From positions 1-64,000 of IMG/VR virus record IMGVR_UViG_3300002895_000002: 64,000 nucleotides of DNA. One strand, written 5' to 3'. The DNA is from a virus. Lineage: Duplodnaviria; Caudoviricetes. Position 1 is the first letter of the stretch; each line of letters opens with the position of its first letter. The notes beneath the pieces are model-generated. The model did no database searches. It was not told where the DNA came from and worked only from the letters and a program-made list of their open reading frames with translations. Made by a program: the position numbers and the translations under genes. This document shows positions 1 to 64,000 of the stretch, in pieces.

Positions 1-1
1 C

Positions 2-598
2 ATCCCAGTCACCGATGAGGAGAGAATCCAGAACATCCCGGAGATCTGCGAGGAGCTCAGGGGGCAGGAAGCCTGGATCACCCAGAAGGATGACGGCACG
101 TCCGCAAGCTATGTGATAGATCTGGACGGCACGTTCCTGGCCTGCTCCAGGAACAACGCCCGGAAGGACGGGGACAACGTCTACTGGAACCTGGCCAGGA
201 AGTACAACATCCCGGTCATCCTCGAACAGTTCCCGCTCTTCGCCATTCAGGGTGAGGCAGTCGGCCCGGGTATCCAGAAGAACCGGCTTGGCCTCAGCTC
301 CCACGAGTTGCATGTGTTCAACGTGGTGAACATCAGCACCAGGATGCCGCTCGACTACCCGGACATGGCTGACTTTTGCCGGGAGGTCGGTCTCATCCCT
401 GTTACCCTCATCGAGCATGTGAAGGACTTCCAGTACAGCCCAGAGGATCTGCTCCGGCTTGCAGAAGGAAAGTACCCATCTGGTCAGGAGAGGGAAGGCA
501 TCGTCATCCGGGGCAGAGGCAAGTCCACAGTCCGCGGCGGTGACTGGATGTCGTTCAAGGCCATCAGTGATAAGTTCTTGATGAAAAATAATGAATAA
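2..598 (+). CDS. RNA ligase (Rnl2/DRB0094-like), 5' end outside window
   Basis: Frame is open from base 2 (IPVTDEERIQN...ITQKDDGTSASY). Nucleotidyltransferase motif I KxDGTS, plus QGEAVG, EGIVIR and SFKAIS motifs. Confidence 0.85.
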   Translation: MPVTDEERIQNIPEICEELRGQEAWITQKDDGTSASYVIDLDGTFLACSRNNARKDGDNVYWNLARKYNIPVILEQFPLFAIQGEAVGPGIQKNRLGLSSHELHVFNVVNISTRMPLDYPDMADFCREVGLIPVTLIEHVKDFQYSPEDLLRLAEGKYPSGQEREGIVIRGRGKSTVRGGDWMSFKAISDKFLMKNNE

Positions 599-1424
599 TT
601 ATTTTGCTTTGCATTTTTCACCGTGGTGTTTTTTATAATTTCCTGGGTCTAGTAATCGATGACAATATGGACATTCCTGTTTTTGTACTTTTGCTAGACC
701 ATCTTTTATTTTCTGTTTATGATGCAATAGTTCTTCAGGTGACATCGCGTTGACTTTATCACGCATTATTTGGGCTTGATGCAACTTTTTTTCTATTGGC
801 ATGTTTTTTGCTCGTTCTTTTATTTTAGCAACATGCTCAGGCGATTTTGTTTTACCTTTGAGACTTGCTGATACCTTTGCACCATGACCACTGTGTTTTG
901 GTTTTCTGAGTTTTTGTTTCTGTTCTTCGGTAAATGTTCTTCCTGTCAATAACTCGGAATGTTTTTTCTTTGCTTCTTCTGTCCATTTTGCTTTTGTTAT
1001 TTCACTTTGTCTTTTCTTTCTTTCAGGTGTCCATGCTTTCTTTTGTGATTCGGATACTTTGGTTCTAAACTCGGTGCTTGACCACATTGTTGATGATGCA
1101 TTACTTATTTTTTTGCTTTGCTTCATCACTCAATAGTCCCCAACCTATTCGATGATAATAGCAACTTTTATTCAATAAACGGTGATCGCCCCAATGTTGA
1201 AGGATGTTATTTTGTTCATAAATGTATGCTTCTTCTTTGTTTACACTTTGAAAAATGATAGAAGCATAACATGGTTCCTTAGAAAGCAAACGATGTTTTA
1301 CTTCTTTTGATGATGTAAAGTATGTGATAAGAAAATCATCATTTGGGTTATTTTTCGTTCCACGATAACCGAAATAGAAAGTACCGTCTTCGAAAACTAT
1401 TATATAACTATACCAGGTTTTCAT
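599..1424 (-). pseudogene. Free-standing homing endonuclease (Seg/GIY-YIG-like N-terminus plus NUMOD3 repeats), +1 frameshift in an A7 run at 1108-1114
   Basis: MKTWYSYIIVFEDGTFYFGYRG...YFTSS N-terminus. Removing one A joins EAKQK to ISNASS and the NUMOD3-like repeats. GGAGG RBS and TATAAATA lie upstream on the - strand. AT-rich. Confidence 0.75.
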
Positions 1425-1498
1425 AATGTTTTCCTCCATTACTATTTATAAATCGTCACCCATTTTCAATGGTTTTCTCATCAAGGGTGGGGACTGAT

Positions 1499-1576
1499 AT
1501 GCACGTCGGTCTTCTGATACTCGCTGGATGCATCATAGGAGCATCGGTGTTCTACTGGTACATTTCAAGAAACTAG
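1499..1576 (+). CDS. Small hydrophobic peptide (MHVGLLILAGCIIGASVFYWYISRN)
   Basis: Manual translation; single TM-like segment; starts right after the displaced ligase tail. Confidence 0.35.
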   Translation: MHVGLLILAGCIIGASVFYWYISRN

Positions 1577-1630
1577 CGGGGTGTGAATCCACGAATCGCC
1601 TAGGGGACAACGGCGAGAGGAGAGTGTAAC

Positions 1631-1915
1631 ATGGCAGGTACGCAGAAGGAAGGGATGGAGAAGTTGGTAGAAGAGGTGATGAGGTTGTCGGCGGAGCTGG
1701 ATGAGCTGAAGACGAGGTCATCCGCCATCTCATGTGCAGCACCCGACCCGGAGTTCCGGAAGTTCGACCTGGAGGTGTGCAAGCAGGAAGTCTACCGGAG
1801 AAACCTGGAGGTGCTCATCTCCATCAGAAAAATCGCCGACCTGGACTTCAATGTCAAGAAGCCGATCGACGACAAGATCATGGTCGGCATTCGGGCTCTG
1901 AAATTTAATATCTAA
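1631..1915 (+). CDS. Hypothetical protein
   Basis: ORF with GAGGAG RBS and phage-like codon usage. Confidence 0.6.
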   Translation: MAGTQKEGMEKLVEEVMRLSAELDELKTRSSAISCAAPDPEFRKFDLEVCKQEVYRRNLEVLISIRKIADLDFNVKKPIDDKIMVGIRALKFNI

Positions 1916-1927
1916 TCAATTCTTTTC

Positions 1928-1956
1928 TTGACACCAAACCCCCTTCATGTTATTAT
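1928..1956 (+). promoter_or_regulatory. Sigma70-type early promoter TTGACA-N17-(TG)TATTAT, representative of about 25 copies
   Basis: Same pattern near 8353, 9648, 10238, 14688, 15873, 16802, 23508, 26347, 27551, 32019, 33885, 41372, 44295, 45275, 46976, 47799, 49012, 51223, 54233, 54774, 59168 and 61907 (approximate), each ahead of a + strand gene. Confidence 0.8.
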
Positions 1957-1984
1957 GGAAACATAATACAGAAGGGGGTTTAAC

Positions 1985-2194
1985 ATGATACGCGAACAAT
2001 TCAACCTCAACAAAGTAGAGTTCTACAAAGAGCAATGTGCGACTGTCTTTATTGATGGAATGCATTATGCGTTTGAGGAAGCTGATTTTGAAGAGCAGTT
2101 GATTTACGTTTCAACGAAAGACGGGGAACTTTACCCGGCTCTCATCGAAGAAGTTGAGTTTGTGGAATATACGGTGCTCCGTGATGTGGAATAA
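1985..2194 (+). CDS. Hypothetical protein
   Basis: ORF after promoter and GGGG RBS. Confidence 0.6.
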   Translation: MIREQFNLNKVEFYKEQCATVFIDGMHYAFEEADFEEQLIYVSTKDGELYPALIEEVEFVEYTVLRDVE

Positions 2195-2277
2195 AGACTG
2201 CCTAGGATGCGGTCAGGAATGCCGTAAGCCTTGCCCATTCTTCAAAGAGCTTCAACGAGAAGTCAAGGAGGCTAACG

Positions 2278-2487
2278 ATGATTCGCGTAGAAAGTGAACC
2301 GGCTGGGGCAGGTCCTCCCTATGAGCGGTGTTGCTTCTGCCGCAAGCCGACCAACACCTGGTACAAACCCAAGGACGTCGCGGTCTGTCCGACATGTGCT
2401 GGGAGAGCAAACCCAGTGGATGTTCCCAGTAAGGCAGAGTGGTGCCGTCGGGAACGCATTGCCACTCCAACGATAGGAGATTTCTAA
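2278..2487 (+). CDS. Small Cys-rich hypothetical protein
   Basis: CCFC...CPTC motifs; GGAGG RBS. Confidence 0.55.
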   Translation: MIRVESEPAGAGPPYERCCFCRKPTNTWYKPKDVAVCPTCAGRANPVDVPSKAEWCRRERIATPTIGDF

Positions 2488-2660
2488 TGGAAAAGAAGCG
2501 CGTTCAGATGGTGAACTGGTATTTCGGCCTGCGTACCTTCTACGGATCTACCGGGTTTGCCGTGCCGTTCGTTGATGCAGGGAATGGCGTATCTGTGCTC
2601 ATGGGGAACACCATCGGCCATCCCAAGCTCGGCCTTGACTGCGCGCAGAGTACGTCATGA
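2487..2660 (+). CDS. Hypothetical protein
   Basis: MEKKRVQM start overlaps the previous stop; RBS present. Confidence 0.5.
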   Translation: MEKKRVQMVNWYFGLRTFYGSTGFAVPFVDAGNGVSVLMGNTIGHPKLGLDCAQSTS

Positions 2661-2845
2661 CCTCCAAGGTGCTCCGTGTGAACTTCTTCGGCCGTGAAGT
2701 GGAAACGCCGAACACCATCTACGAGCTCGTCGGTGAACCCCGGGCTGACTGGCTGCTGTGGCTTCACATGAACGATCACCTCATCGAAGGCGTGAACGTG
2801 ACTGAGGAGGAGATCGCTGATCTTCCAGAGGAGGATGTCGAATGA
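2657..2845 (+). CDS. Hypothetical protein
   Basis: ATGA-coupled ORF. Confidence 0.55.
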   Translation: MTSKVLRVNFFGREVETPNTIYELVGEPRADWLLWLHMNDHLIEGVNVTEEEIADLPEEDVE

Positions 2846-3480
2846 TCGTTATGGTTTCCGGTAAGAGCGGTGCAGGGAAGGACGCATTCGCTGAGATCGC
2901 TTCAGTCGGTCCATTCGACCGCTGTTCGGCTGGGGATGTCTGCAAGCACGAGGTGCGCCTCTTCCTGGATGGGTTCAACATCTGCGGACGTGATGCCAAC
3001 TACCACGGCACCCTGGAGGAGAAACTCGAGACCGCCTTCTACTCCACTGAGCACATCTTCGACCGCTTCCCATATCCCCTGAAGACCCGCATCATCAAGG
3101 CCACTGATAACCGACCGACAGCCGCCGTTACCTTCCGGGATGTCATGGCTGCATGGGCTCGCTGGAAGACCGAGGACATCGACCCAATGTACTTCGTCAG
3201 CCGGATGTTGGAAACCCTCGACCCCTTCCAGGACTATGTGATGACTGACTTCCGCTTTGAGGCAGAGTGGCGGTTCCTCAGAGACAAGACTGACGTGCTG
3301 ACAGTCCGCATAGACCGCCCCTCCACTGACCAGAAGATACCCTCAGGGTCAATCGACTGTCTTCTGGATGACTTCAAGCATTGGGACTACAGGATATACA
3401 ACAACAGCGGGCTCCGTTACTTCGAAGCAGCAGCAAAAGCAGTGATTAATGACATCTCTGATAAGTTCAGCATCATCTAG
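2842..3480 (+). CDS. Deoxynucleoside monophosphate kinase-like P-loop protein
   Basis: VSGKSGAGKD Walker A and MTDFRFEAE (DxRF) motif typical of the T4 gp1 family. Confidence 0.75.
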   Translation: MIVMVSGKSGAGKDAFAEIASVGPFDRCSAGDVCKHEVRLFLDGFNICGRDANYHGTLEEKLETAFYSTEHIFDRFPYPLKTRIIKATDNRPTAAVTFRDVMAAWARWKTEDIDPMYFVSRMLETLDPFQDYVMTDFRFEAEWRFLRDKTDVLTVRIDRPSTDQKIPSGSIDCLLDDFKHWDYRIYNNSGLRYFEAAAKAVINDISDKFSII

Positions 3481-3550
3481 CAAGTTTTCGTTCTGTGATA
3501 AATAGATATGTGGTCTTCCCGGATGGAAATCCCAACCGAGGAGAAACAAA

Positions 3551-4123
3551 TTGAGAAAAGCCACACTCGCGGTTCTGTTCACTATCATGTTCTGCGTCCT
3601 TCAGCCGTGCCAAACTTCCGTGGCAAACGTAGCCGTGAAAAGTTTCGATAAGATTGATTGGTACATGTCTTATGAGAAACGATTTGAGCAGCACCCAAGT
3701 GAAGTCCTGAAATTAACGAGTAAGGTTGAGAAGCTGAAGGAAAAGTATCACCTACTCTATAAAGATCAGGCCGACTTGATCGAAACTGTGACGCTCATCG
3801 TTGCATACGCCGACAAGACGTTCACCCCTTACGATCTGGCACCGCTGATTGGGGTGGAAAGCAAGTTCAAACGTACCGCACGCTCTAGGGTAGGGGCAAA
3901 GGGCCTAACCCAGCTCATGGATGAGTGGCAAAAAGAGCTACCGTACCTAAAGGACCCATACAACAAAGAACAGGCCATTCGGGCCTGTGTCGAAGTCCTT
4001 CACATTAAGAAGGGCAAAGGATCCAAAAACAAAGCATTCGAGAGATACAACGGTGCTGGACCTAAAGCAAGGCAATATGTCCGGGAAATCCGTAAGTTCC
4101 GCAGGGACCTCTTGAAGGCATAG
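3551..4123 (+). CDS. Lytic transglycosylase (SLT domain) with N-terminal signal/TM segment
   Basis: IGVESKF catalytic Glu motif, GAKGLTQLM, RYNG; late promoter ATAAATA at about 3498. Confidence 0.85.
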   Translation: MRKATLAVLFTIMFCVLQPCQTSVANVAVKSFDKIDWYMSYEKRFEQHPSEVLKLTSKVEKLKEKYHLLYKDQADLIETVTLIVAYADKTFTPYDLAPLIGVESKFKRTARSRVGAKGLTQLMDEWQKELPYLKDPYNKEQAIRACVEVLHIKKGKGSKNKAFERYNGAGPKARQYVREIRKFRRDLLKA

Positions 4124-4150
4124 ACAGTCAATCTTTTCGAGAAGACCACA

Positions 4151-4753
4151 CTATTTTTCATGAGACTTTATATGTCTAGAAAGCCAGGTTTTTCCAGAAA
4201 CAATTTTTCTGCATATTGGACACGCAAGTTTTTCTTTTGACTTACCTTTTTGCCAGGCTGACATTTTTTCTTTAGCTTCGGTTGAACGAGTTTTGCCGGT
4301 ATTTGATGCTGCTATTTTTTCCTTATGTTCGTTTGATCTATTTTTTGCTTTTTCTGACATTTTCATTTTTGCTTCTACAGATTTAGTTTTTCCTTTCAAT
4401 GATCCGGCTATCTTTTGTTTCGTTTCGTTTGAATGAGAATAGTCCAATGTTGATTTTATCCATGAATAGTTTTTTGATGAAAGTTTTCTACATTCGGACA
4501 TCATCCCAAATGCAAATGCCATCATTGGACCTTTGACTTTGTGATGTCGCCATATACGTGCAAGAAGTAGATGGGCTACAAAATGCTCCCGAAGAGGCAA
4601 ATTTACTCGATTCCAAGATCCATCAATATCATCTATACCATCGATCTTAGCAAATGACTTTGGAATGATATGGTGGCTGTTAGTATATGACTTGATTTTT
4701 GGATGATCTTTGTACTTGGCGATAAGACGGTCGTAGATTGCTTGGTAATCCAT
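4151..4753 (-). CDS. HNH homing endonuclease, family copy 1 (NUMOD3 C-terminus)
   Basis: HHIIPK...WNRVNLPLREHFVAHLLL HNH core; HSNETKQKI NUMOD3 repeats. Confidence 0.85.
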   Translation of the reverse strand: MDYQAIYDRLIAKYKDHPKIKSYTNSHHIIPKSFAKIDGIDDIDGSWNRVNLPLREHFVAHLLLARIWRHHKVKGPMMAFAFGMMSECRKLSSKNYSWIKSTLDYSHSNETKQKIAGSLKGKTKSVEAKMKMSEKAKNRSNEHKEKIAASNTGKTRSTEAKEKMSAWQKGKSKEKLACPICRKIVSGKTWLSRHIKSHEK

Positions 4754-4774
4754 AGAGATTGTCTCCTGTCAGAC

Positions 4775-4862
4775 ATAAATAGGTGTGAGTAGGGACAGCG
4801 GTTCCTGTGCCGTTGCTGATGTGCCACTAACACTCAGCTTACCTGCTCAATGTTATTTATAA
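4775..4862 (+). ncRNA. HEG-associated three-way-junction element, copy E1
   Basis: P1 GAGUAGG/CCUGCUC, GA, P2 CAGCGG/CCGUUG with loop UUCCUGUG, P3 CUGA/UCAG, CUUA. ATAAATA on + at the left end and TATTTAT at the right end. Confidence 0.8.
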
Positions 4863-4896
4863 AGAAAAACTCAAAACCTACTAAAGGAGATCAAAC

Positions 4897-5400
4897 GTGA
4901 ACAATTTCAAAACCGCTCTCACCACCCTCAACGAAGCCAAAAACATCGAAGACTTCATCATGAACGCAGGTGAGGGTGACTATGGTACTGTTCACCCTTC
5001 ACATAATCACAAATCCCTCACTGCAATCTATCATGCTGTTGGTGGTGATGACAAACACCCTGAGCTCAAGAAGATGGTTGCTGATCCCGAGCATGCCAAG
5101 ACAGTGATCGCCGCCAAGAAGGCTGAGGATAAGAAGGCCGCACCGAAAGCCCCCAAGGCACCGAAAGCAGACAAAGGACCTTCGGACACAATGACCAAGG
5201 GTGAGTATAAGAAAACCGTCAGGGATGCTGCAAAGGGGTGGAAAGCAGACAACCCGGGCGAAAATCTCAGCCAAGTTGCTCATGATCTGGCTCATGCAAT
5301 GCTCACCGACCCGAGGCTTCACAATCACATCAAGAAGCATTACGGGACCACTTCCAAAGAGCACGCTGCTCAGATTGTGGCGGATGACCTGTATAATTAA
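4897..5400 (+). CDS. Putative internal head protein (capsid-targeting-like N-terminus)
   Basis: MNNFKTALTTLNE start, Lys/Ala-rich, late context. Confidence 0.5.
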   Translation: MNNFKTALTTLNEAKNIEDFIMNAGEGDYGTVHPSHNHKSLTAIYHAVGGDDKHPELKKMVADPEHAKTVIAAKKAEDKKAAPKAPKAPKADKGPSDTMTKGEYKKTVRDAAKGWKADNPGENLSQVAHDLAHAMLTDPRLHNHIKKHYGTTSKEHAAQIVADDLYN

Positions 5401-5432
5401 GACTTGATAAATAACATCATGGGGAATTTACT

Positions 5433-5720
5433 ATGAGCCATTTCAATAAATTAAAGAGTCTTCTAAACGAAGATCGATGGAAAGATGCCTGGTTTGCTGA
5501 AGAAAAAGCAAATAAATCCAATCATCCCGACGACCACTATGACGCTGCGGTAAAATATATGCATGCCGCAGCTGAAGCAAACGGTATGGGTGCCAGCGTT
5601 CAGGAGATGTCATACCGGAACAAAGCTGCCATACACCTCAAAAAGTCAGGGAAATCTGAGATTGCTAAGGAACATCTTCCTTCTGTTGGGAGACCGCACA
5701 ATTACTCAATGGATTACTAA
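5433..5720 (+). CDS. Putative internal head protein
   Basis: MSHFNKLKSLLNE start; ATAAATA at about 5408. Confidence 0.5.
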   Translation: MSHFNKLKSLLNEDRWKDAWFAEEKANKSNHPDDHYDAAVKYMHAAAEANGMGASVQEMSYRNKAAIHLKKSGKSEIAKEHLPSVGRPHNYSMDY

Positions 5721-5737
5721 CCCACAGGAACATTATC

Positions 5738-6304
5738 ATGGCACTTGATTTTTCTATTGACAAGGAAGAGAAGAGAGGGAAGCCGGGCACTCTTCATGAA
5801 AATGATAACGCCAATCTTGGCATGAAACAACCCGTCGCTGACATGCTCTCCGAACAGATGGGGATGGAGCTTGAGAGCTCACAGATCTACATCGGCATGG
5901 CTGTGTGGTGTGATCAAGTGTCGTTGCTTGGTGCTTCCTCCTGGTTCATGAAACAAGGGGCCGAGGAGTACACTCACTATCAGAAGCTCTTGGCGTTCGC
6001 TATGGACTGTGGTAACTCCATCACTCTGCATCCAATCAACGGTGTAGAGACGGAATTTGATAGCCTGCTGGACTGTTTTGCGAAGACGGTTGAGCATGAG
6101 AAGACCGTCTGGCGTTCGCTCCAGAAGATATATGACGCCGCTCTCAAGGCCAATGACGTTGAGGTTCGTGTCCTGCTTGAGGGCTTCCTCCAGGAGCAGA
6201 TCGAGGAAGTTCGTACAGTGACGAATGTTTATAATAGGCTTAAACTTGTTGGTACTGATGGTACCGGCATTTTATTGATAGATCAAGAGCTAGGAAAACG
6301 ATAA
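5738..6304 (+). CDS. ftnA: Ferritin (non-heme, FtnA-like)
   Basis: Ferroxidase-type motifs EQMGMELESSQIY, EEYTH, HEKTV, FLQEQIEE. Confidence 0.85.
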   Translation: MALDFSIDKEEKRGKPGTLHENDNANLGMKQPVADMLSEQMGMELESSQIYIGMAVWCDQVSLLGASSWFMKQGAEEYTHYQKLLAFAMDCGNSITLHPINGVETEFDSLLDCFAKTVEHEKTVWRSLQKIYDAALKANDVEVRVLLEGFLQEQIEEVRTVTNVYNRLKLVGTDGTGILLIDQELGKR

Positions 6305-6957
6305 GCATTTTTCTATTTTGCTGATATTCTCTCAATTTTTGTTTTCTGCTGTCGGAACATGGTGTTCTTTGTGCGACTTTCCGAGCTTTTGCTGAAGCTG
6401 AAATGTTATTACGATGTTCTTCGGAAAACTGTCTTCCTTTCATTGCCTTAGAACGCAATAACTTTTGTTCTTCTGACATTGGTGCTCTTTTTGAAGTTTT
6501 TGGTTTTCTCATTTTTTCTTTAGTTTCTTCTGTATGCTTGAAGTTCTTTGCTCTTTTAGATATTTCTTCTTTGCGACGTTTTGCTTCTTCAAGACCAAAC
6601 ATTTCTTCGTATGTTTTTCCTTTATACGGAGCATTTTTTGCTGAATTTTTTGATATTTTATTTTTACTTTCAATGGAATGGGTTGAAGTATATTTTCCAC
6701 CCAACGTAAGATTATATGTGTCTATCCGCGATAAGAAATGCTCATCTACTATACATGCTTCCCATTCCAATACATCTTCACGCGATAGACAATAATGAAG
6801 AATAATTCGTTCGAAGTTTTCTTTTCCGTATTTCTTGATTGCCTTTTGAATGGATATCCCTAAACCAAGATAACCATCAAGTTTCCAAGTTGAATGAACA
6901 CCGACATAGATTTTTTTCATTGATGAGATTACGAGTGAGATAAACGATGTGCCACAT
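6240..6957 (-). pseudogene. GIY-YIG (Seg-like) homing endonuclease with NUMOD3 repeats; +1 frameshift in an A7 run at 6911-6917
   Basis: MWHIVYLTRNLINE(K)KIYVGVHST...GYLGLG; GAGGTG RBS before ATG 6957. The 3' end overlaps the ferritin 3' end in antisense. Confidence 0.8.
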
Positions 6958-6969
6958 GATTTCACCTCA

Positions 6970-7059
6970 ATAAATAGACATGGCAGGGACATCAGAGTTT
7001 CACCTCCTCTGTTGGTCATCGATTGCCGTCGTGACCTTACCTGCTATTCTATTTATAAA
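6970..7059 (+). ncRNA. HEG-associated three-way-junction element, copy E2
   Basis: P1 UGGCAGG/CCUGCUA, GA, P2 CAUCAGAG/CUCUGUUG with loop UUUCACCUC, P3 GUCA/UGAC, CUUA; opposed late promoters. Confidence 0.8.
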
Positions 7060-7103
7060 TTTGGAGTGAAAATCATCCTCATTGACCAGGAGCTTGGAAA
7101 ACG

Positions 7104-7491
7104 ATGAAAAATTTTGAGAAAATGATTGGGTTGCTTGAAGGTGTTGACAGAGAGCCAACTGCAGCACAAAAACACAAAGCTAAGATTGACGTTCTCAAGA
7201 AGCTGGGGTATAAGGTTACAGAAAGGGAAAATACCCCCCGGGAATCATAAAGCCTGGCTTTCTCATCCGAAGAGGAGTGATCACGATAGGGATGAGATTA
7301 AATCAGCCATAAGTTCTATCCCGGGATACTCTGCTGAATATGATAAAGGATTCGATCCTGATCGTCTCTATGTTCGTCGGAACGGTCAATCTATCGGACA
7401 CGTTGTTCTTCAAGGCGGTTCCAGTTTGTATGTCGGAACATACAAACACAATGTATCAGGAAAAGAAGCATCTTACGGCTACGATCGATAA
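7104..7491 (+). CDS. Putative internal head protein, apparent frameshift near 7222
   Basis: MKNFEKMIGLLE start at 7104 joins the called ORF (GKIPPGNHKAW...) if one A is removed. Confidence 0.4.
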
Positions 7492-7562
7492 CTAGATGTG
7501 ATATATGAAAAGCATTCCAAGATTCATACGTCAAACAACTTCGAAACAGAGGGCTACTAATA

Positions 7563-7823
7563 ATGAACAACTTTAGCAAACTGAAAACTCTCCTTGAGGA
7601 AACCCAACTCAAAGAGAGTTGGAAGTCATACGACCAAATCGCCGCAAATGCACATAAGGCATCTGAGCGTGCCGAATCCACTAATGACCCGGAAGACCAT
7701 AACTTGGCTGCTCGTCTTCATTCAGCAGCTGGTGTTGTTGCCCAAGGGCTCGGCAAAGTAAAGGAAGCCGAAGAGCACTATGGAAAATCCGAAAAACACG
7801 AAAAGAAATCCTGGGGATATTAA
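7563..7823 (+). CDS. Putative internal head protein, similar to 5433..5720
   Basis: MNNFSKLKTLLEE start; AA.LH..AA helix resembles the 5433 protein. Confidence 0.5.
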   Translation: MNNFSKLKTLLEETQLKESWKSYDQIAANAHKASERAESTNDPEDHNLAARLHSAAGVVAQGLGKVKEAEEHYGKSEKHEKKSWGY

Positions 7824-8271
7824 TGCTTCGGTTCGGTCAATTCATAACCGAAGACAGGGATAGAACAATCCTTACTCATAAGGGCTATTCTGTCATTCAT
7901 TCTGTTCATAGTCGTGAGCAACTCGTGAAGAGAAATCGCGATGAAGGGAAGTTGAACGATCGCCGGACTGACTATCTGTTCCGTAAGGCTGTTGATCACG
8001 CTATCGCTGATCCTTATCTTCACAACAAAGAGGCAATGTTCTACAGCAAGAGCGTTGATCATGCTTTCGTTGGTGCGGTGGATCATGAGAAAAACAAATT
8101 AGGGTTATCACATGGATGCCCCATCGGTCCAAGCATGATCCGCCAAAGGTTGACTGGACACCGCCGCACCCCGAGTGGAACAAAAATATCGTAATCTCCC
8201 AAAACAAGAAGACGGTCCCGGTATTGATGGAGGGTGGGGAACGAGAGATTGAGTTGATTGAGATAGATTAG
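7823..8271 (+). CDS. Hypothetical protein with capsid-targeting-like start, apparent frameshift at about 8096
   Basis: MLRFGQFITE start; adding one A continues as KIRVITWMPHRSK...EIELIEID*. Confidence 0.45.
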
Positions 8272-8302
8272 CCTCACCTGCCAAGCGTAGGAGGAGATAG
8301 AA

Positions 8303-8332
8303 GGTCGCCAGAAATGGCGGCCTTTTCATTTG
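8303..8332 (+). terminator. Rho-independent terminator
   Basis: AAGGTCGCC-AGAAAT-GGCGGCCTT followed by a T-rich tail. Confidence 0.65.
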
Positions 8333-8403
8333 ACGAAAATTTGATAAAAGTGTTGACATCCATCATCAGTTCTGTTATTATGGAAACATAACAAATTGGA
8401 GGA

Positions 8404-8667
8404 ATGAAAATGTTTAGATCTCACGAAGAATACGCCGATTCCCTTATTGACGAAGCATCTGAGATAGTACATCGGCTGCATAGTACCAACCGTGAAGTTT
8501 TCGGTCATGTTGACGAACAACACGCATACGACTTTCTGCGGTTGTTTATCTATAACAAGCCCAAATATAATCATCTTGCTACCGATGATGAGAAACTTGC
8601 TGCTTACGCAGCAGACTGTAATGCTGCCGATAAAGATTCTTACCACAACGCTCGTTACGCTCGATAG
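8404..8667 (+). CDS. Hypothetical early protein
   Basis: Promoter plus GGAGG RBS. Confidence 0.6.
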   Translation: MKMFRSHEEYADSLIDEASEIVHRLHSTNREVFGHVDEQHAYDFLRLFIYNKPKYNHLATDDEKLAAYAADCNAADKDSYHNARYAR

Positions 8668-8920
8668 GAGGTTCACTATGTCCGCTTATGATGAGTACAT
8701 TGCACGACGGAACGAATTTAGGAGACGATTATGATAGTGAATGATAACGGTGAAACGATAAAGGAAAAGAGTTTTCGACTCGACTCCGGGAAGCAGTCGA
8801 GCCAATAATTAATGAAATGGTAGAAGCCGGTACAACCATCCCTGAGATTTACTACCTTTTTGATGGCTTGAAGTTTGAAGGAATGATGAAAGTTCTGGAA
8901 ATGAGATTTGATGGAAAACG

Positions 8921-9175
8921 ATGAAAAAGACCATTGCGGTGACTGTCTACGTGGATGTTGAGGTGGATAAGGGCGGCAAGGAAGCATGCAAGCGGTTCGC
9001 CAAGGAGAGCGTTGTGGTGCTTGACAGAGCCGTTGCTGGCATTCACGGTTCCTTTTTCTCCAAACCATCAGAGAAACCCAAGTCCGCCGAGGTGTTCAGC
9101 GATGGTCACTACAAGAAACCAAAGAAGGAGAAAACGTCATGGCAAACGCAACCGAAAGAATCACTGAGCAGTTGA
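8921..9175 (+). CDS. Hypothetical protein
   Basis: ORF within an early operon. Confidence 0.5.
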   Translation: MKKTIAVTVYVDVEVDKGGKEACKRFAKESVVVLDRAVAGIHGSFFSKPSEKPKSAEVFSDGHYKKPKKEKTSWQTQPKESLSS

Positions 9176-9703
9176 AGGAAGCCGGTTTCCAGTGTGCTGT
9201 AGCTGTCGCCACCGAAGCCGAGATCGCTAACGGCGCCGCCTGTGGTCAGCTGTCGATCATCACGGAGCAGTAACATGCCAACTTACGGAGAGTCAGCAGT
9301 GATGTGCATCTGTGCCGCGTCGATGACCTTAGAGGAGTGTTCCCTCGATTACCACATGACCGGACCGGCAGCGGATATCGACGCCGCGGTGCTTGTCACT
9401 GCTGATCTCCTGGGGTGTCTCAATGAAAGAATCGCCTAATGTCAAGAGTGGATGGTTCACTGATAACCGTAAGCACAAATATCACTTCTACCTTCCCAGC
9501 CTTGACTCAGCCTGTGGAGATTTGGTTCTCTCCAGCAGACCGTCGAAACGCGCACGGGAACTCGGTCTTGGTTTTCAACTCGGTGTACCTGCGGAGAAAT
9601 GCTGCAAGAAATGTCTGAAGGCTCTTGAGGAGATTCAAAAAAGTAGTTGACATTCTCTTTTCCTTCTGTTATTATTGAAACATAATACAGAGGGAGGTAG
9701 ACA

Positions 9704-10015
9704 ATGAAAAAGAATGCCGAAGTAAACGGTTGGACTCGTGAGAAGGTAATCGCCTTGATCAACACCAACGATAAAGCTGTTGAGCGGGCGATGGTGGTTG
9801 TGTTTAACAACCAAACACGCGATGAGCAGCACATGGAAGCAACCACTCACAACAACGGTGTCGGGTTTGCTGCATGTGATGCTCGCAAGGGTACCTACTA
9901 TGCCAAGTGGGTTCTTTCCGGTAAGCATCTTACTGGTCGGCATCTTGAAAGAGCCAGGAAAATGGCTTGCAAGTATGTCGGTCAACTGATGGTTGCTATC
10001 GCCAACAAGGCATAG
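9704..10015 (+). CDS. Hypothetical early protein
   Basis: Promoter at 9648 and GGAGG RBS. Confidence 0.65.
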   Translation: MKKNAEVNGWTREKVIALINTNDKAVERAMVVVFNNQTRDEQHMEATTHNNGVGFAACDARKGTYYAKWVLSGKHLTGRHLERARKMACKYVGQLMVAIANKA

Positions 10016-10024
10016 GAGGACACT

Positions 10025-10237
10025 ATGTCACGCAACGATAACTATCTCGAGCTCACTGATAAACTCGCAAAGCAACCCAACTATGAAATGGCCCTGAAGG
10101 TCGTTTATCAGTGGGTGAAGGACGGGTATATCTCATCCAAGATGATGGGTGATTTGAATGTTTACCAAAAGATCGCCGTAAAGCCCCTGGCTTCAGCCAT
10201 GGGGAGACGTCAACTCTACAAAAAGTTCATTTATTAG
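10025..10237 (+). CDS. Hypothetical protein
   Basis: GGAGG RBS. Confidence 0.55.
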   Translation: MSRNDNYLELTDKLAKQPNYEMALKVVYQWVKDGYISSKMMGDLNVYQKIAVKPLASAMGRRQLYKKFIY

Positions 10238-10296
10238 TTGACAAATCTAAGGTGTTATGTTAGACTGTAACTATAAAAACAAACGGGAGGTAGGTC

Positions 10297-10740
10297 ATGA
10301 AATCATTCAAAAGAAATATCGTTTTTGATGCTATCCTGAGGGAAGCAGAAGCAGCAGCAGATGTTGCCGCAAAAGCATGGCTCGCTGCAGCGGAGAAACG
10401 CGGGGCCGGCATTTCGGTCCATGAATGCTCGTTGTTCGGTGGAGCAACCGGTCCTGCTATCGGGTATATGCTGGATGTCTGTGGAGGCGGCTACATCGCC
10501 ATCCGGGACGGCCGCAAGAAGTTCACCAAGTACCTAATCGAGCTCAAGAAACTTGAGTACGAGCAACGCTTTGGTAGGAAGCCCGGCCCAGGTTCTGTCG
10601 GAAAATACTGGGACGTCCGGCACTCCCTGTCCATGCGTCAAGAGATGGGGTTGCATGAAGTATCACTCCACGCGTTCTTTGATGTGTTGAAAAAGCATGG
10701 GGTTTCTGATGGTATGTATGTTCGGACCTACATCGATTAG
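10297..10740 (+). CDS. Hypothetical early protein
   Basis: Promoter at 10238 and GGAGG RBS. Confidence 0.65.
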   Translation: MKSFKRNIVFDAILREAEAAADVAAKAWLAAAEKRGAGISVHECSLFGGATGPAIGYMLDVCGGGYIAIRDGRKKFTKYLIELKKLEYEQRFGRKPGPGSVGKYWDVRHSLSMRQEMGLHEVSLHAFFDVLKKHGVSDGMYVRTYID

Positions 10741-10749
10741 GAGGTTGAC

Positions 10750-11004
10750 ATGAAAACAATAAGCATTGAAAAATGCCCATTATGTCATTGTGTTGACTTC
10801 GAAACCTTCTTTGCATCGCATATTGTAAAAATGACATCGACGGGTCATGAAATACGTCGACATGAAATGATGGCATGCAGCAACTGCGGGTTGGTCTTCA
10901 AGAAGCACGTGAAAGAACCATCGGATTTCTGTGAATGCGGAGCTGAATATCATACTTATGACGGTATCAAGATGTGTCTCAAGTGCAATAGGATAGGAGG
11001 TTGA
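10750..11004 (+). CDS. Zn-ribbon hypothetical protein
   Basis: Several CxxC pairs; GGAGG RBS. Confidence 0.6.
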   Translation: MKTISIEKCPLCHCVDFETFFASHIVKMTSTGHEIRRHEMMACSNCGLVFKKHVKEPSDFCECGAEYHTYDGIKMCLKCNRIGG

Positions 11005-11353
11005 TATGCCATCCGATATGTCATTGTGAACGGTGTTCGGTACGAAGAAGCTGAAGGTCAAAAAACAGCGAAGTAAAAAATGAAGATTTTGAAGGGATTT
11101 GATAAATAAAACGTTATGAGAAAAGCGACTGTTAACATAGCCATCCAGGCACGGAAACACGAAGGAAAATGCGGAGCCGCCTGTGCTTGCCCAGCAAATA
11201 TCCCCTGCTGTAAACAAGGTCGCGGTTTCGTGAATTTTGAGCAGATTAACGATCCCGGATCTTCGGAGCTATCTTTGAGTTAAAATCATTCACATATGAT
11301 TTGACGAAAGGTGGCTCCAGAAATAGAGACCACCTTTTTCTTTATGCAAACAT

Positions 11354-11427
11354 GCTCCTATGGTGAAACGGCATCACGGTCCCCTGATTAGGGACAGTTC
11401 GGGGGTCAGAACCTCGTAGGAGTACCA
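11354..11427 (+). tRNA. Atypical or degenerate tRNA (anticodon GAT, Ile-like)
   Basis: Acceptor GCTCCTA/TAGGAGT plus ACCA; anticodon stem GTCCC/GGGAC; non-canonical T loop GTCAGAA and U37. Confidence 0.55.
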
Positions 11428-11433
11428 AGATAT

Positions 11434-11508
11434 GCACCTGTAGCTCAGCGGTAGAGCGGAGTCTTGATAAGGCTCGGGTCGGAAGTTCAATCCTTTCCAG
11501 GTGCACCA
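11434..11508 (+). tRNA. tRNA-Ile(GAT)
   Basis: Cloverleaf; GAGTC-TTGATAA-GGCTC; CCA end. Confidence 0.9.
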
Positions 11509-11525
11509 AGAAATATCAAAGAAAT

Positions 11526-11601
11526 GGGACTGTAGTGAAGCTGGTGCTCACGCATGGTTGAAGCCCATGAGATGACGGTTCAATCCCGTACGGTCCCGCC
11601 A
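11526..11601 (+). tRNA. tRNA-Phe(GAA)
   Basis: CATGG-TTGAAGC-CCATG; CCA end. Confidence 0.85.
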
Positions 11602-11605
11602 ACAT

Positions 11606-11681
11606 TCCGGTCAGGTCGACATGGCGGAGACGGGTGGCTGTTACCCACCAAGGCCCAGATCGTTGCTGGGGACCGGAGCCA
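11606..11681 (+). tRNA. tRNA-Asn(GTT), atypical T loop
   Basis: TCCGGTC/GACCGGA acceptor; GGTGG-CTGTTAC-CCACC; CCA end. Confidence 0.75.
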
Positions 11682-11726
11682 TAGGAGAAAGTCATGCGAA
11701 AACGCAAAGCACGAAAAAAGAATAAA

Positions 11727-11788
11727 AAAGATGTTGACAGGATAGGAAGAAGATAGTAAACTGGATTTACAAGTTGGATGGAACCGGA
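11727..11788 (+). repeat. Duplicated promoter and leader (copy 1; copy 2 at about 12160-12222)
   Basis: AAGATGTTGACAGG...GAAGAAGATAGTAAACTGGATTTACAAGTTGGATGGAACC is nearly identical in both copies. Confidence 0.85.
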
Positions 11789-12057
11789 ATACAACATCAG
11801 GTCCCAATATGGGTGCCGGTTCCAATAGTTCTCTAAAATTTCATACCCGCTCGGAAATCCGGACCAAGTGGTTGTTAACACGATAATACCACTAATGAGC
11901 AAATGGTTGGACTTGGTAACGGAATGCCTGTAAAAAATCACTGGGGGATTGGCTCACCCCCGGCACGATTTGCAAGAGGATGTTCCCTGCCGTCGGGAGC
12001 AAGGTGTTCATTGTCGATCCTCGGATGAGGGTTGATGCAAACACAGACGGCAAATTT

Positions 12058-12132
12058 GGACCGTGGGACGGCAGGTGTGGTCACTAGCCTTTCAAGCTAG
12101 TCAGATGGGATCGATACCCATACGGTCTACCA
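12058..12132 (+). tRNA. tRNA-Glu(TTC)
   Basis: CTAGC-CTTTCAA-GCTAG; CCA end. Confidence 0.85.
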
Positions 12133-12229
12133 AGAAACAAAAAGATAAAAAAGACAAAGAAGATGTTGACAGGAACTGAAGAAGATAGTAAACTGGATTT
12201 ACAAGTTGGATGGAACCAGAAGAAACTAG

Positions 12230-12720
12230 AAGACATTGTTCTGTGAAAACCAAATAGCAGTGAATACGCAGTAAGGTAAGGCCCACCGCGGGTAGTCCCA
12301 AAAGCGGCCACTAAAATGAAGAAGCTGACTTGGCCGGTTCCGAAAGGTTCCACAGCGGGTAATCTAATGGGGCGCCCGCCTCGTACAACCAAGTTGGTTC
12401 TGATTGGCAACCCGCTTTCAGCATTTACTCTTTCAAGTCATTTCGTGAATGTGGCACCTGGTTGACGCCCGGGCCTACGCTGGAAGACACGAGTGATGGG
12501 GTGAACGTCGCACCCAAAAGTTCAAGCCTTCATCCTGCGGGGTGTTTGGCTGGTCGGAAGGTTGAGCCAGCGAGTTCCTTCCGACTTCGGTCGACGTGGT
12601 GTCAAGGCAAGAATCGCCTGACTAACAAAGGGCTGGCAATTTACGGGGACGGTCGTCTAATTATAAGACATGACATGCCGCTACAGGCGAAGTCAGATCC
12701 TGGGGGAAGTGCCCAAGCAA
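12230..12720 (+). ncRNA. Candidate large structured ncRNA between tRNA genes
   Basis: No credible ORF. Nested helices TGACTTG/CAAGTCA, AGCGGGT/ACCCGCT, TTGACGCC/GGTGTCAA and GTCGGAAGG/CCTTCCGAC. Confidence 0.55.
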
Positions 12721-12801
12721 CCCCACCAAACTTTCAGATGTCGGGACGGCTAGCTGTGCACGGCAACCTCGGTTCGAGTCCGAGGATCTGAAACAATTTT
12801 C

Positions 12802-12874
12802 GGTCTATTGGTGAATGGGTATCATGTAAGCCTGTCACGCTTACGTACCGAGTTCGAGCCTCGGATAGACCGCC
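12802..12874 (+). tRNA. tRNA-Asp(GTC)
   Basis: TAAGC-CTGTCAC-GCTTA; TTCGAG T loop; CCA not encoded. Confidence 0.85.
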
Positions 12875-13023
12875 CTTGATTGTCGTGCTTATGCGTAGAG
12901 ACCTCATGTGATCCTTGCCAACCACGACCCGGCTTGGATGTACCAGATGTCTACGGTGGCTGGGTAAAGACCGGGTTTGCTGACCTTTCGTGGAGGGAAG
13001 GCGGCACTGATCACAAAAAATGA

Positions 13024-13098
13024 TGCGGGTTAGGGAAGAGGTCATCCCATCGGGTTCATATCCCGGGAATCAGTGGTTCGAATCCACTACCCGCAACC
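13024..13098 (+). tRNA. tRNA-Met(CAT), initiator-like
   Basis: TCGGG-TTCATAT-CCCGG, with three consecutive G-C pairs in the anticodon stem. Confidence 0.85.
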
Positions 13099-13214
13099 CA
13101 TAACAGAAATGGTCAGGGGAGTATGGAGTGGTCACGGCGTTGTGCCGCGGACGCCGTACAGAAACCAGACAAGTTCTGCCTGAAGGTTGGCCAGCCGGAA
13201 AGCAGGGCGTGCAT

Positions 13215-13296
13215 GTGGGTGTATAGGTCAAGGGGCGACCAGTGGGCTTCCAACCCACTCCGAAAGGGCGGAGTTCAACTCTCCACACCCGCTCCA
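13215..13296 (+). tRNA. Atypical tRNA-Gly(TCC)-like with 8-bp acceptor, 4-bp T stem and long variable arm
   Basis: GTGGGTGT/ACACCCGC, U73, CCA; AGTGGG-CTTCCAA-CCCACT; CCGAAAGG variable arm; GGAG-TTCAACT-CTCC. Confidence 0.7.
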
Positions 13297-13505
13297 AGAA
13301 ATGAAAAGATTTGTGGTCAGACGAATTGTCAACCGTAGCACTACCGCTAAGAGGGTGCAACTCCCAGAAGTAAATCGAGGTGGTATCGAAGGTTGATTCG
13401 GGCGTCATGAACCCGATATCTCTAGACCACAACCGGAATATTGCTTCAAAGCTCGATTGGTTGGCCGTGGACAACGTATAAAGGAACGGTCATTCTGTAA
13501 AAATT

Positions 13506-13580
13506 CGGTGAGTAAGTCAGTGGTAGACAGCCAGCTTTGGAGCCTGGTAGCCATCGGTTCGAATCCGATCTCACCGACCA
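13506..13580 (+). tRNA. tRNA-Pro(TGG)
   Basis: CGGTGAG/CTCACCG acceptor; TTTGGAG loop; CCA end. Confidence 0.9.
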
Positions 13581-13850
13581 GATTACTGATGATGGATAAC
13601 AGCCGAACCAGTTTGAGTCCGCGGCTCAAGATTGGTCGGGTGGCAACACATCGAGAACAAGTCATCAGCGATCCAAATAGCTGGCGGAAAAGATAAGTAA
13701 AGACTGCTACCAGCCGAGAAGTCATGCACGAGAAGTTTCTTGAACTGAATACCGTTACCAAACGCTGGAGGAAATAATCATGAATGTCTTTGCCTACTTC
13801 TTCTCCCATTAGGGAAGCCGCTAAAGGCTCCCGAGAAAGGAGAAGAGAAA

Positions 13851-14042
13851 ATGTCCAGAACTTTCGGTCACAAGAGGAACTGGTACAGTGTCGTAAAGAA
13901 AGCTGTCAAAGAAGGCAGCAAGACCTTCAGTCGCGCTGATGCCAGGAAGAAGCTTGAGATCATCAAGAGTGATCTTGAGAAAGCTGATGAGGTCGTGTTC
14001 TACCGTTATCAGGACTATGACGATTGGTGGAACTATGACTAG
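13851..14042 (+). CDS. Hypothetical protein
   Basis: AAAGGAG RBS. Confidence 0.55.
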   Translation: MSRTFGHKRNWYSVVKKAVKEGSKTFSRADARKKLEIIKSDLEKADEVVFYRYQDYDDWWNYD

Positions 14043-14050
14043 TAGAAAAC

Positions 14051-14122
14051 GCCCTGCCCGGTGGACCCGGACCTGACGCTTCGAACGTCGGAGGCACTGT
14101 TCGATTCAGTGGTGGGGTGCCA
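14051..14122 (+). tRNA. tRNA-Arg(TCG)
   Basis: TGACG-CTTCGAA-CGTCG; short D arm; CCA end. Confidence 0.75.
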
Positions 14123-14134
14123 AAGGAGAAAGTA

Positions 14135-14335
14135 ATGAGCCGAACAATCCAACGAGAACTGTCCGATAAGAAGATGTACTCCGAGAAGGATGTGGTGTTG
14201 TTTCTTGAAAAGTTTCTGAAAGACTCTTCATGTGGTGACATGTTCGATGGTCAGCCGTGGGGAGAGGTAGAGAACGAACGGTTGTACTTTGCTCTGTCAG
14301 AAATTGACTGCGGTAAGTTTAAGGTGACTGAATAA
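14135..14335 (+). CDS. Hypothetical protein
   Basis: AAGGAG RBS before MSRTIQ. Confidence 0.5.
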   Translation: MSRTIQRELSDKKMYSEKDVVLFLEKFLKDSSCGDMFDGQPWGEVENERLYFALSEIDCGKFKVTE

Positions 14336-14491
14336 TGGCAAGAGTTCTTGTGGAAATGGAAGTTTGGGTTGAGGAGATTAATGAAGATGATCCCGAGGTC
14401 GTGGAAGAGATCGTAAGAACTATCATCAATGACGGTGCAGACTCAACTGCTTCATCCGTCACCATCCATTCAGTAGAAGTTCAATAATCAC

Positions 14492-14560
14492 ACCCTGCCC
14501 GACGGACTTGGCTCTTGCGCTACGAACGCAGGAAGAGTGGTTCGACTCCACTGCGGGGTG
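14492..14560 (+). tRNA. tRNA-Arg(ACG)
   Basis: TTGCG-CTACGAA-CGCAG; TTCGAC T loop; followed by a terminator hairpin at about 14564-14596. Confidence 0.75.
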
Positions 14561-14746
14561 CAAAGGAGGGATAGACAAAATCTATCCCTCCTTTTCTATA
14601 TCTTTTACATCAAAATCCCGCCTGTAATCCACTTTCTTTCCCAACCCGTTTGTCCACTATTCCCACCTTATTTCCATCAAAAAAGTATTGACAAACCATC
14701 TCTTCGGTGTTATTCTGTTTATGAGAAAATGAAACGGGAGGTTGCT

Positions 14747-15210
14747 ATGTTCAGGTCAGATGCAGAATATCTTCAGGAAATGATGGAACTGGTCCTGGAA
14801 AGACACAAAGGCCAGGTTGATAGGAACGGACATCTTTATGTCCTCCACCCCATCCGAGTGATGATGGCATGTGAGACTGTTGAGCAAAAGCTCATCGCTC
14901 TGGGCACGACCTACTCGAGGATACCAAAACAACCTATGAAGAGCTGGTTGAGAAGTTCGGTGTTCGGACTGCAAACGGGATCCGAACAGTATCCAATCTC
15001 AAAACACTTCCTTACCCTGTATTCATTCAATCAGTTATCGATTCCGAAGATTACGATGCGATCTACGCCAAACACAAAGATCTGAAAGATAATATGTCTG
15101 AGGAGCGACTCAATAACCTGGACGCAGATACCAGAAAAAGACTGCTCAAGAAATATATCCCAGCAGTCAACCAGATTCAAATGAAACTGGAGGAGATGGT
15201 GAAACAATGA
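14747..15210 (+). CDS. HD-domain hydrolase (RelA/SpoT hydrolase, Mesh1-like), apparent frameshift at the G run 14902-14904
   Basis: HKGQVDRNGHLYVLHPIRV, then ALG(+G)HDLLEDT...KHKDLKDN in the next frame. Confidence 0.75.
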
Positions 15211-15449
15211 GACTAGTCAAAACTCTGGATGGTCGCCAGTTTTATGTCCCAGAACAGTCAGAGGGGGAAGTGGAAGCGTATGTTATCTACGATCCGAATG
15301 GTTATTATGTTGGCGAAATTGACTTGTCACCGTTCGTTATAGCCAACAAAGATACTGAATACATCGAGTATAAACGCAAGCTGGAAAGAATGCAACTTGC
15401 CGGTTATATCGTCGAACAAAAGAGAGGATATAATCAATCTAAACAATGA
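15207..15449 (+). CDS. Hypothetical protein
   Basis: Coupled ORF with RBS. Confidence 0.55.
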   Translation: MRLVKTLDGRQFYVPEQSEGEVEAYVIYDPNGYYVGEIDLSPFVIANKDTEYIEYKRKLERMQLAGYIVEQKRGYNQSKQ

Positions 15450-15458
15450 GGAGGTATT

Positions 15459-15866
15459 ATGATGAACCCGTGGGTTAGTATTCCAGGAACGTTGTTATTT
15501 GATCCTCCTAGAGATGGGTTGAAGAAGACCCATCGCGGCGGTTCGAACTGGGCCGTCATTCAGGTCGATAACGGCATCGGCTACTTCTACCGCTGGTGGG
15601 TACGGAAACGCTACGGCGTCATCCTGCAGCCGCCGGTATGGGGTTGCCATTGTACCGTTATCCGCGACAAAGACCGTGTTGAGATCCCGAGAAACATCGC
15701 AGAGGCACTACATGGCTGCAAGGTCGTGCTTGAGTACTCTGTGGAATGGGAAAAGCACTGGAATTTTTTTACATTACCTGTAATTAGTGAAGATGCAACG
15801 AATCTCCGACAGCAACTCGGGCTGAAAGATTATCCTCTGCACATAACTTTCGGACGGATTGTGTAA
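15459..15866 (+). CDS. 2H phosphoesterase-like protein
   Basis: Two HxT motifs (HCTV and HITF) about 60 aa apart. Confidence 0.65.
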   Translation: MMNPWVSIPGTLLFDPPRDGLKKTHRGGSNWAVIQVDNGIGYFYRWWVRKRYGVILQPPVWGCHCTVIRDKDRVEIPRNIAEALHGCKVVLEYSVEWEKHWNFFTLPVISEDATNLRQQLGLKDYPLHITFGRIV

Positions 15867-16178
15867 AAACCGTTGACATTTCTTTTCTCTTCAGTTATAA
15901 TAAAATCATAATCAAGGAGGAAAAAATGCAATACGGTCTTAATTATGAAAATGAACAGATGATGATAGAAAAGCCAAAGAAAAGAAAAATGGAACTTATA
16001 CTTTTCGCGGAGTTGCATTCCGAGTAATAGATGGAATTATAACTCATTTTTCTGTGGATGGAAAAATATTTCAGCGGTGTAATGGTTTCAATGTTTATAT
16101 CGGTGAAGTTCCCGGACCATGTGGATATTATCCCGCAGAAGCCAAAAAAAGCTCTTTCAAAGATTTAGGAGGTAAATA

Positions 16179-16373
16179 ATGACACTCGACAGATTTCTTT
16201 CTGAAATGGCAGAAGACATCGAGCGGTTCCGTCAGTACTGGGTAGAGAACCACATGGAAGACCCGAATGGATTTCCGATGGAGATGTCAGCGGATAATGC
16301 CGGAGCATGGTTCGAGCAGTTCGAATGTTTCCGTGAACTGAAAAGATTCGAAAATTTCAGAGAACCTGAATGA
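16179..16373 (+). CDS. Hypothetical protein
   Basis: GGAGG RBS. Confidence 0.55.
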   Translation: MTLDRFLSEMAEDIERFRQYWVENHMEDPNGFPMEMSADNAGAWFEQFECFRELKRFENFREPE

Positions 16374-16532
16374 TGTTACCCAAATGAAACCGCGGATGAC
16401 TGTCATAGGGAGCACTGAGACTTTCGAACTTTGTAGGAGACTCTTCCCGGAGTTCGACGTGTTCCTTGCAGATGAACCCAGAGATGACCGCAAGGCATCC
16501 ATAGAAGACTTCTTCGAGTAAAGGAGAGCACC

Positions 16533-16799
16533 ATGTTACTTTTCAGAATCAAAAACACCAAGACCGGGCAGTATTCCAAGGGTGGTCATCAGCCGTGGTT
16601 CTCCAAGAAAGGTAAGATCTGGAACGGCCGAGGCCCCTTCCATGGACACCTGGCTCTGTTCAACGACGATCGACATGGGCTGAGACTTCCGAAGGAATAC
16701 AAGGATTGCGTGGTGGAAGTTATGGTGGTTGGGGAACAACCGACCTGCACCCAGTCCGTCGAAGAATACTGCAACAGCGTTGGATATTCCGCGAAATAA
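16533..16799 (+). CDS. Hypothetical protein
   Basis: AAAGGAG RBS. Confidence 0.55.
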   Translation: MLLFRIKNTKTGQYSKGGHQPWFSKKGKIWNGRGPFHGHLALFNDDRHGLRLPKEYKDCVVEVMVVGEQPTCTQSVEEYCNSVGYSAK

Positions 16800-16858
16800 A
16801 TTTGACAGACCATTTCGTTCATGTTATTATAGAAACACAATAAGGAACGGAGGAAAAA

Positions 16859-17131
16859 ATGAAAAACCCAGAGATCAGAGTGTTCGTTGTAGGTTCGGCC
16901 AACGGCGGAAAGTCAACCGTTGTGGAACTCATCGCAGAACGGCTGGCCGACCTCGGTGTTCCGGTTGAAGTCAAGAAGATTTTCGACGAGGAGGCTCCAC
17001 GCCGCCCTGCCACAACCACCTACAGATGTCTCGATGCTCTGAAAGAAAGAGGCATCACGGTGAAGGTTGAGGAAGTTCAGTCGATGCGGAATCTGTCTGA
17101 AGGGATAAGGAAGTTCTACCACGTCGGATAA
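16859..17131 (+). CDS. Small P-loop protein
   Basis: VVGSANGGKSTV Walker A. Confidence 0.55.
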   Translation: MKNPEIRVFVVGSANGGKSTVVELIAERLADLGVPVEVKKIFDEEAPRRPATTTYRCLDALKERGITVKVEEVQSMRNLSEGIRKFYHVG

Positions 17132-17140
17132 ATCTCAAGA

Positions 17141-17188
17141 ACCTTGGTAAGGAAGAAGTCGCCGGTTCGATCCCGGCCATCGGCTCCA
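17141..17188 (+). pseudogene. 3' half of tRNA-Thr(GGT)
   Basis: CC-TTGGTAA-GGAAG AAGTC GCCGG-TTCGATC-CCGGC CATCGGC TCCA; no 5' half found in the window. Confidence 0.7.
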
Positions 17189-17211
17189 CAATGCACCACA
17201 AGCATTGAGAT

Positions 17212-17658
17212 ATGATGCCCTGTTTCGTAAACAGGAAGAACAAGGTGAGAGTCCTTGGTGGTGCTCCAAGATATTATGCTGGTGTGACCCGAGTGGTTGC
17301 ATCCACTAACGACGATGACGGATGTATTGCTCTTACTTTCGATTGTTCTGGGTTTGATGCTTTCAATCGGACTGTCGCTAAGAGAGAGTGGTATAACCCA
17401 AACACCAAACAGCACGATGCGACCTACTTCGAGTATTATGAGCGGAAACCCAGAGATATAGTTCCGCTCGTCGAATCCTGGTACTTTGCTATTTCTGACA
17501 TCGAGGACGGTTCTGCTGAGAAAGAGTTCGGTCACTTCGAGGTGGAGGACACGAAGAACGACTCAGTGTTCTACCTCTATCAGAAGGATGTTGAACTCGG
17601 ATGCAAAATGACCTATGTTCAGTGGCTTGAAGACAAAGTCATGGCTACCCTGCTCTGA
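17212..17658 (+). CDS. Hypothetical protein
   Basis: 148-aa ORF. Confidence 0.55.
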   Translation: MMPCFVNRKNKVRVLGGAPRYYAGVTRVVASTNDDDGCIALTFDCSGFDAFNRTVAKREWYNPNTKQHDATYFEYYERKPRDIVPLVESWYFAISDIEDGSAEKEFGHFEVEDTKNDSVFYLYQKDVELGCKMTYVQWLEDKVMATLL

Positions 17659-17666
17659 GGTAAACA

Positions 17667-17885
17667 ATGCTCAAAAAAAGAACTTTTGCAATCGATGTCA
17701 TTGAAGTTGAGAATGGAGAGAAGTTCATACCAATCGAGTTGCTTCCCACCTACGTTCAAGCAGCTGCGTCAAAAGCGATTGTCGCATTGATAGAAGACCT
17801 TCATGCCCAAGGGTTTATTTCTATCAGGGAACGGGATGAGATGCTGGAAACATATGACGCGAACAGCTCATTGGTTCCTGAATAA
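17667..17885 (+). CDS. Hypothetical protein
   Basis: GAGG RBS. Confidence 0.55.
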   Translation: MLKKRTFAIDVIEVENGEKFIPIELLPTYVQAAASKAIVALIEDLHAQGFISIRERDEMLETYDANSSLVPE

Positions 17886-17891
17886 TCAAAT

Positions 17892-17963
17892 ACCCTCGTG
17901 GTCCAAAGGATGGGCTCCGCACTCCTAAGGCGGTGAATGTCGGTTCGAGTCCGACCGAGGGTG
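17892..17963 (+). tRNA. tRNA-Arg(CCT)
   Basis: ACCCTCG/CGAGGGT acceptor; CTCCTAA loop; GTCGG-TTCGAGT-CCGAC. Confidence 0.85.
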
Positions 17964-17987
17964 TCAGATATAAAGAAAGACATCCAT

Positions 17988-18224
17988 ATGTTAAATCAAA
18001 AGTCAGAGGATGATTTCTATAAAGCACTACGGGTTATCATTGATCGCATTGACCAAGCGAAGTCAACTCGTGATGCTGATGTTATTTGTTTTGATATTGA
18101 CCAACTCAGTAAGGAGTACAAAGAAATATTTTCCGGACATTACGGTAAGCAGATTCTCCGTGATAAGAAACAGAGTGTTTTGGACCAACTGAGTGTTCAC
18201 TGTAAAATGAAGGGCATACGATAA
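17988..18224 (+). CDS. Hypothetical protein
   Basis: ORF from internal ATG. Confidence 0.45.
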   Translation: MLNQKSEDDFYKALRVIIDRIDQAKSTRDADVICFDIDQLSKEYKEIFSGHYGKQILRDKKQSVLDQLSVHCKMKGIR

Positions 18225-18285
18225 AAGTGATTGACACCAACAATAAAGTATGTTACTATCTAACTATACTAAAACGGAGGGTCAA

Positions 18286-18519
18286 ATGAAGAAAAATCAA
18301 GATCACATCAATTCAGTTATTCGTTACTTCAACGAAGAATTTCCAATGCTGGAACGAGCAATGGATTTCATAAATGAAGTACATGATCTCCACGACATAG
18401 ATATAAAAACAATCAAGAAAGTTGCGAAGGATCATGAAGTTGATTATAGAGATATAATAATGATGATCAGACTATTGGAGCATGAGTGTGTTTTGTGGGA
18501 GAAATCCAACCAAATATAA
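18286..18519 (+). CDS. Hypothetical protein
   Basis: Promoter plus GGAGG RBS. Confidence 0.55.
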   Translation: MKKNQDHINSVIRYFNEEFPMLERAMDFINEVHDLHDIDIKTIKKVAKDHEVDYRDIIMMIRLLEHECVLWEKSNQI

Positions 18520-18531
18520 ACGGAGGTCACC

Positions 18532-18927
18532 ATGAGATACCAAGAGCTTTACGAACAGATCGCCCCGGGCCATTTCCGCCCGACCGTTCCTTTCTTCGAC
18601 GGCATCCCATGCGACTTCATGGTGGACCGCCACATTGTCTCGGATGAGAAGGGAGAGTGGCACTGGGTTGAGCTCGGCCGCCCGGTGTTCGTCATCAACA
18701 TCTGCCGGATGCTTGAGCACATCGATCCGGAATACTTCGAGTATGACGGCGATTATGATGGGCACATGGCCAATACCGAGTTGGCTGAGCAGAAGATGCG
18801 GGAGTGGGCCAAGCGGAACAACTTCTGCTTCTATGCCGCTCCTCGTGAAGACTTCTCTACCACAGCGGCATGCCGGGAAGCCTATGCTGGCGGTTTCAAC
18901 GGTGTCATCATGGAAGACCTTTCATAA
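18532..18927 (+). CDS. Hypothetical protein
   Basis: GGAGG RBS; GC3-rich codons. Confidence 0.6.
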   Translation: MRYQELYEQIAPGHFRPTVPFFDGIPCDFMVDRHIVSDEKGEWHWVELGRPVFVINICRMLEHIDPEYFEYDGDYDGHMANTELAEQKMREWAKRNNFCFYAAPREDFSTTAACREAYAGGFNGVIMEDLS

Positions 18928-19401
18928 CACATGCCCCATCCGGCGGATCCGGACTTGAGTCTTCTAAACTCGAAGGGAAGTTTCAACTACTTCATGGGGT
19001 GCCAAGGAGAACACATGAAACAAACATTGAAAGATCCAAATCCAACAGAACGAGTATGCTATCACGATTGGAAATTCACAGGCCGTGACAGGAACGGTAA
19101 TGCCACCTACACATGCAGCCGCTGTGGAGAATCATATTGACTGTCGATGATCTGCTGAAAGCCATTGAGAACACCACACCTGAGGAATGGCAAAGACTCA
19201 GAGAGCAACTCCGCTTACAGGAGAAAAAACTCAATGACCTTTGTGCAGCGGGTAAACATCAAGACATCTCATCAATCCTACCTTCTCTGGAAGTGATGCC
19301 TAGTGGAGATGTTCAAGATGTGGCCGAAGTGTTTATGAAAAGGTGGAAACACTATGTTCACCATCTGATAAATAACAATTTCCAAGAAAAGGAGATTCAT
19401 C

Positions 19402-19782
19402 ATGGCAAAGCCCAAAGGTTTCAAGAAATATGTCACTGAAGAGAAGGAAGGCCGGAATGTTTATGCTTATGTTGTTCACCAGGACACAAAAGGTGATCGT
19501 TATGTTCTGAACAAGGACAAGAGCGCATTTATTCCAGCTGAAGTTCGCAACGAAAAAGGTGAAATGGTAAGTAACCTTCATAACGCTCATTCCGTTCATG
19601 TCGGCCATTCAACCAGTTATAAAGGGCTCACGCCGGCACACCGCAATCAGATCTTCTCGTCGGTTCCTGCTCAGGTTGGACACATCGACAAATATGAACA
19701 CGATGTTGACGTGATGGATGAGTTTCAACTCGGCGCCGGCTCTGCGGTACACCACACCCAAAATTTGGATGTCGAAGACTAA
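19402..19782 (+). CDS. Putative internal head protein
   Basis: MAKPKGFKKYVTE start; ATAAATA at about 19368. Confidence 0.5.
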   Translation: MAKPKGFKKYVTEEKEGRNVYAYVVHQDTKGDRYVLNKDKSAFIPAEVRNEKGEMVSNLHNAHSVHVGHSTSYKGLTPAHRNQIFSSVPAQVGHIDKYEHDVDVMDEFQLGAGSAVHHTQNLDVED

Positions 19783-19803
19783 CATCCAAAAGGAAAATAA
19801 CGA

Positions 19804-20136
19804 ATGTTCGGGAACATCTATCAGCACTTCAAAGGGAACATCTACGTCGAATTGACTCGGGCAGTGGATTCAGAGACACAGGAAGAGGTCGTGGTGTACT
19901 ACCAACTCTCCGAACCCGACAAGATATGGACACGACCTGCCAAGATGTTCGATGAAGAAGTAGAGAAGAATGGAGTGATGGTACCGCGATTCAGAAAAAC
20001 CGGTGGGATCATCACGCTGCCTGCGCAGTATTACCAAAACGATTCTTCACCATGTGATGCATGCGGATGCAACCCAAAAAACGGCGGTAGTGGAATATGC
20101 AACTGCACACTGGGCGGACCAACGATTACGTGTTGA
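19804..20136 (+). CDS. DUF1653-domain protein with Cys-rich tail
   Basis: YQHFKGNIY...HSE-like DSETQEEVVVYY...WTRPAKMFDE. Confidence 0.75.
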   Translation: MFGNIYQHFKGNIYVELTRAVDSETQEEVVVYYQLSEPDKIWTRPAKMFDEEVEKNGVMVPRFRKTGGIITLPAQYYQNDSSPCDACGCNPKNGGSGICNCTLGGPTITC

Positions 20137-20230
20137 TAAAATGTCCTGGATGCGGCAAGGATGCCAAGAATTATCCAGGACATACACGTGATCTTGAATG
20201 TAGCCACTGTAATCTCAGGTCATTCATAAG

Positions 20231-20485
20231 ATGAAACTGAAACCCTTTGAGCGGTTGTACACCATAGATGCGCCTCACTTCAACGCTGGTTGCATTGCAC
20301 CGATGGGTCAGAAAGTAACAGCAGCTGCCCCGATCATTCACTACATGGTCGGGTGGGACTACAACAAGATCGCCACGTACACGACGAAGAAGGGATGGAA
20401 GATGTCATTCCAAGATATCGACGTGTCGGAGGTAACGAATGAGAAGAAGCAGAAACCTCGTTCTCTTGTAGATTTTTTCGATTAG
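20231..20485 (+). CDS. Hypothetical protein
   Basis: ORF; 3' end converges on the HEG. Confidence 0.55.
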   Translation: MKLKPFERLYTIDAPHFNAGCIAPMGQKVTAAAPIIHYMVGWDYNKIATYTTKKGWKMSFQDIDVSEVTNEKKQKPRSLVDFFD

Positions 20486-21269
20486 GACTATTCTTGCAGT
20501 TATCGAAATGATAACGTTTCAGTCCATTAGTTCCGCCTTCTTTATTACAATAGGGGCACACACTTTTCGATTTAGGTTTTCTGAATTTTTCTTTTGCTTC
20601 TTCGGATAATGTTTTTCCTTTTAGGCTTGAACCTTTGCCGCGTCTTGCATTACCGATGTTTATTTTTGCACTATCCGATTTTGGTTTTCTGAGTTTTTGT
20701 TTTTGTTCTTCGGTCATCGGTCTAGACATTTTAAGTTTTGTTTCCTGGGTATGTGTTTTTCCTAACATTCCCATCGATGGTTTATTGATATTCCAATTTC
20801 TGATTTTTTCAATAGATTCGGGTTTATGTTTTCTACCTTTCCAAACAACATTACCAGTCGCAGCAACACTTAGTTTTTGTCGTGTTTCATCTGTAATGAC
20901 TTGTGTTTTCCTTGCATTTCTTATTTTTTCTTTTGTTTCATTTGAATGTGGACCGTGAGAATAATTCAATTTGAGCCAGGTATAATCTTTTGATGTATAC
21001 GTTCCGCATTCAGTCATTCGATTGAGCGCTGTTGCCATCTTCGGACCCTTGATCTTATGACCTCTCCATATACGAGCAAGAAGCAGATGAGCAATGAAAT
21101 GAGCTTTATGGGGTAGATGCACTCTGTTCCAACGACCATCAATGTCTTCAATGTTATCGACTTCAGCGAATGATTTTGGAATAATGTGATGGTTGTTGGT
21201 TTGAAATTTGACTTTTGGATGATTGATGTACTTGGTAATAAGCTGATCGTAAATGGACTGGTAATTCAT
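20334..21269 (-). CDS. HNH homing endonuclease, family copy 2 (NUMOD3 repeats plus C-terminal Zn ribbon)
   Basis: MNYQSIYDQLI...HHIIPK...WNRVHLP..HFIAHLLL; CPYC...HFDNC. Confidence 0.85.
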   Translation of the reverse strand: MNYQSIYDQLITKYINHPKVKFQTNNHHIIPKSFAEVDNIEDIDGRWNRVHLPHKAHFIAHLLLARIWRGHKIKGPKMATALNRMTECGTYTSKDYTWLKLNYSHGPHSNETKEKIRNARKTQVITDETRQKLSVAATGNVVWKGRKHKPESIEKIRNWNINKPSMGMLGKTHTQETKLKMSRPMTEEQKQKLRKPKSDSAKINIGNARRGKGSSLKGKTLSEEAKEKFRKPKSKSVCPYCNKEGGTNGLKRYHFDNCKNSPNRKNLQENEVSASSHSLPPTRRYLGMTSSIPSSSCTWRSCCSPTRPCSE

Positions 21270-21284
21270 GATTCACCTCAGAAA

Positions 21285-21366
21285 GGAGTGTGATGGGACA
21301 GCGGAGTTCACCTCCTCCGTTGGTTGAAGTCCCGCAACCTCAACCTAACCATCATATCTATTTATA
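21285..21366 (+). ncRNA. HEG-associated three-way-junction element, copy E3
   Basis: P1 UGAUGG/CCAUCA, GA, P2 CAGCGGAG/CUCCGUUG with loop UUCACCUC, P3 GUUGA/UCAAC, CUAA. The + strand late promoter is degenerate in this copy. Confidence 0.8.
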
Positions 21367-21875
21367 TGAGACGATCAAGAAATCTTGCTAAACGAATGAA
21401 GCGCTTTAGAAGTAGACTAGTAGGAGGTGGAGTTCATAGGGACGTCGGAGCTATCTATCAGTACTTCCGACGATATCTATATGAGCATCAGCTCGACCCG
21501 TTGGTGATGGCTCATGTCCAGTTCTTGACCGACGGAAACATCTCACCACTGAACAGAGCATGTGAGGAGCTGTTGAAGAACGTGTTCACCTGTAAGATAT
21601 GCGACCGGGAGATGATCCACCACATCGAGGAGCATCATCTGGTGCCACGGTGCTTCAAGGGGAAGCAGACCATCGACATCCACCGGATCTGTCACCGGAA
21701 GATCCACTCGGTCCTGACGGAGAAGGAACTGGAAACCACTTACAACACCGTCGAGGCTCTGCGGGAACACCCGGAGATTGCCAAGTTCAGAGAGTGGGTC
21801 GCAGGGAAGCACCCGGACTTCGTGGTGGACTTCAAGATGTCCGCGAATATGAAGTCAAAAAAGAGAAGAAAATAG
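21366..21875 (+). CDS. Small HNH-type Zn-binding protein
   Basis: CKICDR...EEHHLVPR...HRICHRKIH motif. Confidence 0.7.
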   Translation: MRRSRNLAKRMKRFRSRLVGGGVHRDVGAIYQYFRRYLYEHQLDPLVMAHVQFLTDGNISPLNRACEELLKNVFTCKICDREMIHHIEEHHLVPRCFKGKQTIDIHRICHRKIHSVLTEKELETTYNTVEALREHPEIAKFREWVAGKHPDFVVDFKMSANMKSKKRRK

Positions 21876-21957
21876 AACCCCACGAACCCGGGCAATGACC
21901 TACGACCATAATGGCGGAGAAAGTCCTCTACCGGATCGCACCCCGGGGTTCCCGGAT

Positions 21958-21993
21958 AGGGGTCAGGAATCATTTCCTGACCCCATTCTTTTT
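21958..21993 (+). terminator. Rho-independent terminator
   Basis: GGGGTCAGGAA-TCAT-TTCCTGACCCC followed by a T-rich tail. Confidence 0.75.
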
Positions 21994-22043
21994 GAATGGA
22001 TAAATAAAGGAAACGGAATTTCCACTCCAAAGGGAGACAGATA

Positions 22044-23279
22044 ATGACAAAAAAAGAATACCTTCAGAAAATGGTCGTGGAGCGGGTCCAACAAAACCTG
22101 CTCCGCGAATCAAACACCTCGGCTGATGCGGCTACGTTTGCAAAACTGAACCTGCCGCTCGTCAAGAAGATCTATCCGGACATGTTGGCGTCTCAGATCT
22201 GTGACGTCCAACCGTTGCATGGTCCGCGTGGCATCATCTCGGCTCTGTTCAGTTACTATAAACCAACCGAAGATGTCAATCTCGAGAACGCTCGGATCTT
22301 TGAGGTAGACACCACCGCAGGGTTAGTGACTGGACAGATTCAGGTTATTGGTGCAACGACCTGGCAGATCGAGTACATTGATGGCAGCGGAAAGGCGTTC
22401 CTTGCTATCGCTACTGTCGGCCCAAATGCTCCAGTTGCTCCTGGTACTGCGTTCGGTGCGGCGACGGTAATAATTACCACAATCAACCGGGCGTCTGTGA
22501 AGAAGATCTTCCGTCAGTATTCCGGACCGTACACCAACGACATCGTTGTTCCTCGTCAGATTGGACACGAGATCAGAACGATGACCGTTGAAGCTAAGTC
22601 CAGAAAGCTCAAGTCGGTTATCTCCAAAGAGAAAGTCCAAGACTGGGAGAGGATCTATGGTGAGAAGGCATACGACCTGATCGCTGAGAACCTGGGAAAT
22701 GAGATCATCCAGGAACTGGACATGGAGCTCATCGATTACATCAGGTCCATCGCTACTCCGATGCCGGACGTTGTTCTTTCCAACTCCTACGGTACCCAGG
22801 GCGATATGATGGCTGTTGGAAACGATCTGTATGTCAACATATTCTTCGCTGCGGAACAAATTGTAAAGGCAACCAAACGGAACAGGACGATCTTCATTCT
22901 CGCTGATGCAACAACGATCGGGTTGCTCCTGACCAACCCGCTCCATACGACAGTGAGTGACGACGAAGACAATCCGTTCTACGTCGGTAAACTGGGAACC
23001 TACAAGCTCTACGCAGATATCTACAGTGAAGACCATTATGTTGCTGTAGGTTATCGTGGTGAGAACCATGGGGATGGTGACACTGGTATCATCTACACCC
23101 CATACATGGACTACTTCCATCAGAGCACTGATCCCGAGACGTTTGCAGAGAAATTCCTCAGCATGTCCAGGTATACGTTCACCCGCCACCCGCAAGATCA
23201 AGGAACTGGCCTCGGTGATAGTGACTTCTTCAGATCTTTTGCTGTTGACCTTTCTGGTCTGAATAACTACACTCCCTGA
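22044..23279 (+). CDS. gp23/gp24-family capsid protein, probably head vertex protein (gp24-like)
   Basis: LPLVKKIYPDMLASQICDVQPLHGPRG, VEAKSRKLK and EIIQELDMELID motifs; stand-alone gene after a late promoter. Confidence 0.8.
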   Translation: MTKKEYLQKMVVERVQQNLLRESNTSADAATFAKLNLPLVKKIYPDMLASQICDVQPLHGPRGIISALFSYYKPTEDVNLENARIFEVDTTAGLVTGQIQVIGATTWQIEYIDGSGKAFLAIATVGPNAPVAPGTAFGAATVIITTINRASVKKIFRQYSGPYTNDIVVPRQIGHEIRTMTVEAKSRKLKSVISKEKVQDWERIYGEKAYDLIAENLGNEIIQELDMELIDYIRSIATPMPDVVLSNSYGTQGDMMAVGNDLYVNIFFAAEQIVKATKRNRTIFILADATTIGLLLTNPLHTTVSDDEDNPFYVGKLGTYKLYADIYSEDHYVAVGYRGENHGDGDTGIIYTPYMDYFHQSTDPETFAEKFLSMSRYTFTRHPQDQGTGLGDSDFFRSFAVDLSGLNNYTP

Positions 23280-23503
23280 TGAATAATTCACCTATCAAAA
23301 AGCAGACAGCGACTCGCGTGATTGCAGTCGCTGTCTGCCCCACTTGTGATGAAGCGATTGAGATTTATGATCCAGTCGACTTTGTCTATCTAATTGACAA
23401 CGTCAGTCCATCATACACATTTTCCACCATCTGTGGAAAATGCCATACCCGCCTTTCGGTTACTGCAAAAATAACCTGTTCCATCAGTAAAAAAGTAGTT
23501 TAG
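23279..23503 (+). CDS. Zn-ribbon hypothetical protein
   Basis: CPTC...CGKC. Confidence 0.55.
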   Translation: MNNSPIKKQTATRVIAVAVCPTCDEAIEIYDPVDFVYLIDNVSPSYTFSTICGKCHTRLSVTAKITCSISKKVV

Positions 23504-23565
23504 AAATTTGACATCACCTTCCGGTCATGTTATTATGGATACATAATAAAGAACGGGAGGAAACA

Positions 23566-23820
23566 ATGAAAGAAAAATGTTTGAATTTTTGGGCGAAACA
23601 CCCGGTACTGCATTGTGTTGTTACCTATCCCATCCTAATTGTTTTCTTTCTTGTTCTGGGTGTGATTCGGTTGATTGCTGATGCATACCACGAAGCAGTT
23701 GCTTCGGCTAAAGACACGTATGGTGAACTTACCAACGCTCTTAACCAGATCAATCGGCAAAGTGAAAAGAACCGCAAGTCACTGAAAGAGAAACTTCAGT
23801 CTCGAATACAGAAAGCCTAA
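23566..23820 (+). CDS. Membrane hypothetical protein
   Basis: One TM segment; promoter and RBS present. Confidence 0.55.
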   Translation: MKEKCLNFWAKHPVLHCVVTYPILIVFFLVLGVIRLIADAYHEAVASAKDTYGELTNALNQINRQSEKNRKSLKEKLQSRIQKA

Positions 23821-23830
23821 CGGAGGCGTA

Positions 23831-24262
23831 ATGTCTGATAGCTCTGACCCGATCACTATGTTCGACCGCATCAAGGAGATAGCAGCAACTATCTTCATGA
23901 GCCCTGCATGCCTCCTGGGATTCCATGACTACGAGGTAGTCAGTGAGATCTCGGTTGAGAATGCCGAAAACATCATGAAGCAGAAGTTCATCCTCGAGGA
24001 ACAACTTGAGGAAGAGTATGTGATTAGATCGTTTGAGTCTACCCACATTGTCAAGCCGCTTCAGAAGAGGATCGATACACTCCTCCAGATCAAGGTCTGT
24101 ATGTGCTGTGGTAAGGTCCAGGACAACATCTATAAGTACACGGTAAAGCGAGGAACTGCCGCTGGACGAAAGTACAATCGAATGATGGACGCTCGTGAAT
24201 ACTTCCTCATCTATCAGGAAGGTCTCAAGCAGGTGGAAGACGAGAACGAAGACGACGAATAA
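23831..24262 (+). CDS. Hypothetical protein
   Basis: GGAGG RBS. Confidence 0.55.
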   Translation: MSDSSDPITMFDRIKEIAATIFMSPACLLGFHDYEVVSEISVENAENIMKQKFILEEQLEEEYVIRSFESTHIVKPLQKRIDTLLQIKVCMCCGKVQDNIYKYTVKRGTAAGRKYNRMMDAREYFLIYQEGLKQVEDENEDDE

Positions 24263-24315
24263 AAATCGAAGATTTTGAACGAGATTGATAAATAGTTATC
24301 CAGGAGACAAGAACC

Positions 24316-24453
24316 ATGAAAAAGTTGCACATGCTACAATTAGGCTATCATCTTTATCTGCTTATGGAGGTAAGCGGCTGACGTAGCAGTGTGATTGATT
24401 ATACATCAACTACCGTGTTAGGCCGCTACTCCATAAGGATAGCGGCTTTTTTG
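24316..24453 (+). promoter_or_regulatory. 21-aa leader ORF with alternative antiterminator/terminator hairpins
   Basis: MKKLHMLQLGYHLYLLMEVSG*; CTTATGGAG/CTCCATAAG and AGCGGCT/GGCCGCT compete with the terminator GCCGCTA/TAGCGGC-TTTTTT. Confidence 0.5.
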
Positions 24454-24513
24454 TTGATTGAAATTTCACTTTTTTGAACCTACTATTATAAATAAGTATA
24501 GGAGGGTTCAAAA

Positions 24514-25080
24514 ATGATATGTGAAAATTGCGAACAGGAACACAATGGAACATATGGTGCAGGAAGGTTTTGTAATGTGAAATGTGCGAGGGGATTTAGC
24601 ACTAAGAACAAAAGAACAGAAATAAATGAGAAAGTGAGTAAAAAACTCACTAATCGGAAATGCACAAAAGAAACAATAGAAAAAAGAATTATAACTAGAA
24701 GAATGAATGGAAAAAAACACAAATGCTCAGAGGAAACAAAAGAAAAAATAAGCAAATCTCTGAAAAACAAAAAGGTATATCCAAAAAACATAAAAGAAAT
24801 TCCAAACCGAACAGTTGCTAAAATCATAAATCGAATGAACATTGGATGTTCAAGCTGTGGGTGGAATGAAGCAATAGGAGACATACACCACATAATACCA
24901 AGAAGCAAAAATGGTAGTAATAACCACGACAATCTTACGTATCTTTGCCCGAATTGTCATCGTTTGGCACATTCCGGTAAAATAAATTCATTTATAACAT
25001 TACAGGAACACATCGGGGGAAAATGGAAAGAATATTATTTTCCTGAACTTGCAGGATTGGATCTATCGTCTAAAGGCTAA
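24514..25080 (+). CDS. HNH homing endonuclease (Zn finger plus NUMOD3 plus McrA-like HNH)
   Basis: CSSCGWNE...DIHHIIPRSKNGSNNHDNLTYLCPNCH; own TATAAATA promoter; AT-rich. Confidence 0.85.
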   Translation: MICENCEQEHNGTYGAGRFCNVKCARGFSTKNKRTEINEKVSKKLTNRKCTKETIEKRIITRRMNGKKHKCSEETKEKISKSLKNKKVYPKNIKEIPNRTVAKIINRMNIGCSSCGWNEAIGDIHHIIPRSKNGSNNHDNLTYLCPNCHRLAHSGKINSFITLQEHIGGKWKEYYFPELAGLDLSSKG

Positions 25081-25133
25081 GGCCCCGGGCCGTAACCCCG
25101 GCAATCTCTGTTCGAGTCGGAGTAGATCCACCA
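25059..25133 (+). tRNA. tRNA with uncertain identity (loop CCGTAAC; GTA if canonical, C33)
   Basis: GGATCTA/TAGATCC acceptor plus ACCA; CCGGG/CCCGG anticodon stem; short variable arm. Confidence 0.75.
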
Positions 25134-25138
25134 ATCAT

Positions 25139-25222
25139 GCCATGGTAGACCCGTAAGGAGCGGGAGCGGTCTGTAAAACCGTAGGGAAACCCCACCAGGA
25201 TCGTTACCTGGACATGGCACCA
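25139..25222 (+). tRNA. tRNA-Tyr(GTA)
   Basis: GCGGT-CTGTAAA-ACCGT; long variable arm; CCA end. Confidence 0.85.
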
Positions 25223-25230
25223 AAGCACAC

Positions 25231-25307
25231 GGTCGTCTGATGCAATTGGCAGACATTCGGGCCTCAGAAGCTCGATCTTTCCGGTTCGAATCCGGAGGCG
25301 ACTACCA
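25231..25307 (+). tRNA. tRNA-Leu(CAG), short variable arm
   Basis: CGGGC-CTCAGAA-GCTCG; CCA end. Confidence 0.85.
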
Positions 25308-25317
25308 GCAGCATCCC

Positions 25318-25395
25318 GCGTATCTGAAGGGAATTGGTATACCTCCTAGATCGAGAGTCTAGGGCTTCCGGGTTCGACCCCCGGGGTACGCACCA
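25318..25395 (+). tRNA. tRNA-Leu(GAG), short variable arm, C33
   Basis: CTAGA-TCGAGAG-TCTAG; Leu-type D loop; CCA end. Confidence 0.75.
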
Positions 25396-25407
25396 ACATA
25401 ACATCAT

Positions 25408-25483
25408 GCCTGCGTGCGCTAATCGGTAAAGCGGCTGGCCTCAAAAGTCAGTGAATGGCGGTTCGAATCCGTCGGCAGGTACC
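25408..25483 (+). tRNA. tRNA-Leu(CAA), short variable arm
   Basis: CTGGC-CTCAAAA-GTCAG. Confidence 0.85.
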
Positions 25484-25550
25484 CGCGAACCATTTTTGTA
25501 CCCACTTTTATAAATAACAATGGAACGTTATTCTGAAGTGGAGTACATGA

Positions 25551-26227
25551 ATGAGAAAGCAGAAAAAGTTTCATTACATCTATAAAATCACAAGAAACGA
25601 TGGGAAGTATTATATCGGTCTTCATTCAACCGATAACATTGATGATGGGTACTTTGGAAGTGGAAAGAGACTTCGTTACAGCATCAGGAAACATGGCAAG
25701 GAAGCACATACCAAGGAAATTATTGAGTTTCTACCTTCTCGTGAAGAACTGAAAAACGAGAAAGAGAATTGGTAAATGAAGAATGTGTTGCTGATCCGTT
25801 GTGTATGAATCTGAAACTCGGTGGAGAAGGTGGTTGGGACCATGTTAATAATGATATGTCTGAAGAAATACGAGAGAAAAGATTAAAAGGTAATACATTA
25901 GGTGGTAAAAATCGGTGGAATAATGTTTTAAGAAATCCGGAATTATTGGAAAAGCATAAACAAATTATTTTATATGCATTGGAATGTGCCAGAAAATCAC
26001 CTAATTATAAACCATTAAACGGAGATCAAACATATGCGAATTCTCCAGAAGCGAAGAAAAAACGCAAAGAAACAATGGCTAAAAACGGTCATCAACAAGG
26101 TGAGAAGAACAGCCAATTCGGAAAAATGTGGATAACCAATGGAAAAGAGTCAATGAAAATAATGAAAGATGATCTTATTCCTGAAGGTTGGCGAAAAGGA
26201 AGAATATGTGCGAGCATGGTGGAATGA
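25551..26227 (+). pseudogene. GIY-YIG (SegB-like) homing endonuclease, apparent -1 indel in an A run at about 25750-25756
   Basis: HYIYKITRNDGKYYIGLHSTD...YFGSG; adding one A gives REELKKRERELVNEE...MNLKLGGEGG; own TATAAATA promoter. Confidence 0.8.
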
Positions 26228-26292
26228 AGACACATCGGGTTTAAGCCCCGAGGCCGAAAGGCATGAGAGTTCGAGTCTCTCTGCTCGTACCA
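26210..26292 (+). tRNA. tRNA-Leu(TAA)
   Basis: TCGGG-TTTAAGC-CCCGA; long variable arm; CCA end. Confidence 0.9.
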
Positions 26293-26403
26293 TTGTAACA
26301 TCAGTTTTGCAAAGTAACATTCCGGGTGTTATCATGCAGAAAATAGTTGACAAGTTCCTCCAAATGTTGTATTATCAAATCATAATCAACGAGGAGGTAA
26401 GTC

Positions 26404-26628
26404 ATGTTTAGAAAAATGAATCCTAAGTTCCTTGAAAACCTTCACATTCTCAGCATACTGTTTCTGTGTCCGTTTACATGTGCACCGATCATCTCACTGA
26501 TGCTCTTTGGCGATAAGGTAACCGCCATCGGCTTCATTCCTTATGCCATTGTTTGGTTCTGGATGAATGATAACATGATTGAAGCAGGACGCTATCATGA
26601 CTATATGAAAAAGCGGGAGGGGAAGTAA
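26404..26628 (+). CDS. Membrane hypothetical protein
   Basis: Two hydrophobic segments. Confidence 0.55.
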   Translation: MFRKMNPKFLENLHILSILFLCPFTCAPIISLMLFGDKVTAIGFIPYAIVWFWMNDNMIEAGRYHDYMKKREGK

Positions 26629-26813
26629 TGAATCTCGCTGCTCTCGAAAATCGTCGGGATGAACTGATCATGCAGTTCCGTAAGGGCGATCGGACTGATG
26701 CTCTTTACGATGAGTTCAGAGAGATCAACAGAAAAATAGCAGATCTTCGCGGTCCGGAGGTCAAAATCGAAAGGGGCTGGGTAGACGCCCAAAGGGGGAG
26801 AACGAATGAGTGA
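26628..26813 (+). CDS. Hypothetical protein
   Basis: Coupled ORF. Confidence 0.5.
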   Translation: MNLAALENRRDELIMQFRKGDRTDALYDEFREINRKIADLRGPEVKIERGWVDAQRGRTNE

Positions 26814-27096
26814 TCTGAAGCTGCTGAAGTGTGGACCAGAGTTGTATATTGGGAAAGAAGGGCCGAATGGGATGTATGTAGACTGTTTCCTGGTCCGGTA
26901 TCAGATGACTCCGCAAGGTATGCAAGTGGGGATCATGCCGCCGTTCGCACCGTTCTCCGACGAATCCATCAGCCTCTCGAAGGACCAAGTGATCGCCGCC
27001 ATCGACGCTCCAGATGACATGAAGAACGCGTACATCCAGAGCACGACGGGTATCCAGATAGCTCCTGCTAACGTGCCCGGTCTGAAGCTCGTGTAG
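26806..27096 (+). CDS. Hypothetical protein
   Basis: GGGGGAG RBS; GC3-rich codons. Confidence 0.6.
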   Translation: MSDLKLLKCGPELYIGKEGPNGMYVDCFLVRYQMTPQGMQVGIMPPFAPFSDESISLSKDQVIAAIDAPDDMKNAYIQSTTGIQIAPANVPGLKLV

Positions 27097-27172
27097 GACC
27101 AAGGCTCGGGGTCAGGGACCAGGGACGCCTCATAAGCATCCCTAGCGCGGATCGTTACCGCGACGAGCTACC
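27086..27172 (+). tRNA. tRNA-Met/Ile2(CAT) with a 7-nt tandem duplication
   Basis: AGCTCGT/ACGAGCT acceptor; CTCATAA loop; AGGGACC-AGGGACG duplication between the D and anticodon arms. Confidence 0.65.
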
Positions 27173-27250
27173 GGTGACCGTGGTGTAGAGGTTTAGCATC
27201 GTTGACTGTGACTCAACGGGGGAGGGTTCGAACCCCTCCGGTCACACCCA
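27173..27250 (+). tRNA. tRNA-His(GTG)
   Basis: GTTGA-CTGTGAC-TCAAC; encoded G-1. Confidence 0.85.
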
Positions 27251-27618
27251 TCCATAAATAACCACATACCACAACAAAGGAGGTGAACCCGGGTTTCTTC
27301 CATTCCAACTCATTCATAGGAGATCCGTGTGAGCGACAAGAAATTGGTAGGTGGGTACTGTAATTATTCCAAGAATGCAAATCACAGTTGTTTAGCTGCA
27401 GGAAAAGGAGCAATGAGTTGTAGAAGCACCGATTGTCCGGGTCCTGAATCGGAAGTTTTCGAGATTCCTGGATTTTCCAGGGGTGAAGAAAAACCTGCCT
27501 ATAACTACAAGTCAATGTAATCAAAAGGAGGCTTCAGCCTCCTTTTTCTGTTGACATCAGATATGAACTTTGATATTATCTAATCAAGGTTGATGAACAA
27601 CACTGATTGGAGGATATC

Positions 27619-27885
27619 ATGAATACCATTTCTACCAACATGTTCACCGTGAATAAAGAGACCAAGGTGTTTTCCGCTGAAGCCTCTTCCCTTCCCGATG
27701 ATTTCAATCCGATGCGGGTGTTCGCTCTGAAGTCTCATATCACTCTTGCCGAAGCCGTCTTCCAGTACGAGAAGACCGATATTCAGGGCGGTGAGATCCA
27801 GGGTTGGTGGTTCGCAGTTCTGCCTCGGTTCGTTGATAAATATTCACATCTTGCTGGGTGGAAGGTTCTCATCATCAATGACTAG
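27619..27885 (+). CDS. Hypothetical protein
   Basis: Promoter plus GGAGG RBS. Confidence 0.6.
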   Translation: MNTISTNMFTVNKETKVFSAEASSLPDDFNPMRVFALKSHITLAEAVFQYEKTDIQGGEIQGWWFAVLPRFVDKYSHLAGWKVLIIND

Positions 27886-28036
27886 CGAACTCATAATCTC
27901 AACAATTATCATCCTATTCGGTGTTCTGATTGGATGGATACTATGGCAGATCATCCTGGTACCACTGGTCATAATGATAATCTTCATCGGAATTGGGTTG
28001 GTGATAAACGGCATAAGTGAGATAAAGAAGAAATAA
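27878..28036 (+). CDS. Small membrane protein
   Basis: Two TM-like segments. Confidence 0.45.
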   Translation: MTSELIISTIIILFGVLIGWILWQIILVPLVIMIIFIGIGLVINGISEIKKK

Positions 28037-28060
28037 TGCAGCTATTTCATTTCTCGTTTC

Positions 28061-28645
28061 TTATTTCAACAATCTTCGTCTTAGATGGCCTTCGCTTATT
28101 TTCTTTTTTGTTTCTTCTGATCTAGGTCTTCTAAGTTTTGCTTTCGTTTCTTCTGATAATGGACCAGTCGATTTACCTTTCTTTGATTCACTTATTTTTC
28201 GTCTTGTTTCTTCTGACTTTGGTTGTCCATATTTTCCTCGTCGTGTTTCACTCATTTTTTGTCTTGTTTCTTTAGAAACGGCAGGTCTTTTCTTTGCAGA
28301 ATCTTTCATTTTCATTTTTGATTCTTCCGAATGTGAATAATTTAGTTTTAGACAAGAATATTTTCTAGAGTTATATGATTCATCCTTTTGCATAATGTTG
28401 ATTGCTCGAGCCATTTTAGGGCCTTTAACTTTGTGATGTTTCCATATACGGGCAAGAAGCAAATGTGCAATGAAATGAACTCGGTGTGGTAAATGAACAC
28501 GATTCCATCGTCCGTCAATGTCTTCAATGTTATCAATTTTAGCAAAGCACTGTGGGATGATGTGATGATCGTTAGTTTCAAACTTGACTTTTGGATGATC
28601 TTTGTATTTAGCGACGAGTTGATTGTAGATAGATTGGTAGTTCAT
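28061..28645 (-). CDS. HNH homing endonuclease, family copy 3
   Basis: MNYQSIYNQLV...HHIIPQ...HFIAHLLL; NUMOD3 repeats. Confidence 0.85.
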   Translation of the reverse strand: MNYQSIYNQLVAKYKDHPKVKFETNDHHIIPQCFAKIDNIEDIDGRWNRVHLPHRVHFIAHLLLARIWKHHKVKGPKMARAINIMQKDESYNSRKYSCLKLNYSHSEESKMKMKDSAKKRPAVSKETRQKMSETRRGKYGQPKSEETRRKISESKKGKSTGPLSEETKAKLRRPRSEETKKKISEGHLRRRLLK

Positions 28646-28663
28646 GACGGTCTCCTCTAACCT

Positions 28664-28750
28664 TATAAATAAGAATGGAACGGGGACAGTGGTTTCCTCA
28701 CCATTGGTTGTTGTTGGCAGACACAACCTTACCCGTTACTATATTTATAA
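28664..28750 (+). ncRNA. HEG-associated three-way-junction element, copy E4
   Basis: P1 AACGGG/CCCGUU, GA, P2 CAGUGGU/ACCAUUG with loop UUCCUC, P3 GUUG/CAAC, CUUA; opposed TATAAATA boxes. Confidence 0.8.
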
Positions 28751-28766
28751 AGAAAGGTAAATTATT

Positions 28767-29102
28767 ATGTTGAAACGTGCACTGTTGAAAGTTGAAGAGA
28801 AGTTTGGTATAAATCTCAATGAGAATGTTTTGATTTTATTTTTTTGGATTTTATCTATTGTTTTGGTGTCTTTTTCTGTGATGTTTGGAGATGTGCAGTG
28901 GGCCAACATTCTCGGCATGGGTGCCGGAATTATTTTCCAGGTATCCATCTTCCTCGGGGTGGTCGTACTCCTCGAGCTCTTTATGATCGGTATTGGGTAC
29001 GACATCATCACTGAGATCAAGGCCGGGAACATTGCCATGGCCATCAGCCTTGCCTCACTGCGGATTGGACTTGCTCTGGTGATATCACGCGGATTTATGT
29101 AA
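28767..29102 (+). CDS. Holin-like membrane protein (DUF350-like C-terminus)
   Basis: Three to four TM segments; EIKAGNIAMAI motif; upstream of the endolysin. Confidence 0.55.
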   Translation: MLKRALLKVEEKFGINLNENVLILFFWILSIVLVSFSVMFGDVQWANILGMGAGIIFQVSIFLGVVVLLELFMIGIGYDIITEIKAGNIAMAISLASLRIGLALVISRGFM

Positions 29103-29196
29103 ATATAACATCTAAGTTAATAAGTATCCTGGTCAAATTAACAAAGAAGTTAATTAGAACGAATGAATAGTCTTCCAGGAACATAAGGAAGCTATT

Positions 29197-29853
29197 ATGA
29201 GAATCATCATATATGCAATCATTCTCATTCTGCTATGTGCAGGCATTGGTGGGGCGTGTATGTCTTGTCATGCTGGACAGGTCAACGTTGCTGAGAAAGC
29301 AGTGAGCATCGCGAAGGGTTGGGTAGGAACGGTGGAGACACCATCCAACAGCAACCGTGGGAAGCTCATTGACGAGATGCATCGGTTCTATGGCATCCCC
29401 TACGGTAACCCTTACTGTGCCATGACTGTCGGGCTGGCATATCACAAGGCACATAACAGCATCGGGGTGAAAAGTCCGCTACCGAAGATCGCCCGGGTCA
29501 GCATGATCTACCGATGGGGCAACAATAACCCGCTGACTGTTAAGATGTTCACCCCTAAGACGGTGATGCTTGGTGCTGCCACTCTCAAGCCGGGTGACAT
29601 GATCATCTGGAAGAGCGGCACGAAGAGTATCAAGGAGAACTGGAATGGGCACGAAGGGATCACCCAAAAGCCTCTCCCGAAGAACCAGGTGCTGACTATC
29701 GAGGGAAACACCATGCCGAGCTCCAAAGGTGACCAACGAGAAGGTGGGGGTATCTGGGAGCGGACCAGGGGATATGGCTTGGGCACCAGCTTCGAGATCG
29801 TGGCGTTCATGCGTATAATTCACCAAACTTATAATGTATCCCCAACAAAATGA
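29197..29853 (+). CDS. CHAP-domain endolysin with N-terminal signal/anchor
   Basis: PYCAMTV (Cys), GHEGI (His) and TIEGNT motifs. Confidence 0.75.
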   Translation: MRIIIYAIILILLCAGIGGACMSCHAGQVNVAEKAVSIAKGWVGTVETPSNSNRGKLIDEMHRFYGIPYGNPYCAMTVGLAYHKAHNSIGVKSPLPKIARVSMIYRWGNNNPLTVKMFTPKTVMLGAATLKPGDMIIWKSGTKSIKENWNGHEGITQKPLPKNQVLTIEGNTMPSSKGDQREGGGIWERTRGYGLGTSFEIVAFMRIIHQTYNVSPTK

Positions 29854-30329
29854 TTGTTTTTCTTTGTTTTTCTTTGTTTTGCTGCGGCTGATATTTTTGC
29901 TTTAGTTTCTTCTGTGCGAACTTTTCCTCTATTAGCATTTGCTCTTTTTATTTTAGTTTCTTCAGATTGTATTCGTCCTTTACTCAAAGTTGATATTTTT
30001 GCTTTGGTTTCTTCTGAATAAGCGAAGTTCAATTTCAACCATTCATAAACTTTCGAGGTATATTTACTGTTAGACATCCGCCGAAACGCATATGCCATTT
30101 TCGGTCCTTTGGCTTTATGACCTCTCCATATACGATCAAGTAACAAATGGGCGATGAAATGTTCACGAAGCGGAAGATTGACTTTGTTCCACTTCCCATC
30201 AATGTCTTCTATTCCGTCAATCTTTGCGAATGACTTTGGGATGATATGATGACTATTGGTTTTACCTTTTATTCTGGGCGAGTCGATATGTTTAGCGATA
30301 ATTTGATCGTAGATAGACTGGTAATTCAT
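29829..30329 (-). CDS. HNH homing endonuclease, family copy 4
   Basis: MNYQSIYDQII...HHIIPK...HFIAHLLL; NUMOD3 repeats. Confidence 0.85.
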   Translation of the reverse strand: MNYQSIYDQIIAKHIDSPRIKGKTNSHHIIPKSFAKIDGIEDIDGKWNKVNLPLREHFIAHLLLDRIWRGHKAKGPKMAYAFRRMSNSKYTSKVYEWLKLNFAYSEETKAKISTLSKGRIQSEETKIKRANANRGKVRTEETKAKISAAAKQRKTKKNNHFVGDTL

Positions 30330-30346
30330 GATGGTCTCCTGAAACC

Positions 30347-30433
30347 TATAAATAGAGTTGACGGGGACAACAGTTTCCTGGCTGCTGCTCATCGGTTGGC
30401 GCCGTGAGCTTACCCGTTCAATTCTATTTATAA
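30347..30433 (+). ncRNA. HEG-associated three-way-junction element, copy E5
   Basis: P1 ACGGG/CCCGU, GA, P2 CAACAGU/GCUGCUG with loop UUCCUG, P3 CUCA/UGAG, CUUA; opposed late promoters. Confidence 0.8.
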
Positions 30434-30463
30434 TTTCTTGTTATACGAAACGAAATAAGGAGA

Positions 30464-30982
30464 ATGAACATGACACGAGAGTTTGAAGAGAAGCCAACAG
30501 ATGAACGTAAGCTGAAAGAGTATGGGCTGAAGCGAACCATTAAGGACCTTCCTGATGAGATCGGTGAGGAAATCATGGAAGCTCTTCATCGGGCAGAAGC
30601 CAAGCTCACCCCGAAGACCATCATGGCTTCATGGAGAGAGATCCTCATAGTGGTGCTCATCATAGCCTCGGTGTTTCTGTGGTGGAGATGGAATGAGAAT
30701 GCCAAGGCTCTCGCCACCGCTCAGGAGCTTGCTACACACATACAGATCATCGAGAAGATCGATGCCCAACTGACGGACATGAAGAAGCGGGAAGAGCTGA
30801 TGTACCCGGAGCTGAAAGAGAGAATCTCAGCGGTTGACAGTAACCTCATCGGTGTTCGTAAGCAGATCAGAGCCATCAGAATACCAGATCCCAAAGAATA
30901 CCAAGTACAATCCAGCAAGATGTCCCTTGAGGAAATAAGCAAAGATCTTTCCGACATGGGATATCCGAATGAAGTCCGATAA
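30464..30982 (+). CDS. Spanin-like (inner-membrane anchored coiled coil)
   Basis: One TM segment followed by a long coiled coil; inside the lysis cassette. Confidence 0.5.
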   Translation: MNMTREFEEKPTDERKLKEYGLKRTIKDLPDEIGEEIMEALHRAEAKLTPKTIMASWREILIVVLIIASVFLWWRWNENAKALATAQELATHIQIIEKIDAQLTDMKKREELMYPELKERISAVDSNLIGVRKQIRAIRIPDPKEYQVQSSKMSLEEISKDLSDMGYPNEVR

Positions 30983-30993
30983 GGAGCAGACAG

Positions 30994-31422
30994 ATGAAAA
31001 GAATGATAGTAATGCTAGTGGTTCTCGTGTTACTGATAAGCCCTTCACTTTCGCTTGGTGGCCAGACCCCCGGAAGCCCAGGCACGGGAATCTTCATCGG
31101 GTACACGACAAGCCAAAAGCTCCGCTCGGACCTCCGGTGGTTGAACGACGCACTCAAGGCAAACCAGGAGAAACTGGCTCTCTGTGAGAAAGAGACCGGG
31201 ATGCTCACGGGTCAGAATGCCGACCTGAAGAAACTGGTGGAAGGCTTGGAGCAGGACAAGGCGGATCTGAAGCAGGTCGCGGCGGACTACAAGAAGTCCT
31301 ATGAGAAGGCTGATGATGCTCGGCTGAAGTGCGAAGAGAGCAAACCAAGCAGAGCCACCTGGTTTGGTCTTGGATACATCGCAGGGTTGCTTACGTCAAT
31401 AGCCGCATTTTTTGGTCTCTGA
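30994..31422 (+). CDS. Second spanin-like or lysis accessory protein
   Basis: Signal peptide, coiled coil and C-terminal TM segment. Confidence 0.5.
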   Translation: MKRMIVMLVVLVLLISPSLSLGGQTPGSPGTGIFIGYTTSQKLRSDLRWLNDALKANQEKLALCEKETGMLTGQNADLKKLVEGLEQDKADLKQVAADYKKSYEKADDARLKCEESKPSRATWFGLGYIAGLLTSIAAFFGL

Positions 31423-31455
31423 TAAATAAATGTAACTTTATTTCGGAGATTTGAT

Positions 31456-31788
31456 GTGAACGAGAAGCTTATCATAATGCTTGAGGAAGAAATTCGATTG
31501 GATGAGAAGTTTGGTGATATTATCGATTCTGTCCACCGCTACTTCTCTGAGTTCAAACTGGGTCATAAGCGAAACCCGAGTGGACATACAATGACCATTG
31601 ATGCCGACCCGATGGATCATGACAGTATCCACCTCGGTATCCAGGAAGTAATGAAGAAGCATGGATACAAGAAGATGCAAGGTGATGATCCAAGTGAACA
31701 TGTCTATGCCAAAGACACCTCGATTGTAAAGATCAAGAAACCAAAGAAATCCCGCCAGTTTGAACTTACTTTCAATCACGGCGAATAA
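31456..31788 (+). CDS. Hypothetical late protein
   Basis: ATAAATA at about 31423; MNEKLIIMLEE start. Confidence 0.5.
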   Translation: MNEKLIIMLEEEIRLDEKFGDIIDSVHRYFSEFKLGHKRNPSGHTMTIDADPMDHDSIHLGIQEVMKKHGYKKMQGDDPSEHVYAKDTSIVKIKKPKKSRQFELTFNHGE

Positions 31789-31811
31789 TATACAATAACA
31801 AGGAGCAACGA

Positions 31812-32006
31812 ATGATTTTCCTCGAATACCTCAAAGAACACCAAACCAAAGGCACCCATCTCAAGGTGTTTCTCACAAGCGGAGCAATGCTTGAGGGGAA
31901 AATCAAAGGTGCTGACGAATCCGGCATCATCCTCAATGAGTGTCTGATTATGCGTGACAAGATCGTTTCAATATCACCTCCTGTCAAGGGACCAATCAAG
32001 CGATAG
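31812..32006 (+). CDS. Hfq/Sm-like RNA-binding protein
   Basis: FLEYLKE..KVFLTSGAMLEGKIKGADESGIIL...LIMRDKIVSISP aligns by eye to the Hfq Sm1/Sm2 pattern; AAGGAG RBS. Confidence 0.6.
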   Translation: MIFLEYLKEHQTKGTHLKVFLTSGAMLEGKIKGADESGIILNECLIMRDKIVSISPPVKGPIKR

Positions 32007-32077
32007 CAATAAAAAGTATTGACATGTAACCCCCCTTTCCTGTATTATGGAAACATAATATGCGAAAGGGGTTTACA

Positions 32078-33883
32078 ATGATTGAATCACTGAAGAAAGA
32101 TATTGAAAGACTGAACCGGGCATACCGTAATGGTGACCCTATCGTTTCCGATACTGAGTATGATGACATGCTCGATGAGCTGAAGAACCGTATGGGCAAC
32201 GATGCAGAGTTCGAAGCCTTCCGTGCCACCCTTGCCGATACCACTGACGGTAAAGACATCAAACACCTGACAGTCATCGGCTCCCTTGATAAGGTCAAGG
32301 CCGAAGACAAGGTCCTCCCTGAAGTTCTCAAAAAGATTTGCCCTTCCAAACGTGCTACCATCATGCCGAAAGTAGATGGGATGTCCTTCGTTGCCACCTA
32401 CAAGAAAGGCCGACTCGTCCAGGTAGCATCACGTGGCGATGGTTATGTCGGTGAAGACATGACCGCCAAGGCACGCTTCATCCTCCCTGCTGAAATCAAC
32501 TGTACCAAACCTCATCGCGAGTTCCGCGGGGAGTTCACACTGACCGGTGATGATCATCTGAAACTTGGCTATAAGAACCGCCGCAATGGAACGGTCGGTG
32601 TCATGAAGGCCAAGACTTGGGACTCCAAAGATGTCCGCCTGGTGAAAGGTATAGTTTACCAGGAGATCACTTCTACCGAATCCCGTAGCGGGCAGATAGT
32701 AAATGCTCAACGGCTCGGTTTCAAGACCGTTTGTGCTTACAGTGACAACATCTCTCTGTTGAATGATGAGAATGTGGTCGAGCTCCTGAAGAAATGGCGG
32801 AGTGAACTTGAGTACGACATTGACGGCTTGGTGATCTGTGATGAGCAGTACGTGGCAGAGACCGACCAGTTCATCCCGAAGGGAATGTTCGCCTACAAAG
32901 TGAATGATCAAGTAGCGGTTGCCAAGTTCAGAGGCATTGAGTGGAATACCAGCAAGAACGGCTTGGTCAAGCCGGTGGTTCTCATCGAGCCGGCTGAACT
33001 GTGTGGTGTTACTGTAAACCGGGTATCTGGATACAACGCAAGGAACATCATCGACAGCAAAATCGGTGAGGGTGCTGAGCTGGAGATTGTCAGAAGTGGC
33101 GATGTCATCCCAAAGATTCTCCGGGTCCTAAAGCCGGGCAAAGTGGAGTACCCTGAGAACTGCCCGTCATGTGGAGAGCAACTCGGGCTGGGTGATGTGG
33201 ACCTAGTGTGCACTAACGAGAACTGTGGTGCGATGGGAGTGATGAAGGTTGAGTCATTCATCAAGGCCCTCGAGATTGAGAACGCATCAGCTAAGAGCTT
33301 CGAGAAGTGGGGAATCACTACCATGGACGAACTGCTCGCATGGAAGCCCAGCAAAGGCAAAGCAGAGATTGGCTTCAATGATGAACTGAACAAGAAATTG
33401 TTCACTAAGAAACCATTCAATCTCCTGGCCGCGATGAACTGGAACGGTGCAGCAGGGACCAAGACTGCGCTGCTTATTCTTAATCACTACGGTGATTCGC
33501 TTGCAAAAGGAACATGGCGGTCAAAAGAGTTCCCGGCTGGAGTGGGCGAGCGGACGATGGAAGTCTTTATGGACTGCTGGGATGAGAATGTTCGGATCCT
33601 TGATTTGATCGTCATGGATGAGCGGTATAAACCGGTTGAAGAAGAGGTGAAGGAAGTAAAGCAGAGCGGTATCACTGGGAAAAGCTTCTGCATAACGGGT
33701 ACCCTGAGCAAACCCAGGAAGCACTTCGAGACCCTCGTCACGGATAACGGCGGTACCCTAGGTTCGGTGAGTAAGAACCTGGACTTCCTCATCGTCGGTG
33801 CTGATGCTGGGAGCAAGGAAGACAAGGCCAAGAAGCTCGGCATCAAGATCATCAGTGAGCAAGAGTTTCTGTCCATGATCTAA
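32078..33883 (+). CDS. ligA: NAD+-dependent DNA ligase
   Basis: KVDG adenylation motif, SRGDG, DGLVI, OB fold (VRSGDVIPK), CxxC...C Zn finger and C-terminal BRCT (FCITG...GSKEDKAKKLG). Confidence 0.92.
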   Translation: MIESLKKDIERLNRAYRNGDPIVSDTEYDDMLDELKNRMGNDAEFEAFRATLADTTDGKDIKHLTVIGSLDKVKAEDKVLPEVLKKICPSKRATIMPKVDGMSFVATYKKGRLVQVASRGDGYVGEDMTAKARFILPAEINCTKPHREFRGEFTLTGDDHLKLGYKNRRNGTVGVMKAKTWDSKDVRLVKGIVYQEITSTESRSGQIVNAQRLGFKTVCAYSDNISLLNDENVVELLKKWRSELEYDIDGLVICDEQYVAETDQFIPKGMFAYKVNDQVAVAKFRGIEWNTSKNGLVKPVVLIEPAELCGVTVNRVSGYNARNIIDSKIGEGAELEIVRSGDVIPKILRVLKPGKVEYPENCPSCGEQLGLGDVDLVCTNENCGAMGVMKVESFIKALEIENASAKSFEKWGITTMDELLAWKPSKGKAEIGFNDELNKKLFTKKPFNLLAAMNWNGAAGTKTALLILNHYGDSLAKGTWRSKEFPAGVGERTMEVFMDCWDENVRILDLIVMDERYKPVEEEVKEVKQSGITGKSFCITGTLSKPRKHFETLVTDNGGTLGSVSKNLDFLIVGADAGSKEDKAKKLGIKIISEQEFLSMI

Positions 33884-33918
33884 TTTGACATTCAAGATAA
33901 AGGTGTTATGTTATAGAC

Positions 33919-34947
33919 ATGCATTGTACCTATACAACCCATATCAAGGTTAATCGAACAGATATTGATAATGTCAAAGAAATTTTGGCTAAAGGTATCT
34001 GTTCTGCTACTCTCCGAGACATCAAAGGGAAACACCTTACCTATATCATCGAATCAGGAAGGATTGATACCCTCCATAAAATAGCAGAAATTTTAACCTC
34101 AAAAGGGATTCCTGCTACATATAATCCCAAAGGTTCGGGTTCATCTGTTGGACGGGTGGAGGGCGTTGGTTTTGTTATCTTTGTCCGGCCAAAAAACCTT
34201 CGTTTTGGTGAGTCAGCGAACTCTCTCAATGAGAAACATCTTTTTGATGAAATCCAAAGAATTTCGTCGCCAGATCATCCTGTTGATGTTATATTCGATT
34301 CAGAGGATAAGAAGTTTGAAGTGACTGGTGTTATTGGGGCTGTTCAGTGTAATACCAAAACAAAAAACGCAAAAGGGCAGGCACTCAAAGCAGATGTAAC
34401 CATCAAGACAGTTAATGGGGATGTGCCCATATCAATCAAGTTTGATAATGCTGATTTTTATGCTTCAATCAGTAATGACGAAGATGAGGTTTCAAAGATA
34501 GCGGAACGAGTCATTGAATGGATAAGAAAAACAAATCCTGGAATTATCAAACAAAACCGGGATCTGTTTTCAATGTTTGGAACCGGTGTGATTGCGATTG
34601 AAGTTGACAAAGCATTGATTGTTGACTACATGTTTGGTGCTGACATTCTCAATGGTGGGGCTATTCTGTTCTATAACTATCACGATGAACGTTCAAAGAT
34701 GCACAATGTCCCAGACAAAAAATCAACATACAAGATGCATGTGAAGGATATCATAAGAAATGTTGATGATATAAATAAAGAAGGACTAGGCCTAGATTAT
34801 CCGGTTTTGACGATCCTAAATCATTCCCGAAAAAGGCTGGGTAAATACAAAGGGTTGAATCTTCGGTTAGCAACAAAACGACGAGCAAGGTCAGCAAAGT
34901 TCTGGTTTACATATCACAACGGAAATCTCTCCATTAAAAAGGAATAG
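33919..34947 (+). CDS. Putative PD-(D/E)XK-like nuclease
   Basis: E...KADVTI...ISIK pattern; AT-rich; own promoter. Confidence 0.4.
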   Translation: MHCTYTTHIKVNRTDIDNVKEILAKGICSATLRDIKGKHLTYIIESGRIDTLHKIAEILTSKGIPATYNPKGSGSSVGRVEGVGFVIFVRPKNLRFGESANSLNEKHLFDEIQRISSPDHPVDVIFDSEDKKFEVTGVIGAVQCNTKTKNAKGQALKADVTIKTVNGDVPISIKFDNADFYASISNDEDEVSKIAERVIEWIRKTNPGIIKQNRDLFSMFGTGVIAIEVDKALIVDYMFGADILNGGAILFYNYHDERSKMHNVPDKKSTYKMHVKDIIRNVDDINKEGLGLDYPVLTILNHSRKRLGKYKGLNLRLATKRRARSAKFWFTYHNGNLSIKKE

Positions 34948-34959
34948 AGGACAAAGATA

Positions 34960-35295
34960 ATGAATCAAAAATTTGTTTTAATGATCGAAGAGGCAGGAAT
35001 AGAAGATCATTCTAAAATCCACGAATTTCTCTCAAAAATTCACCCAAGACAAAACTCGAAGTCAATAAAACAGGAAGGATTCTGACTGTTACTGGACCTC
35101 ACGGAACTGCGGTTGTTCAGAAGGGTGCCGGGGACGGTAAGTGGCGTGCTCGCTGAGGTGAAGGGAACGTTGATGAAGTAGCATCTGCTCATAGTGGTGT
35201 TGAGCATGTTCTCGACTGGGTTGACAAGGATTATGGTCAGACAAAATTCAAAAAGCAATCAGCAGTAGCTGCCGAAGGAGAAGATGATGAATAAT
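34960..35295 (+). pseudogene. Disrupted small late gene (capsid-targeting-like start)
   Basis: MNQKFVLMIEE start; coding-like segments in successive frames ending AAEGEDDE*. Confidence 0.35.
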
Positions 35296-35742
35296 TTCAA
35301 AAAGATTCTTGAAGAAACATACACCGATCCGGAGTATACTGCACACCGCAATGCTCTCGATCGGATCAGAAACAAACTGGGTCTTCATTCGGGCGAAACT
35401 ATTCGTGTTCCCCTGGTAAAGAAGACTGGAGCGAATGATCATCCGATCGGTTTTGCTCCGACCTCAGATGTCTACAAGGCCAAAGAGGTTGAAATCACAC
35501 CAACCGACATCAAGTACACCGGCCGGGACTATCGTGGGTATTCCCTCCAAGCTCATAACTGGGAAGACCATCTCGACCTTGATGCTATGAAGGGTCATGT
35601 TGAAACCAAGCGTTCTGAAAATGCCGAAAGGATCAAGAAGGCGAAAGAGCACAGCAACAAACCGTCCCAACATGACATGGAAGCCCATGCTTTAAAGCAT
35701 TATTATGGAAATGATACTGCTGCCTTTACGAAAGGAACCTGA
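35284..35742 (+). CDS. Putative internal head protein
   Basis: MNNFKKILEE start. Confidence 0.55.
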   Translation: MMNNFKKILEETYTDPEYTAHRNALDRIRNKLGLHSGETIRVPLVKKTGANDHPIGFAPTSDVYKAKEVEITPTDIKYTGRDYRGYSLQAHNWEDHLDLDAMKGHVETKRSENAERIKKAKEHSNKPSQHDMEAHALKHYYGNDTAAFTKGT

Positions 35743-36131
35743 TGAGATCCTTCAAACAACACCTGAATGAAGACATCAAAACATCGAGAGCTGATGTTGA
35801 TGTATTGGATGGTTGGCATAAGTTCCCGGGCAAAGTAACTATGATTCACCCCGCCCCCGAAGGTGAGAAAGGTCATGGTGATTATGCAGTCCAGAAAGTT
35901 GAAGGCTCCGCTCAACATGGACAACACGCTTTGTATTACAAGGTCAATGACCCTAATGCAGAAGGTGGGAAGGGGTTCCGGTGGGAGTTGACTGCGATTA
36001 GACCAACCGTTGGAGAGCTCAAGAAGCATGTCCAATCACATTACGATATCCGGAAAAGGACTGGTTTTGAGCACCCGAAGTTTGAGAACTCTGCTGTTAT
36101 TCCTAATCACAAGAAATCCGGAAATCTTTAA
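35742..36131 (+). CDS. Putative internal head protein
   Basis: MRSFKQHLNE start. Confidence 0.55.
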   Translation: MRSFKQHLNEDIKTSRADVDVLDGWHKFPGKVTMIHPAPEGEKGHGDYAVQKVEGSAQHGQHALYYKVNDPNAEGGKGFRWELTAIRPTVGELKKHVQSHYDIRKRTGFEHPKFENSAVIPNHKKSGNL

Positions 36132-36264
36132 TGTGGTCTTACCTTTGCAAGAAATGTGGGTCTAAGGACGATTGGATGTCAAAGCCAATCGCTCGTTGCC
36201 CGAAGTGTGGGTCTACTGTTTCATCACTGAGAACCAAAGCATCAGCAGGAAGACGACCACCTAG

Positions 36265-36789
36265 ATGATTCGTTTCCGTGAATATCTTAATGAGGACACC
36301 TACCTGGATTCCATCAAGCCGAATGGATGGAAGAAAGGTGATCCTCTGATTGACATATACAAAAACCCATCCAAGACCGACATCGCCAAGATGAAGAAGG
36401 TTCGGTTCATTCTCGATGCTCAAACCAAGACCTGCTATATGTGGGACGCTTCGGTGATGCATTGGGACGCTACTCAAGTAATCAACAAACATGCGGACAT
36501 CCCTGAAGATATGATGGCTTCCAGCTTGTATGGCCTGCTTGACAAGGGGTGGCTTAGGTATTTCCTTGGCTCAAGGAGTGGGGATAAGGTCGAGTCTGAT
36601 ATCCTTGACTCGTTCTCTTTTGATGACTGGGCATGGAATCGAGGAGAGAAGGGCGAGGTGGAGAAGGCTAAGAAGCAGGTACAGAAGATAGCTGCGATGG
36701 ACTGGTCCTGGGCTTCCCGCTATGGGATCGATCCTGGCAAGATCAAGAAGATACTGGACGATCTGAAGCATGAGACCGAGAAACGATAA
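36265..36789 (+). CDS. Putative internal head protein
   Basis: MIRFREYLNE start. Confidence 0.55.
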   Translation: MIRFREYLNEDTYLDSIKPNGWKKGDPLIDIYKNPSKTDIAKMKKVRFILDAQTKTCYMWDASVMHWDATQVINKHADIPEDMMASSLYGLLDKGWLRYFLGSRSGDKVESDILDSFSFDDWAWNRGEKGEVEKAKKQVQKIAAMDWSWASRYGIDPGKIKKILDDLKHETEKR

Positions 36790-36955
36790 CCTCATCGATA
36801 TGCTCGAACAAGTTTGGAATCACAAATCTGCGTTCGGGACTGACTATACAGCGATCCCGACTCCCGATGTAATTTCTACTCCTGAGAATGACCCCTCCTT
36901 GTCAAAAAATCCTATAAAGAAAAAGAAAAAACGGTTCAGAGACTTCGCTAAATAG
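36770..36955 (+). CDS. Hypothetical protein
   Basis: Overlapping ORF with a basic C-terminus. Confidence 0.45.
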   Translation: MRPRNDNLIDMLEQVWNHKSAFGTDYTAIPTPDVISTPENDPSLSKNPIKKKKKRFRDFAK

Positions 36956-36973
36956 TTGCGGAGGAATGAATCA

Positions 36974-37651
36974 ATGACCATAAAGAATTTTATCACCTGC
37001 GACCTATCACTCAAGAGCTCGGGTCTCTGTTATTTCAGAGACGGCGAGCTTTTTGATTTTGAGGTCATTGACTCGCTCGAGCCAGCCGAGCCCGAGCTGG
37101 TCCTGATCGCAAACTCCACCAGGATCGTAGAGTTTGTTAAGAAATATGCGGAGGATCTTGATCTCATTGCTCTTGAACGGTTTGCCTTTATGGCCAAGAG
37201 CGGAGATAAAGATCGCTTGTGGGCTAATTGCTGGATGGCCCGGTGTGGTATTCGATCCAAGGGTATTACATCTCCATTCCGTGAAATCTCTGTCTCAACG
37301 TGGCGAGGGCCGCTGTTCGACAAATTTGAGAAGGATGGGGTAAAGCTCGCTGCTCAACAGCTCAAGACCTGCAAACTCAAGGGACTGAAAGGTGAGGCCA
37401 GGAAAGAGATGCTGGCCAAGAGGGAAAAGCTTGAGCGGCTCGCTGATATAAAATGGGCGACAGTGAAGAAGCTCCCAGGTGAGGTCCGGTGCCGGTTTGA
37501 GACCTACCTTGAGAAGAGGGAGCTCCCGGAAGAATGCATCTTTGACATCACTGACGCGTATTTTATTGGCCAGTATGTTCTGAGCGGGAAAGAGCCGGTG
37601 AAGAAGCCCCGGAAACCTCGAAAGGCAAAGAAGGGATCTCAAGAGGACTGA
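36974..37651 (+). CDS. RuvC-like Holliday junction resolvase
   Basis: ITCDLSLKSSGL, IALERF and DITDAYFIG RNase H-fold catalytic motifs. Confidence 0.75.
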   Translation: MTIKNFITCDLSLKSSGLCYFRDGELFDFEVIDSLEPAEPELVLIANSTRIVEFVKKYAEDLDLIALERFAFMAKSGDKDRLWANCWMARCGIRSKGITSPFREISVSTWRGPLFDKFEKDGVKLAAQQLKTCKLKGLKGEARKEMLAKREKLERLADIKWATVKKLPGEVRCRFETYLEKRELPEECIFDITDAYFIGQYVLSGKEPVKKPRKPRKAKKGSQED

Positions 37652-37921
37652 ATGAATCCAAACGACTATTGAACCCTCGCCCCCATCTGCGATTTGAAGA
37701 TAACACAGATTTTCTGTGTTGTCAAATTCGCAACGTAAACCGCGGAAATCTCACGAAAGACGCCATCCGTCAAAAATAACTTGACAGGTCGCGTCTTTTC
37801 TATTATACTCGTATCATAACTTGATAAATTACCGCAGTGAATGTCCGAACCAACAGCAGATAATCAAAACGGGTCCTAGACCCAAATAGCATTGAAAAAG
37901 ACATCAAATCTGGAGGCAAGA

Positions 37922-39535
37922 ATGGGCCTGTCCTGGTTCACAGATGAAGAAGTAGTTCCCAAGAAGGAAGCCAAACAAAAAGCAGCGAAAGGTGAGGCTC
38001 CCCTTCGTAAGGACGACATCAAGGAGATGAACGATGTCGAGCACATCCTTCACCGGCCGACTATCTACATCGGTTCCGTCCTTGAAGAAGACATCGAGAC
38101 TTTCGTCTACGAAAATGGGCGGGTGGTGTCCAAGCCTGTGAAGCAGATTCCGGGTCTGTGTAAGATCATTGACGAGATCATAGACAACTCCGTTGACGAG
38201 GCGATCCGGACCAAATTCCAGTATGCCACGAAGATTGATGTAACCTTCAAAGATGGAACGGTAACGATCGAAGACAATGGTCGTGGTCTTCCCATCGAGC
38301 AACGGGAAGATGGCAAGTGGACCCCGGAAGTTATCTTTACCAAAACCAAATCCGGCTCTAACTTCAACGACGACGGCCGGGCTACGATGGGAATGAACGG
38401 GGTTGGCTCATCCCTCACTAACATTTTCTCAACCATCTTCAGTGTAGATACCGCCAACGGTGTCAAGCGGTTCCGTCAGACCTACGAAAATTCCATCTCG
38501 AAGATTGGGAAGCCGAAGATTGAGCCTGGCAAGAGCAACTACACCCAGGTTTCCTTCAGACCGAACTATGATTACTTCAAAGCGTCAGCTGAGACCATAT
38601 CCAACCTGCCGTTGTTGATCGAGAAACGGATCAGGAACCTGGCGTTTGCGTTCCCTGAAATCCAGTTCCGGTTCAACGGTCAGAAGATTGCAGGCGGAAA
38701 CCTCCGTCAGTTCCTGTCACAGATCCACGAGGTGTTTGAGTACAACGAAACAGATGACGCCAGGATTGGCGTGTTCTTCTCAGAAAATGATTTCCAGCAG
38801 ATCTCGTTCGTCAACGGTCTCGAGACCCGCCGGGGTGGTGTACACATCGACCAGATAATGAACAGGATCGTTGACTACCTGCGGGACTACCTGAAGAAGA
38901 AGCACAAGATCGAGGTCAAGCCGGCGGACATCAAGAGCAAGATCTTCCTGATGTTCTCGATGCGTATGACCAACGCCCAGTTTGATGGCCAAACCAAAGA
39001 ACGACTGATGAACAGCATCACTGAGTTCAAGGACACAATCGAGGGTGTGATAACTGAGAAGTTTCTCAAGACCATCGCCAAGAACGAAGAGATCATTGCT
39101 CCCATCGTTGAGTCCTACAAGCTCCAGCAGCAGGTCAAGGAGAACCTGGAGCTCAAGAAAATGTCCAAGGTGGCCAAGAAGGTCAAGGTGGACAAGTATT
39201 TCTCAGCTACCAACGAGCAACGGTATCTTATGTTGTGCGAAGGCGACTCAGCGGCAGGTGGATTGATGGCAGCTCTGGGTAGGGACCAGTTCTCTTACTT
39301 CGCCCTCCGTGGTGTACCCCTCAACGCTCACGAAGCTAAGGTCAGTAAGATCACTGACAACGAAGAGCTCAAGAACGTGGTGCAGATACTGAATCTGGAC
39401 CTCACTAAGGACTTCCAGGACATTCCTGAAGGCAGCTTATGGTTCGAAGTTGAACTTGACGGTGAGAAAATAGTAGTAAATGAAAACGATGAAGTATATG
39501 TCAATGGTAAATGGATAAAGGTAACAGAACTATGA
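37922..39535 (+). CDS. 39: DNA topoisomerase II large subunit, N-terminal part (gp39-like) with a non-core C-terminal tail
   Basis: EHILHRP..YIGS, EIIDNSVDE, GMNGVG, CEGDSA, LRGVPLN; stops before the DxDxDG TOPRIM motif. Confidence 0.92.
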   Translation: MGLSWFTDEEVVPKKEAKQKAAKGEAPLRKDDIKEMNDVEHILHRPTIYIGSVLEEDIETFVYENGRVVSKPVKQIPGLCKIIDEIIDNSVDEAIRTKFQYATKIDVTFKDGTVTIEDNGRGLPIEQREDGKWTPEVIFTKTKSGSNFNDDGRATMGMNGVGSSLTNIFSTIFSVDTANGVKRFRQTYENSISKIGKPKIEPGKSNYTQVSFRPNYDYFKASAETISNLPLLIEKRIRNLAFAFPEIQFRFNGQKIAGGNLRQFLSQIHEVFEYNETDDARIGVFFSENDFQQISFVNGLETRRGGVHIDQIMNRIVDYLRDYLKKKHKIEVKPADIKSKIFLMFSMRMTNAQFDGQTKERLMNSITEFKDTIEGVITEKFLKTIAKNEEIIAPIVESYKLQQQVKENLELKKMSKVAKKVKVDKYFSATNEQRYLMLCEGDSAAGGLMAALGRDQFSYFALRGVPLNAHEAKVSKITDNEELKNVVQILNLDLTKDFQDIPEGSLWFEVELDGEKIVVNENDEVYVNGKWIKVTEL

Positions 39536-39723
39536 ACAACGAACGTTATCTAGTATATGACCCTGATGGCAACTTCGTAAACATACTTGACCTGACTTCT
39601 ATTCTTCATGACCATGCCGCATATAAAAAGCAATGGAAAGAAAAACAACAATGGAAAACCTCGGGTATACATTCGTTGAAGACATCGCATAAAAAACCGT
39701 CTAAATCATGGTCACATTTATAA
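39532..39723 (+). CDS. Small ORF inside the topoisomerase insertion cassette
   Basis: ATG overlaps the gp39 stop; MNNERYLVYDPDG... Confidence 0.4.
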   Translation: MNNERYLVYDPDGNFVNILDLTSILHDHAAYKKQWKEKQQWKTSGIHSLKTSHKKPSKSWSHL

Positions 39724-39729
39724 ATAGAC

Positions 39730-40827
39730 ATGGAGGAAAAAACAATGCCATGTCCATTCTGTAACCAAGAAGTCATCAGTGAAAAACCATTTCGTTGCGT
39801 AAATGATGAATGCCGTTCTAAAGTGTTGAACAAACAGTCTAAAGAGTACATCAAAGTAAAAAATGGTTGGACCGATGAACAGGTAAAAGAGTATCTGTCA
39901 TCTAAGACCAAAGCCGGCCATTCCAAACGAGACCATTCGGTAAACCCCAATAGTCGAGAAGCATGGCGGCGTAGAGGACTTTCTGAAGAAGAAATAGACA
40001 CCGTCATGAAAGCCAAAGGACAGAAAGTAAGTAAAACACGAAAAGAACTCGGTCTTGGACGTGGCGACTCAAATAGCATGTCCAAGAAAAAAATGCTTGA
40101 AAGTGGAATGAGTGCTGAAGATGTGGAACTGTTTACCAGATCGCGCATTCATTCTTGTCCTGAGTACTGGGAGAAACGTGGTTACGACCGCCAGCAGGCA
40201 GAAAAACTCGCGGCTGATGCTGGCAAAACTATCACAAAAGAAAAACTTGGAGAAGAAGGTTTCAAACTAGCAAAACACCGGATGTCTAAAGTTGGTAGGA
40301 TGGAAAAACTCATCAAAGAAGTCGGTATTGAAAACGCCGAGAACGAGTTCATAAAGCGTTACATCAAGAACTCCTATATAAAGGTCGGCCGTTCATCGAA
40401 ACATGCGATGCGGCTATTTCTTCCCATTTATAAAATGTTGCGAAAAAGTGGTATGACGAAAAAAGACTTCTTTATCGGAACACATAAACGAAATGAAATG
40501 TTCATTCGCGATGGTAATGACATATTCTTCTATGACTTCGTTATCAAACCACTAAACCTTATATTCGAGTTCAAAGGAACTCACGTTCATCCTTCGCCGA
40601 ACATGTCCATTGAAGAAAGAAATCAGTGGCGGCACGCGTATTCAAAATGCTCAGCCGACGAAGTAGATAAAAAAGATAATCGCAAAAAAATAGTTGCAGA
40701 AAGTAGAGGTTATGTGTTATATTATATCTACAGCAACAACACCGACGAGCATAACATTTCTGAAATGGAAAGGATCATCAAATGCAAGATGCAAGATGTA
40801 AAAAGAAACTCATTGACCCGAAGGTAG
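39730..40827 (+). CDS. Homing endonuclease-like protein (repeat-rich N-terminus, C-terminal PD-(D/E)XK/Vsr-like domain)
   Basis: FFYDFVIKPLNLIFEFKG..H motif; own TATAAATA at about 39719; inserted between gp39 and gp60. Confidence 0.7.
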   Translation: MEEKTMPCPFCNQEVISEKPFRCVNDECRSKVLNKQSKEYIKVKNGWTDEQVKEYLSSKTKAGHSKRDHSVNPNSREAWRRRGLSEEEIDTVMKAKGQKVSKTRKELGLGRGDSNSMSKKKMLESGMSAEDVELFTRSRIHSCPEYWEKRGYDRQQAEKLAADAGKTITKEKLGEEGFKLAKHRMSKVGRMEKLIKEVGIENAENEFIKRYIKNSYIKVGRSSKHAMRLFLPIYKMLRKSGMTKKDFFIGTHKRNEMFIRDGNDIFFYDFVIKPLNLIFEFKGTHVHPSPNMSIEERNQWRHAYSKCSADEVDKKDNRKKIVAESRGYVLYYIYSNNTDEHNISEMERIIKCKMQDVKRNSLTRR

Positions 40828-41366
40828 CCAAGAACCTTTATCAGAAACGGCCCAATGTTCGCCGGTCAACCAACATGTCACATGAATGCGTCGTGTTCGC
40901 TTCCGACCAAGACCTAGATGGTTGACCTTCGGGTCAACTATCGATCCAACCTAAAGAGTAAATCGGCATTCATATTCGTGGCTTATTATTGGCATTCTTC
41001 CACCGTTTCGCTCCGAGTCTCATCAAGCAGGGCCGTATCTGCTACCTGCAGACTCCCATCGTAACTGGCAAGAAGAAGGGCAAGATCGTCAAAGTGTTCT
41101 TCGATCTGTCAGAGTACCGTGCCTTCGCTCAGACAGAAGAAGCCAAGCAGTACCAGTTCGACTATCGCAAGGGTTTGGGAAGCTGGGACATTGACAGCGG
41201 CGAACTCCAGGAGGTCATCAAGCTCGTTGGAATGGAGAACATGCTGAAACCCTTCGAATGGTCCGATGAAGCTCCCAAGAAGATTGATGACTGGCTTGGT
41301 GGGAAGAACTCGGATGTTCGGAAGACCTACCTGAACGGTCGCAGCTTCAGCATCGACGGGATATGA
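40782..41366 (+). CDS. 60: Topoisomerase II gp60-like subunit containing a 45-nt coding gap (40923-40967) predicted to be ribosomally bypassed
   Basis: MQDARCKK...NVRRS...FASDQDLDG(GGT) TGA ... GGC then IHIRGLLLAFFHRF...YRKGLG; joining restores DxDxDGxHI. Confidence 0.88.
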
Positions 41367-41424
41367 AATTCTTGACATTGATACCTATACCTGTTATTAT
41401 GTAGAAAATGTCAAGGGAGGCTAA

Positions 41425-42753
41425 ATGAAGATTGCAGATTTCTTTGCAAATGATTACACCGATTTTGCCACCTATGATAACTACCGCAACCTCGGTAGCT
41501 ACATAGATGGACTGAAACCGTCCATGCGGAAGATCGTCCACGTCTTTGACAAGAACAACATCACCACCCCAACCAAAGTAGAACAGCTCCAGTCCAAGAT
41601 CGCTGAGCAGACAGAATACCTGCATGGCTCCCATACGTTGGCGGGTGTTATCGTTAACATGTCAACGAGCTACCCTGGCACCAACAACATGCCGCTCCTT
41701 CTCCCTAAGGGTAACTTCGGTACGCGCTGCGTTCAACGTGCGGCGGCTGGCAGGTACATCTACGCATCAAAGGCACCGGCATTCAGTAAACTGTTCAGGG
41801 CGGAAGACAGACCCATCCTCATCGAGCAGGAGTTTGAGGGGACCATCATTGAGCCGAGATTCTTTCTCCCTGTCCTTCCCTTGCTCCTAGTAAACGGTTC
41901 TGAGGGCATTGGAAACGGCTACAGCCAGAAGATCCTCCCTCGTGATCCCAAGCTCCTAGCCAAACTAGTCTTTGAATACCTGACCAAAGGCAAGCTCCCC
42001 AAGAACATCCCACCTTACTTCGAGGGCTTTCAGGGAACAGTCTCTCCCGTTGAAGACAACCCGGGCTCGTGGGTTATTACCGGATGTCTCGAGAAGACAG
42101 ATCGGGCAACTCTCAGAATAACCGAAGTCCCGGTTGGGTATGATCTCGAGGGTTACACCAAGAAGCTCGACGACCTTGAAGAGAAGAAAGTAATCAAAGG
42201 CTACACCGACCGCTCCGACGGTAAGAACAAGATCTGTTTCGACGTCAGGGTTGATCTCGAGTTCATGCGGAAGCCGTTGGAGTGGCAGTTAGCTCAACTC
42301 AAACTCACCCGCAAGTTTAGTGAGACTTACACCTGTCTTGATGAGAATAACGGAATCCGTGAGTTTGAATCTGAGGTTGAAATCCTTAAGGCCTACTGTG
42401 ACTTCCGTGTCAAACAGTATGATGTCCGGAAAGCCTATATTGAAGGAAAGCTCAAGCAGGATATTGGTGTACTGAAGGAAAAGGCCCGCTTCGTTGAACT
42501 GGTAGTAACCGAGAAGATAAAGATCTTCAGGATGACTAAGGTCTATATCGAAGAGCAGTGTGAGAAACATAAGCTCTCGAAGAAGGATGGCTCGTATAAT
42601 TACCTGACCGGCCTTCCCATCCATTCCCTCACCGAAGAGAAGATAGATGAACTCAAGGCTGAGGTTGTGAAGAAGGAAGAGGAGCTTGACTGCATCAGTA
42701 AAACCCCAGCTCAAACCATGTGGATCAACGATATCAAAGAGGCAGTAAAATAA
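41425..42753 (+). CDS. 52: DNA topoisomerase II medium subunit (gp52, GyrA/ParC-like)
   Basis: DGLKPSMRKI, YLHG, GNFG, AAGRYI catalytic Tyr, GIGNGY. Confidence 0.95.
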   Translation: MKIADFFANDYTDFATYDNYRNLGSYIDGLKPSMRKIVHVFDKNNITTPTKVEQLQSKIAEQTEYLHGSHTLAGVIVNMSTSYPGTNNMPLLLPKGNFGTRCVQRAAAGRYIYASKAPAFSKLFRAEDRPILIEQEFEGTIIEPRFFLPVLPLLLVNGSEGIGNGYSQKILPRDPKLLAKLVFEYLTKGKLPKNIPPYFEGFQGTVSPVEDNPGSWVITGCLEKTDRATLRITEVPVGYDLEGYTKKLDDLEEKKVIKGYTDRSDGKNKICFDVRVDLEFMRKPLEWQLAQLKLTRKFSETYTCLDENNGIREFESEVEILKAYCDFRVKQYDVRKAYIEGKLKQDIGVLKEKARFVELVVTEKIKIFRMTKVYIEEQCEKHKLSKKDGSYNYLTGLPIHSLTEEKIDELKAEVVKKEEELDCISKTPAQTMWINDIKEAVK

Positions 42754-43265
42754 TGGGCGAGCATGTTGTATTCACATTGGACCAGATTAGAATAGCAACA
42801 CAAAGAGTTGCTGCCGATGTATACAGGGACATCTTTCACCAACCTGCTGTTGTTCTTACCGTGATGAACGGCGGCCTCATGTTCGCTGCTGAACTGGTCA
42901 AGAACTTGCCTCTGGATATTGAGATGGATTATATCCACGCAACCCGGTACAGTGATGGCCTAACTCGAAACGACATTCGGTTTCTTGCGTACCCTAATAC
43001 CGATCTCAAGGGTAAGATCGTTCTGCTCGTTGACGACGTCTGGGATGAAGGCCATACTCTGGAAGAGATCAGGAAGTGGTGCAAGAGTGCAGGAGCGACA
43101 GATGTCCGAGCTGTTGTTCTCGTAAACAAGGAACACGATCGGAAGGTAGGACCCACCCCTGAATATATCGGCTTGACTTGTCCGGACTGGTATCTCTTCG
43201 GGTACGGTATGGACCTCGACGGAACCTGCAGGAACATGACATCGATTTGGAGAGTGACAGAATGA
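42753..43265 (+). CDS. hpt: Hypoxanthine-guanine phosphoribosyltransferase
   Basis: VMNGGLMF, VLLVDDVWDEGHTL PRPP loop, LFGYGMD. Confidence 0.9.
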   Translation: MGEHVVFTLDQIRIATQRVAADVYRDIFHQPAVVLTVMNGGLMFAAELVKNLPLDIEMDYIHATRYSDGLTRNDIRFLAYPNTDLKGKIVLLVDDVWDEGHTLEEIRKWCKSAGATDVRAVVLVNKEHDRKVGPTPEYIGLTCPDWYLFGYGMDLDGTCRNMTSIWRVTE

Positions 43266-43750
43266 AAATGACAGGCATCGACAAAGCCGGGAATGAAGTG
43301 ACTCTTGAGCTTTCGGACACTGCTCAGCTGAAAGTGAGCATCGAGTACGTCAGGCCATTTGGTGGTGACCTCAACGAGTTTGCAGACAAGCTCGGAGTAC
43401 AGATCACTGAGGTCGATTATCAGACCACCACGGAAAGGATGGTGCACTAATAGCAAAACTAACGGCAGCACAGGCCCGGGAAGAAAGCCTGAAGAACCTC
43501 AAAGGTCCGGCAATTCAGGCATATATCGACCACATTGATAACCGCATTGAAGAGGCCATCAACCAGGGAAAGACCATCATATATCATCCGTTTGCTAAGC
43601 TCGACAGCATTCTCAGACGGCCAACCATCGAAGAACGGGAGGCAACACTCAAGCATTTCACTGATGAAGGGTGCACTGTGAAGTATTATCCGAACCCTGA
43701 CCCAGGACACCCTGCAAGCAGCGACTATCACACCATCGAGTGGTGAAGAC

Positions 43751-44065
43751 ATGACACCAAACCCACTGAAATTCTATCGTCCAGTAACCAACACAGGAGA
43801 CAAAACAATGGCAGCTACCTCAGGTCCGTCCGAATCCTTGAACCTCACCCCCACCCGCGAAGAGCAGTACGAGCGTATGATCCTGAACGTCCAGAACTCC
43901 CATGGATGCTCCCGCAGTAAGGCCCGTCGCATCTTGGAATCCATTGCTCGCAAAGAGACCAAGAAGTTCATCAAGGCCGGCAAGAAGCGTCAGGCAGCAC
44001 TTGCGGCGGCTGGCAAGCTGGTTACCCCCGAAGATCTTTTGGGACAGGAGGAAGCTGATGCCTAA
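43751..44065 (+). CDS. Hypothetical basic protein
   Basis: ORF; phage codon usage. Confidence 0.55.
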   Translation: MTPNPLKFYRPVTNTGDKTMAATSGPSESLNLTPTREEQYERMILNVQNSHGCSRSKARRILESIARKETKKFIKAGKKRQAALAAAGKLVTPEDLLGQEEADA

Positions 44066-44288
44066 CAGACCGGCAGAATGGCCAGTCATCCAGGCGTTTG
44101 AAGTAGTGAACCAACTGGCGGAGGACGAACTTATGGTTACTCCATGTACTAAGTCCTCCTGCTGGTACAACTCAGGGAAAGACCAGGAATGCACCCGCAA
44201 ACTGGATAACATCACGCCGAACTCATACGACTGTCTCGAGTATCGGGATGCCTTTATCACCCCACCAAAAGATCAACCCTACCGATAA
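44058..44288 (+). CDS. Hypothetical protein
   Basis: GGAGG RBS before MPNRP. Confidence 0.5.
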   Translation: MPNRPAEWPVIQAFEVVNQLAEDELMVTPCTKSSCWYNSGKDQECTRKLDNITPNSYDCLEYRDAFITPPKDQPYR

Positions 44289-44353
44289 TTTCTGTTGACA
44301 ATCGTTCTCCCTTCTGTTATTATGGAAACATAAAAACATGAAGGGAGAACGAT

Positions 44354-45102
44354 ATGATGTTCCAACCTACCCAGTACCACAAGTTTTTTCGCGGCGGTGT
44401 CCTGCCAATCGAATTCTTCAACATGACCACTGAACAGATCACGGGTATTCAATCCGAACACGAGTACGACGTGCAGATCAACAAGCAAGTTCGTGAGAAT
44501 GCTGCGGCTGCTCGTGCTGCTGCTATCAAGAAGACCAAAGAGCTCTTCGAGTCTTTCGGCATTCGCACTACCGAGTACAAAACTCCTCGCGGTGGTAAGG
44601 CTGGTCATTACCCCACCAAGCAGATGGAAAAGTGTACGAGATCGCTACCGAGCCGTTCATCTTCCGCGAGCCGTATCAGTCATCTACCATGGAGTGTAAG
44701 CTCCCTGACGGTTCCACCTTCCGGAACGCCTGCTCCCCGTGCACCCTCGTGGAACTCCACACCAATGCCCATCGGTTCTGGAACAACCGTCAGACCGCCA
44801 AGAAGCGGGAAGGTGAAGCATTCGCCGGCTATCTGAAGTACGCTATCGAGAACGGCATCCAGGTTTCCGTAGAGCAAGCGTCAGATCCCCAGGTGTTCAT
44901 GCGGACCGTGGACGAGATCGCCTCGGAGAAGTGGTTCAAGGAGACCTACCCGAAAGGCTCCGAGGTTTCCATCTCGTGCTGCCCTGAGTGTTCCACTCAC
45001 ATTGTCGGCGAAAACCGGTGCTTATGTGGAAACGTCCGGGTAGAACTCAATGTCGAAGGTTCTGTACTCAACGGGTTCTATCTTTACGACCAACGGCACT
45101 AG
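44354..45102 (+). CDS. Hypothetical early protein, apparent frameshift near 44625
   Basis: ORFs 44354 and 44632 join by a 1-nt indel (…QME/KVYEIATEP). Confidence 0.5.
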
Positions 45103-45332
45103 GAGAAAACCATGAATGAAATCCCATGTAAGATGCACTGCGTGTTCGCTATAGACGGTTGTTGTACATGCAAGCCGTTCAACATAGCACCCAACAGTAA
45201 GGCATGCCCTTCATACTTGACGGTTGAACATATGCACATCTATCGGCCGCTTGAGAATCAGTGAAAAAAAACTGTTGACAAGTTCCTCCTCATTTGTTAT
45301 AGTAAAACTACAATAAATGAGGAGGTAACACA

Positions 45333-45593
45333 ATGACCACAACTGTTGAAGAACTCATCGCATATCTCAAAACCCTTCCCCAAAAAGCTGAAGTTTCCTG
45401 TGCCGTTCATGTAGACGGTTACGACGGTGGATGGACTTCTTCAGAAGAACTTGAGCTTCCTATCCGTCGTGAAGATGGTACCTTCGAACAGTGTTCCGAT
45501 AACATCGACTTCACCAGCCTTGTCGGCAACCAGTTCGTAAAGGAAACCGACCCCCGCTTCGGTAAGTCTTACCTCTTCATAGGAAGGAGATAA
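45333..45593 (+). CDS. Hypothetical protein
   Basis: Promoter plus GGAGG RBS. Confidence 0.6.
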   Translation: MTTTVEELIAYLKTLPQKAEVSCAVHVDGYDGGWTSSEELELPIRREDGTFEQCSDNIDFTSLVGNQFVKETDPRFGKSYLFIGRR

Positions 45594-46532
45594 TCATGAA
45601 AGAAGAAATCCTCAAGAAAATTGCCGAAGTTGAACTCGAGAAGAAGCAAGCATATGATTGTGCATATTACAACGGTAGCATGCACCCCGCTTACGAAAGC
45701 AATCAGGCAATGTATGATTACTGTTTGAAAAAAACTCAGAGAGCTTCTTTAGAAGGACATCATGAGCGAGACCAAGTCCATAATGACAGATGAGCTTACC
45801 GGCCGGTGATATGGCTTTCAAACTCCATATCGCCGTAGAATGGCTCAGTGGGCATGACACTAGATGTGATGTCTGTAATGGTACCGGGAAGATAGAGGAC
45901 ATGTGGGGAGATGATAAGCCATGTCATTATTGTCACGGGTTTAGCCGGATACCAGACCCGCTTCCTCGGGTGCCTAAGGACTTACACGACCACATGATCG
46001 CCGCATGGGTTGAGTTCTGGAATGCACGTAGACCGAAGGAAGAGTTTCTCGACGGAGGGATGAACATATGATACTCAAGCAAGGTGCCACCTATCGCTAT
46101 ACGCAGAACGGTGTTGTTCGTTCGGTGATCATCGAAGAGATCGTGGTGTACATGTCTGAAGGTGTCATCCATGCGACTGTGCATTACAGTGAACCAGCAT
46201 TCAATGCACATATCACTGAGTCGGCTGAAGCATTTCTCAGCAAAACACCGACCATCATCTACTACTAGGAGGAGCCATGCAAGTTTTTCTATGTGTTCTC
46301 AACAAGCAGACCAATGCCAGGATGTCCAAGGTGCACTCCAATACTCCCAGGGTTGCAGAGGGGATGAAGGAGCACGTCGCCAAGCTGCAGAAGATGTTCG
46401 GTGGGGAGTATGTGGTTGCTCGGTTCATTCAAACCAAAAAAGGGCTGAAGCGCTTATAATTTCAGTTGACCTTTTCTTTTTGTGGTGTTATCATGTTTTT
46501 AAGATGGACACAACACAAAGCGGAGGTAGACA

Positions 46533-46967
46533 ATGAGCCTCATTAGCAACGAGCGTGCAAAGGTCATCGAGAACTACACTGAGGAACTCCGTTGTCGTCA
46601 GGAAGAGAAGAAAAAGCCGCTGGTGCTCCCAGAGCGGCTCGAGCAGGTCATCCAAGAGATGCACCGTGGGGTGACGTACGGTCCTGCCGGGCTCGTGCCT
46701 GTCGCTGTCTGGGATGAACGGTTCGTCCTCATCAAGAGGCCCGGGCGGTTCGGGAGGCGTGGCTGCGGTTCCCGTTCGTACATCCCGACAGCATACACCC
46801 TGCATGACCTCCATGAGTACGTCGTGGGTTCCATGTGTGGTATCACTCTCTTCTACAAGACCACCGTCTGGGAAGCTCCTGAAGGTACCCGTCTCAACAA
46901 GGTGCTAACATCAGCAGCAGTACTCGCGATAAACGCCCGGGTTGCGAATGAGACACAAAATCTTTAG
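46533..46967 (+). CDS. Hypothetical protein
   Basis: Promoter plus GGAGG RBS. Confidence 0.6.
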   Translation: MSLISNERAKVIENYTEELRCRQEEKKKPLVLPERLEQVIQEMHRGVTYGPAGLVPVAVWDERFVLIKRPGRFGRRGCGSRSYIPTAYTLHDLHEYVVGSMCGITLFYKTTVWEAPEGTRLNKVLTSAAVLAINARVANETQNL

Positions 46968-47046
46968 GCTGAAATTTGACAGAACCCCTCGTTCATGTTA
47001 TGTTGTATTCATAACAAATGAACCAACCAACAAAGGAGAATAACGA

Positions 47047-47742
47047 ATGGCAAAAGGTAAAGAAACAACTGCAGGATTCAGCTTCTCTGAGGTCGAGATC
47101 AACGTTCTCAAAAACTTCGCTTCCGTCAACCCCAGCATGGTGATCTCGCCGGAAGGTCTCGGGGTCATCAATACCGCCAAGTCGGTGATCGCCAACTATC
47201 CCTTCGCCAAACCGTATGCCTTCGAAGAGTTCGGTGTCTACGAGGTTCCCGAGCTCCTGTCCGTCCTGGGCGCCTTGTCCAATCCGGTCATCGAAGCGAA
47301 CGACAAGTACCTGCTCATCAAGGACGGCGAGTCCAAGACCCGCTACTTCACTACCGCCAAGGACCTGCTCCCGAAAGTGCCGGCTGTCGAGAACAAATTT
47401 TCCCAGGTCAAGTGCGAACTGGACTTCACCCTCCCTGCTGAGAAGCTCGCTGCACTGTTCAAGATGGCGGCAATCATCAAGGCAGAGTGGCTCTTCCTCG
47501 AGAGCGACGGCAAGAAGATCCGCCTCACTGTCGGTAAGGAACTGGACACCTCCAGCAATACCTTCGACGTAACGATCACCGCCGACATCGCCGCAAACGA
47601 TCTCGAGAAGCCAGTCAAGGTTCCCCTCTCGGACCTCAAAGTTCTCCCTGGTGGGTATGATGTGAAGATTTCCACCGCCGGCATTTCCAGGTGGACCGCC
47701 GACGTTGGGGCTACGTATTACATCGGGGTCAAGACTCTGTAA
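47047..47742 (+). CDS. 45: Sliding clamp (gp45)
   Basis: INVLKNFASVNPSMVI and FGVYEVPELLSVL motifs typical of gp45. Confidence 0.9.
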   Translation: MAKGKETTAGFSFSEVEINVLKNFASVNPSMVISPEGLGVINTAKSVIANYPFAKPYAFEEFGVYEVPELLSVLGALSNPVIEANDKYLLIKDGESKTRYFTTAKDLLPKVPAVENKFSQVKCELDFTLPAEKLAALFKMAAIIKAEWLFLESDGKKIRLTVGKELDTSSNTFDVTITADIAANDLEKPVKVPLSDLKVLPGGYDVKISTAGISRWTADVGATYYIGVKTL

Positions 47743-48529
47743 ACAGATCAACACTAAACGGAAAAGACGCGGATTGTTATTAGATCCGTGTCTTTTTTAT
47801 TGACATCATTTTAGAGTCATGTTATCATTTTTTAACGATACAGAATGCAACCCAACCGACTAGGAAGACATATCATGGAAAAGTTTCACGTTCTTTCAGC
47901 CGCCTGCCTCTTTGTCCTGCGGTATGTTGTAAGCACTCTTTCAATGATTCAGTACAACAGCAAGTCAGGTGAACTTGAACGGCTCTTAGATGGTATGAAA
48001 GGATACCGCAAGGTTTACAAGACTGGCGGCAAGGATCTTCTGCTTGCTCTGTTGTCCATCGCGTGGCTCGTCGTTTACTACTTCGGATAAGGAGAACACT
48101 CATGATCGAACCAGGAACACTCATCGCCGTACTTTTTCTCACCGCCGTCCTCTTCATTCTCATCTCTGCTTTGCTTGCTTTCAAACTTCGCCGGGAGAAG
48201 GACAACCACCGGAACACCCAGTGTCATTTGGATGACTTCATGAGTTCATCCGCACAGCTCATCATCGATAACCATCAGCTTCGTCAACAGATCGCCGGTG
48301 TCGTGGACGATGAAGAGACACACTCATGATGTTCATCTGCAATCATGCCAGGGAGTTTGGTGTATGCTCTGACTGTTCCCATGATAAACCACACGAGAAA
48401 CAACCCATGAAGATGCTCGGGGATCGCTTCTCCTGCCAAGTTTCTGGACCATGTCAGTTGGATGGAACCGTCGTTGGCTGCCATTGCAAACCTATCGGCA
48501 GTCGTGCCAAACAATAAAGAGATCACAAT

Positions 48530-49006
48530 ATGCTTGAAAACATCAAGATTCTTTTCACCACCTTCCTCATCTTCGGCATTCTCGTAGTCTCGCTCTACTT
48601 CGCGCCGGCATATCCGATTGCCAAGTTTGCTCTTGGGGTTATCAACACGATACTCATCTTCTGGGCGATCGTTCTTGTTATCGGTGCAGCGTTCCTTTGC
48701 TCAAACAGTGCTCGTTCGGATATTTCTAGCAAAATTGTGAAGGATGCTGCCTTTCGTGCGGACACCACAACGAAAGTACGCAACATTCTTTCCAAGACCA
48801 CATATATCTACGTCTGGAACTTCTGCATCGTCCTCTGCTACATTGCAGCATGTGCCTACGCCACAGCCAACAGTTTCTTCTTCACTGCATCCTTGATGCT
48901 CGTGTTGTCTATCGTAACATTCATCTTCCCTAGGGCAGTCGTTTCATTTGCGGAGTACTGTAATGATGTGATCATCAGGTATGACGAACGCGCAAGCTGG
49001 CGGTAG
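48530..49006 (+). CDS. Multi-pass membrane protein
   Basis: About four hydrophobic segments. Confidence 0.55.
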   Translation: MLENIKILFTTFLIFGILVVSLYFAPAYPIAKFALGVINTILIFWAIVLVIGAAFLCSNSARSDISSKIVKDAAFRADTTTKVRNILSKTTYIYVWNFCIVLCYIAACAYATANSFFFTASLMLVLSIVTFIFPRAVVSFAEYCNDVIIRYDERASWR

Positions 49007-49067
49007 TAATTTGACAGAACAATCATCTTCAAGTAATATAAAAACAACAACAAACGAAGGAGAAAAT

Positions 49068-50009
49068 ATGAAACATATTGGTACGAGTAGTTTATGGGTA
49101 GAAAAATACCGCCCAAGATGCGTCGCAGACTACCTGGCAACACCTAAGGTCAAATCAATTCTCGACCACATCATTCAGACCAACGACATTCCTCATCTCC
49201 TGCTCTACTCCAAGAGCCCAGGCACAGGTAAGACCACGTTCGCAAACGTGGTGGCTAAAGAGCTCGAATGTGACCTGCTCTACAAGAACGGGTCAATCGA
49301 CACTAGCATCGACAGCATCCGGTATGACGTGCAGCAGTTCACAATGACCAGCTCACTGATGGGTGGGAAGAAGCTCGTGGTGCTCGACGAGGCAGAGCGG
49401 CTCTCACAGAATGCCCAGGAAGCACTGAAAGTCCTGATGGAACAGTGTGAAGGAAACGCACGGTTCATCATCTGTACCAACAACATGCAACGGGTGGTGG
49501 CTCCGGTTATCAGTCGTTGTCAGATCGTTGAGTTTGACCATACTGAGGCGGACAAGCAAGCACTGATGATTCAGTATTTCAAGCGGGTCCAGTTCATCCT
49601 CTCCAACGAAGGAGTTGAGTACGACAAAGCAGTGCTCGCAGAGCTCATCAAGAAGCTCTACCCAGACCTTCGCAAGACTATCGGTCAGCTCCAGCAATTC
49701 TCCAAAACCCACAAGAGCATCACCCAAGAAGTGTTAGGTGATCTCGACGATAGTCAGACCCTGGATCTCGTTGCGAAGATGAAGGCAAAGAAGTTCGAAC
49801 CGATCCGAGCAGCCTGCAGTAACATTGACCCAAGTGGATTTTTCTCAACGTTCTATGCTGAGATATCAAATCTTCTTCAGCCAGAGTGCATTCCCGATAC
49901 AATTTTGATTTTAGCCAGGTACGCGAACACGCATTGCCTAACTACAGATACCGAAATAAATCTCGCGGCATGCATCGTTGAGCTCATGTCAACCATCAAG
50001 TGGAAATAA
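49068..50009 (+). CDS. 44: Clamp loader large subunit (gp44)
   Basis: LWVEKYRP, SPGTGKTT, VLDEAE, SRC motif. Confidence 0.95.
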   Translation: MKHIGTSSLWVEKYRPRCVADYLATPKVKSILDHIIQTNDIPHLLLYSKSPGTGKTTFANVVAKELECDLLYKNGSIDTSIDSIRYDVQQFTMTSSLMGGKKLVVLDEAERLSQNAQEALKVLMEQCEGNARFIICTNNMQRVVAPVISRCQIVEFDHTEADKQALMIQYFKRVQFILSNEGVEYDKAVLAELIKKLYPDLRKTIGQLQQFSKTHKSITQEVLGDLDDSQTLDLVAKMKAKKFEPIRAACSNIDPSGFFSTFYAEISNLLQPECIPDTILILARYANTHCLTTDTEINLAACIVELMSTIKWK

Positions 50010-50910
50010 TTACAGAAGATTCTATCCGGAGAGACCAACCAGGTGTTGAAGAAAGTCTCCGGATAGAATCTTTCTTTTTCAAACCAGGGCTGATATTGAT
50101 TGGAGGGACAACAGTTCCTTTGTTGGCTAGGAGCTGTTTTGGTGATAGGAGATGCTCATTACAGAAATCCCAAAGATCTGCCGTTTTAAATTCCTTACCA
50201 TCAGGGCTGGTTAGTATATAGAGTTTATTTGTTATCCTTATGTTTTTGCCTTGGGTCTTTTCCGGCAATGGGCTGAATTGATTTGGGGCATCATATAGTT
50301 CGGACAACAACCATCCTTCGGTGTTCATGAGACGTTGGACTGAATTTGGTTTGTGTAGGCCCAATGGAATTTCGATTTTTGGGACAACAGATCCAAGATG
50401 AGCCAAGAGATGCTTAGGAGAAAGGGTTAGGTGAGTACACCACTGAATCAGGTCATTGATTAGATATTCATTGCCATTTGGGTCTGTGAGATTGTAGAAT
50501 TTTTTATTGTGTGGTGTCGATCCTTTTATGAATGGTTTCATTCTTTCTCTGATTTGTGGTTGGTTTGTTATTTTCCCTTGATAGTTTGGGTTATTTTCTC
50601 CGGATCGAAACCCAGAACCGCCCGGAATTTGATTATAAGTGTCTGTTCTAGATATAAACCAGTCATCAACAATCATTTTTTCTAGTTCATAGGCGTGTTC
50701 ATCCGATAAAGCTTCGTGAAGAATTATTCGTTCGAAGTTTTCTCGGCCATAAAGTTTGATTGCATCAGAAATTATGGTTCCGGACCCAAGGTATGGATCA
50801 CTTTTGGTATGAGAAGAATGTTTTCCAACGTAGATTTTACCGTTGATCTTATTGCGGATGAGATAAACGAAATGATAGACTGGGTCTTTTTTACCACGAC
50901 GGGAACGCAT
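49996..50910 (-). CDS. GIY-YIG (Seg-like) homing endonuclease with duplicated C-terminal domain
   Basis: HFVYLIRNKINGKIYVGKHS...YLGSG...YNQIPGG; two LT(D/S)P(N/D)G.E repeats. Confidence 0.85.
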   Translation of the reverse strand: MRSRRGKKDPVYHFVYLIRNKINGKIYVGKHSSHTKSDPYLGSGTIISDAIKLYGRENFERIILHEALSDEHAYELEKMIVDDWFISRTDTYNQIPGGSGFRSGENNPNYQGKITNQPQIRERMKPFIKGSTPHNKKFYNLTDPNGNEYLINDLIQWCTHLTLSPKHLLAHLGSVVPKIEIPLGLHKPNSVQRLMNTEGWLLSELYDAPNQFSPLPEKTQGKNIRITNKLYILTSPDGKEFKTADLWDFCNEHLLSPKQLLANKGTVVPPINISPGLKKKDSIRRLSSTPGWSLRIESSVIIST

Positions 50911-50923
50911 GACATTCACCTCA

Positions 50924-51012
50924 ATAAATAGATGTGACGGGGACAGTGGAGTTTCACCTCCTCCATTGGTTGTCAGTGCCACCTGCAACCTTACCTGTTC
51001 CTTTTATTTATC
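50924..51012 (+). ncRNA. HEG-associated three-way-junction element, copy E6
   Basis: P1 GACGGG/CCUGUU, GA, P2 CAGUGGAG/CUCCAUUG with loop UUUCACCUC, P3 GUUG/CAAC, CUUA; opposed late promoters. Confidence 0.8.
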
Positions 51013-51046
51013 ATTTCCCAAAAAATAAAGAAAATAGAGTCAACTA

Positions 51047-51226
51047 ATGAATAAAGAAATGAAGATCAGATGTCAGGTTTGTGGGGAATGGATTCCTGTT
51101 CGTTATATTCACGAGCATGTTGATTGGCAACACCAGGTCAATACTGAATACCATAGTTACATCATGAGTTTAACAATCGAACAGATATTAGAAAATTCCA
51201 AGAATCAATTCCAGATTAGAATTTGA
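51047..51226 (+). CDS. Small Zn-finger-like hypothetical protein
   Basis: Manual translation: MNKEMKIRCQVCGEW...HEHVDWQH. Confidence 0.4.
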   Translation: MNKEMKIRCQVCGEWIPVRYIHEHVDWQHQVNTEYHSYIMSLTIEQILENSKNQFQIRI

Positions 51227-51270
51227 CAAGATTTGAGTTCGGTGTTACTGTATAGAAAAGGAGATGATCC

Positions 51271-51654
51271 ATGGCTAAGCTATTCGATTACATTGACGCT
51301 CTGACCACCAAGAAGCCAATCAAAGAGGACCCGGATGTCTTCCAGAAAGACTTCCAACCGTTTATCATCAATCGAGTGTTTTCGTGTGATAATAACCTGG
51401 TTCTCATCGCCAATCTCTGTAACCAGGGTGGAATGACCAAGGAGATGATCCGGGATCTGTATTATTACGGAGTCCCGAAAGGCAAACGGTTTATCAAGTA
51501 TTCCGCAAAGAAAGAAAAGTCAGACGGACTGATCAAATACCTGATGGACTACTTCGGAGTCAACCAACATACAGCGAAGCAATATGCTGTGCTTCTGGAT
51601 AAGAAAGAGATTGACGAAATTGTCGAGTTTTACGAGAAAAGAGGGAAGGGTTAG
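51271..51654 (+). CDS. 62: Clamp loader small subunit (gp62)
   Basis: LFDYIDALTTKK...FQPFIINRVFS...YFGVN pattern; downstream of gp44. Confidence 0.8.
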   Translation: MAKLFDYIDALTTKKPIKEDPDVFQKDFQPFIINRVFSCDNNLVLIANLCNQGGMTKEMIRDLYYYGVPKGKRFIKYSAKKEKSDGLIKYLMDYFGVNQHTAKQYAVLLDKKEIDEIVEFYEKRGKG

Positions 51655-51743
51655 TCCAGACAATCGTCAAACCCAAAGTCCGTTCATACGCATGGATTGG
51701 ATGTCCGATTCATAGAAATATTAACCAAAGAAAGGAATGTCAC

Positions 51744-52208
51744 GTGTCACAACCGCAACTCGGATTCACAAGAACAAAAGATGTACAAGCACCAAACCGG
51801 GGAACCCCCAAATCCGCTGGTGTTGATTTCTATGTCCCGGATACCTTCAACGACGGACACCCACTCACTATTCGCCCCGGGGAGCATGTCAAGATTGAGA
51901 TGGGCATCCATGTCCGAATCCCGTCTGGCTTTGCTCTCATTCTGTCCCTCGACAAGAGCGGGATTGGTGCGAAGGGTATCAAGGTCACTGGTGGGGTCAT
52001 TGACGAGGACTACCAGGGTGAGATCATGCTGTTCTTCTACAACATCGGTCAAGAGCCGCAACTCATCAAACCCGGCCAGAAGATTGCTCAAGGCCTGCTC
52101 ATTCCTGTCCTGTACGCAGATGTGGTTGAGTACGAGTACAAAACTGATCTGTATGCCGACCATAAATCCGAGCGTGGTGAAGGCGGCTTCGGCTCGACAG
52201 GAGTGTAA
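51744..52208 (+). CDS. dut: Trimeric dUTPase
   Basis: SAGVDF, DKSG, GVIDEDYQGE, RGEGGFGSTG. Confidence 0.95.
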   Translation: MSQPQLGFTRTKDVQAPNRGTPKSAGVDFYVPDTFNDGHPLTIRPGEHVKIEMGIHVRIPSGFALILSLDKSGIGAKGIKVTGGVIDEDYQGEIMLFFYNIGQEPQLIKPGQKIAQGLLIPVLYADVVEYEYKTDLYADHKSERGEGGFGSTGV

Positions 52209-52210
52209 CC

Positions 52211-52675
52211 ATGCACGTCGAAGGAATCTACAAGGGTTATGTGGTATTCACCAATGACCGGGAGGGACTAGTGAACCCCCGCTCTATCTACTCATACGAG
52301 AAACCCGGCGCAGTCAAGACCGGCGACATCCGGGTTATCGAAGGGTGTATCTGGTATGTCAGCACCATCGACGAGATCACCGAGGAACGCCGGATGCCGC
52401 TTGAAATGTTCTTGGGACCGAAGCACGTCCGTGACCAGGTGTGGTGGCGCCGGGTTCCTGAAAAGAGCACCAAAGCCATCGAGGACATCCAGCACCGCCT
52501 GGGTGAAATCGAAAACTGGTTGAACAGTCCCGCTCCGTGGTGCACCGTGGATGATGTGAAGGCTCTCATAGCCGATGCCATTACCGCCAACCCGAGCATC
52601 ACCGCTGCTGAACTGGATGAAACCATCCGGCATCATCTGGATACTTACAAGCACAAGGAGCGGACAAATGGCTAA
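52211..52675 (+). CDS. Hypothetical protein
   Basis: ORF within the operon. Confidence 0.55.
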   Translation: MHVEGIYKGYVVFTNDREGLVNPRSIYSYEKPGAVKTGDIRVIEGCIWYVSTIDEITEERRMPLEMFLGPKHVRDQVWWRRVPEKSTKAIEDIQHRLGEIENWLNSPAPWCTVDDVKALIADAITANPSITAAELDETIRHHLDTYKHKERTNG

Positions 52676-53432
52676 GGTGATCGGTATCGCCGGCAAGATC
52701 GGCAGCGGCAAGGGCTACTTCGCCTCCAAGCTCATCGCTGACCTGAAGAACGACGGGAAGAGCGTGGCCTACACTGCATACGCCGATCCACTCAAGGACG
52801 TGCTCCTCAGGAACTTCGGCCTGACCAAGACTGGCTTCAAGGGGTACTCTCCACTCGACTACCAAGGTGACGGTTACACCAACACCAAGGTCAGGTTACG
52901 GAAGGGACTCTGGCATTGGCACAAGAAGATCGTCAGCTGGGACTTATTGTCATTCCATGATCAACTCAACGAGAGCCGATCGTTTGATGCTCTCTTTGAG
53001 GAACTCTTCGACACCTACGGCCCGAAACTGGTAGGGCTGATGCGGAAGATCGGTGATGCCGAGGCGAACTATGATGACACGTTCCGCCAGATCATCCAGA
53101 TGGTCGGCACGGAGTTCGGCCGTGGCATCAACGAGAACTTCTGGATCCTCGCCACCTTCGCCAAGATCCATGCAGCACTCGAGGGTGGCTTCGATGCCGC
53201 CGTGATCGACGATGTACGCTTCCCGAACGAGAAGACCGAGCTGGAACTCTTCTGTCAGGAGGCGGACTACATCTGCGAGGTGTGGGGTGTTACTGCATCG
53301 GATAAAGTGAGAGCTCAGCGGAGGGGCATGACCGTAAATGCCATGACTGAGTTTGATCAACACGGCTCCGAGCGGTATATTGACGATATCATCGCCACGC
53401 TACCGCCGGAGTTTATTGTGGTGAACGACTAA
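52668..53432 (+). CDS. dNMP kinase (gp1-like)
   Basis: IGIAGKIGSGKG, RQIIQMVGTEFGR, IDDVRFPNE. Confidence 0.88.
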   Translation: MAKVIGIAGKIGSGKGYFASKLIADLKNDGKSVAYTAYADPLKDVLLRNFGLTKTGFKGYSPLDYQGDGYTNTKVRLRKGLWHWHKKIVSWDLLSFHDQLNESRSFDALFEELFDTYGPKLVGLMRKIGDAEANYDDTFRQIIQMVGTEFGRGINENFWILATFAKIHAALEGGFDAAVIDDVRFPNEKTELELFCQEADYICEVWGVTASDKVRAQRRGMTVNAMTEFDQHGSERYIDDIIATLPPEFIVVND

Positions 53433-53439
53433 ATTGCTC

Positions 53440-54195
53440 TTATTTCACTTTGAATATAGTAGCAGCATGGATCGAAGCAGGTCCATGCTGCTTCAAAATC
53501 CTGCTTCCTTCTGCAATCGTTGATCCAGACGTTAGGAAGTCATCCAGAATGAGAACATGCTTGCCTTGAACTTTCTTGGTCATTTCTGGATCTGCCTTCA
53601 GAAATCCACGAAGGTGTCTCCTCTCATTACCAAGCACCCTCTTCATTTCGAGAGTTTGGTTCCCTTCCTTTTTCAGGCGGTCTATTGTTTTTGTCAGATT
53701 CTTATGTACCTTCTCATTATCGAGATCAGGGCTGATGGTGACATTATCGATGTGGGCCTTATCAAGTGAGCCAGGGTGATAGGAAACACCAGGCATCCGG
53801 GTCATGAGGTGATGGGCAAAACGGTGAACAAGGTCCGACGATGACTTTGGCGTAACAATCATGTCGAACTTTTTGCCCTTGAGGTCTGTGGCGAGAAGGT
53901 GTTGAGCAGTCCTCGAAAGGAAATGTTCCCGGTCCTCATGCTCGAATGTGATATCCGGGTGTTTCCCTTTGAGAGCTTTCATGATATCGCCTGACTGCTC
54001 AATGTCATGCCCAACATGGTAGCTCGAGGAAACAGGAACCTTATCCGTCTGGGTGCTGTGAGTGGAGAACGGTGTTTTCTTCTTTCCCTTCCCGAATTTG
54101 GTTGATATGCCCTCTTGGCTACTGTAGTCGAATTTTAGTTTCCCGTCGACAGTAATGCCCTCGTTGATCTCTATGAATTTTTTGAATGATATCAT
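53440..54195 (-). CDS. Type I phosphoribosyltransferase (ComF/PRTase-like) with capsid-targeting-like N-terminus
   Basis: MISFKKFIEINE start; IVTPKSS; VLILDDFLTSGSTI PRPP motif; ATAAATA and GGAGG upstream on the - strand. Confidence 0.75.
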   Translation of the reverse strand: MISFKKFIEINEGITVDGKLKFDYSSQEGISTKFGKGKKKTPFSTHSTQTDKVPVSSSYHVGHDIEQSGDIMKALKGKHPDITFEHEDREHFLSRTAQHLLATDLKGKKFDMIVTPKSSSDLVHRFAHHLMTRMPGVSYHPGSLDKAHIDNVTISPDLDNEKVHKNLTKTIDRLKKEGNQTLEMKRVLGNERRHLRGFLKADPEMTKKVQGKHVLILDDFLTSGSTIAEGSRILKQHGPASIHAATIFKVK

Positions 54196-54470
54196 GTGTC
54201 CCTCCAAAATTATATCCTTATTTATTTCTATTGACATTCTCCTCCTGTTCTGTTATCCTGTTTATAACATAAAAGGAGGTTCTTATTATGAAAAATCAAT
54301 CCGATTGTTTACGAGATGAAGAAAAGTTCGGCCCATCCGCCGTGCCTGAGACTGAATACATTGGCGAGGGGAACATAAGGGGTTCTTCGGATATACCGGT
54401 GAGGAGTCCAAGCGCATCTGTAAGATCTGTGGTGCGGTTAAGTATTTTTACAACAATGAGGAAGAAGACA

Positions 54471-54770
54471 ATGAGTAAACTTGAAACACATTATTTCGAC
54501 TGTATATGTTCCTCACCCGAGCATACCCTCCGCTTCACTCTGGATAAAACACCGAGTGAACCCGAGATGTACGTGGAGGTTTACCTACATGAACGGAGCT
54601 TCCTGTCACGTCTGTGGTATGGCCTGAAGTACATCTTCGGCTATAAGTGCCGCTATGGTGCATGGGACTGCTGGACCCTCAAGTCCGAGGACATCGGCAG
54701 GATGAAGAATCTCCTGGATGTCTACGAGATGCTCGAGAAGGCTCCCAGTGATAAGCCGAAACCCTACTGA
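54471..54770 (+). CDS. Hypothetical protein
   Basis: MSKLETHYFDCIC start. Confidence 0.5.
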   Translation: MSKLETHYFDCICSSPEHTLRFTLDKTPSEPEMYVEVYLHERSFLSRLWYGLKYIFGYKCRYGAWDCWTLKSEDIGRMKNLLDVYEMLEKAPSDKPKPY

Positions 54771-54831
54771 TTTTTGACAATCACCCCTTCCTGTTATACA
54801 ATAAGGAATCAACGAACGAAGGAGTCTCACC

Positions 54832-56361
54832 TTGGGAAAGAATTATATCAACGTCTACGAGTCTGATAAAGATGTCATCACCCATGTCTACGTGGAGGAT
54901 GGTGTTCGGAAGGTAGAGAAGGAAATCTTTCAACCGTTTTGTGCTGTCAACTCGGTTGTGCCTACCGGTTGGACTGACATTCACGGAAGAGATGTCAACC
55001 CCAAAATGTTCCGAAGCATGTCCGATTATCGGGCATGGAAGAAAGAAAATGATGGATTGTTTGACATATACGGAGATGTCAAGCCCGAATATCAATTCAT
55101 CGCCAAAAACTACCGAGAAACAATCGTTCCCAACAAAGAGGGAATGAACATCTACAACTTCGATATCGAGGTTGAGGTCCCGCCCGGAAGTGGTTTTCCT
55201 GACACGGAACAGGCTCTGTTCCCAATCAACGCCATCACAATCCAGAACATGGTGAAGGACCGGTACTACTCCTTCGCATACAAGAAACCCAAGGCATTAC
55301 CTGACGGCGTTGACGTTGTCTATGTCCAATGTGAATCTGAGATTGACATGCTGGACAAGTTTCTCAAGTTCTGGACTGACTACCCATGCGACATCATGAC
55401 AGGGTGGAACATCAGAATCTTCGATATTCCCTACCTCATCAATCGTTTGAATAGGGTTTGTGGTTCAAATACTCACCTCAAACTCTCACCGTGTCGGAAG
55501 ATAGGCAAGCATGAGTCAAAGCACATGCCGGGCGAGTTCTACTATGTGATCCGTGGTGTAACGGACATGGACTACATCGAGCTCTACAAGAAATTCACCT
55601 ACGAGTCCAGGGAACGGTATTCCCTCGATTACATCGCACAGTACGAACTCGGGAAAGAGAAGATCAAGTTCAAAGAAGACCACGAAGACCTGTATGAGCT
55701 CTACCATCAGGATTTCACCAAGTTCCTAGCATACAACATCAAAGACGTTGAGCTTGTATCTGACCTGGATAAGAAGCTCAAGTACATCGACCTGGCTCTC
55801 TTCGTTATGTACAAGGCCAAGTGCCTTCCGGAAGATATCTTCGGTACGGTGAAGATCTGGGATTCATACCTCTACAACGTCCTGATGGACCGGAAGATCT
55901 TCTGTCCGCCCAACAAGAGGCACAGTGCTCAAGAATACCCGGGTGGGTATGTTGGTGATCCTGAGGTTGGGATGCATCGTTGGGTCATGGTGTTTGACGT
56001 TGCATCATCTTACCCGAACCAGATCCGATCATACAACATGTCACCGGAAACGATTATTGACGAACACCAGTTGTCCTCTGAATTGAGAGACATCCGTGCT
56101 AATTTTGGATCAATCGAGGGATGCTTAGACCAGGATATCCTCGAGAAGGACAATATAAGTGAAGTTCTTCAGAGACATAACGTTTCAATGGCACCGAACG
56201 GACATTTCTTCGACATATCACAAGAAGGGATTCTTCCGGGTGTGATTGGTGAACTGTTCAATGAAAGAAAATCAGTCAAAAAATCGATGGGTTTATTGAA
56301 GAAAGAATTGGAGGACCTTAGGAGGAAGCTTTCTGATGGCGATTTTGAAATGCAAGATTGA
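54832..56361 (+). CDS. 43: B-family DNA polymerase, N-terminal subunit (gp43A-like: exonuclease, palm motif A, first finger helix)
   Basis: FDIEVE ExoI, GWNIRIFDIPY ExoII, YNIKDV ExoIII, FDVASSYPN motif A. Confidence 0.92.
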   Translation: MGKNYINVYESDKDVITHVYVEDGVRKVEKEIFQPFCAVNSVVPTGWTDIHGRDVNPKMFRSMSDYRAWKKENDGLFDIYGDVKPEYQFIAKNYRETIVPNKEGMNIYNFDIEVEVPPGSGFPDTEQALFPINAITIQNMVKDRYYSFAYKKPKALPDGVDVVYVQCESEIDMLDKFLKFWTDYPCDIMTGWNIRIFDIPYLINRLNRVCGSNTHLKLSPCRKIGKHESKHMPGEFYYVIRGVTDMDYIELYKKFTYESRERYSLDYIAQYELGKEKIKFKEDHEDLYELYHQDFTKFLAYNIKDVELVSDLDKKLKYIDLALFVMYKAKCLPEDIFGTVKIWDSYLYNVLMDRKIFCPPNKRHSAQEYPGGYVGDPEVGMHRWVMVFDVASSYPNQIRSYNMSPETIIDEHQLSSELRDIRANFGSIEGCLDQDILEKDNISEVLQRHNVSMAPNGHFFDISQEGILPGVIGELFNERKSVKKSMGLLKKELEDLRRKLSDGDFEMQD

Positions 56362-56509
56362 TGATATTACTCCATGCAAACACAGATGTCATGGTTGTTC
56401 GGAAGGTTTATGGTTTTGTATCCGTTGTCATGCATGGATCAGACCAGCTCAGGATCGGTGGGTATCCTGTCCGAATTGCGGAAACGAAAACATAACATTA
56501 GAACCCTAG
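56336..56509 (+). CDS. Small Cys-rich Zn-finger protein
   Basis: Manual translation: MAILKCKIDDITPCKHRCHGC...CIRC...CPNCGNENITLEP*; GGAGG RBS. Confidence 0.55.
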   Translation: MAILKCKIDDITPCKHRCHGCSEGLWFCIRCHAWIRPAQDRWVSCPNCGNENITLEP

Positions 56510-57537
56510 AGTATCAAAAGTTCAAATACATACCCAGCACTTTTTGTTGCTTCCCATTTAGCATTGTTCCTATCAACATCTTGGGTAGCTGTATATAATG
56601 ATTTTACTTCGATAATAAGATTTTCCGATGGGATGAAAATATCAGGATAATATCGCCGATGTTTTCCTTCAAAGGTGTACATGATTTTGGGTATACGGGA
56701 TTTTTCGACAATGATATCATCCTCTGAATATCACTCAAGCAACAGATCCAGAGCTTTTGGTTCATTACCTTGGACACGAACAATTTTGCCGGACGGAAAT
56801 GTATATTGCTTTTGAGAAAACCAATCCCTCCGGTCAAGATACTCCGGTACGTGCATGTTACTTTCTACTCCGTATCTATCCATTAGACTCTGTCTGCTTT
56901 TTATTCTGAACTCGGGAGTTGACATAAAGAAACGATTCCCGTGGTTTTGTAGGTTTGACTCTTCGACCTTTTGTTGAATATTTTTGTTTTGGAATGGAAA
57001 CTCGACACCATATCTTTCTTGATTTGTTTTGGTAATTCTTGCTCTCAATATAGGGCTATTCATGGGACCAGAGCCACCATACCGTTCAATCATAGTGTCA
57101 GTGCCCTTTTTCTTTATTTCTGGGTTTTTATTATGATGAGACACCCCATATCGTTCTTCACATGTTTGCTTTGCTCCGGATCTATTATTATACGTTTCCG
57201 AACCATGTCTTTCTAGTAAGGTTTGTTTCCGTTTATCATTCCATTCTTTGCCTCTGCTCCGGCAAGAATGTGAACAGTAGGTTTCTTTATAGGGGACAGT
57301 TGCGGAACAGAATTTTGTTATTGGCTGGTTACATGTTGGGCAGATTTTAGGATAATCAGACCAATCGTTTAGGATCCAAACAATCCGCTCTATTATATTG
57401 TCACTTTTACATTTTTGGGTTGATGTGAATATTTCATGTTTTATTTCTTCAGGACATTGTTTGACTTTTGAAGGATTTATGCCTCTGGAATGAAATAAAT
57501 TATTTCTAATAAATGTTTTCAAATCAAGTCCGCTCAT
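56506..57537 (-). pseudogene. Homing endonuclease-like gene (Zn ribbon, ERYG repeats, C-terminal PD-(D/E)XK domain) interrupted by an in-frame TGA at 56731-56733
   Basis: After LLLE* the frame continues YSEDDII...RRYYPDIFIPSENLIIEVKS...FELLIL*; TATAAATA upstream on the - strand. Confidence 0.75.
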
Positions 57538-57609
57538 GTGATGCCTTTCTTGACGACAATGTGTAATCATGTTATTATTTATAAAACTTGAACAAAAAAG
57601 GAGTATATT

Positions 57610-58671
57610 TTGACTAAGACAGAAATAGAAAATAGAATCAAGGAGATACAGAATCAGCTGGCCGCAATGGACGCAATGCAACAATCCATAAAAATCCTTA
57701 TGAATAGCGCGTATGGTGCCTTTGGTAACCAGCACTTCCGGTATTTCGATATCCGCATAGCGTCTGGTATCACCACTGCAGGTCAGGTTACGATCCGTGG
57801 AGTGTCTCAATATTGTGAGAGCAAGATACCGTTGCTGTCGAACATCTACAACGACACAGACTCGATCTTTCTGGCCCTGGAGCCGATGGTCAAGAAGCGT
57901 TTCCCGAATGGTGCTTCAATCAAGGAGACAGCAGATTTTATTCTCAAGCTCTCTGATCAGGTTATCTCTCCCACGATAGAGGAATACTTTACCAGACTGA
58001 GCAAGAACCTCAACATGCGAATCTTGACTATATCACTGGAGCCTGAGTGCATCTCAGACGTCTGTTTCTTCAAGGCAAAGAAAAAGTATGCCATGAAGCA
58101 AACCTGGGTAGAAGGGTCGTGGTATCTGGACAAGACTAAGCTGAAGATCAAAGGTATTGAGATTGTCCGGACGTCAACACCTCAGTTCTGTCGGGATACA
58201 TTGAAGAAGGCTGTTGAGCTTATCTTCGAAACCCAGGACAACCAGACAGTGGTTGACTATATCAAGAAGGTTAAGGAAGAGTTCCTTCAGCTCCCGTTCG
58301 AACAGAAGGCCTTCCCGCGTGGAGTGAATGGGATTGATAAGCATCAGATTGGTGGACCCGGCATACCCATTCACGTCAGAGCGGCATTGATCTACAACAA
58401 TGCAATCAAGTCCATGAAGCTAACGAAGAAATATCCCCTGATTGCTGAGGGGAATAAGCTCTTGTTTGGGTTTATCAAGACACCCAACAAGCTCGGGACT
58501 GAGGTTATTGCATGTCCCGAAAAGATGCCTGAAGAGATTCTCAGCATGATTGAGATGGACGATGAGGTTCAATTCGAGAAGGCATACCTCTCCCCGATCA
58601 TGAGTATATTTGAAGCGATAGGGTGGCACTTGGAAAAGAAACAACAGAGCCTGGAAGATTTCTTCGGGTAG
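57610..58671 (+). CDS. 43: B-family DNA polymerase, C-terminal subunit (gp43B-like)
   Basis: KILMNSAYG motif B, YNDTDSIF motif C, KKKY, KIKGIE. Confidence 0.92.
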   Translation: MTKTEIENRIKEIQNQLAAMDAMQQSIKILMNSAYGAFGNQHFRYFDIRIASGITTAGQVTIRGVSQYCESKIPLLSNIYNDTDSIFLALEPMVKKRFPNGASIKETADFILKLSDQVISPTIEEYFTRLSKNLNMRILTISLEPECISDVCFFKAKKKYAMKQTWVEGSWYLDKTKLKIKGIEIVRTSTPQFCRDTLKKAVELIFETQDNQTVVDYIKKVKEEFLQLPFEQKAFPRGVNGIDKHQIGGPGIPIHVRAALIYNNAIKSMKLTKKYPLIAEGNKLLFGFIKTPNKLGTEVIACPEKMPEEILSMIEMDDEVQFEKAYLSPIMSIFEAIGWHLEKKQQSLEDFFG

Positions 58672-58680
58672 AAAGGAACG

Positions 58681-58923
58681 ATGATGGCTAACCCACCAAA
58701 TTCAGCGAATGGAATAGGAATGTCGTACAATTACAACGAGGGAACATACCACTTCCGGGAAAGTAATATCGACGTGAGTTATATCCCGAAAGAGAAGCTT
58801 GACCCAGCTTTCGTGAATACTGTGGATGCTCTGACAACGGTCATTCGTCATCAACAATCCGAGATTGAGCGGTTGACGAAGATGGTGAACGAGCTCTATT
58901 TTCCAATGAGGAGCCGCGAATGA
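58681..58923 (+). CDS. Hypothetical protein
   Basis: ORF with RBS. Confidence 0.5.
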   Translation: MMANPPNSANGIGMSYNYNEGTYHFRESNIDVSYIPKEKLDPAFVNTVDALTTVIRHQQSEIERLTKMVNELYFPMRSRE

Positions 58924-59171
58924 GTGAGATAAAGATGCCGGAACTTATCACTCCAACACCACAAACCGACCGCCATACAAAAGGGTTTGACCGTCATGCC
59001 CCCAGACAGATTGGATTTTCAGAGAGAACCCCTCTGAGAAACGGGCCGACCCTTGCTGATTGGGAGGCTGCGGTCCTTACCGGTCAGGTTGGGGATAAGA
59101 CCATGACTGACGAGCTGATCAAAAAGCTCCAGGAAGAAGAAAAACCACAGATGCTGACAGAAAAGATTTGA
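58920..59171 (+). CDS. Hypothetical protein
   Basis: ATGA-coupled ORF. Confidence 0.5.
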   Translation: MSEIKMPELITPTPQTDRHTKGFDRHAPRQIGFSERTPLRNGPTLADWEAAVLTGQVGDKTMTDELIKKLQEEEKPQMLTEKI

Positions 59172-59227
59172 CACCCAACCCCCTTCATGTTATTATTGAA
59201 TTACAATAAAGACATGAAGGGGTTACA

Positions 59228-59817
59228 ATGAACACCACTGCATTTGATGAATTCTTTCAAGTAACCAGCAAATATGAGGCGGTCATTCACGTTCGTTTGT
59301 TTAGAATGATCGAAGCATACATCACCAACCACACCGATGAGCTCGGACGGGTGTCCTTTCCAAGCGATCCCTGGTCACGTGTTCCCTACAACTTCACTAT
59401 GACATCATCACCAGACATGCGGTGGTTAAAAACAAACTTGCCAACCGGGACTTCACCGTTGAGAGCGGCCGGCGGTACTTCACTCTGCTGGATGATTGGC
59501 GGACCCCTGTCATGGTTCGGATCCTTAAAGAGGCTGAAGCAATTGTTGCTGGGTGGCAAATGAAGATGAAAGACAAGCTGGAACTCATCTTCAAACACCG
59601 TGACGACCCGGAAGGATTTGAAGCAGTCGGAACCCACGATCAGGGAATGTTCAGGGTACACTTCAAAAACGGTGACTCCTTTACCGTTCAGAATAAGATG
59701 ATCATCAACGTCAGCAAGAACGGTAAACTGTTCAATCAGTGGCCCTGTACTTTTGGAAACATCAAAAAAGGTGGGGGAGTTGTACAAGAAACAATCCGAG
59801 AAATGGATGAAGTCTGA
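59228..59817 (+). CDS. Hypothetical early protein, apparent frameshift in the A5 run at about 59426
   Basis: Adding one A joins RWLK to NKLANRDF. Confidence 0.5.
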
Positions 59818-60027
59818 ATTCTAAGGAGCTATTTTGAGAGACTACAGGGATCAAGGCATCAAGGGATTAGCACCTGACCAACTCAGGTATCTCTTCGAGG
59901 AGGAGATTTACCCTGCCGCAAAAGGCATGCCGTTCAGGGAAGCCGATAACAAGTATGAAGAACGCATTTTGAATTTTGGCTATCAGTGCTTCATCCGTGG
60001 TGTCAAGCTCGGAAAGGAGCGGTTCAG

Positions 60028-60369
60028 ATGAGCAAGAAAACCTATCAGATACCCTTTGACTTTGAAGGGAACCAACTGGCTTATCCTGATTCCAGATACA
60101 ACCCAAACACGCGGACCTGGGATACTATCTGGAAAGACAACTACTTCTTTGAAGCTACACTTACCTATGATGGGTTCAGCCGCGGTCGCTCTGCTGCTGG
60201 TTTCGATCTGAAGGATGAGGAAGGACATCTCTACTACCTGATGATGTCCGAGATGGACCGTATCATGGCTCTTGGTGGCTGGGATGGCAATAAGATCACT
60301 GGGAAATGGACCTTCGTCAAGAAAGGTCAGAACTACGGGATCACGCTGATAGAGAGGGCCGAGAGATGA
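60028..60369 (+). CDS. Hypothetical protein
   Basis: AAAGGAG RBS before MSKKTY. Confidence 0.6.
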   Translation: MSKKTYQIPFDFEGNQLAYPDSRYNPNTRTWDTIWKDNYFFEATLTYDGFSRGRSAAGFDLKDEEGHLYYLMMSEMDRIMALGGWDGNKITGKWTFVKKGQNYGITLIERAER

Positions 60370-60642
60370 TCGAAGGAGCCGCTCTTCTTGGAAAGCTCGT
60401 CCTCACACTGGTGCTCTACCTGAACGTGGCATATCTCATGGCAGAGCTCATCAAGAAAAATCGGGGTGACTGATGAAAGTCATGATAGCTGGTGGATCCG
60501 TGCATAGAGCCGAGATCGTAAGGAGAATTATGGACACGATGGAGAAGGACGGGATTACATCTACGCCGGGGTGCTTGAACTGGCGGTGCTGGGTGAACGC
60601 ATCACAAGTGACACCATGGAACAGTACGATCTCTAGGAGGCA

Positions 60643-61299
60643 TCATTGATAATGAAGATGCATGGCTAAGATAATTATAAGTTCCTTTCTTTCTCGTGCT
60701 AATCTTTTATGTGTAGCTGACATTTTATTTTTAGTTTCTTCTGAAATTATCTGTTTTGCCCGGGCTTCCTTGATTTTATTTTTAGATTCATCTGAATGTT
60801 GTTTTCCAAAGAACGAATTTTTATTTCCTTTGTGGGAATCGCTTTGTTGTTTGATGTAGTCCTCGGAATAGGCATACCCATTTGCAAATTTAGAATGCCT
60901 GGTTTTTGATATTTTTTGTTTAGTGCTTTCGGATTGAATGTAACCCATTTTAGCATCAGATATTTTTTGTTTATGTTCGTCTGAATGTGAATAATTTATT
61001 CGTAAAAGTAAATAATCTTTTGACCCATATCTCTTACAATTTGTCATTCTTAGAATTGCTTTAGCCATTTTTGGGCCTTTGACTTTATGGCCACGCCAGA
61101 TACGAGCAAGAAGCAGATGGGCAATGAAGTGTTCCCTGATGGGTAGATTGACTCTGTTCCATGAACCATGTATATCTTCTATTCCATCAAGCTTTGCAAA
61201 CGACTTTGGAATAATGTGATGACTTTCGGTTTGTTTTTTGATCTTGGAAGTGTTTCAGTTGTGTTCAATAAGACGGTCGTAAATGGACTGGTAATTCAT
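60643..61299 (-). pseudogene. HNH homing endonuclease, family copy 5, with in-frame TGA at codon 15 (61255-61257)
   Basis: MNYQSIYDRLIEHN*NTSKIKKQTESHHIIPK...HFIAHLLLARIWRGHKVKGPKMAK in a single frame. Confidence 0.85.
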
Positions 61300-61310
61300 G
61301 ACAGTTCCCC

Positions 61311-61402
61311 TATAAATAGATGTGACGAGGACAGCAGGGAAGTTCCCCTCTCTGTTGGTCGTGTACGCCCATACCGACCTTACTCGTTCTATTCTATTTA
61401 TA
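61311..61402 (+). ncRNA. HEG-associated three-way-junction element, copy E7
   Basis: P1 GACGAG/CUCGUU, GA, P2 CAGCAGGGA/UCUCUGUUG with loop AGUUCCCC, P3 GUCG/CGAC, CUUA; opposed TATAAATA boxes. Confidence 0.8.
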
Positions 61403-61470
61403 ATTTCTTTTCAAATAGTTGACTTTTTATATCAATGTTGTATAATTTAACTTATTTGTAAGGAGAAAAT

Positions 61471-61875
61471 ATGACAATTTATTATCTCGGTGGACCGATC
61501 CGCAGGCACGGCAGCTTCGAGCAGTATGACAAGCGGTGGCGTGACATTTTCATCAAGACTGTCCAGGATCGCGGCTTGGATGTCGCCTTTGAGAACCCGA
61601 TGGAGTTCTTCAGTCAGCGCAATGATCCGATGGTGATCGGTATGCGGGATCGGATGCTTATGGACAGATGCAATGCCGGTCTGTTCAATCTCTTCCCATT
61701 CACCAAGGACAAGTACCCATGCATCGGTGCTCTCTGGGAGATGGGCTACATGGCTGCCCAAGGCAAACCGGTCTTTGTCATGGCAGCTCCTGATAGCCCG
61801 TTCAGAACTCATCCCATGACGTGCTATTCAGGATTCTTCAACAGTCTCCAGGATGCACTGGACGAGCTATTTTAG
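61471..61875 (+). CDS. Nucleoside 2-deoxyribosyltransferase / nucleotide N-hydrolase family protein
   Basis: YYLGGPI, DRMLMDRCNA, GALWEMGYMAAQGKPV. Confidence 0.8.
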   Translation: MTIYYLGGPIRRHGSFEQYDKRWRDIFIKTVQDRGLDVAFENPMEFFSQRNDPMVIGMRDRMLMDRCNAGLFNLFPFTKDKYPCIGALWEMGYMAAQGKPVFVMAAPDSPFRTHPMTCYSGFFNSLQDALDELF

Positions 61876-61965
61876 GAGATAATCATAGGTACTCCCAGGA
61901 TAAAATTTGACATCCAAACCTAAATAAGGTATACTGTAAGTATCAAATGAACGAAAGGATTTCTG

Positions 61966-62802
61966 ATGTCAAGTGCAATAGTCATTCGTAATTTTACCTG
62001 CCTCGACCATGCATACGTCGACGCTGCTGGGATGGTTTGTGGTGGGTCATACAACGTCTCTGTCACTCTTCGGGGTGAGGTAGTGGGTAATGAAGCGGTA
62101 GTGATTGATTTCTCGAAGGCCAAAAAGGCCTGCAAAGAAGCAATCGACGACAACCGGACTGGGTATGATCATAAGCTCATTCTTTATCCGTGGTCGAAGG
62201 TTGAGGTAACACCGCTTCGACATGGTCTAACCCTTATATCACCGTTCCTTGAGATATGCTGTCCCGAAGATGCTGTCAATGTTGTTACCATTTCTCTCGA
62301 GGCTGAGCTGGAACGACTGATTGACAATAAACTGAAGAATCTGTTTCCTGAAGCCCAGGTGTCATCCGATGTTTCTCTTTCCACCCATCCATTCAGTGAT
62401 GGTGAATATTCCATGTTCTCATACGTGCATGGTCTAAAGCACTCCAGCTCCTACGGTTGCCAGAATATGAATCACGGACATCTCAGTTTTATCGAGGTGG
62501 AGGGCCCAACGGCTCGGCTCGTCGCAGATCAGATTGCTGGATACCTGAATGGGACCGTCTTCATTAACAAGGAAAACATAGTCTTTGAGGATGATGAATG
62601 GATCTCAATAGGCTACCAGTGTAACCGGGGATACTTTCGGTCTAAATACAGCAAGGAACACAAGATTGTCATTCTCAATTCTGAGACGACTGCCGAGAAC
62701 CTCGTTGAGTACGTTCAACTCATGTTCCCTCAGTACATGACATCTCGATACAAGATCATCATTTCAGAAGGCCTTCAGAAAGGGGCGATCGTCAATGAAT
62801 AG
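61966..62802 (+). CDS. queD: QueD-like 6-carboxytetrahydropterin synthase (duplicated T-fold)
   Basis: IDFSKAK...YDHKLI, CQNMNHGH, TTAENL; adjacent to queE. Confidence 0.75.
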   Translation: MSSAIVIRNFTCLDHAYVDAAGMVCGGSYNVSVTLRGEVVGNEAVVIDFSKAKKACKEAIDDNRTGYDHKLILYPWSKVEVTPLRHGLTLISPFLEICCPEDAVNVVTISLEAELERLIDNKLKNLFPEAQVSSDVSLSTHPFSDGEYSMFSYVHGLKHSSSYGCQNMNHGHLSFIEVEGPTARLVADQIAGYLNGTVFINKENIVFEDDEWISIGYQCNRGYFRSKYSKEHKIVILNSETTAENLVEYVQLMFPQYMTSRYKIIISEGLQKGAIVNE

Positions 62803-63616
62803 GCTTCCCATCGTTGAAAAATTCGGTCCGGCCATCCAGGGTGAGGGGTTACTTGCAGGAACACCGTCACTCTTCATTCGGGTCTTTGGTTGCAACCTTC
62901 GTTGTCAGTTTGGGTGCTCCTCTGACGAATACGCAGCGTTCCGAAAGCAACTTGCTGAGGATACCGCTGGGATCACCAATCTCGATGATTTCCCGGTTGT
63001 GTCGACGGGGTGTGATACCCCTTACTCCATCTTCCCTGAGTATCGCCGGTTCACAAAGACGGAAAGCCCCCTGGACCTTGAGCGGTGGGTTGTTGAACGG
63101 CTCACTCGGGACATGCATTTGGTTATCACTGGTGGTGAACCACTGCTCCCGGGTTATCAGGAAGCATGGGAAGAGCTTCTTGAGAATCTCAAAATACAAG
63201 GATATGATCTCGGAAAGGTCACGTTCGAGACCAACGGAACTCAGCCACTAACTGGGTGGTTCTCCAGGTTCCTTTGGCGTAACGATGATGTCAATTTTTC
63301 TATCAGCCCAAAGCTCTCATGCTCCGGGATGGCTCCTGAAAAAGCACTGGTCCCTGATGCTATTCAGTCATATGAAGACGCCGGCGTCAATATGTGGTTC
63401 AAATTTGTCGTTGCATCAGACAAGGACGCAGAGGAGGCTCTGGAAGCGGTTAAGAGCTTTGGCTTGTGCTGTGATTACCCGATCTACTTTATGCCGATGG
63501 GTGGCACGAAAGATACGCTCTCTGAAAGAGCAACATACGAGCTGGCTCTCAAGTATGGCGTCCGGTATAGCCCGAGACTACAGGTATCTATCCTTGATAA
63601 TGGGATTGGTGTTTAG
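62795..63616 (+). CDS. queE: 7-carboxy-7-deazaguanine synthase (radical SAM)
   Basis: IQGEG, GCNLRC...CDT, VITGGEP, FETNG, ISPKL. Confidence 0.92.
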   Translation: MNRLPIVEKFGPAIQGEGLLAGTPSLFIRVFGCNLRCQFGCSSDEYAAFRKQLAEDTAGITNLDDFPVVSTGCDTPYSIFPEYRRFTKTESPLDLERWVVERLTRDMHLVITGGEPLLPGYQEAWEELLENLKIQGYDLGKVTFETNGTQPLTGWFSRFLWRNDDVNFSISPKLSCSGMAPEKALVPDAIQSYEDAGVNMWFKFVVASDKDAEEALEAVKSFGLCCDYPIYFMPMGGTKDTLSERATYELALKYGVRYSPRLQVSILDNGIGV

Positions 63617-64000
63617 GTTTGCTACATCCGGGAATTCGACCCCGGACCCAACCCATTTCTAAATAATGTTGAGCTTGCTCTGGAGAAACCAGGAAATGCT
63701 GAGAATGGTTAGTCACCCATACCTTACCTTTGGTGTTACTGACCATCCCTTTCATTGTTTGTTTTCTTTTTTCGTTTGATTCGGGTGTTGGTGGCTGTCC
63801 TTTGGGGTGAGAATAGAATTTTTCTTTCGTGTGAGCAGGCCACCCCATCTGGTATCCCATTTCAAGATACCGAGGAACCTCTTCGGGTGGTACTCGAAAA
63901 CACCCAGAACTGTTATGAACAACCTTTCTTCCCGTAAACTTTTTAGATCGATTGATATAACCAGCCTTGCAATTTTCAGTTCCGTGAGGAGGAGTATCCC
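63588..64000 (-). CDS. 3' part of a homing endonuclease-like gene (5' end outside window)
   Basis: Frame is open to the window edge; two repeats of V.....F.V.PE....YLEMG...G plus a NUMOD3-like segment; overlaps the queE 3' end in antisense. Confidence 0.65.
   Translation of the reverse strand, partial: DTPPHGTENCKAGYINRSKKFTGRKVVHNSSGCFRVPPEEVPRYLEMGYQMGWPAHTKEKFYSHPKGQPPTPESNEKRKQTMKGMVSNTKGKVWVTNHSQHFLVSPEQAQHYLEMGWVRGRIPGCSKPKHQSHYQG

Follow-up and report, generated by a model that had tools for sequence, protein, structure and literature searches.

To our knowledge, the programmed bypassing of T4 gene 60 was a single case for decades. Genes 39, mobA and 60 of T4 form a cassette with a 50-nt bypass, reportedly described by Bonocora et al. 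in PNAS in 2011. Manning & Atkins (2022, bioRxiv, 10.1101/2022.08.31.505936) describe the parts of such cassettes, namely the CTE, the NTE, HomR and the bypass, and also the exchange of MobA for a nuclease of the VSR family. The locus we analyzed lies in a window of 64,000 nucleotides of DNA from a T4-like phage (Caudoviricetes; IMGVR_UViG_3300002895_000002) and is the same sequence as their MGS12 of clade 11 (IMGVR_UViG_3300002900_000001, Chocolate Pots hot spring enrichment); their Table S2 and Files S1, S2 and S5 list a gp60 product, a bypass DNA and a 360-aa nuclease that agree with the window at every string searched. The reading of this locus as a split cassette with a Vsr nuclease is therefore already known. 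For MGS12 they report the codon pair GGU/GGC, and for three metagenomic sequences, whose names are not given, a UGA stop. The new results here are the exact borders of the element (39422-40991), a with/without pair of relatives, a recoded stretch of 27 nt, seven Vsr-type cassettes and gaps of 4-5 nt. In the text and files of the preprint we found no mention of the recoded 27 nt as part of the element, of the coupled small ORF, of the with/without pair or of the additional Vsr-type cassettes, and no test of the nuclease at the level of fold.

We interpret positions 39422-40991 as a selfish insertion of the T4 39/mobA/60 cassette family that splits the gene for the large subunit of topoisomerase II, and give this explanation as a whole a probability of about 0.88. 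The borders, which enclose 1570 nt, were placed by comparison with unsplit relatives (Table 1). An alignment with four of these (P0158, P0159, L007, L008) locates the insertion site in the Toprim domain, just 5' of the DxDxDG motif, where a short stretch of the gene has been replaced.

Table 1. Features of the split topoisomerase locus, in positions of the window.
Feature	Position	Strand	Remarks
gp39 body: ATPase, transducer, first half of Toprim, to ...LNLDLTKDFQD	37922..39421	+	Pfam DNA_gyraseB, HATPase_c, Toprim
Element-borne C-terminal extension of gp39 (CTE), 37 aa and stop	39422..39535	+	missing from unsplit relatives
Small ORF, coupled to gp39 by an ATGA overlap with its stop	39532..39723	+	homologous 69-aa ORF at the same place in L003
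T4-type late promoter TATAAATA, 5' of the nuclease gene	39719..39726	+	octamer over-represented in the window
Nuclease gene (360 aa), encoding a 4-Cys ribbon at the N-terminus, helical repeats and a Vsr-like catalytic domain at the C-terminus	39745..40827	+	
Unique head of gp60 (NTE), 34 aa, element-borne; nascent-peptide signal Y20, NVRRS	40782..40883	+	
HomR: element-borne copy of Toprim strand ECVVFASDQDLDG, ending in take-off GGT (40920-40922)	40884..40922	+	
Coding gap: stop TGA 40923-40925, GAG 40956-40958, second in-frame stop TAA 40959-40961	40923..40964	+	
Landing GGC, then eight AT-rich codons that are recoded (G-IHIRGLLL); the element ends here on the right	40965..40991	+	
Resident rest of gp60: second half of Toprim, TOPRIM_C	40992..41366	+	Pfam TOPRIM_C; colinear with unsplit relatives
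gp52, topoisomerase II medium subunit; context, outside the element	41425..42753	+	Pfam DNA_topoisoIV, E 2.7e-66

Two relatives, L003 and L007, present the insertion as a presence/absence polymorphism at one site: where L007 has about 73 nt, L003 has an element of 1619 nt, and the flanking sequences of the two are 94.9% and 96.7% identical. The closest unsplit relative of the window itself is 75% identical. At the landing point, 10 of the following 27 nt differ synonymously between L003 and unsplit L007, and over these same positions (40965-40991) the window is 92.6% identical to L003, as against 64-70% elsewhere. The mismatches that separate L003 from L007 are not concentrated around the insertion, which leaves no visible sign of a co-conversion tract.

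In the mechanism we propose, the element would cut the topoisomerase large-subunit gene into two halves, gp39 upstream and gp60 downstream, giving the first a tail of 37 aa and the second a head of 47 aa, the latter composed of 34 unique residues and the element's own copy of the Toprim strand that was deleted. The nuclease may cut or nick uninterrupted topoisomerase alleles in mixed infections, whereupon repair would copy the element in; the carrier allele would be protected by the gap itself and by the recoding that flanks it on either side.

On the 5' side, gp39 is 40% identical to T4 gp39 over the whole protein (BLASTP) and its body is 75% identical to the unsplit P0158. Its reading frame is open from a TTG at 37892, and gene callers as well as the preprint choose the ATG at 37922 as start. 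An earlier note on this DNA, made from the sequence alone, had gp39 leave the conserved sequence after ILNLDL, which proved slightly too early: the next six residues, TKDFQD, are common to the unsplit P0158 and P0159 (72-75% identity), and the element-borne tail (IPEGSLWF...) therefore starts at 39422. The same note had pointed to a strong likeness of this tail to that of T4 gp39, and here alignment bears it out, with about 65% identity in an end-to-end BLASTP alignment (about 22 identities in the last 34 residues) and a core of about 60 nt that is nearly identical in DNA; as judged from these alignments, the likeness is far beyond chance. All the parts it listed, i.e. the divergent tail, a small ORF, a nuclease gene with a late promoter and a novel gp60 N-terminus, are present. 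The tail motif W-F..DG...VNENDE...G.W..V..L is kept in 14 split gp39 proteins.

We also considered the tail as a degenerate fragment of an intein (Hint). In hhalign it aligned where an intein block would be expected, though at a P-value of 0.036 and a probability of 1.4%, and a Pfam Hint match to the tail was absent; this origin is unsupported. When the gp39 tail was co-folded with the head of gp60, the score was 0.27 (mark 0.32, run without controls).

Between the tail and the nuclease gene lies the small ORF, whose start is most likely not 39511 but the ATG at 39532, which forms an ATGA with the stop of gp39. It appears frameshifted in the window, with a run of A at 39625-39629: the C-terminal part known from L003 continues in the -1 frame after TAT AAA AAG (39622-39630) and ends at TAA 39690-39692. 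Scans of Pfam, NCBIfam and PHROGs assigned the ORF to no family, and the Atlas gave no usable match. The late-promoter octamer that follows occurs 15 times in the window, where about one copy is expected, and L003 has the same box within a conserved stretch of 35 nt. The nuclease itself most likely starts at ATG 39745 (MPCPFC...), with a GGAGG 8 nt upstream. A hairpin that could mask this Shine-Dalgarno sequence is weak (z −1.8) and not kept in L003.

The nuclease gave no family assignment in Pfam and NCBIfam scans, and its only PHROGs match was to phrog_22677, of unknown function. Comparisons of its AlphaFold2 model (pLDDT 92.5) had 3hrl_A (Z 9.5), I-Bth0305I (3r3p_B, Z 9.4) and Vsr (1cw0_A, Z 9.4) as VIA matches above the next rows, with superpositions of the catalytic domain (residues ~214-350) at rmsd 2.2-5.2 over 91-124 residues and 14-16% sequence identity. 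The best Foldseek match was 1vsr, with a probability of 0.98 but an E-value of 0.047. At the sequence level, a profile of the nuclease family reached only an E-value of 0.19 against PDB, to 3hrl, and 6 of 65 relatives matched DUF559. Five residues are invariant in the nuclease and these 65 relatives (S218, E251, D264, E275, H282) and K314 is nearly so. The ExK formed by E275-F-K277, probably what the earlier note had picked up, is by the family alignment not the family signature: K277 is replaced by N in 42 and by H in 22 of the 65 relatives (N or H in 64), and the lysine of the classical (D/E)xK motif of PD-(D/E)XK enzymes is thus not conserved in this family. The predicted model places the nuclease among the Vsr-like folds of the PD-(D/E)XK superfamily; its own family has no characterized member.

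MobA, in contrast, shows no similarity to the nuclease, whether the ORF or every frame of the cassette is compared and whether T4 MobA or the MobA of the Proteus-phage type is used; nor did the cassettes of the window and of L003, L004 and L011 yield any meaningful remnant of MobA. Since the nuclease resembles neither MobA, we class the cassette as the Vsr variant of the element (clade 11 of the preprint) and not as a MobA element in the strict sense. In our proposal, a Vsr-like protein of 360 aa with a zinc ribbon and helical repeats, expressed from a late promoter, would replace the HNH enzyme MobA as the nuclease of the element. The earlier note had expected a PD-(D/E)XK-like rather than an HNH enzyme, and a nuclease exchanged on a scaffold of split and bypass that was kept. 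Structure comparisons and the lack of MobA similarity agree with the first point, and the second holds because the tail, head and bypass, as judged by alignment, are homologous to their T4 counterparts and the nuclease is neither MobA nor HNH; in the order of the swap, either MobA or Vsr may have come first.

The nuclease could instead be a later, independent, free-standing insertion into the space of a lost MobA, in a cassette that is no longer mobile. Its own promoter would fit such a history, as would its place behind an extra small ORF in both the window and L003 and the size of its family, which has more than 3600 representatives and is also found in many other places, among them inteins of gp39 and gp52. 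We nevertheless regard this as unlikely. The four cassettes searched show no MobA remnant, and the difference between L003 and L007 is the whole unit, from tail to recoded codons, with clean borders. Moreover, 6 of the 8 nucleases from topoisomerase cassettes form one clade (SH-aLRT 93), although the gp39 proteins of their phages are as little as 26-37% identical, and we conclude that the nuclease travels with the cassette.

The gp60 head overlaps the 3' end of the nuclease gene out of frame. Searched alone with BLASTP, its 47 aa yielded no alignment, the T4 head included, and its homology to T4 is visible only in DNA and multiple alignments. Aligned with the T4 head and seven others, it reveals an invariant tyrosine, and it has the NVRRS core in common with T4. 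HomR aligns with SHDCVVFASDQDLDG of unsplit relatives. A take-off hairpin of 11 bp with a UUCG loop (40917-40942; RNAfold −17.4 kcal/mol, z −2.3) begins 6 nt upstream of the coding gap, and the GAG lies 6 nt 5' of the landing GGC. Counted as for the 50 nt of T4, the gap measures 45 nt, of which 42 nt lie between the take-off and landing codons. Joining at GGC restores the invariant spacing of DxDxDG-xHI. In L003 the gap is 44 nt and changes the frame, with the same GGT/TGA/GAG-N6-GGC layout, and the hairpin is kept by compensatory changes in five cassettes with gaps of 38-47 nt, including a change from UAG to UGA relative to T4. The restored spacing, the frame change in L003 and the compensation of the hairpin across gap lengths support a gap that is crossed by bypass rather than by readthrough. 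By analogy with T4, the peptidyl-tRNA-Gly would leave GGU beside the UGA in the UUCG hairpin and re-pair with GGC, presumably aided by the nascent head peptide and the GAG upstream of the landing site. The predicted product is a gp60 of 179 aa with a canonical DQDLDG-IHIR motif.

These observations also bear on the idea that the locus is a decaying relic, i.e. a dead cassette with an inactive or domesticated nuclease and gene 60 as a pseudogene, in a phage that uses another topoisomerase. The mobA gene is degenerate in T4 and some relatives (Manning & Atkins 2022), the small ORF appears frameshifted in the window, and K277 is atypical for its family. The nuclease ORF, on the other hand, is intact, with all invariant residues of the family and its own late promoter and Shine-Dalgarno sequence; the remainder of gp60 is conserved and colinear with unsplit relatives; the bypass signals have been maintained through compensatory changes; and the difference between L003 and L007 shows that the element was recently gained or lost in this lineage. 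We consider decay very improbable. Least probable of all is a Toprim rebuilt from three polypeptides, with the head released at the TGA and the remainder of gp60 initiated on its own: the GAG before GGC resembles a weak ribosome-binding site and there is a TTG at 40989, but a start there would lose the conserved GIHIRGLL, neither position 40965 nor its surroundings offer a start codon (nor does the vicinity of the junction in L011), and the homologous arrangement of T4 is known to be read by bypassing (introduction of Manning & Atkins 2022).

We found seven further Vsr-type cassettes. Three relatives (L011, L012, L017) have gaps of only 4-5 nt, GAU-U-GAC in L011 and L012 and GAU-UA-GAC in L017, in which the landing codon overlaps the stop, and are without hairpin and GAG. 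With such a gap, peptidyl-tRNA-Asp would cross the stop codon in a short hop. A scan of viral_contigs returned 0 further loci with a 4-nt gap. In a metagenome scan, 80 matches were analyzed of the 84 stretches returned, and none was of the hop type; 78 were ordinary genes with in-frame IDGIHIR and 2 had stops in both frames. Phage records searched by megablast with the region of the split gene contained no match. The 4-5 nt form was found neither in the searchable literature nor, by string and keyword search, in the supplementary files of Manning & Atkins. We tentatively suggest, at somewhat less than even odds, that the Vsr-type cassettes did not arise by a single exchange of MobA but form a distinct lineage that is still mobile, with nuclease, tail, head and recoded target moving as one and with a bypass that is being remodeled.

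Diverged natural copies of the cassette show which signals are essential; this one has a gap of 45 nt, a UGA stop, the codon pair GGU/GGC and a shortened nascent peptide. The change of nuclease shows that the scaffold of tail, head and bypass can serve unrelated homing enzymes, a point already made in the 2022 preprint. In practical terms, our analysis adds independent tests that confirm the reading, by fold, borders and a with/without pair, and new related loci that widen the range of natural variants.

Compared with known systems, the cassette shares with that of T4 the same Toprim site, a homologous tail (~65%), a homologous head (Tyr, NVRRS), a take-off hairpin with UUCG loop, a stop directly after the Gly take-off codon and a GAG 6 nt before the Gly landing codon. 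It differs in its nuclease, which is Vsr-like with 360 aa and not an HNH MobA, and in its gap (45 nt, UGA, GGU/GGC, versus 50 nt, UAG, GGA/GGA); further, it has the extra small ORF, its host gene is only 40% identical, and gp52 follows directly. With I-Bth0305I and the other Vsr-like (EDxHD) homing endonucleases, E. coli Vsr and DUF559 (3r3p, 1cw0, 3hrl), the nuclease shares the fold of the catalytic domain, and like the homing endonucleases it resides as a selfish nuclease in phage genes. Yet it is only 14-16% identical to these proteins, is without a Pfam match and has a different N-terminal DNA-binding part and, unlike the Vsr-like enzymes of introns and inteins, it is free-standing in a split gene.

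In the window, the topoisomerase II large-subunit gene is split within Toprim by a cassette that comprises a gp39 tail, a small ORF, a nuclease gene, a gp60 head and a bypass sequence (see table). Pfam matched the topoisomerase parts of this locus and none of the inserted ORFs.

Features of the topoisomerase locus and Mob-like matches in the window
Feature	Position	Strand	Basis or remark
gp39-like ORF	ends 39535	+	ORF listing and sequence
Small ORF	39532-39723	+	coupled to gp39 stop
Nuclease ORF, 360-365 aa	39730/39745-40827	+	ORF listing and sequence
47-aa ORF (gp60 head), terminating DQDLDG-TGA	40782-40925	+	ORF listing and sequence
Remaining gp60-like frame	open 40962 to 41366	+	ORF listing and sequence
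gp52	41425-42753	+	ORF listing and sequence
Mob-like HNH endonuclease matches	4466-4753, 20997-21269, 28286-28645, 30042-30329, 60997-61299	-	
Mob-like HNH endonuclease match	24877-24972	+	

A protein search yielded two uninterrupted large subunits, P0158 (75% identity) and P0159 (72%). Compared with these, gp39 does leave the conserved sequence, as the earlier note had proposed, but not directly after ILNLDL, since conservation continues six residues further, through TKDFQD. The last 13 residues of the gp60 head duplicate the parental strand. A close relative, L003, has a cassette of this kind whose nuclease shares 61% identity with that of the window. The flanks of L003 are 94.9% and 96.7% identical to L007, the contig of P0159, which is without the cassette. 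Here, 1619 nt in L003 replace about 73 nt of L007, demonstrating a discrete insertion with clean borders in L003. The right border lies 27 nt past the start of the landing codon, and the element of the window therefore spans 39422-40991. The nine codons from the landing codon encode GIHIRGLLL in both contigs, with 10 synonymous differences from L007, and the same 27 nt are 92.6% identical between the window and L003, as against 64-70% elsewhere in the element and gene.

Aligning the heads at DNA level reveals a bypass layout common to the window and T4. In the window, GAT GGT TGA is followed by an 11-bp hairpin with a UUCG loop, AAAGAG, six bases and GGC ATT CAT; in T4, GAT GGA TAG is followed by a homologous hairpin, AAGAG, six bases and GGA. 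The take-off hairpin of the window has a predicted folding energy of −17.4 kcal/mol, and its pairing is maintained by double changes between the window, T4 and five other cassettes, some of them associated with the change from UAG to UGA. Joining at GGC gives DQDLDG-IHIRGLLL, an exact match to uninterrupted relatives, and only the joining of take-off and landing codons restores the invariant Toprim motif. Readthrough is excluded in L003, because the frame changes across its gap.

The nuclease has no similarity to MobA, and no MobA remnant was found in any frame of the cassette. Over 3600 representative relatives came up in an exhaustive profile search. Across 65 of these, once aligned, S218, E251, D264, E275 and H282 do not vary and K314 hardly does; six of the 65 match DUF559. 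The AlphaFold model has a pLDDT of 92.5, and its residues 214-350 align with the DUF559 protein 3hrl_A (Z 9.5, rmsd 2.2, 91 residues), the I-Bth0305I homing endonuclease (catalytic domain, 3r3p_B; Z 9.4, rmsd 2.9, 95 residues), and Vsr, 1cw0_A (Z 9.4, rmsd 5.2, 124 residues). Foldseek with the whole model also ranked Vsr first, with a probability of 0.98 but an E-value of 0.047. Given the structural matches at Z 9.4-9.5 and the top rank of Vsr, we consider the modelled Vsr-like fold a sound assignment; we infer catalysis. The earlier suggestion of a PD-(D/E)XK-like nuclease in place of MobA holds as to superfamily and fold. The ExK lysine is not conserved: K277, which gives the protein its ExK look, is N or H in all other aligned relatives. 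The N-terminal part, a four-cysteine ribbon and helical repeats of the YW..RG.S.EEA type, is presumably for DNA binding.

At least five Mob-like HNH genes lie elsewhere in the window, none inside the topoisomerase cassette. Outside the window, which is the first 64 kb of the 213,116-base record, the last 47 residues of the Vsr-like family have another short match (G000:C1:146546-146683), which falls within a 117-aa open frame and may be a remnant.

Additional Vsr-type cassettes were found in L003, L004, L011, L012, L014, L017 and L031. In a tree of the eight cassette nucleases, six form one clade (SH-aLRT 93) and two another, a grouping that favours joint movement of nuclease and cassette over one chance replacement.

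Three of these cassettes are without the long gap (L011:5585-5640, L012:3920-3975, L017:4118-4200). Their heads terminate in DQDxD and a stop, and gp60 resumes (G-IHIR... or G-SAIT...) in a different frame only 4 nt (GAT TGA C GGA) or 5 nt (GAT TAG AC GGG) later. If tRNA-Asp hopped from GAU to a stop-overlapping GAC, the DxDxDG spacing would be regained; a +1 frameshift would instead give one residue too many. We did not find this short form in the files of Manning & Atkins (bioRxiv 2022, 10.1101/2022.08.31.505936).

Both the window and L003 have the small ORF that is coupled to the gp39 stop; L011 and L012 have a different, zinc-finger-like one in the same position. The conserved C-terminal part of the window's small ORF lies in the -1 frame after TAT AAA AAG (39622-39630), for which slippage, a frameshift mutation or faulty assembly may be responsible. 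Ahead of the nuclease gene stands TATAAATA (39719-39726), an octamer that occurs 15 times in the window where about 1 would be expected, and GGAGG lies 8 nt upstream of the ATG at 39745. In the window, there is only a weak prediction of a hairpin that would hide the ribosome-binding site when transcripts read through, and this hairpin is not conserved in L003. In the more distant cassette of L004 (4960-5015), GATAAATA and an 11-bp hairpin around GGAGG (−15.4 kcal/mol, z −2.2) precede the nuclease start, the classical T4 device for limiting endonuclease translation to late transcripts.

The same nuclease family occurs in gp39 and gp52 of other phages, interrupting them near residues 453 and 68, respectively (contigs L018, L061, L064, L069; L023, L035, L038, L047, L052, L056). 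These interruptions are most likely inteins, and the family targets each of the three conserved sites in the phage topoisomerase. Six gp39 relatives (P0229, P0234, P0256, P0258, P0272, P0276) are uninterrupted large subunits in which this DxDxDG motif houses a mini-intein (144-151 aa; DAD|C...HN|CDG), two codons upstream of the bypass site. P0229 and P0235 retain a fused tail and head without nuclease ('hit and run').

Manning & Atkins (10.1101/2022.08.31.505936) described this element, made up of CTE, endonuclease, NTE with HomR, and bypass, from dozens of phage and metagenomic sources, with a VSR-family endonuclease in place of MobA in clade 11. The locus itself appears in their supplementary files under the name MGS12 (IMGVR_UViG_3300002900_000001, Chocolate Pots hot spring), whose gp60 product, bypass DNA and nuclease agree with the window at every string compared; the cassette finding is therefore correct but known. 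They also report a putative VSR endonuclease in MGS12, 33% identical to that of MGS11 (supplementary text), GGU/GGC in MGS12, UGA stops in three metagenomic sequences and, in Table S2, a likely parental form. Our analysis adds a fold-level test of the nuclease and the non-conservation of its ExK lysine; for the MGS12 lineage, the precise ends of the element, its 27 recoded nt and a pair of relatives with and without the cassette; and further Vsr-type cassettes, the family in gp39/gp52 inteins and the small coupled ORF.

Judging from T4 and from that preprint, the nuclease would home by cleaving empty alleles, the gap and recoded flanks would protect the carrier allele, ribosomes would bypass the gap, and tail and head would help to reassemble the split Toprim. 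Window and T4 gp39 share 40% identity overall and align through to the last residue. The resemblance of the tails, pointed out in the earlier note, was borne out by about 65% identity over the final 34 residues (WFEVELDGEKIVVNENDEVYVNGKWIKVTEL in the window, WFTFELNGDTIIVNENDEVQINGKWITVGEL in T4) and an almost identical DNA core; the heads have AATGTTCGYCG (NVRR) in common. All scaffold parts of the window cassette are thus shown to be homologous to those of T4.
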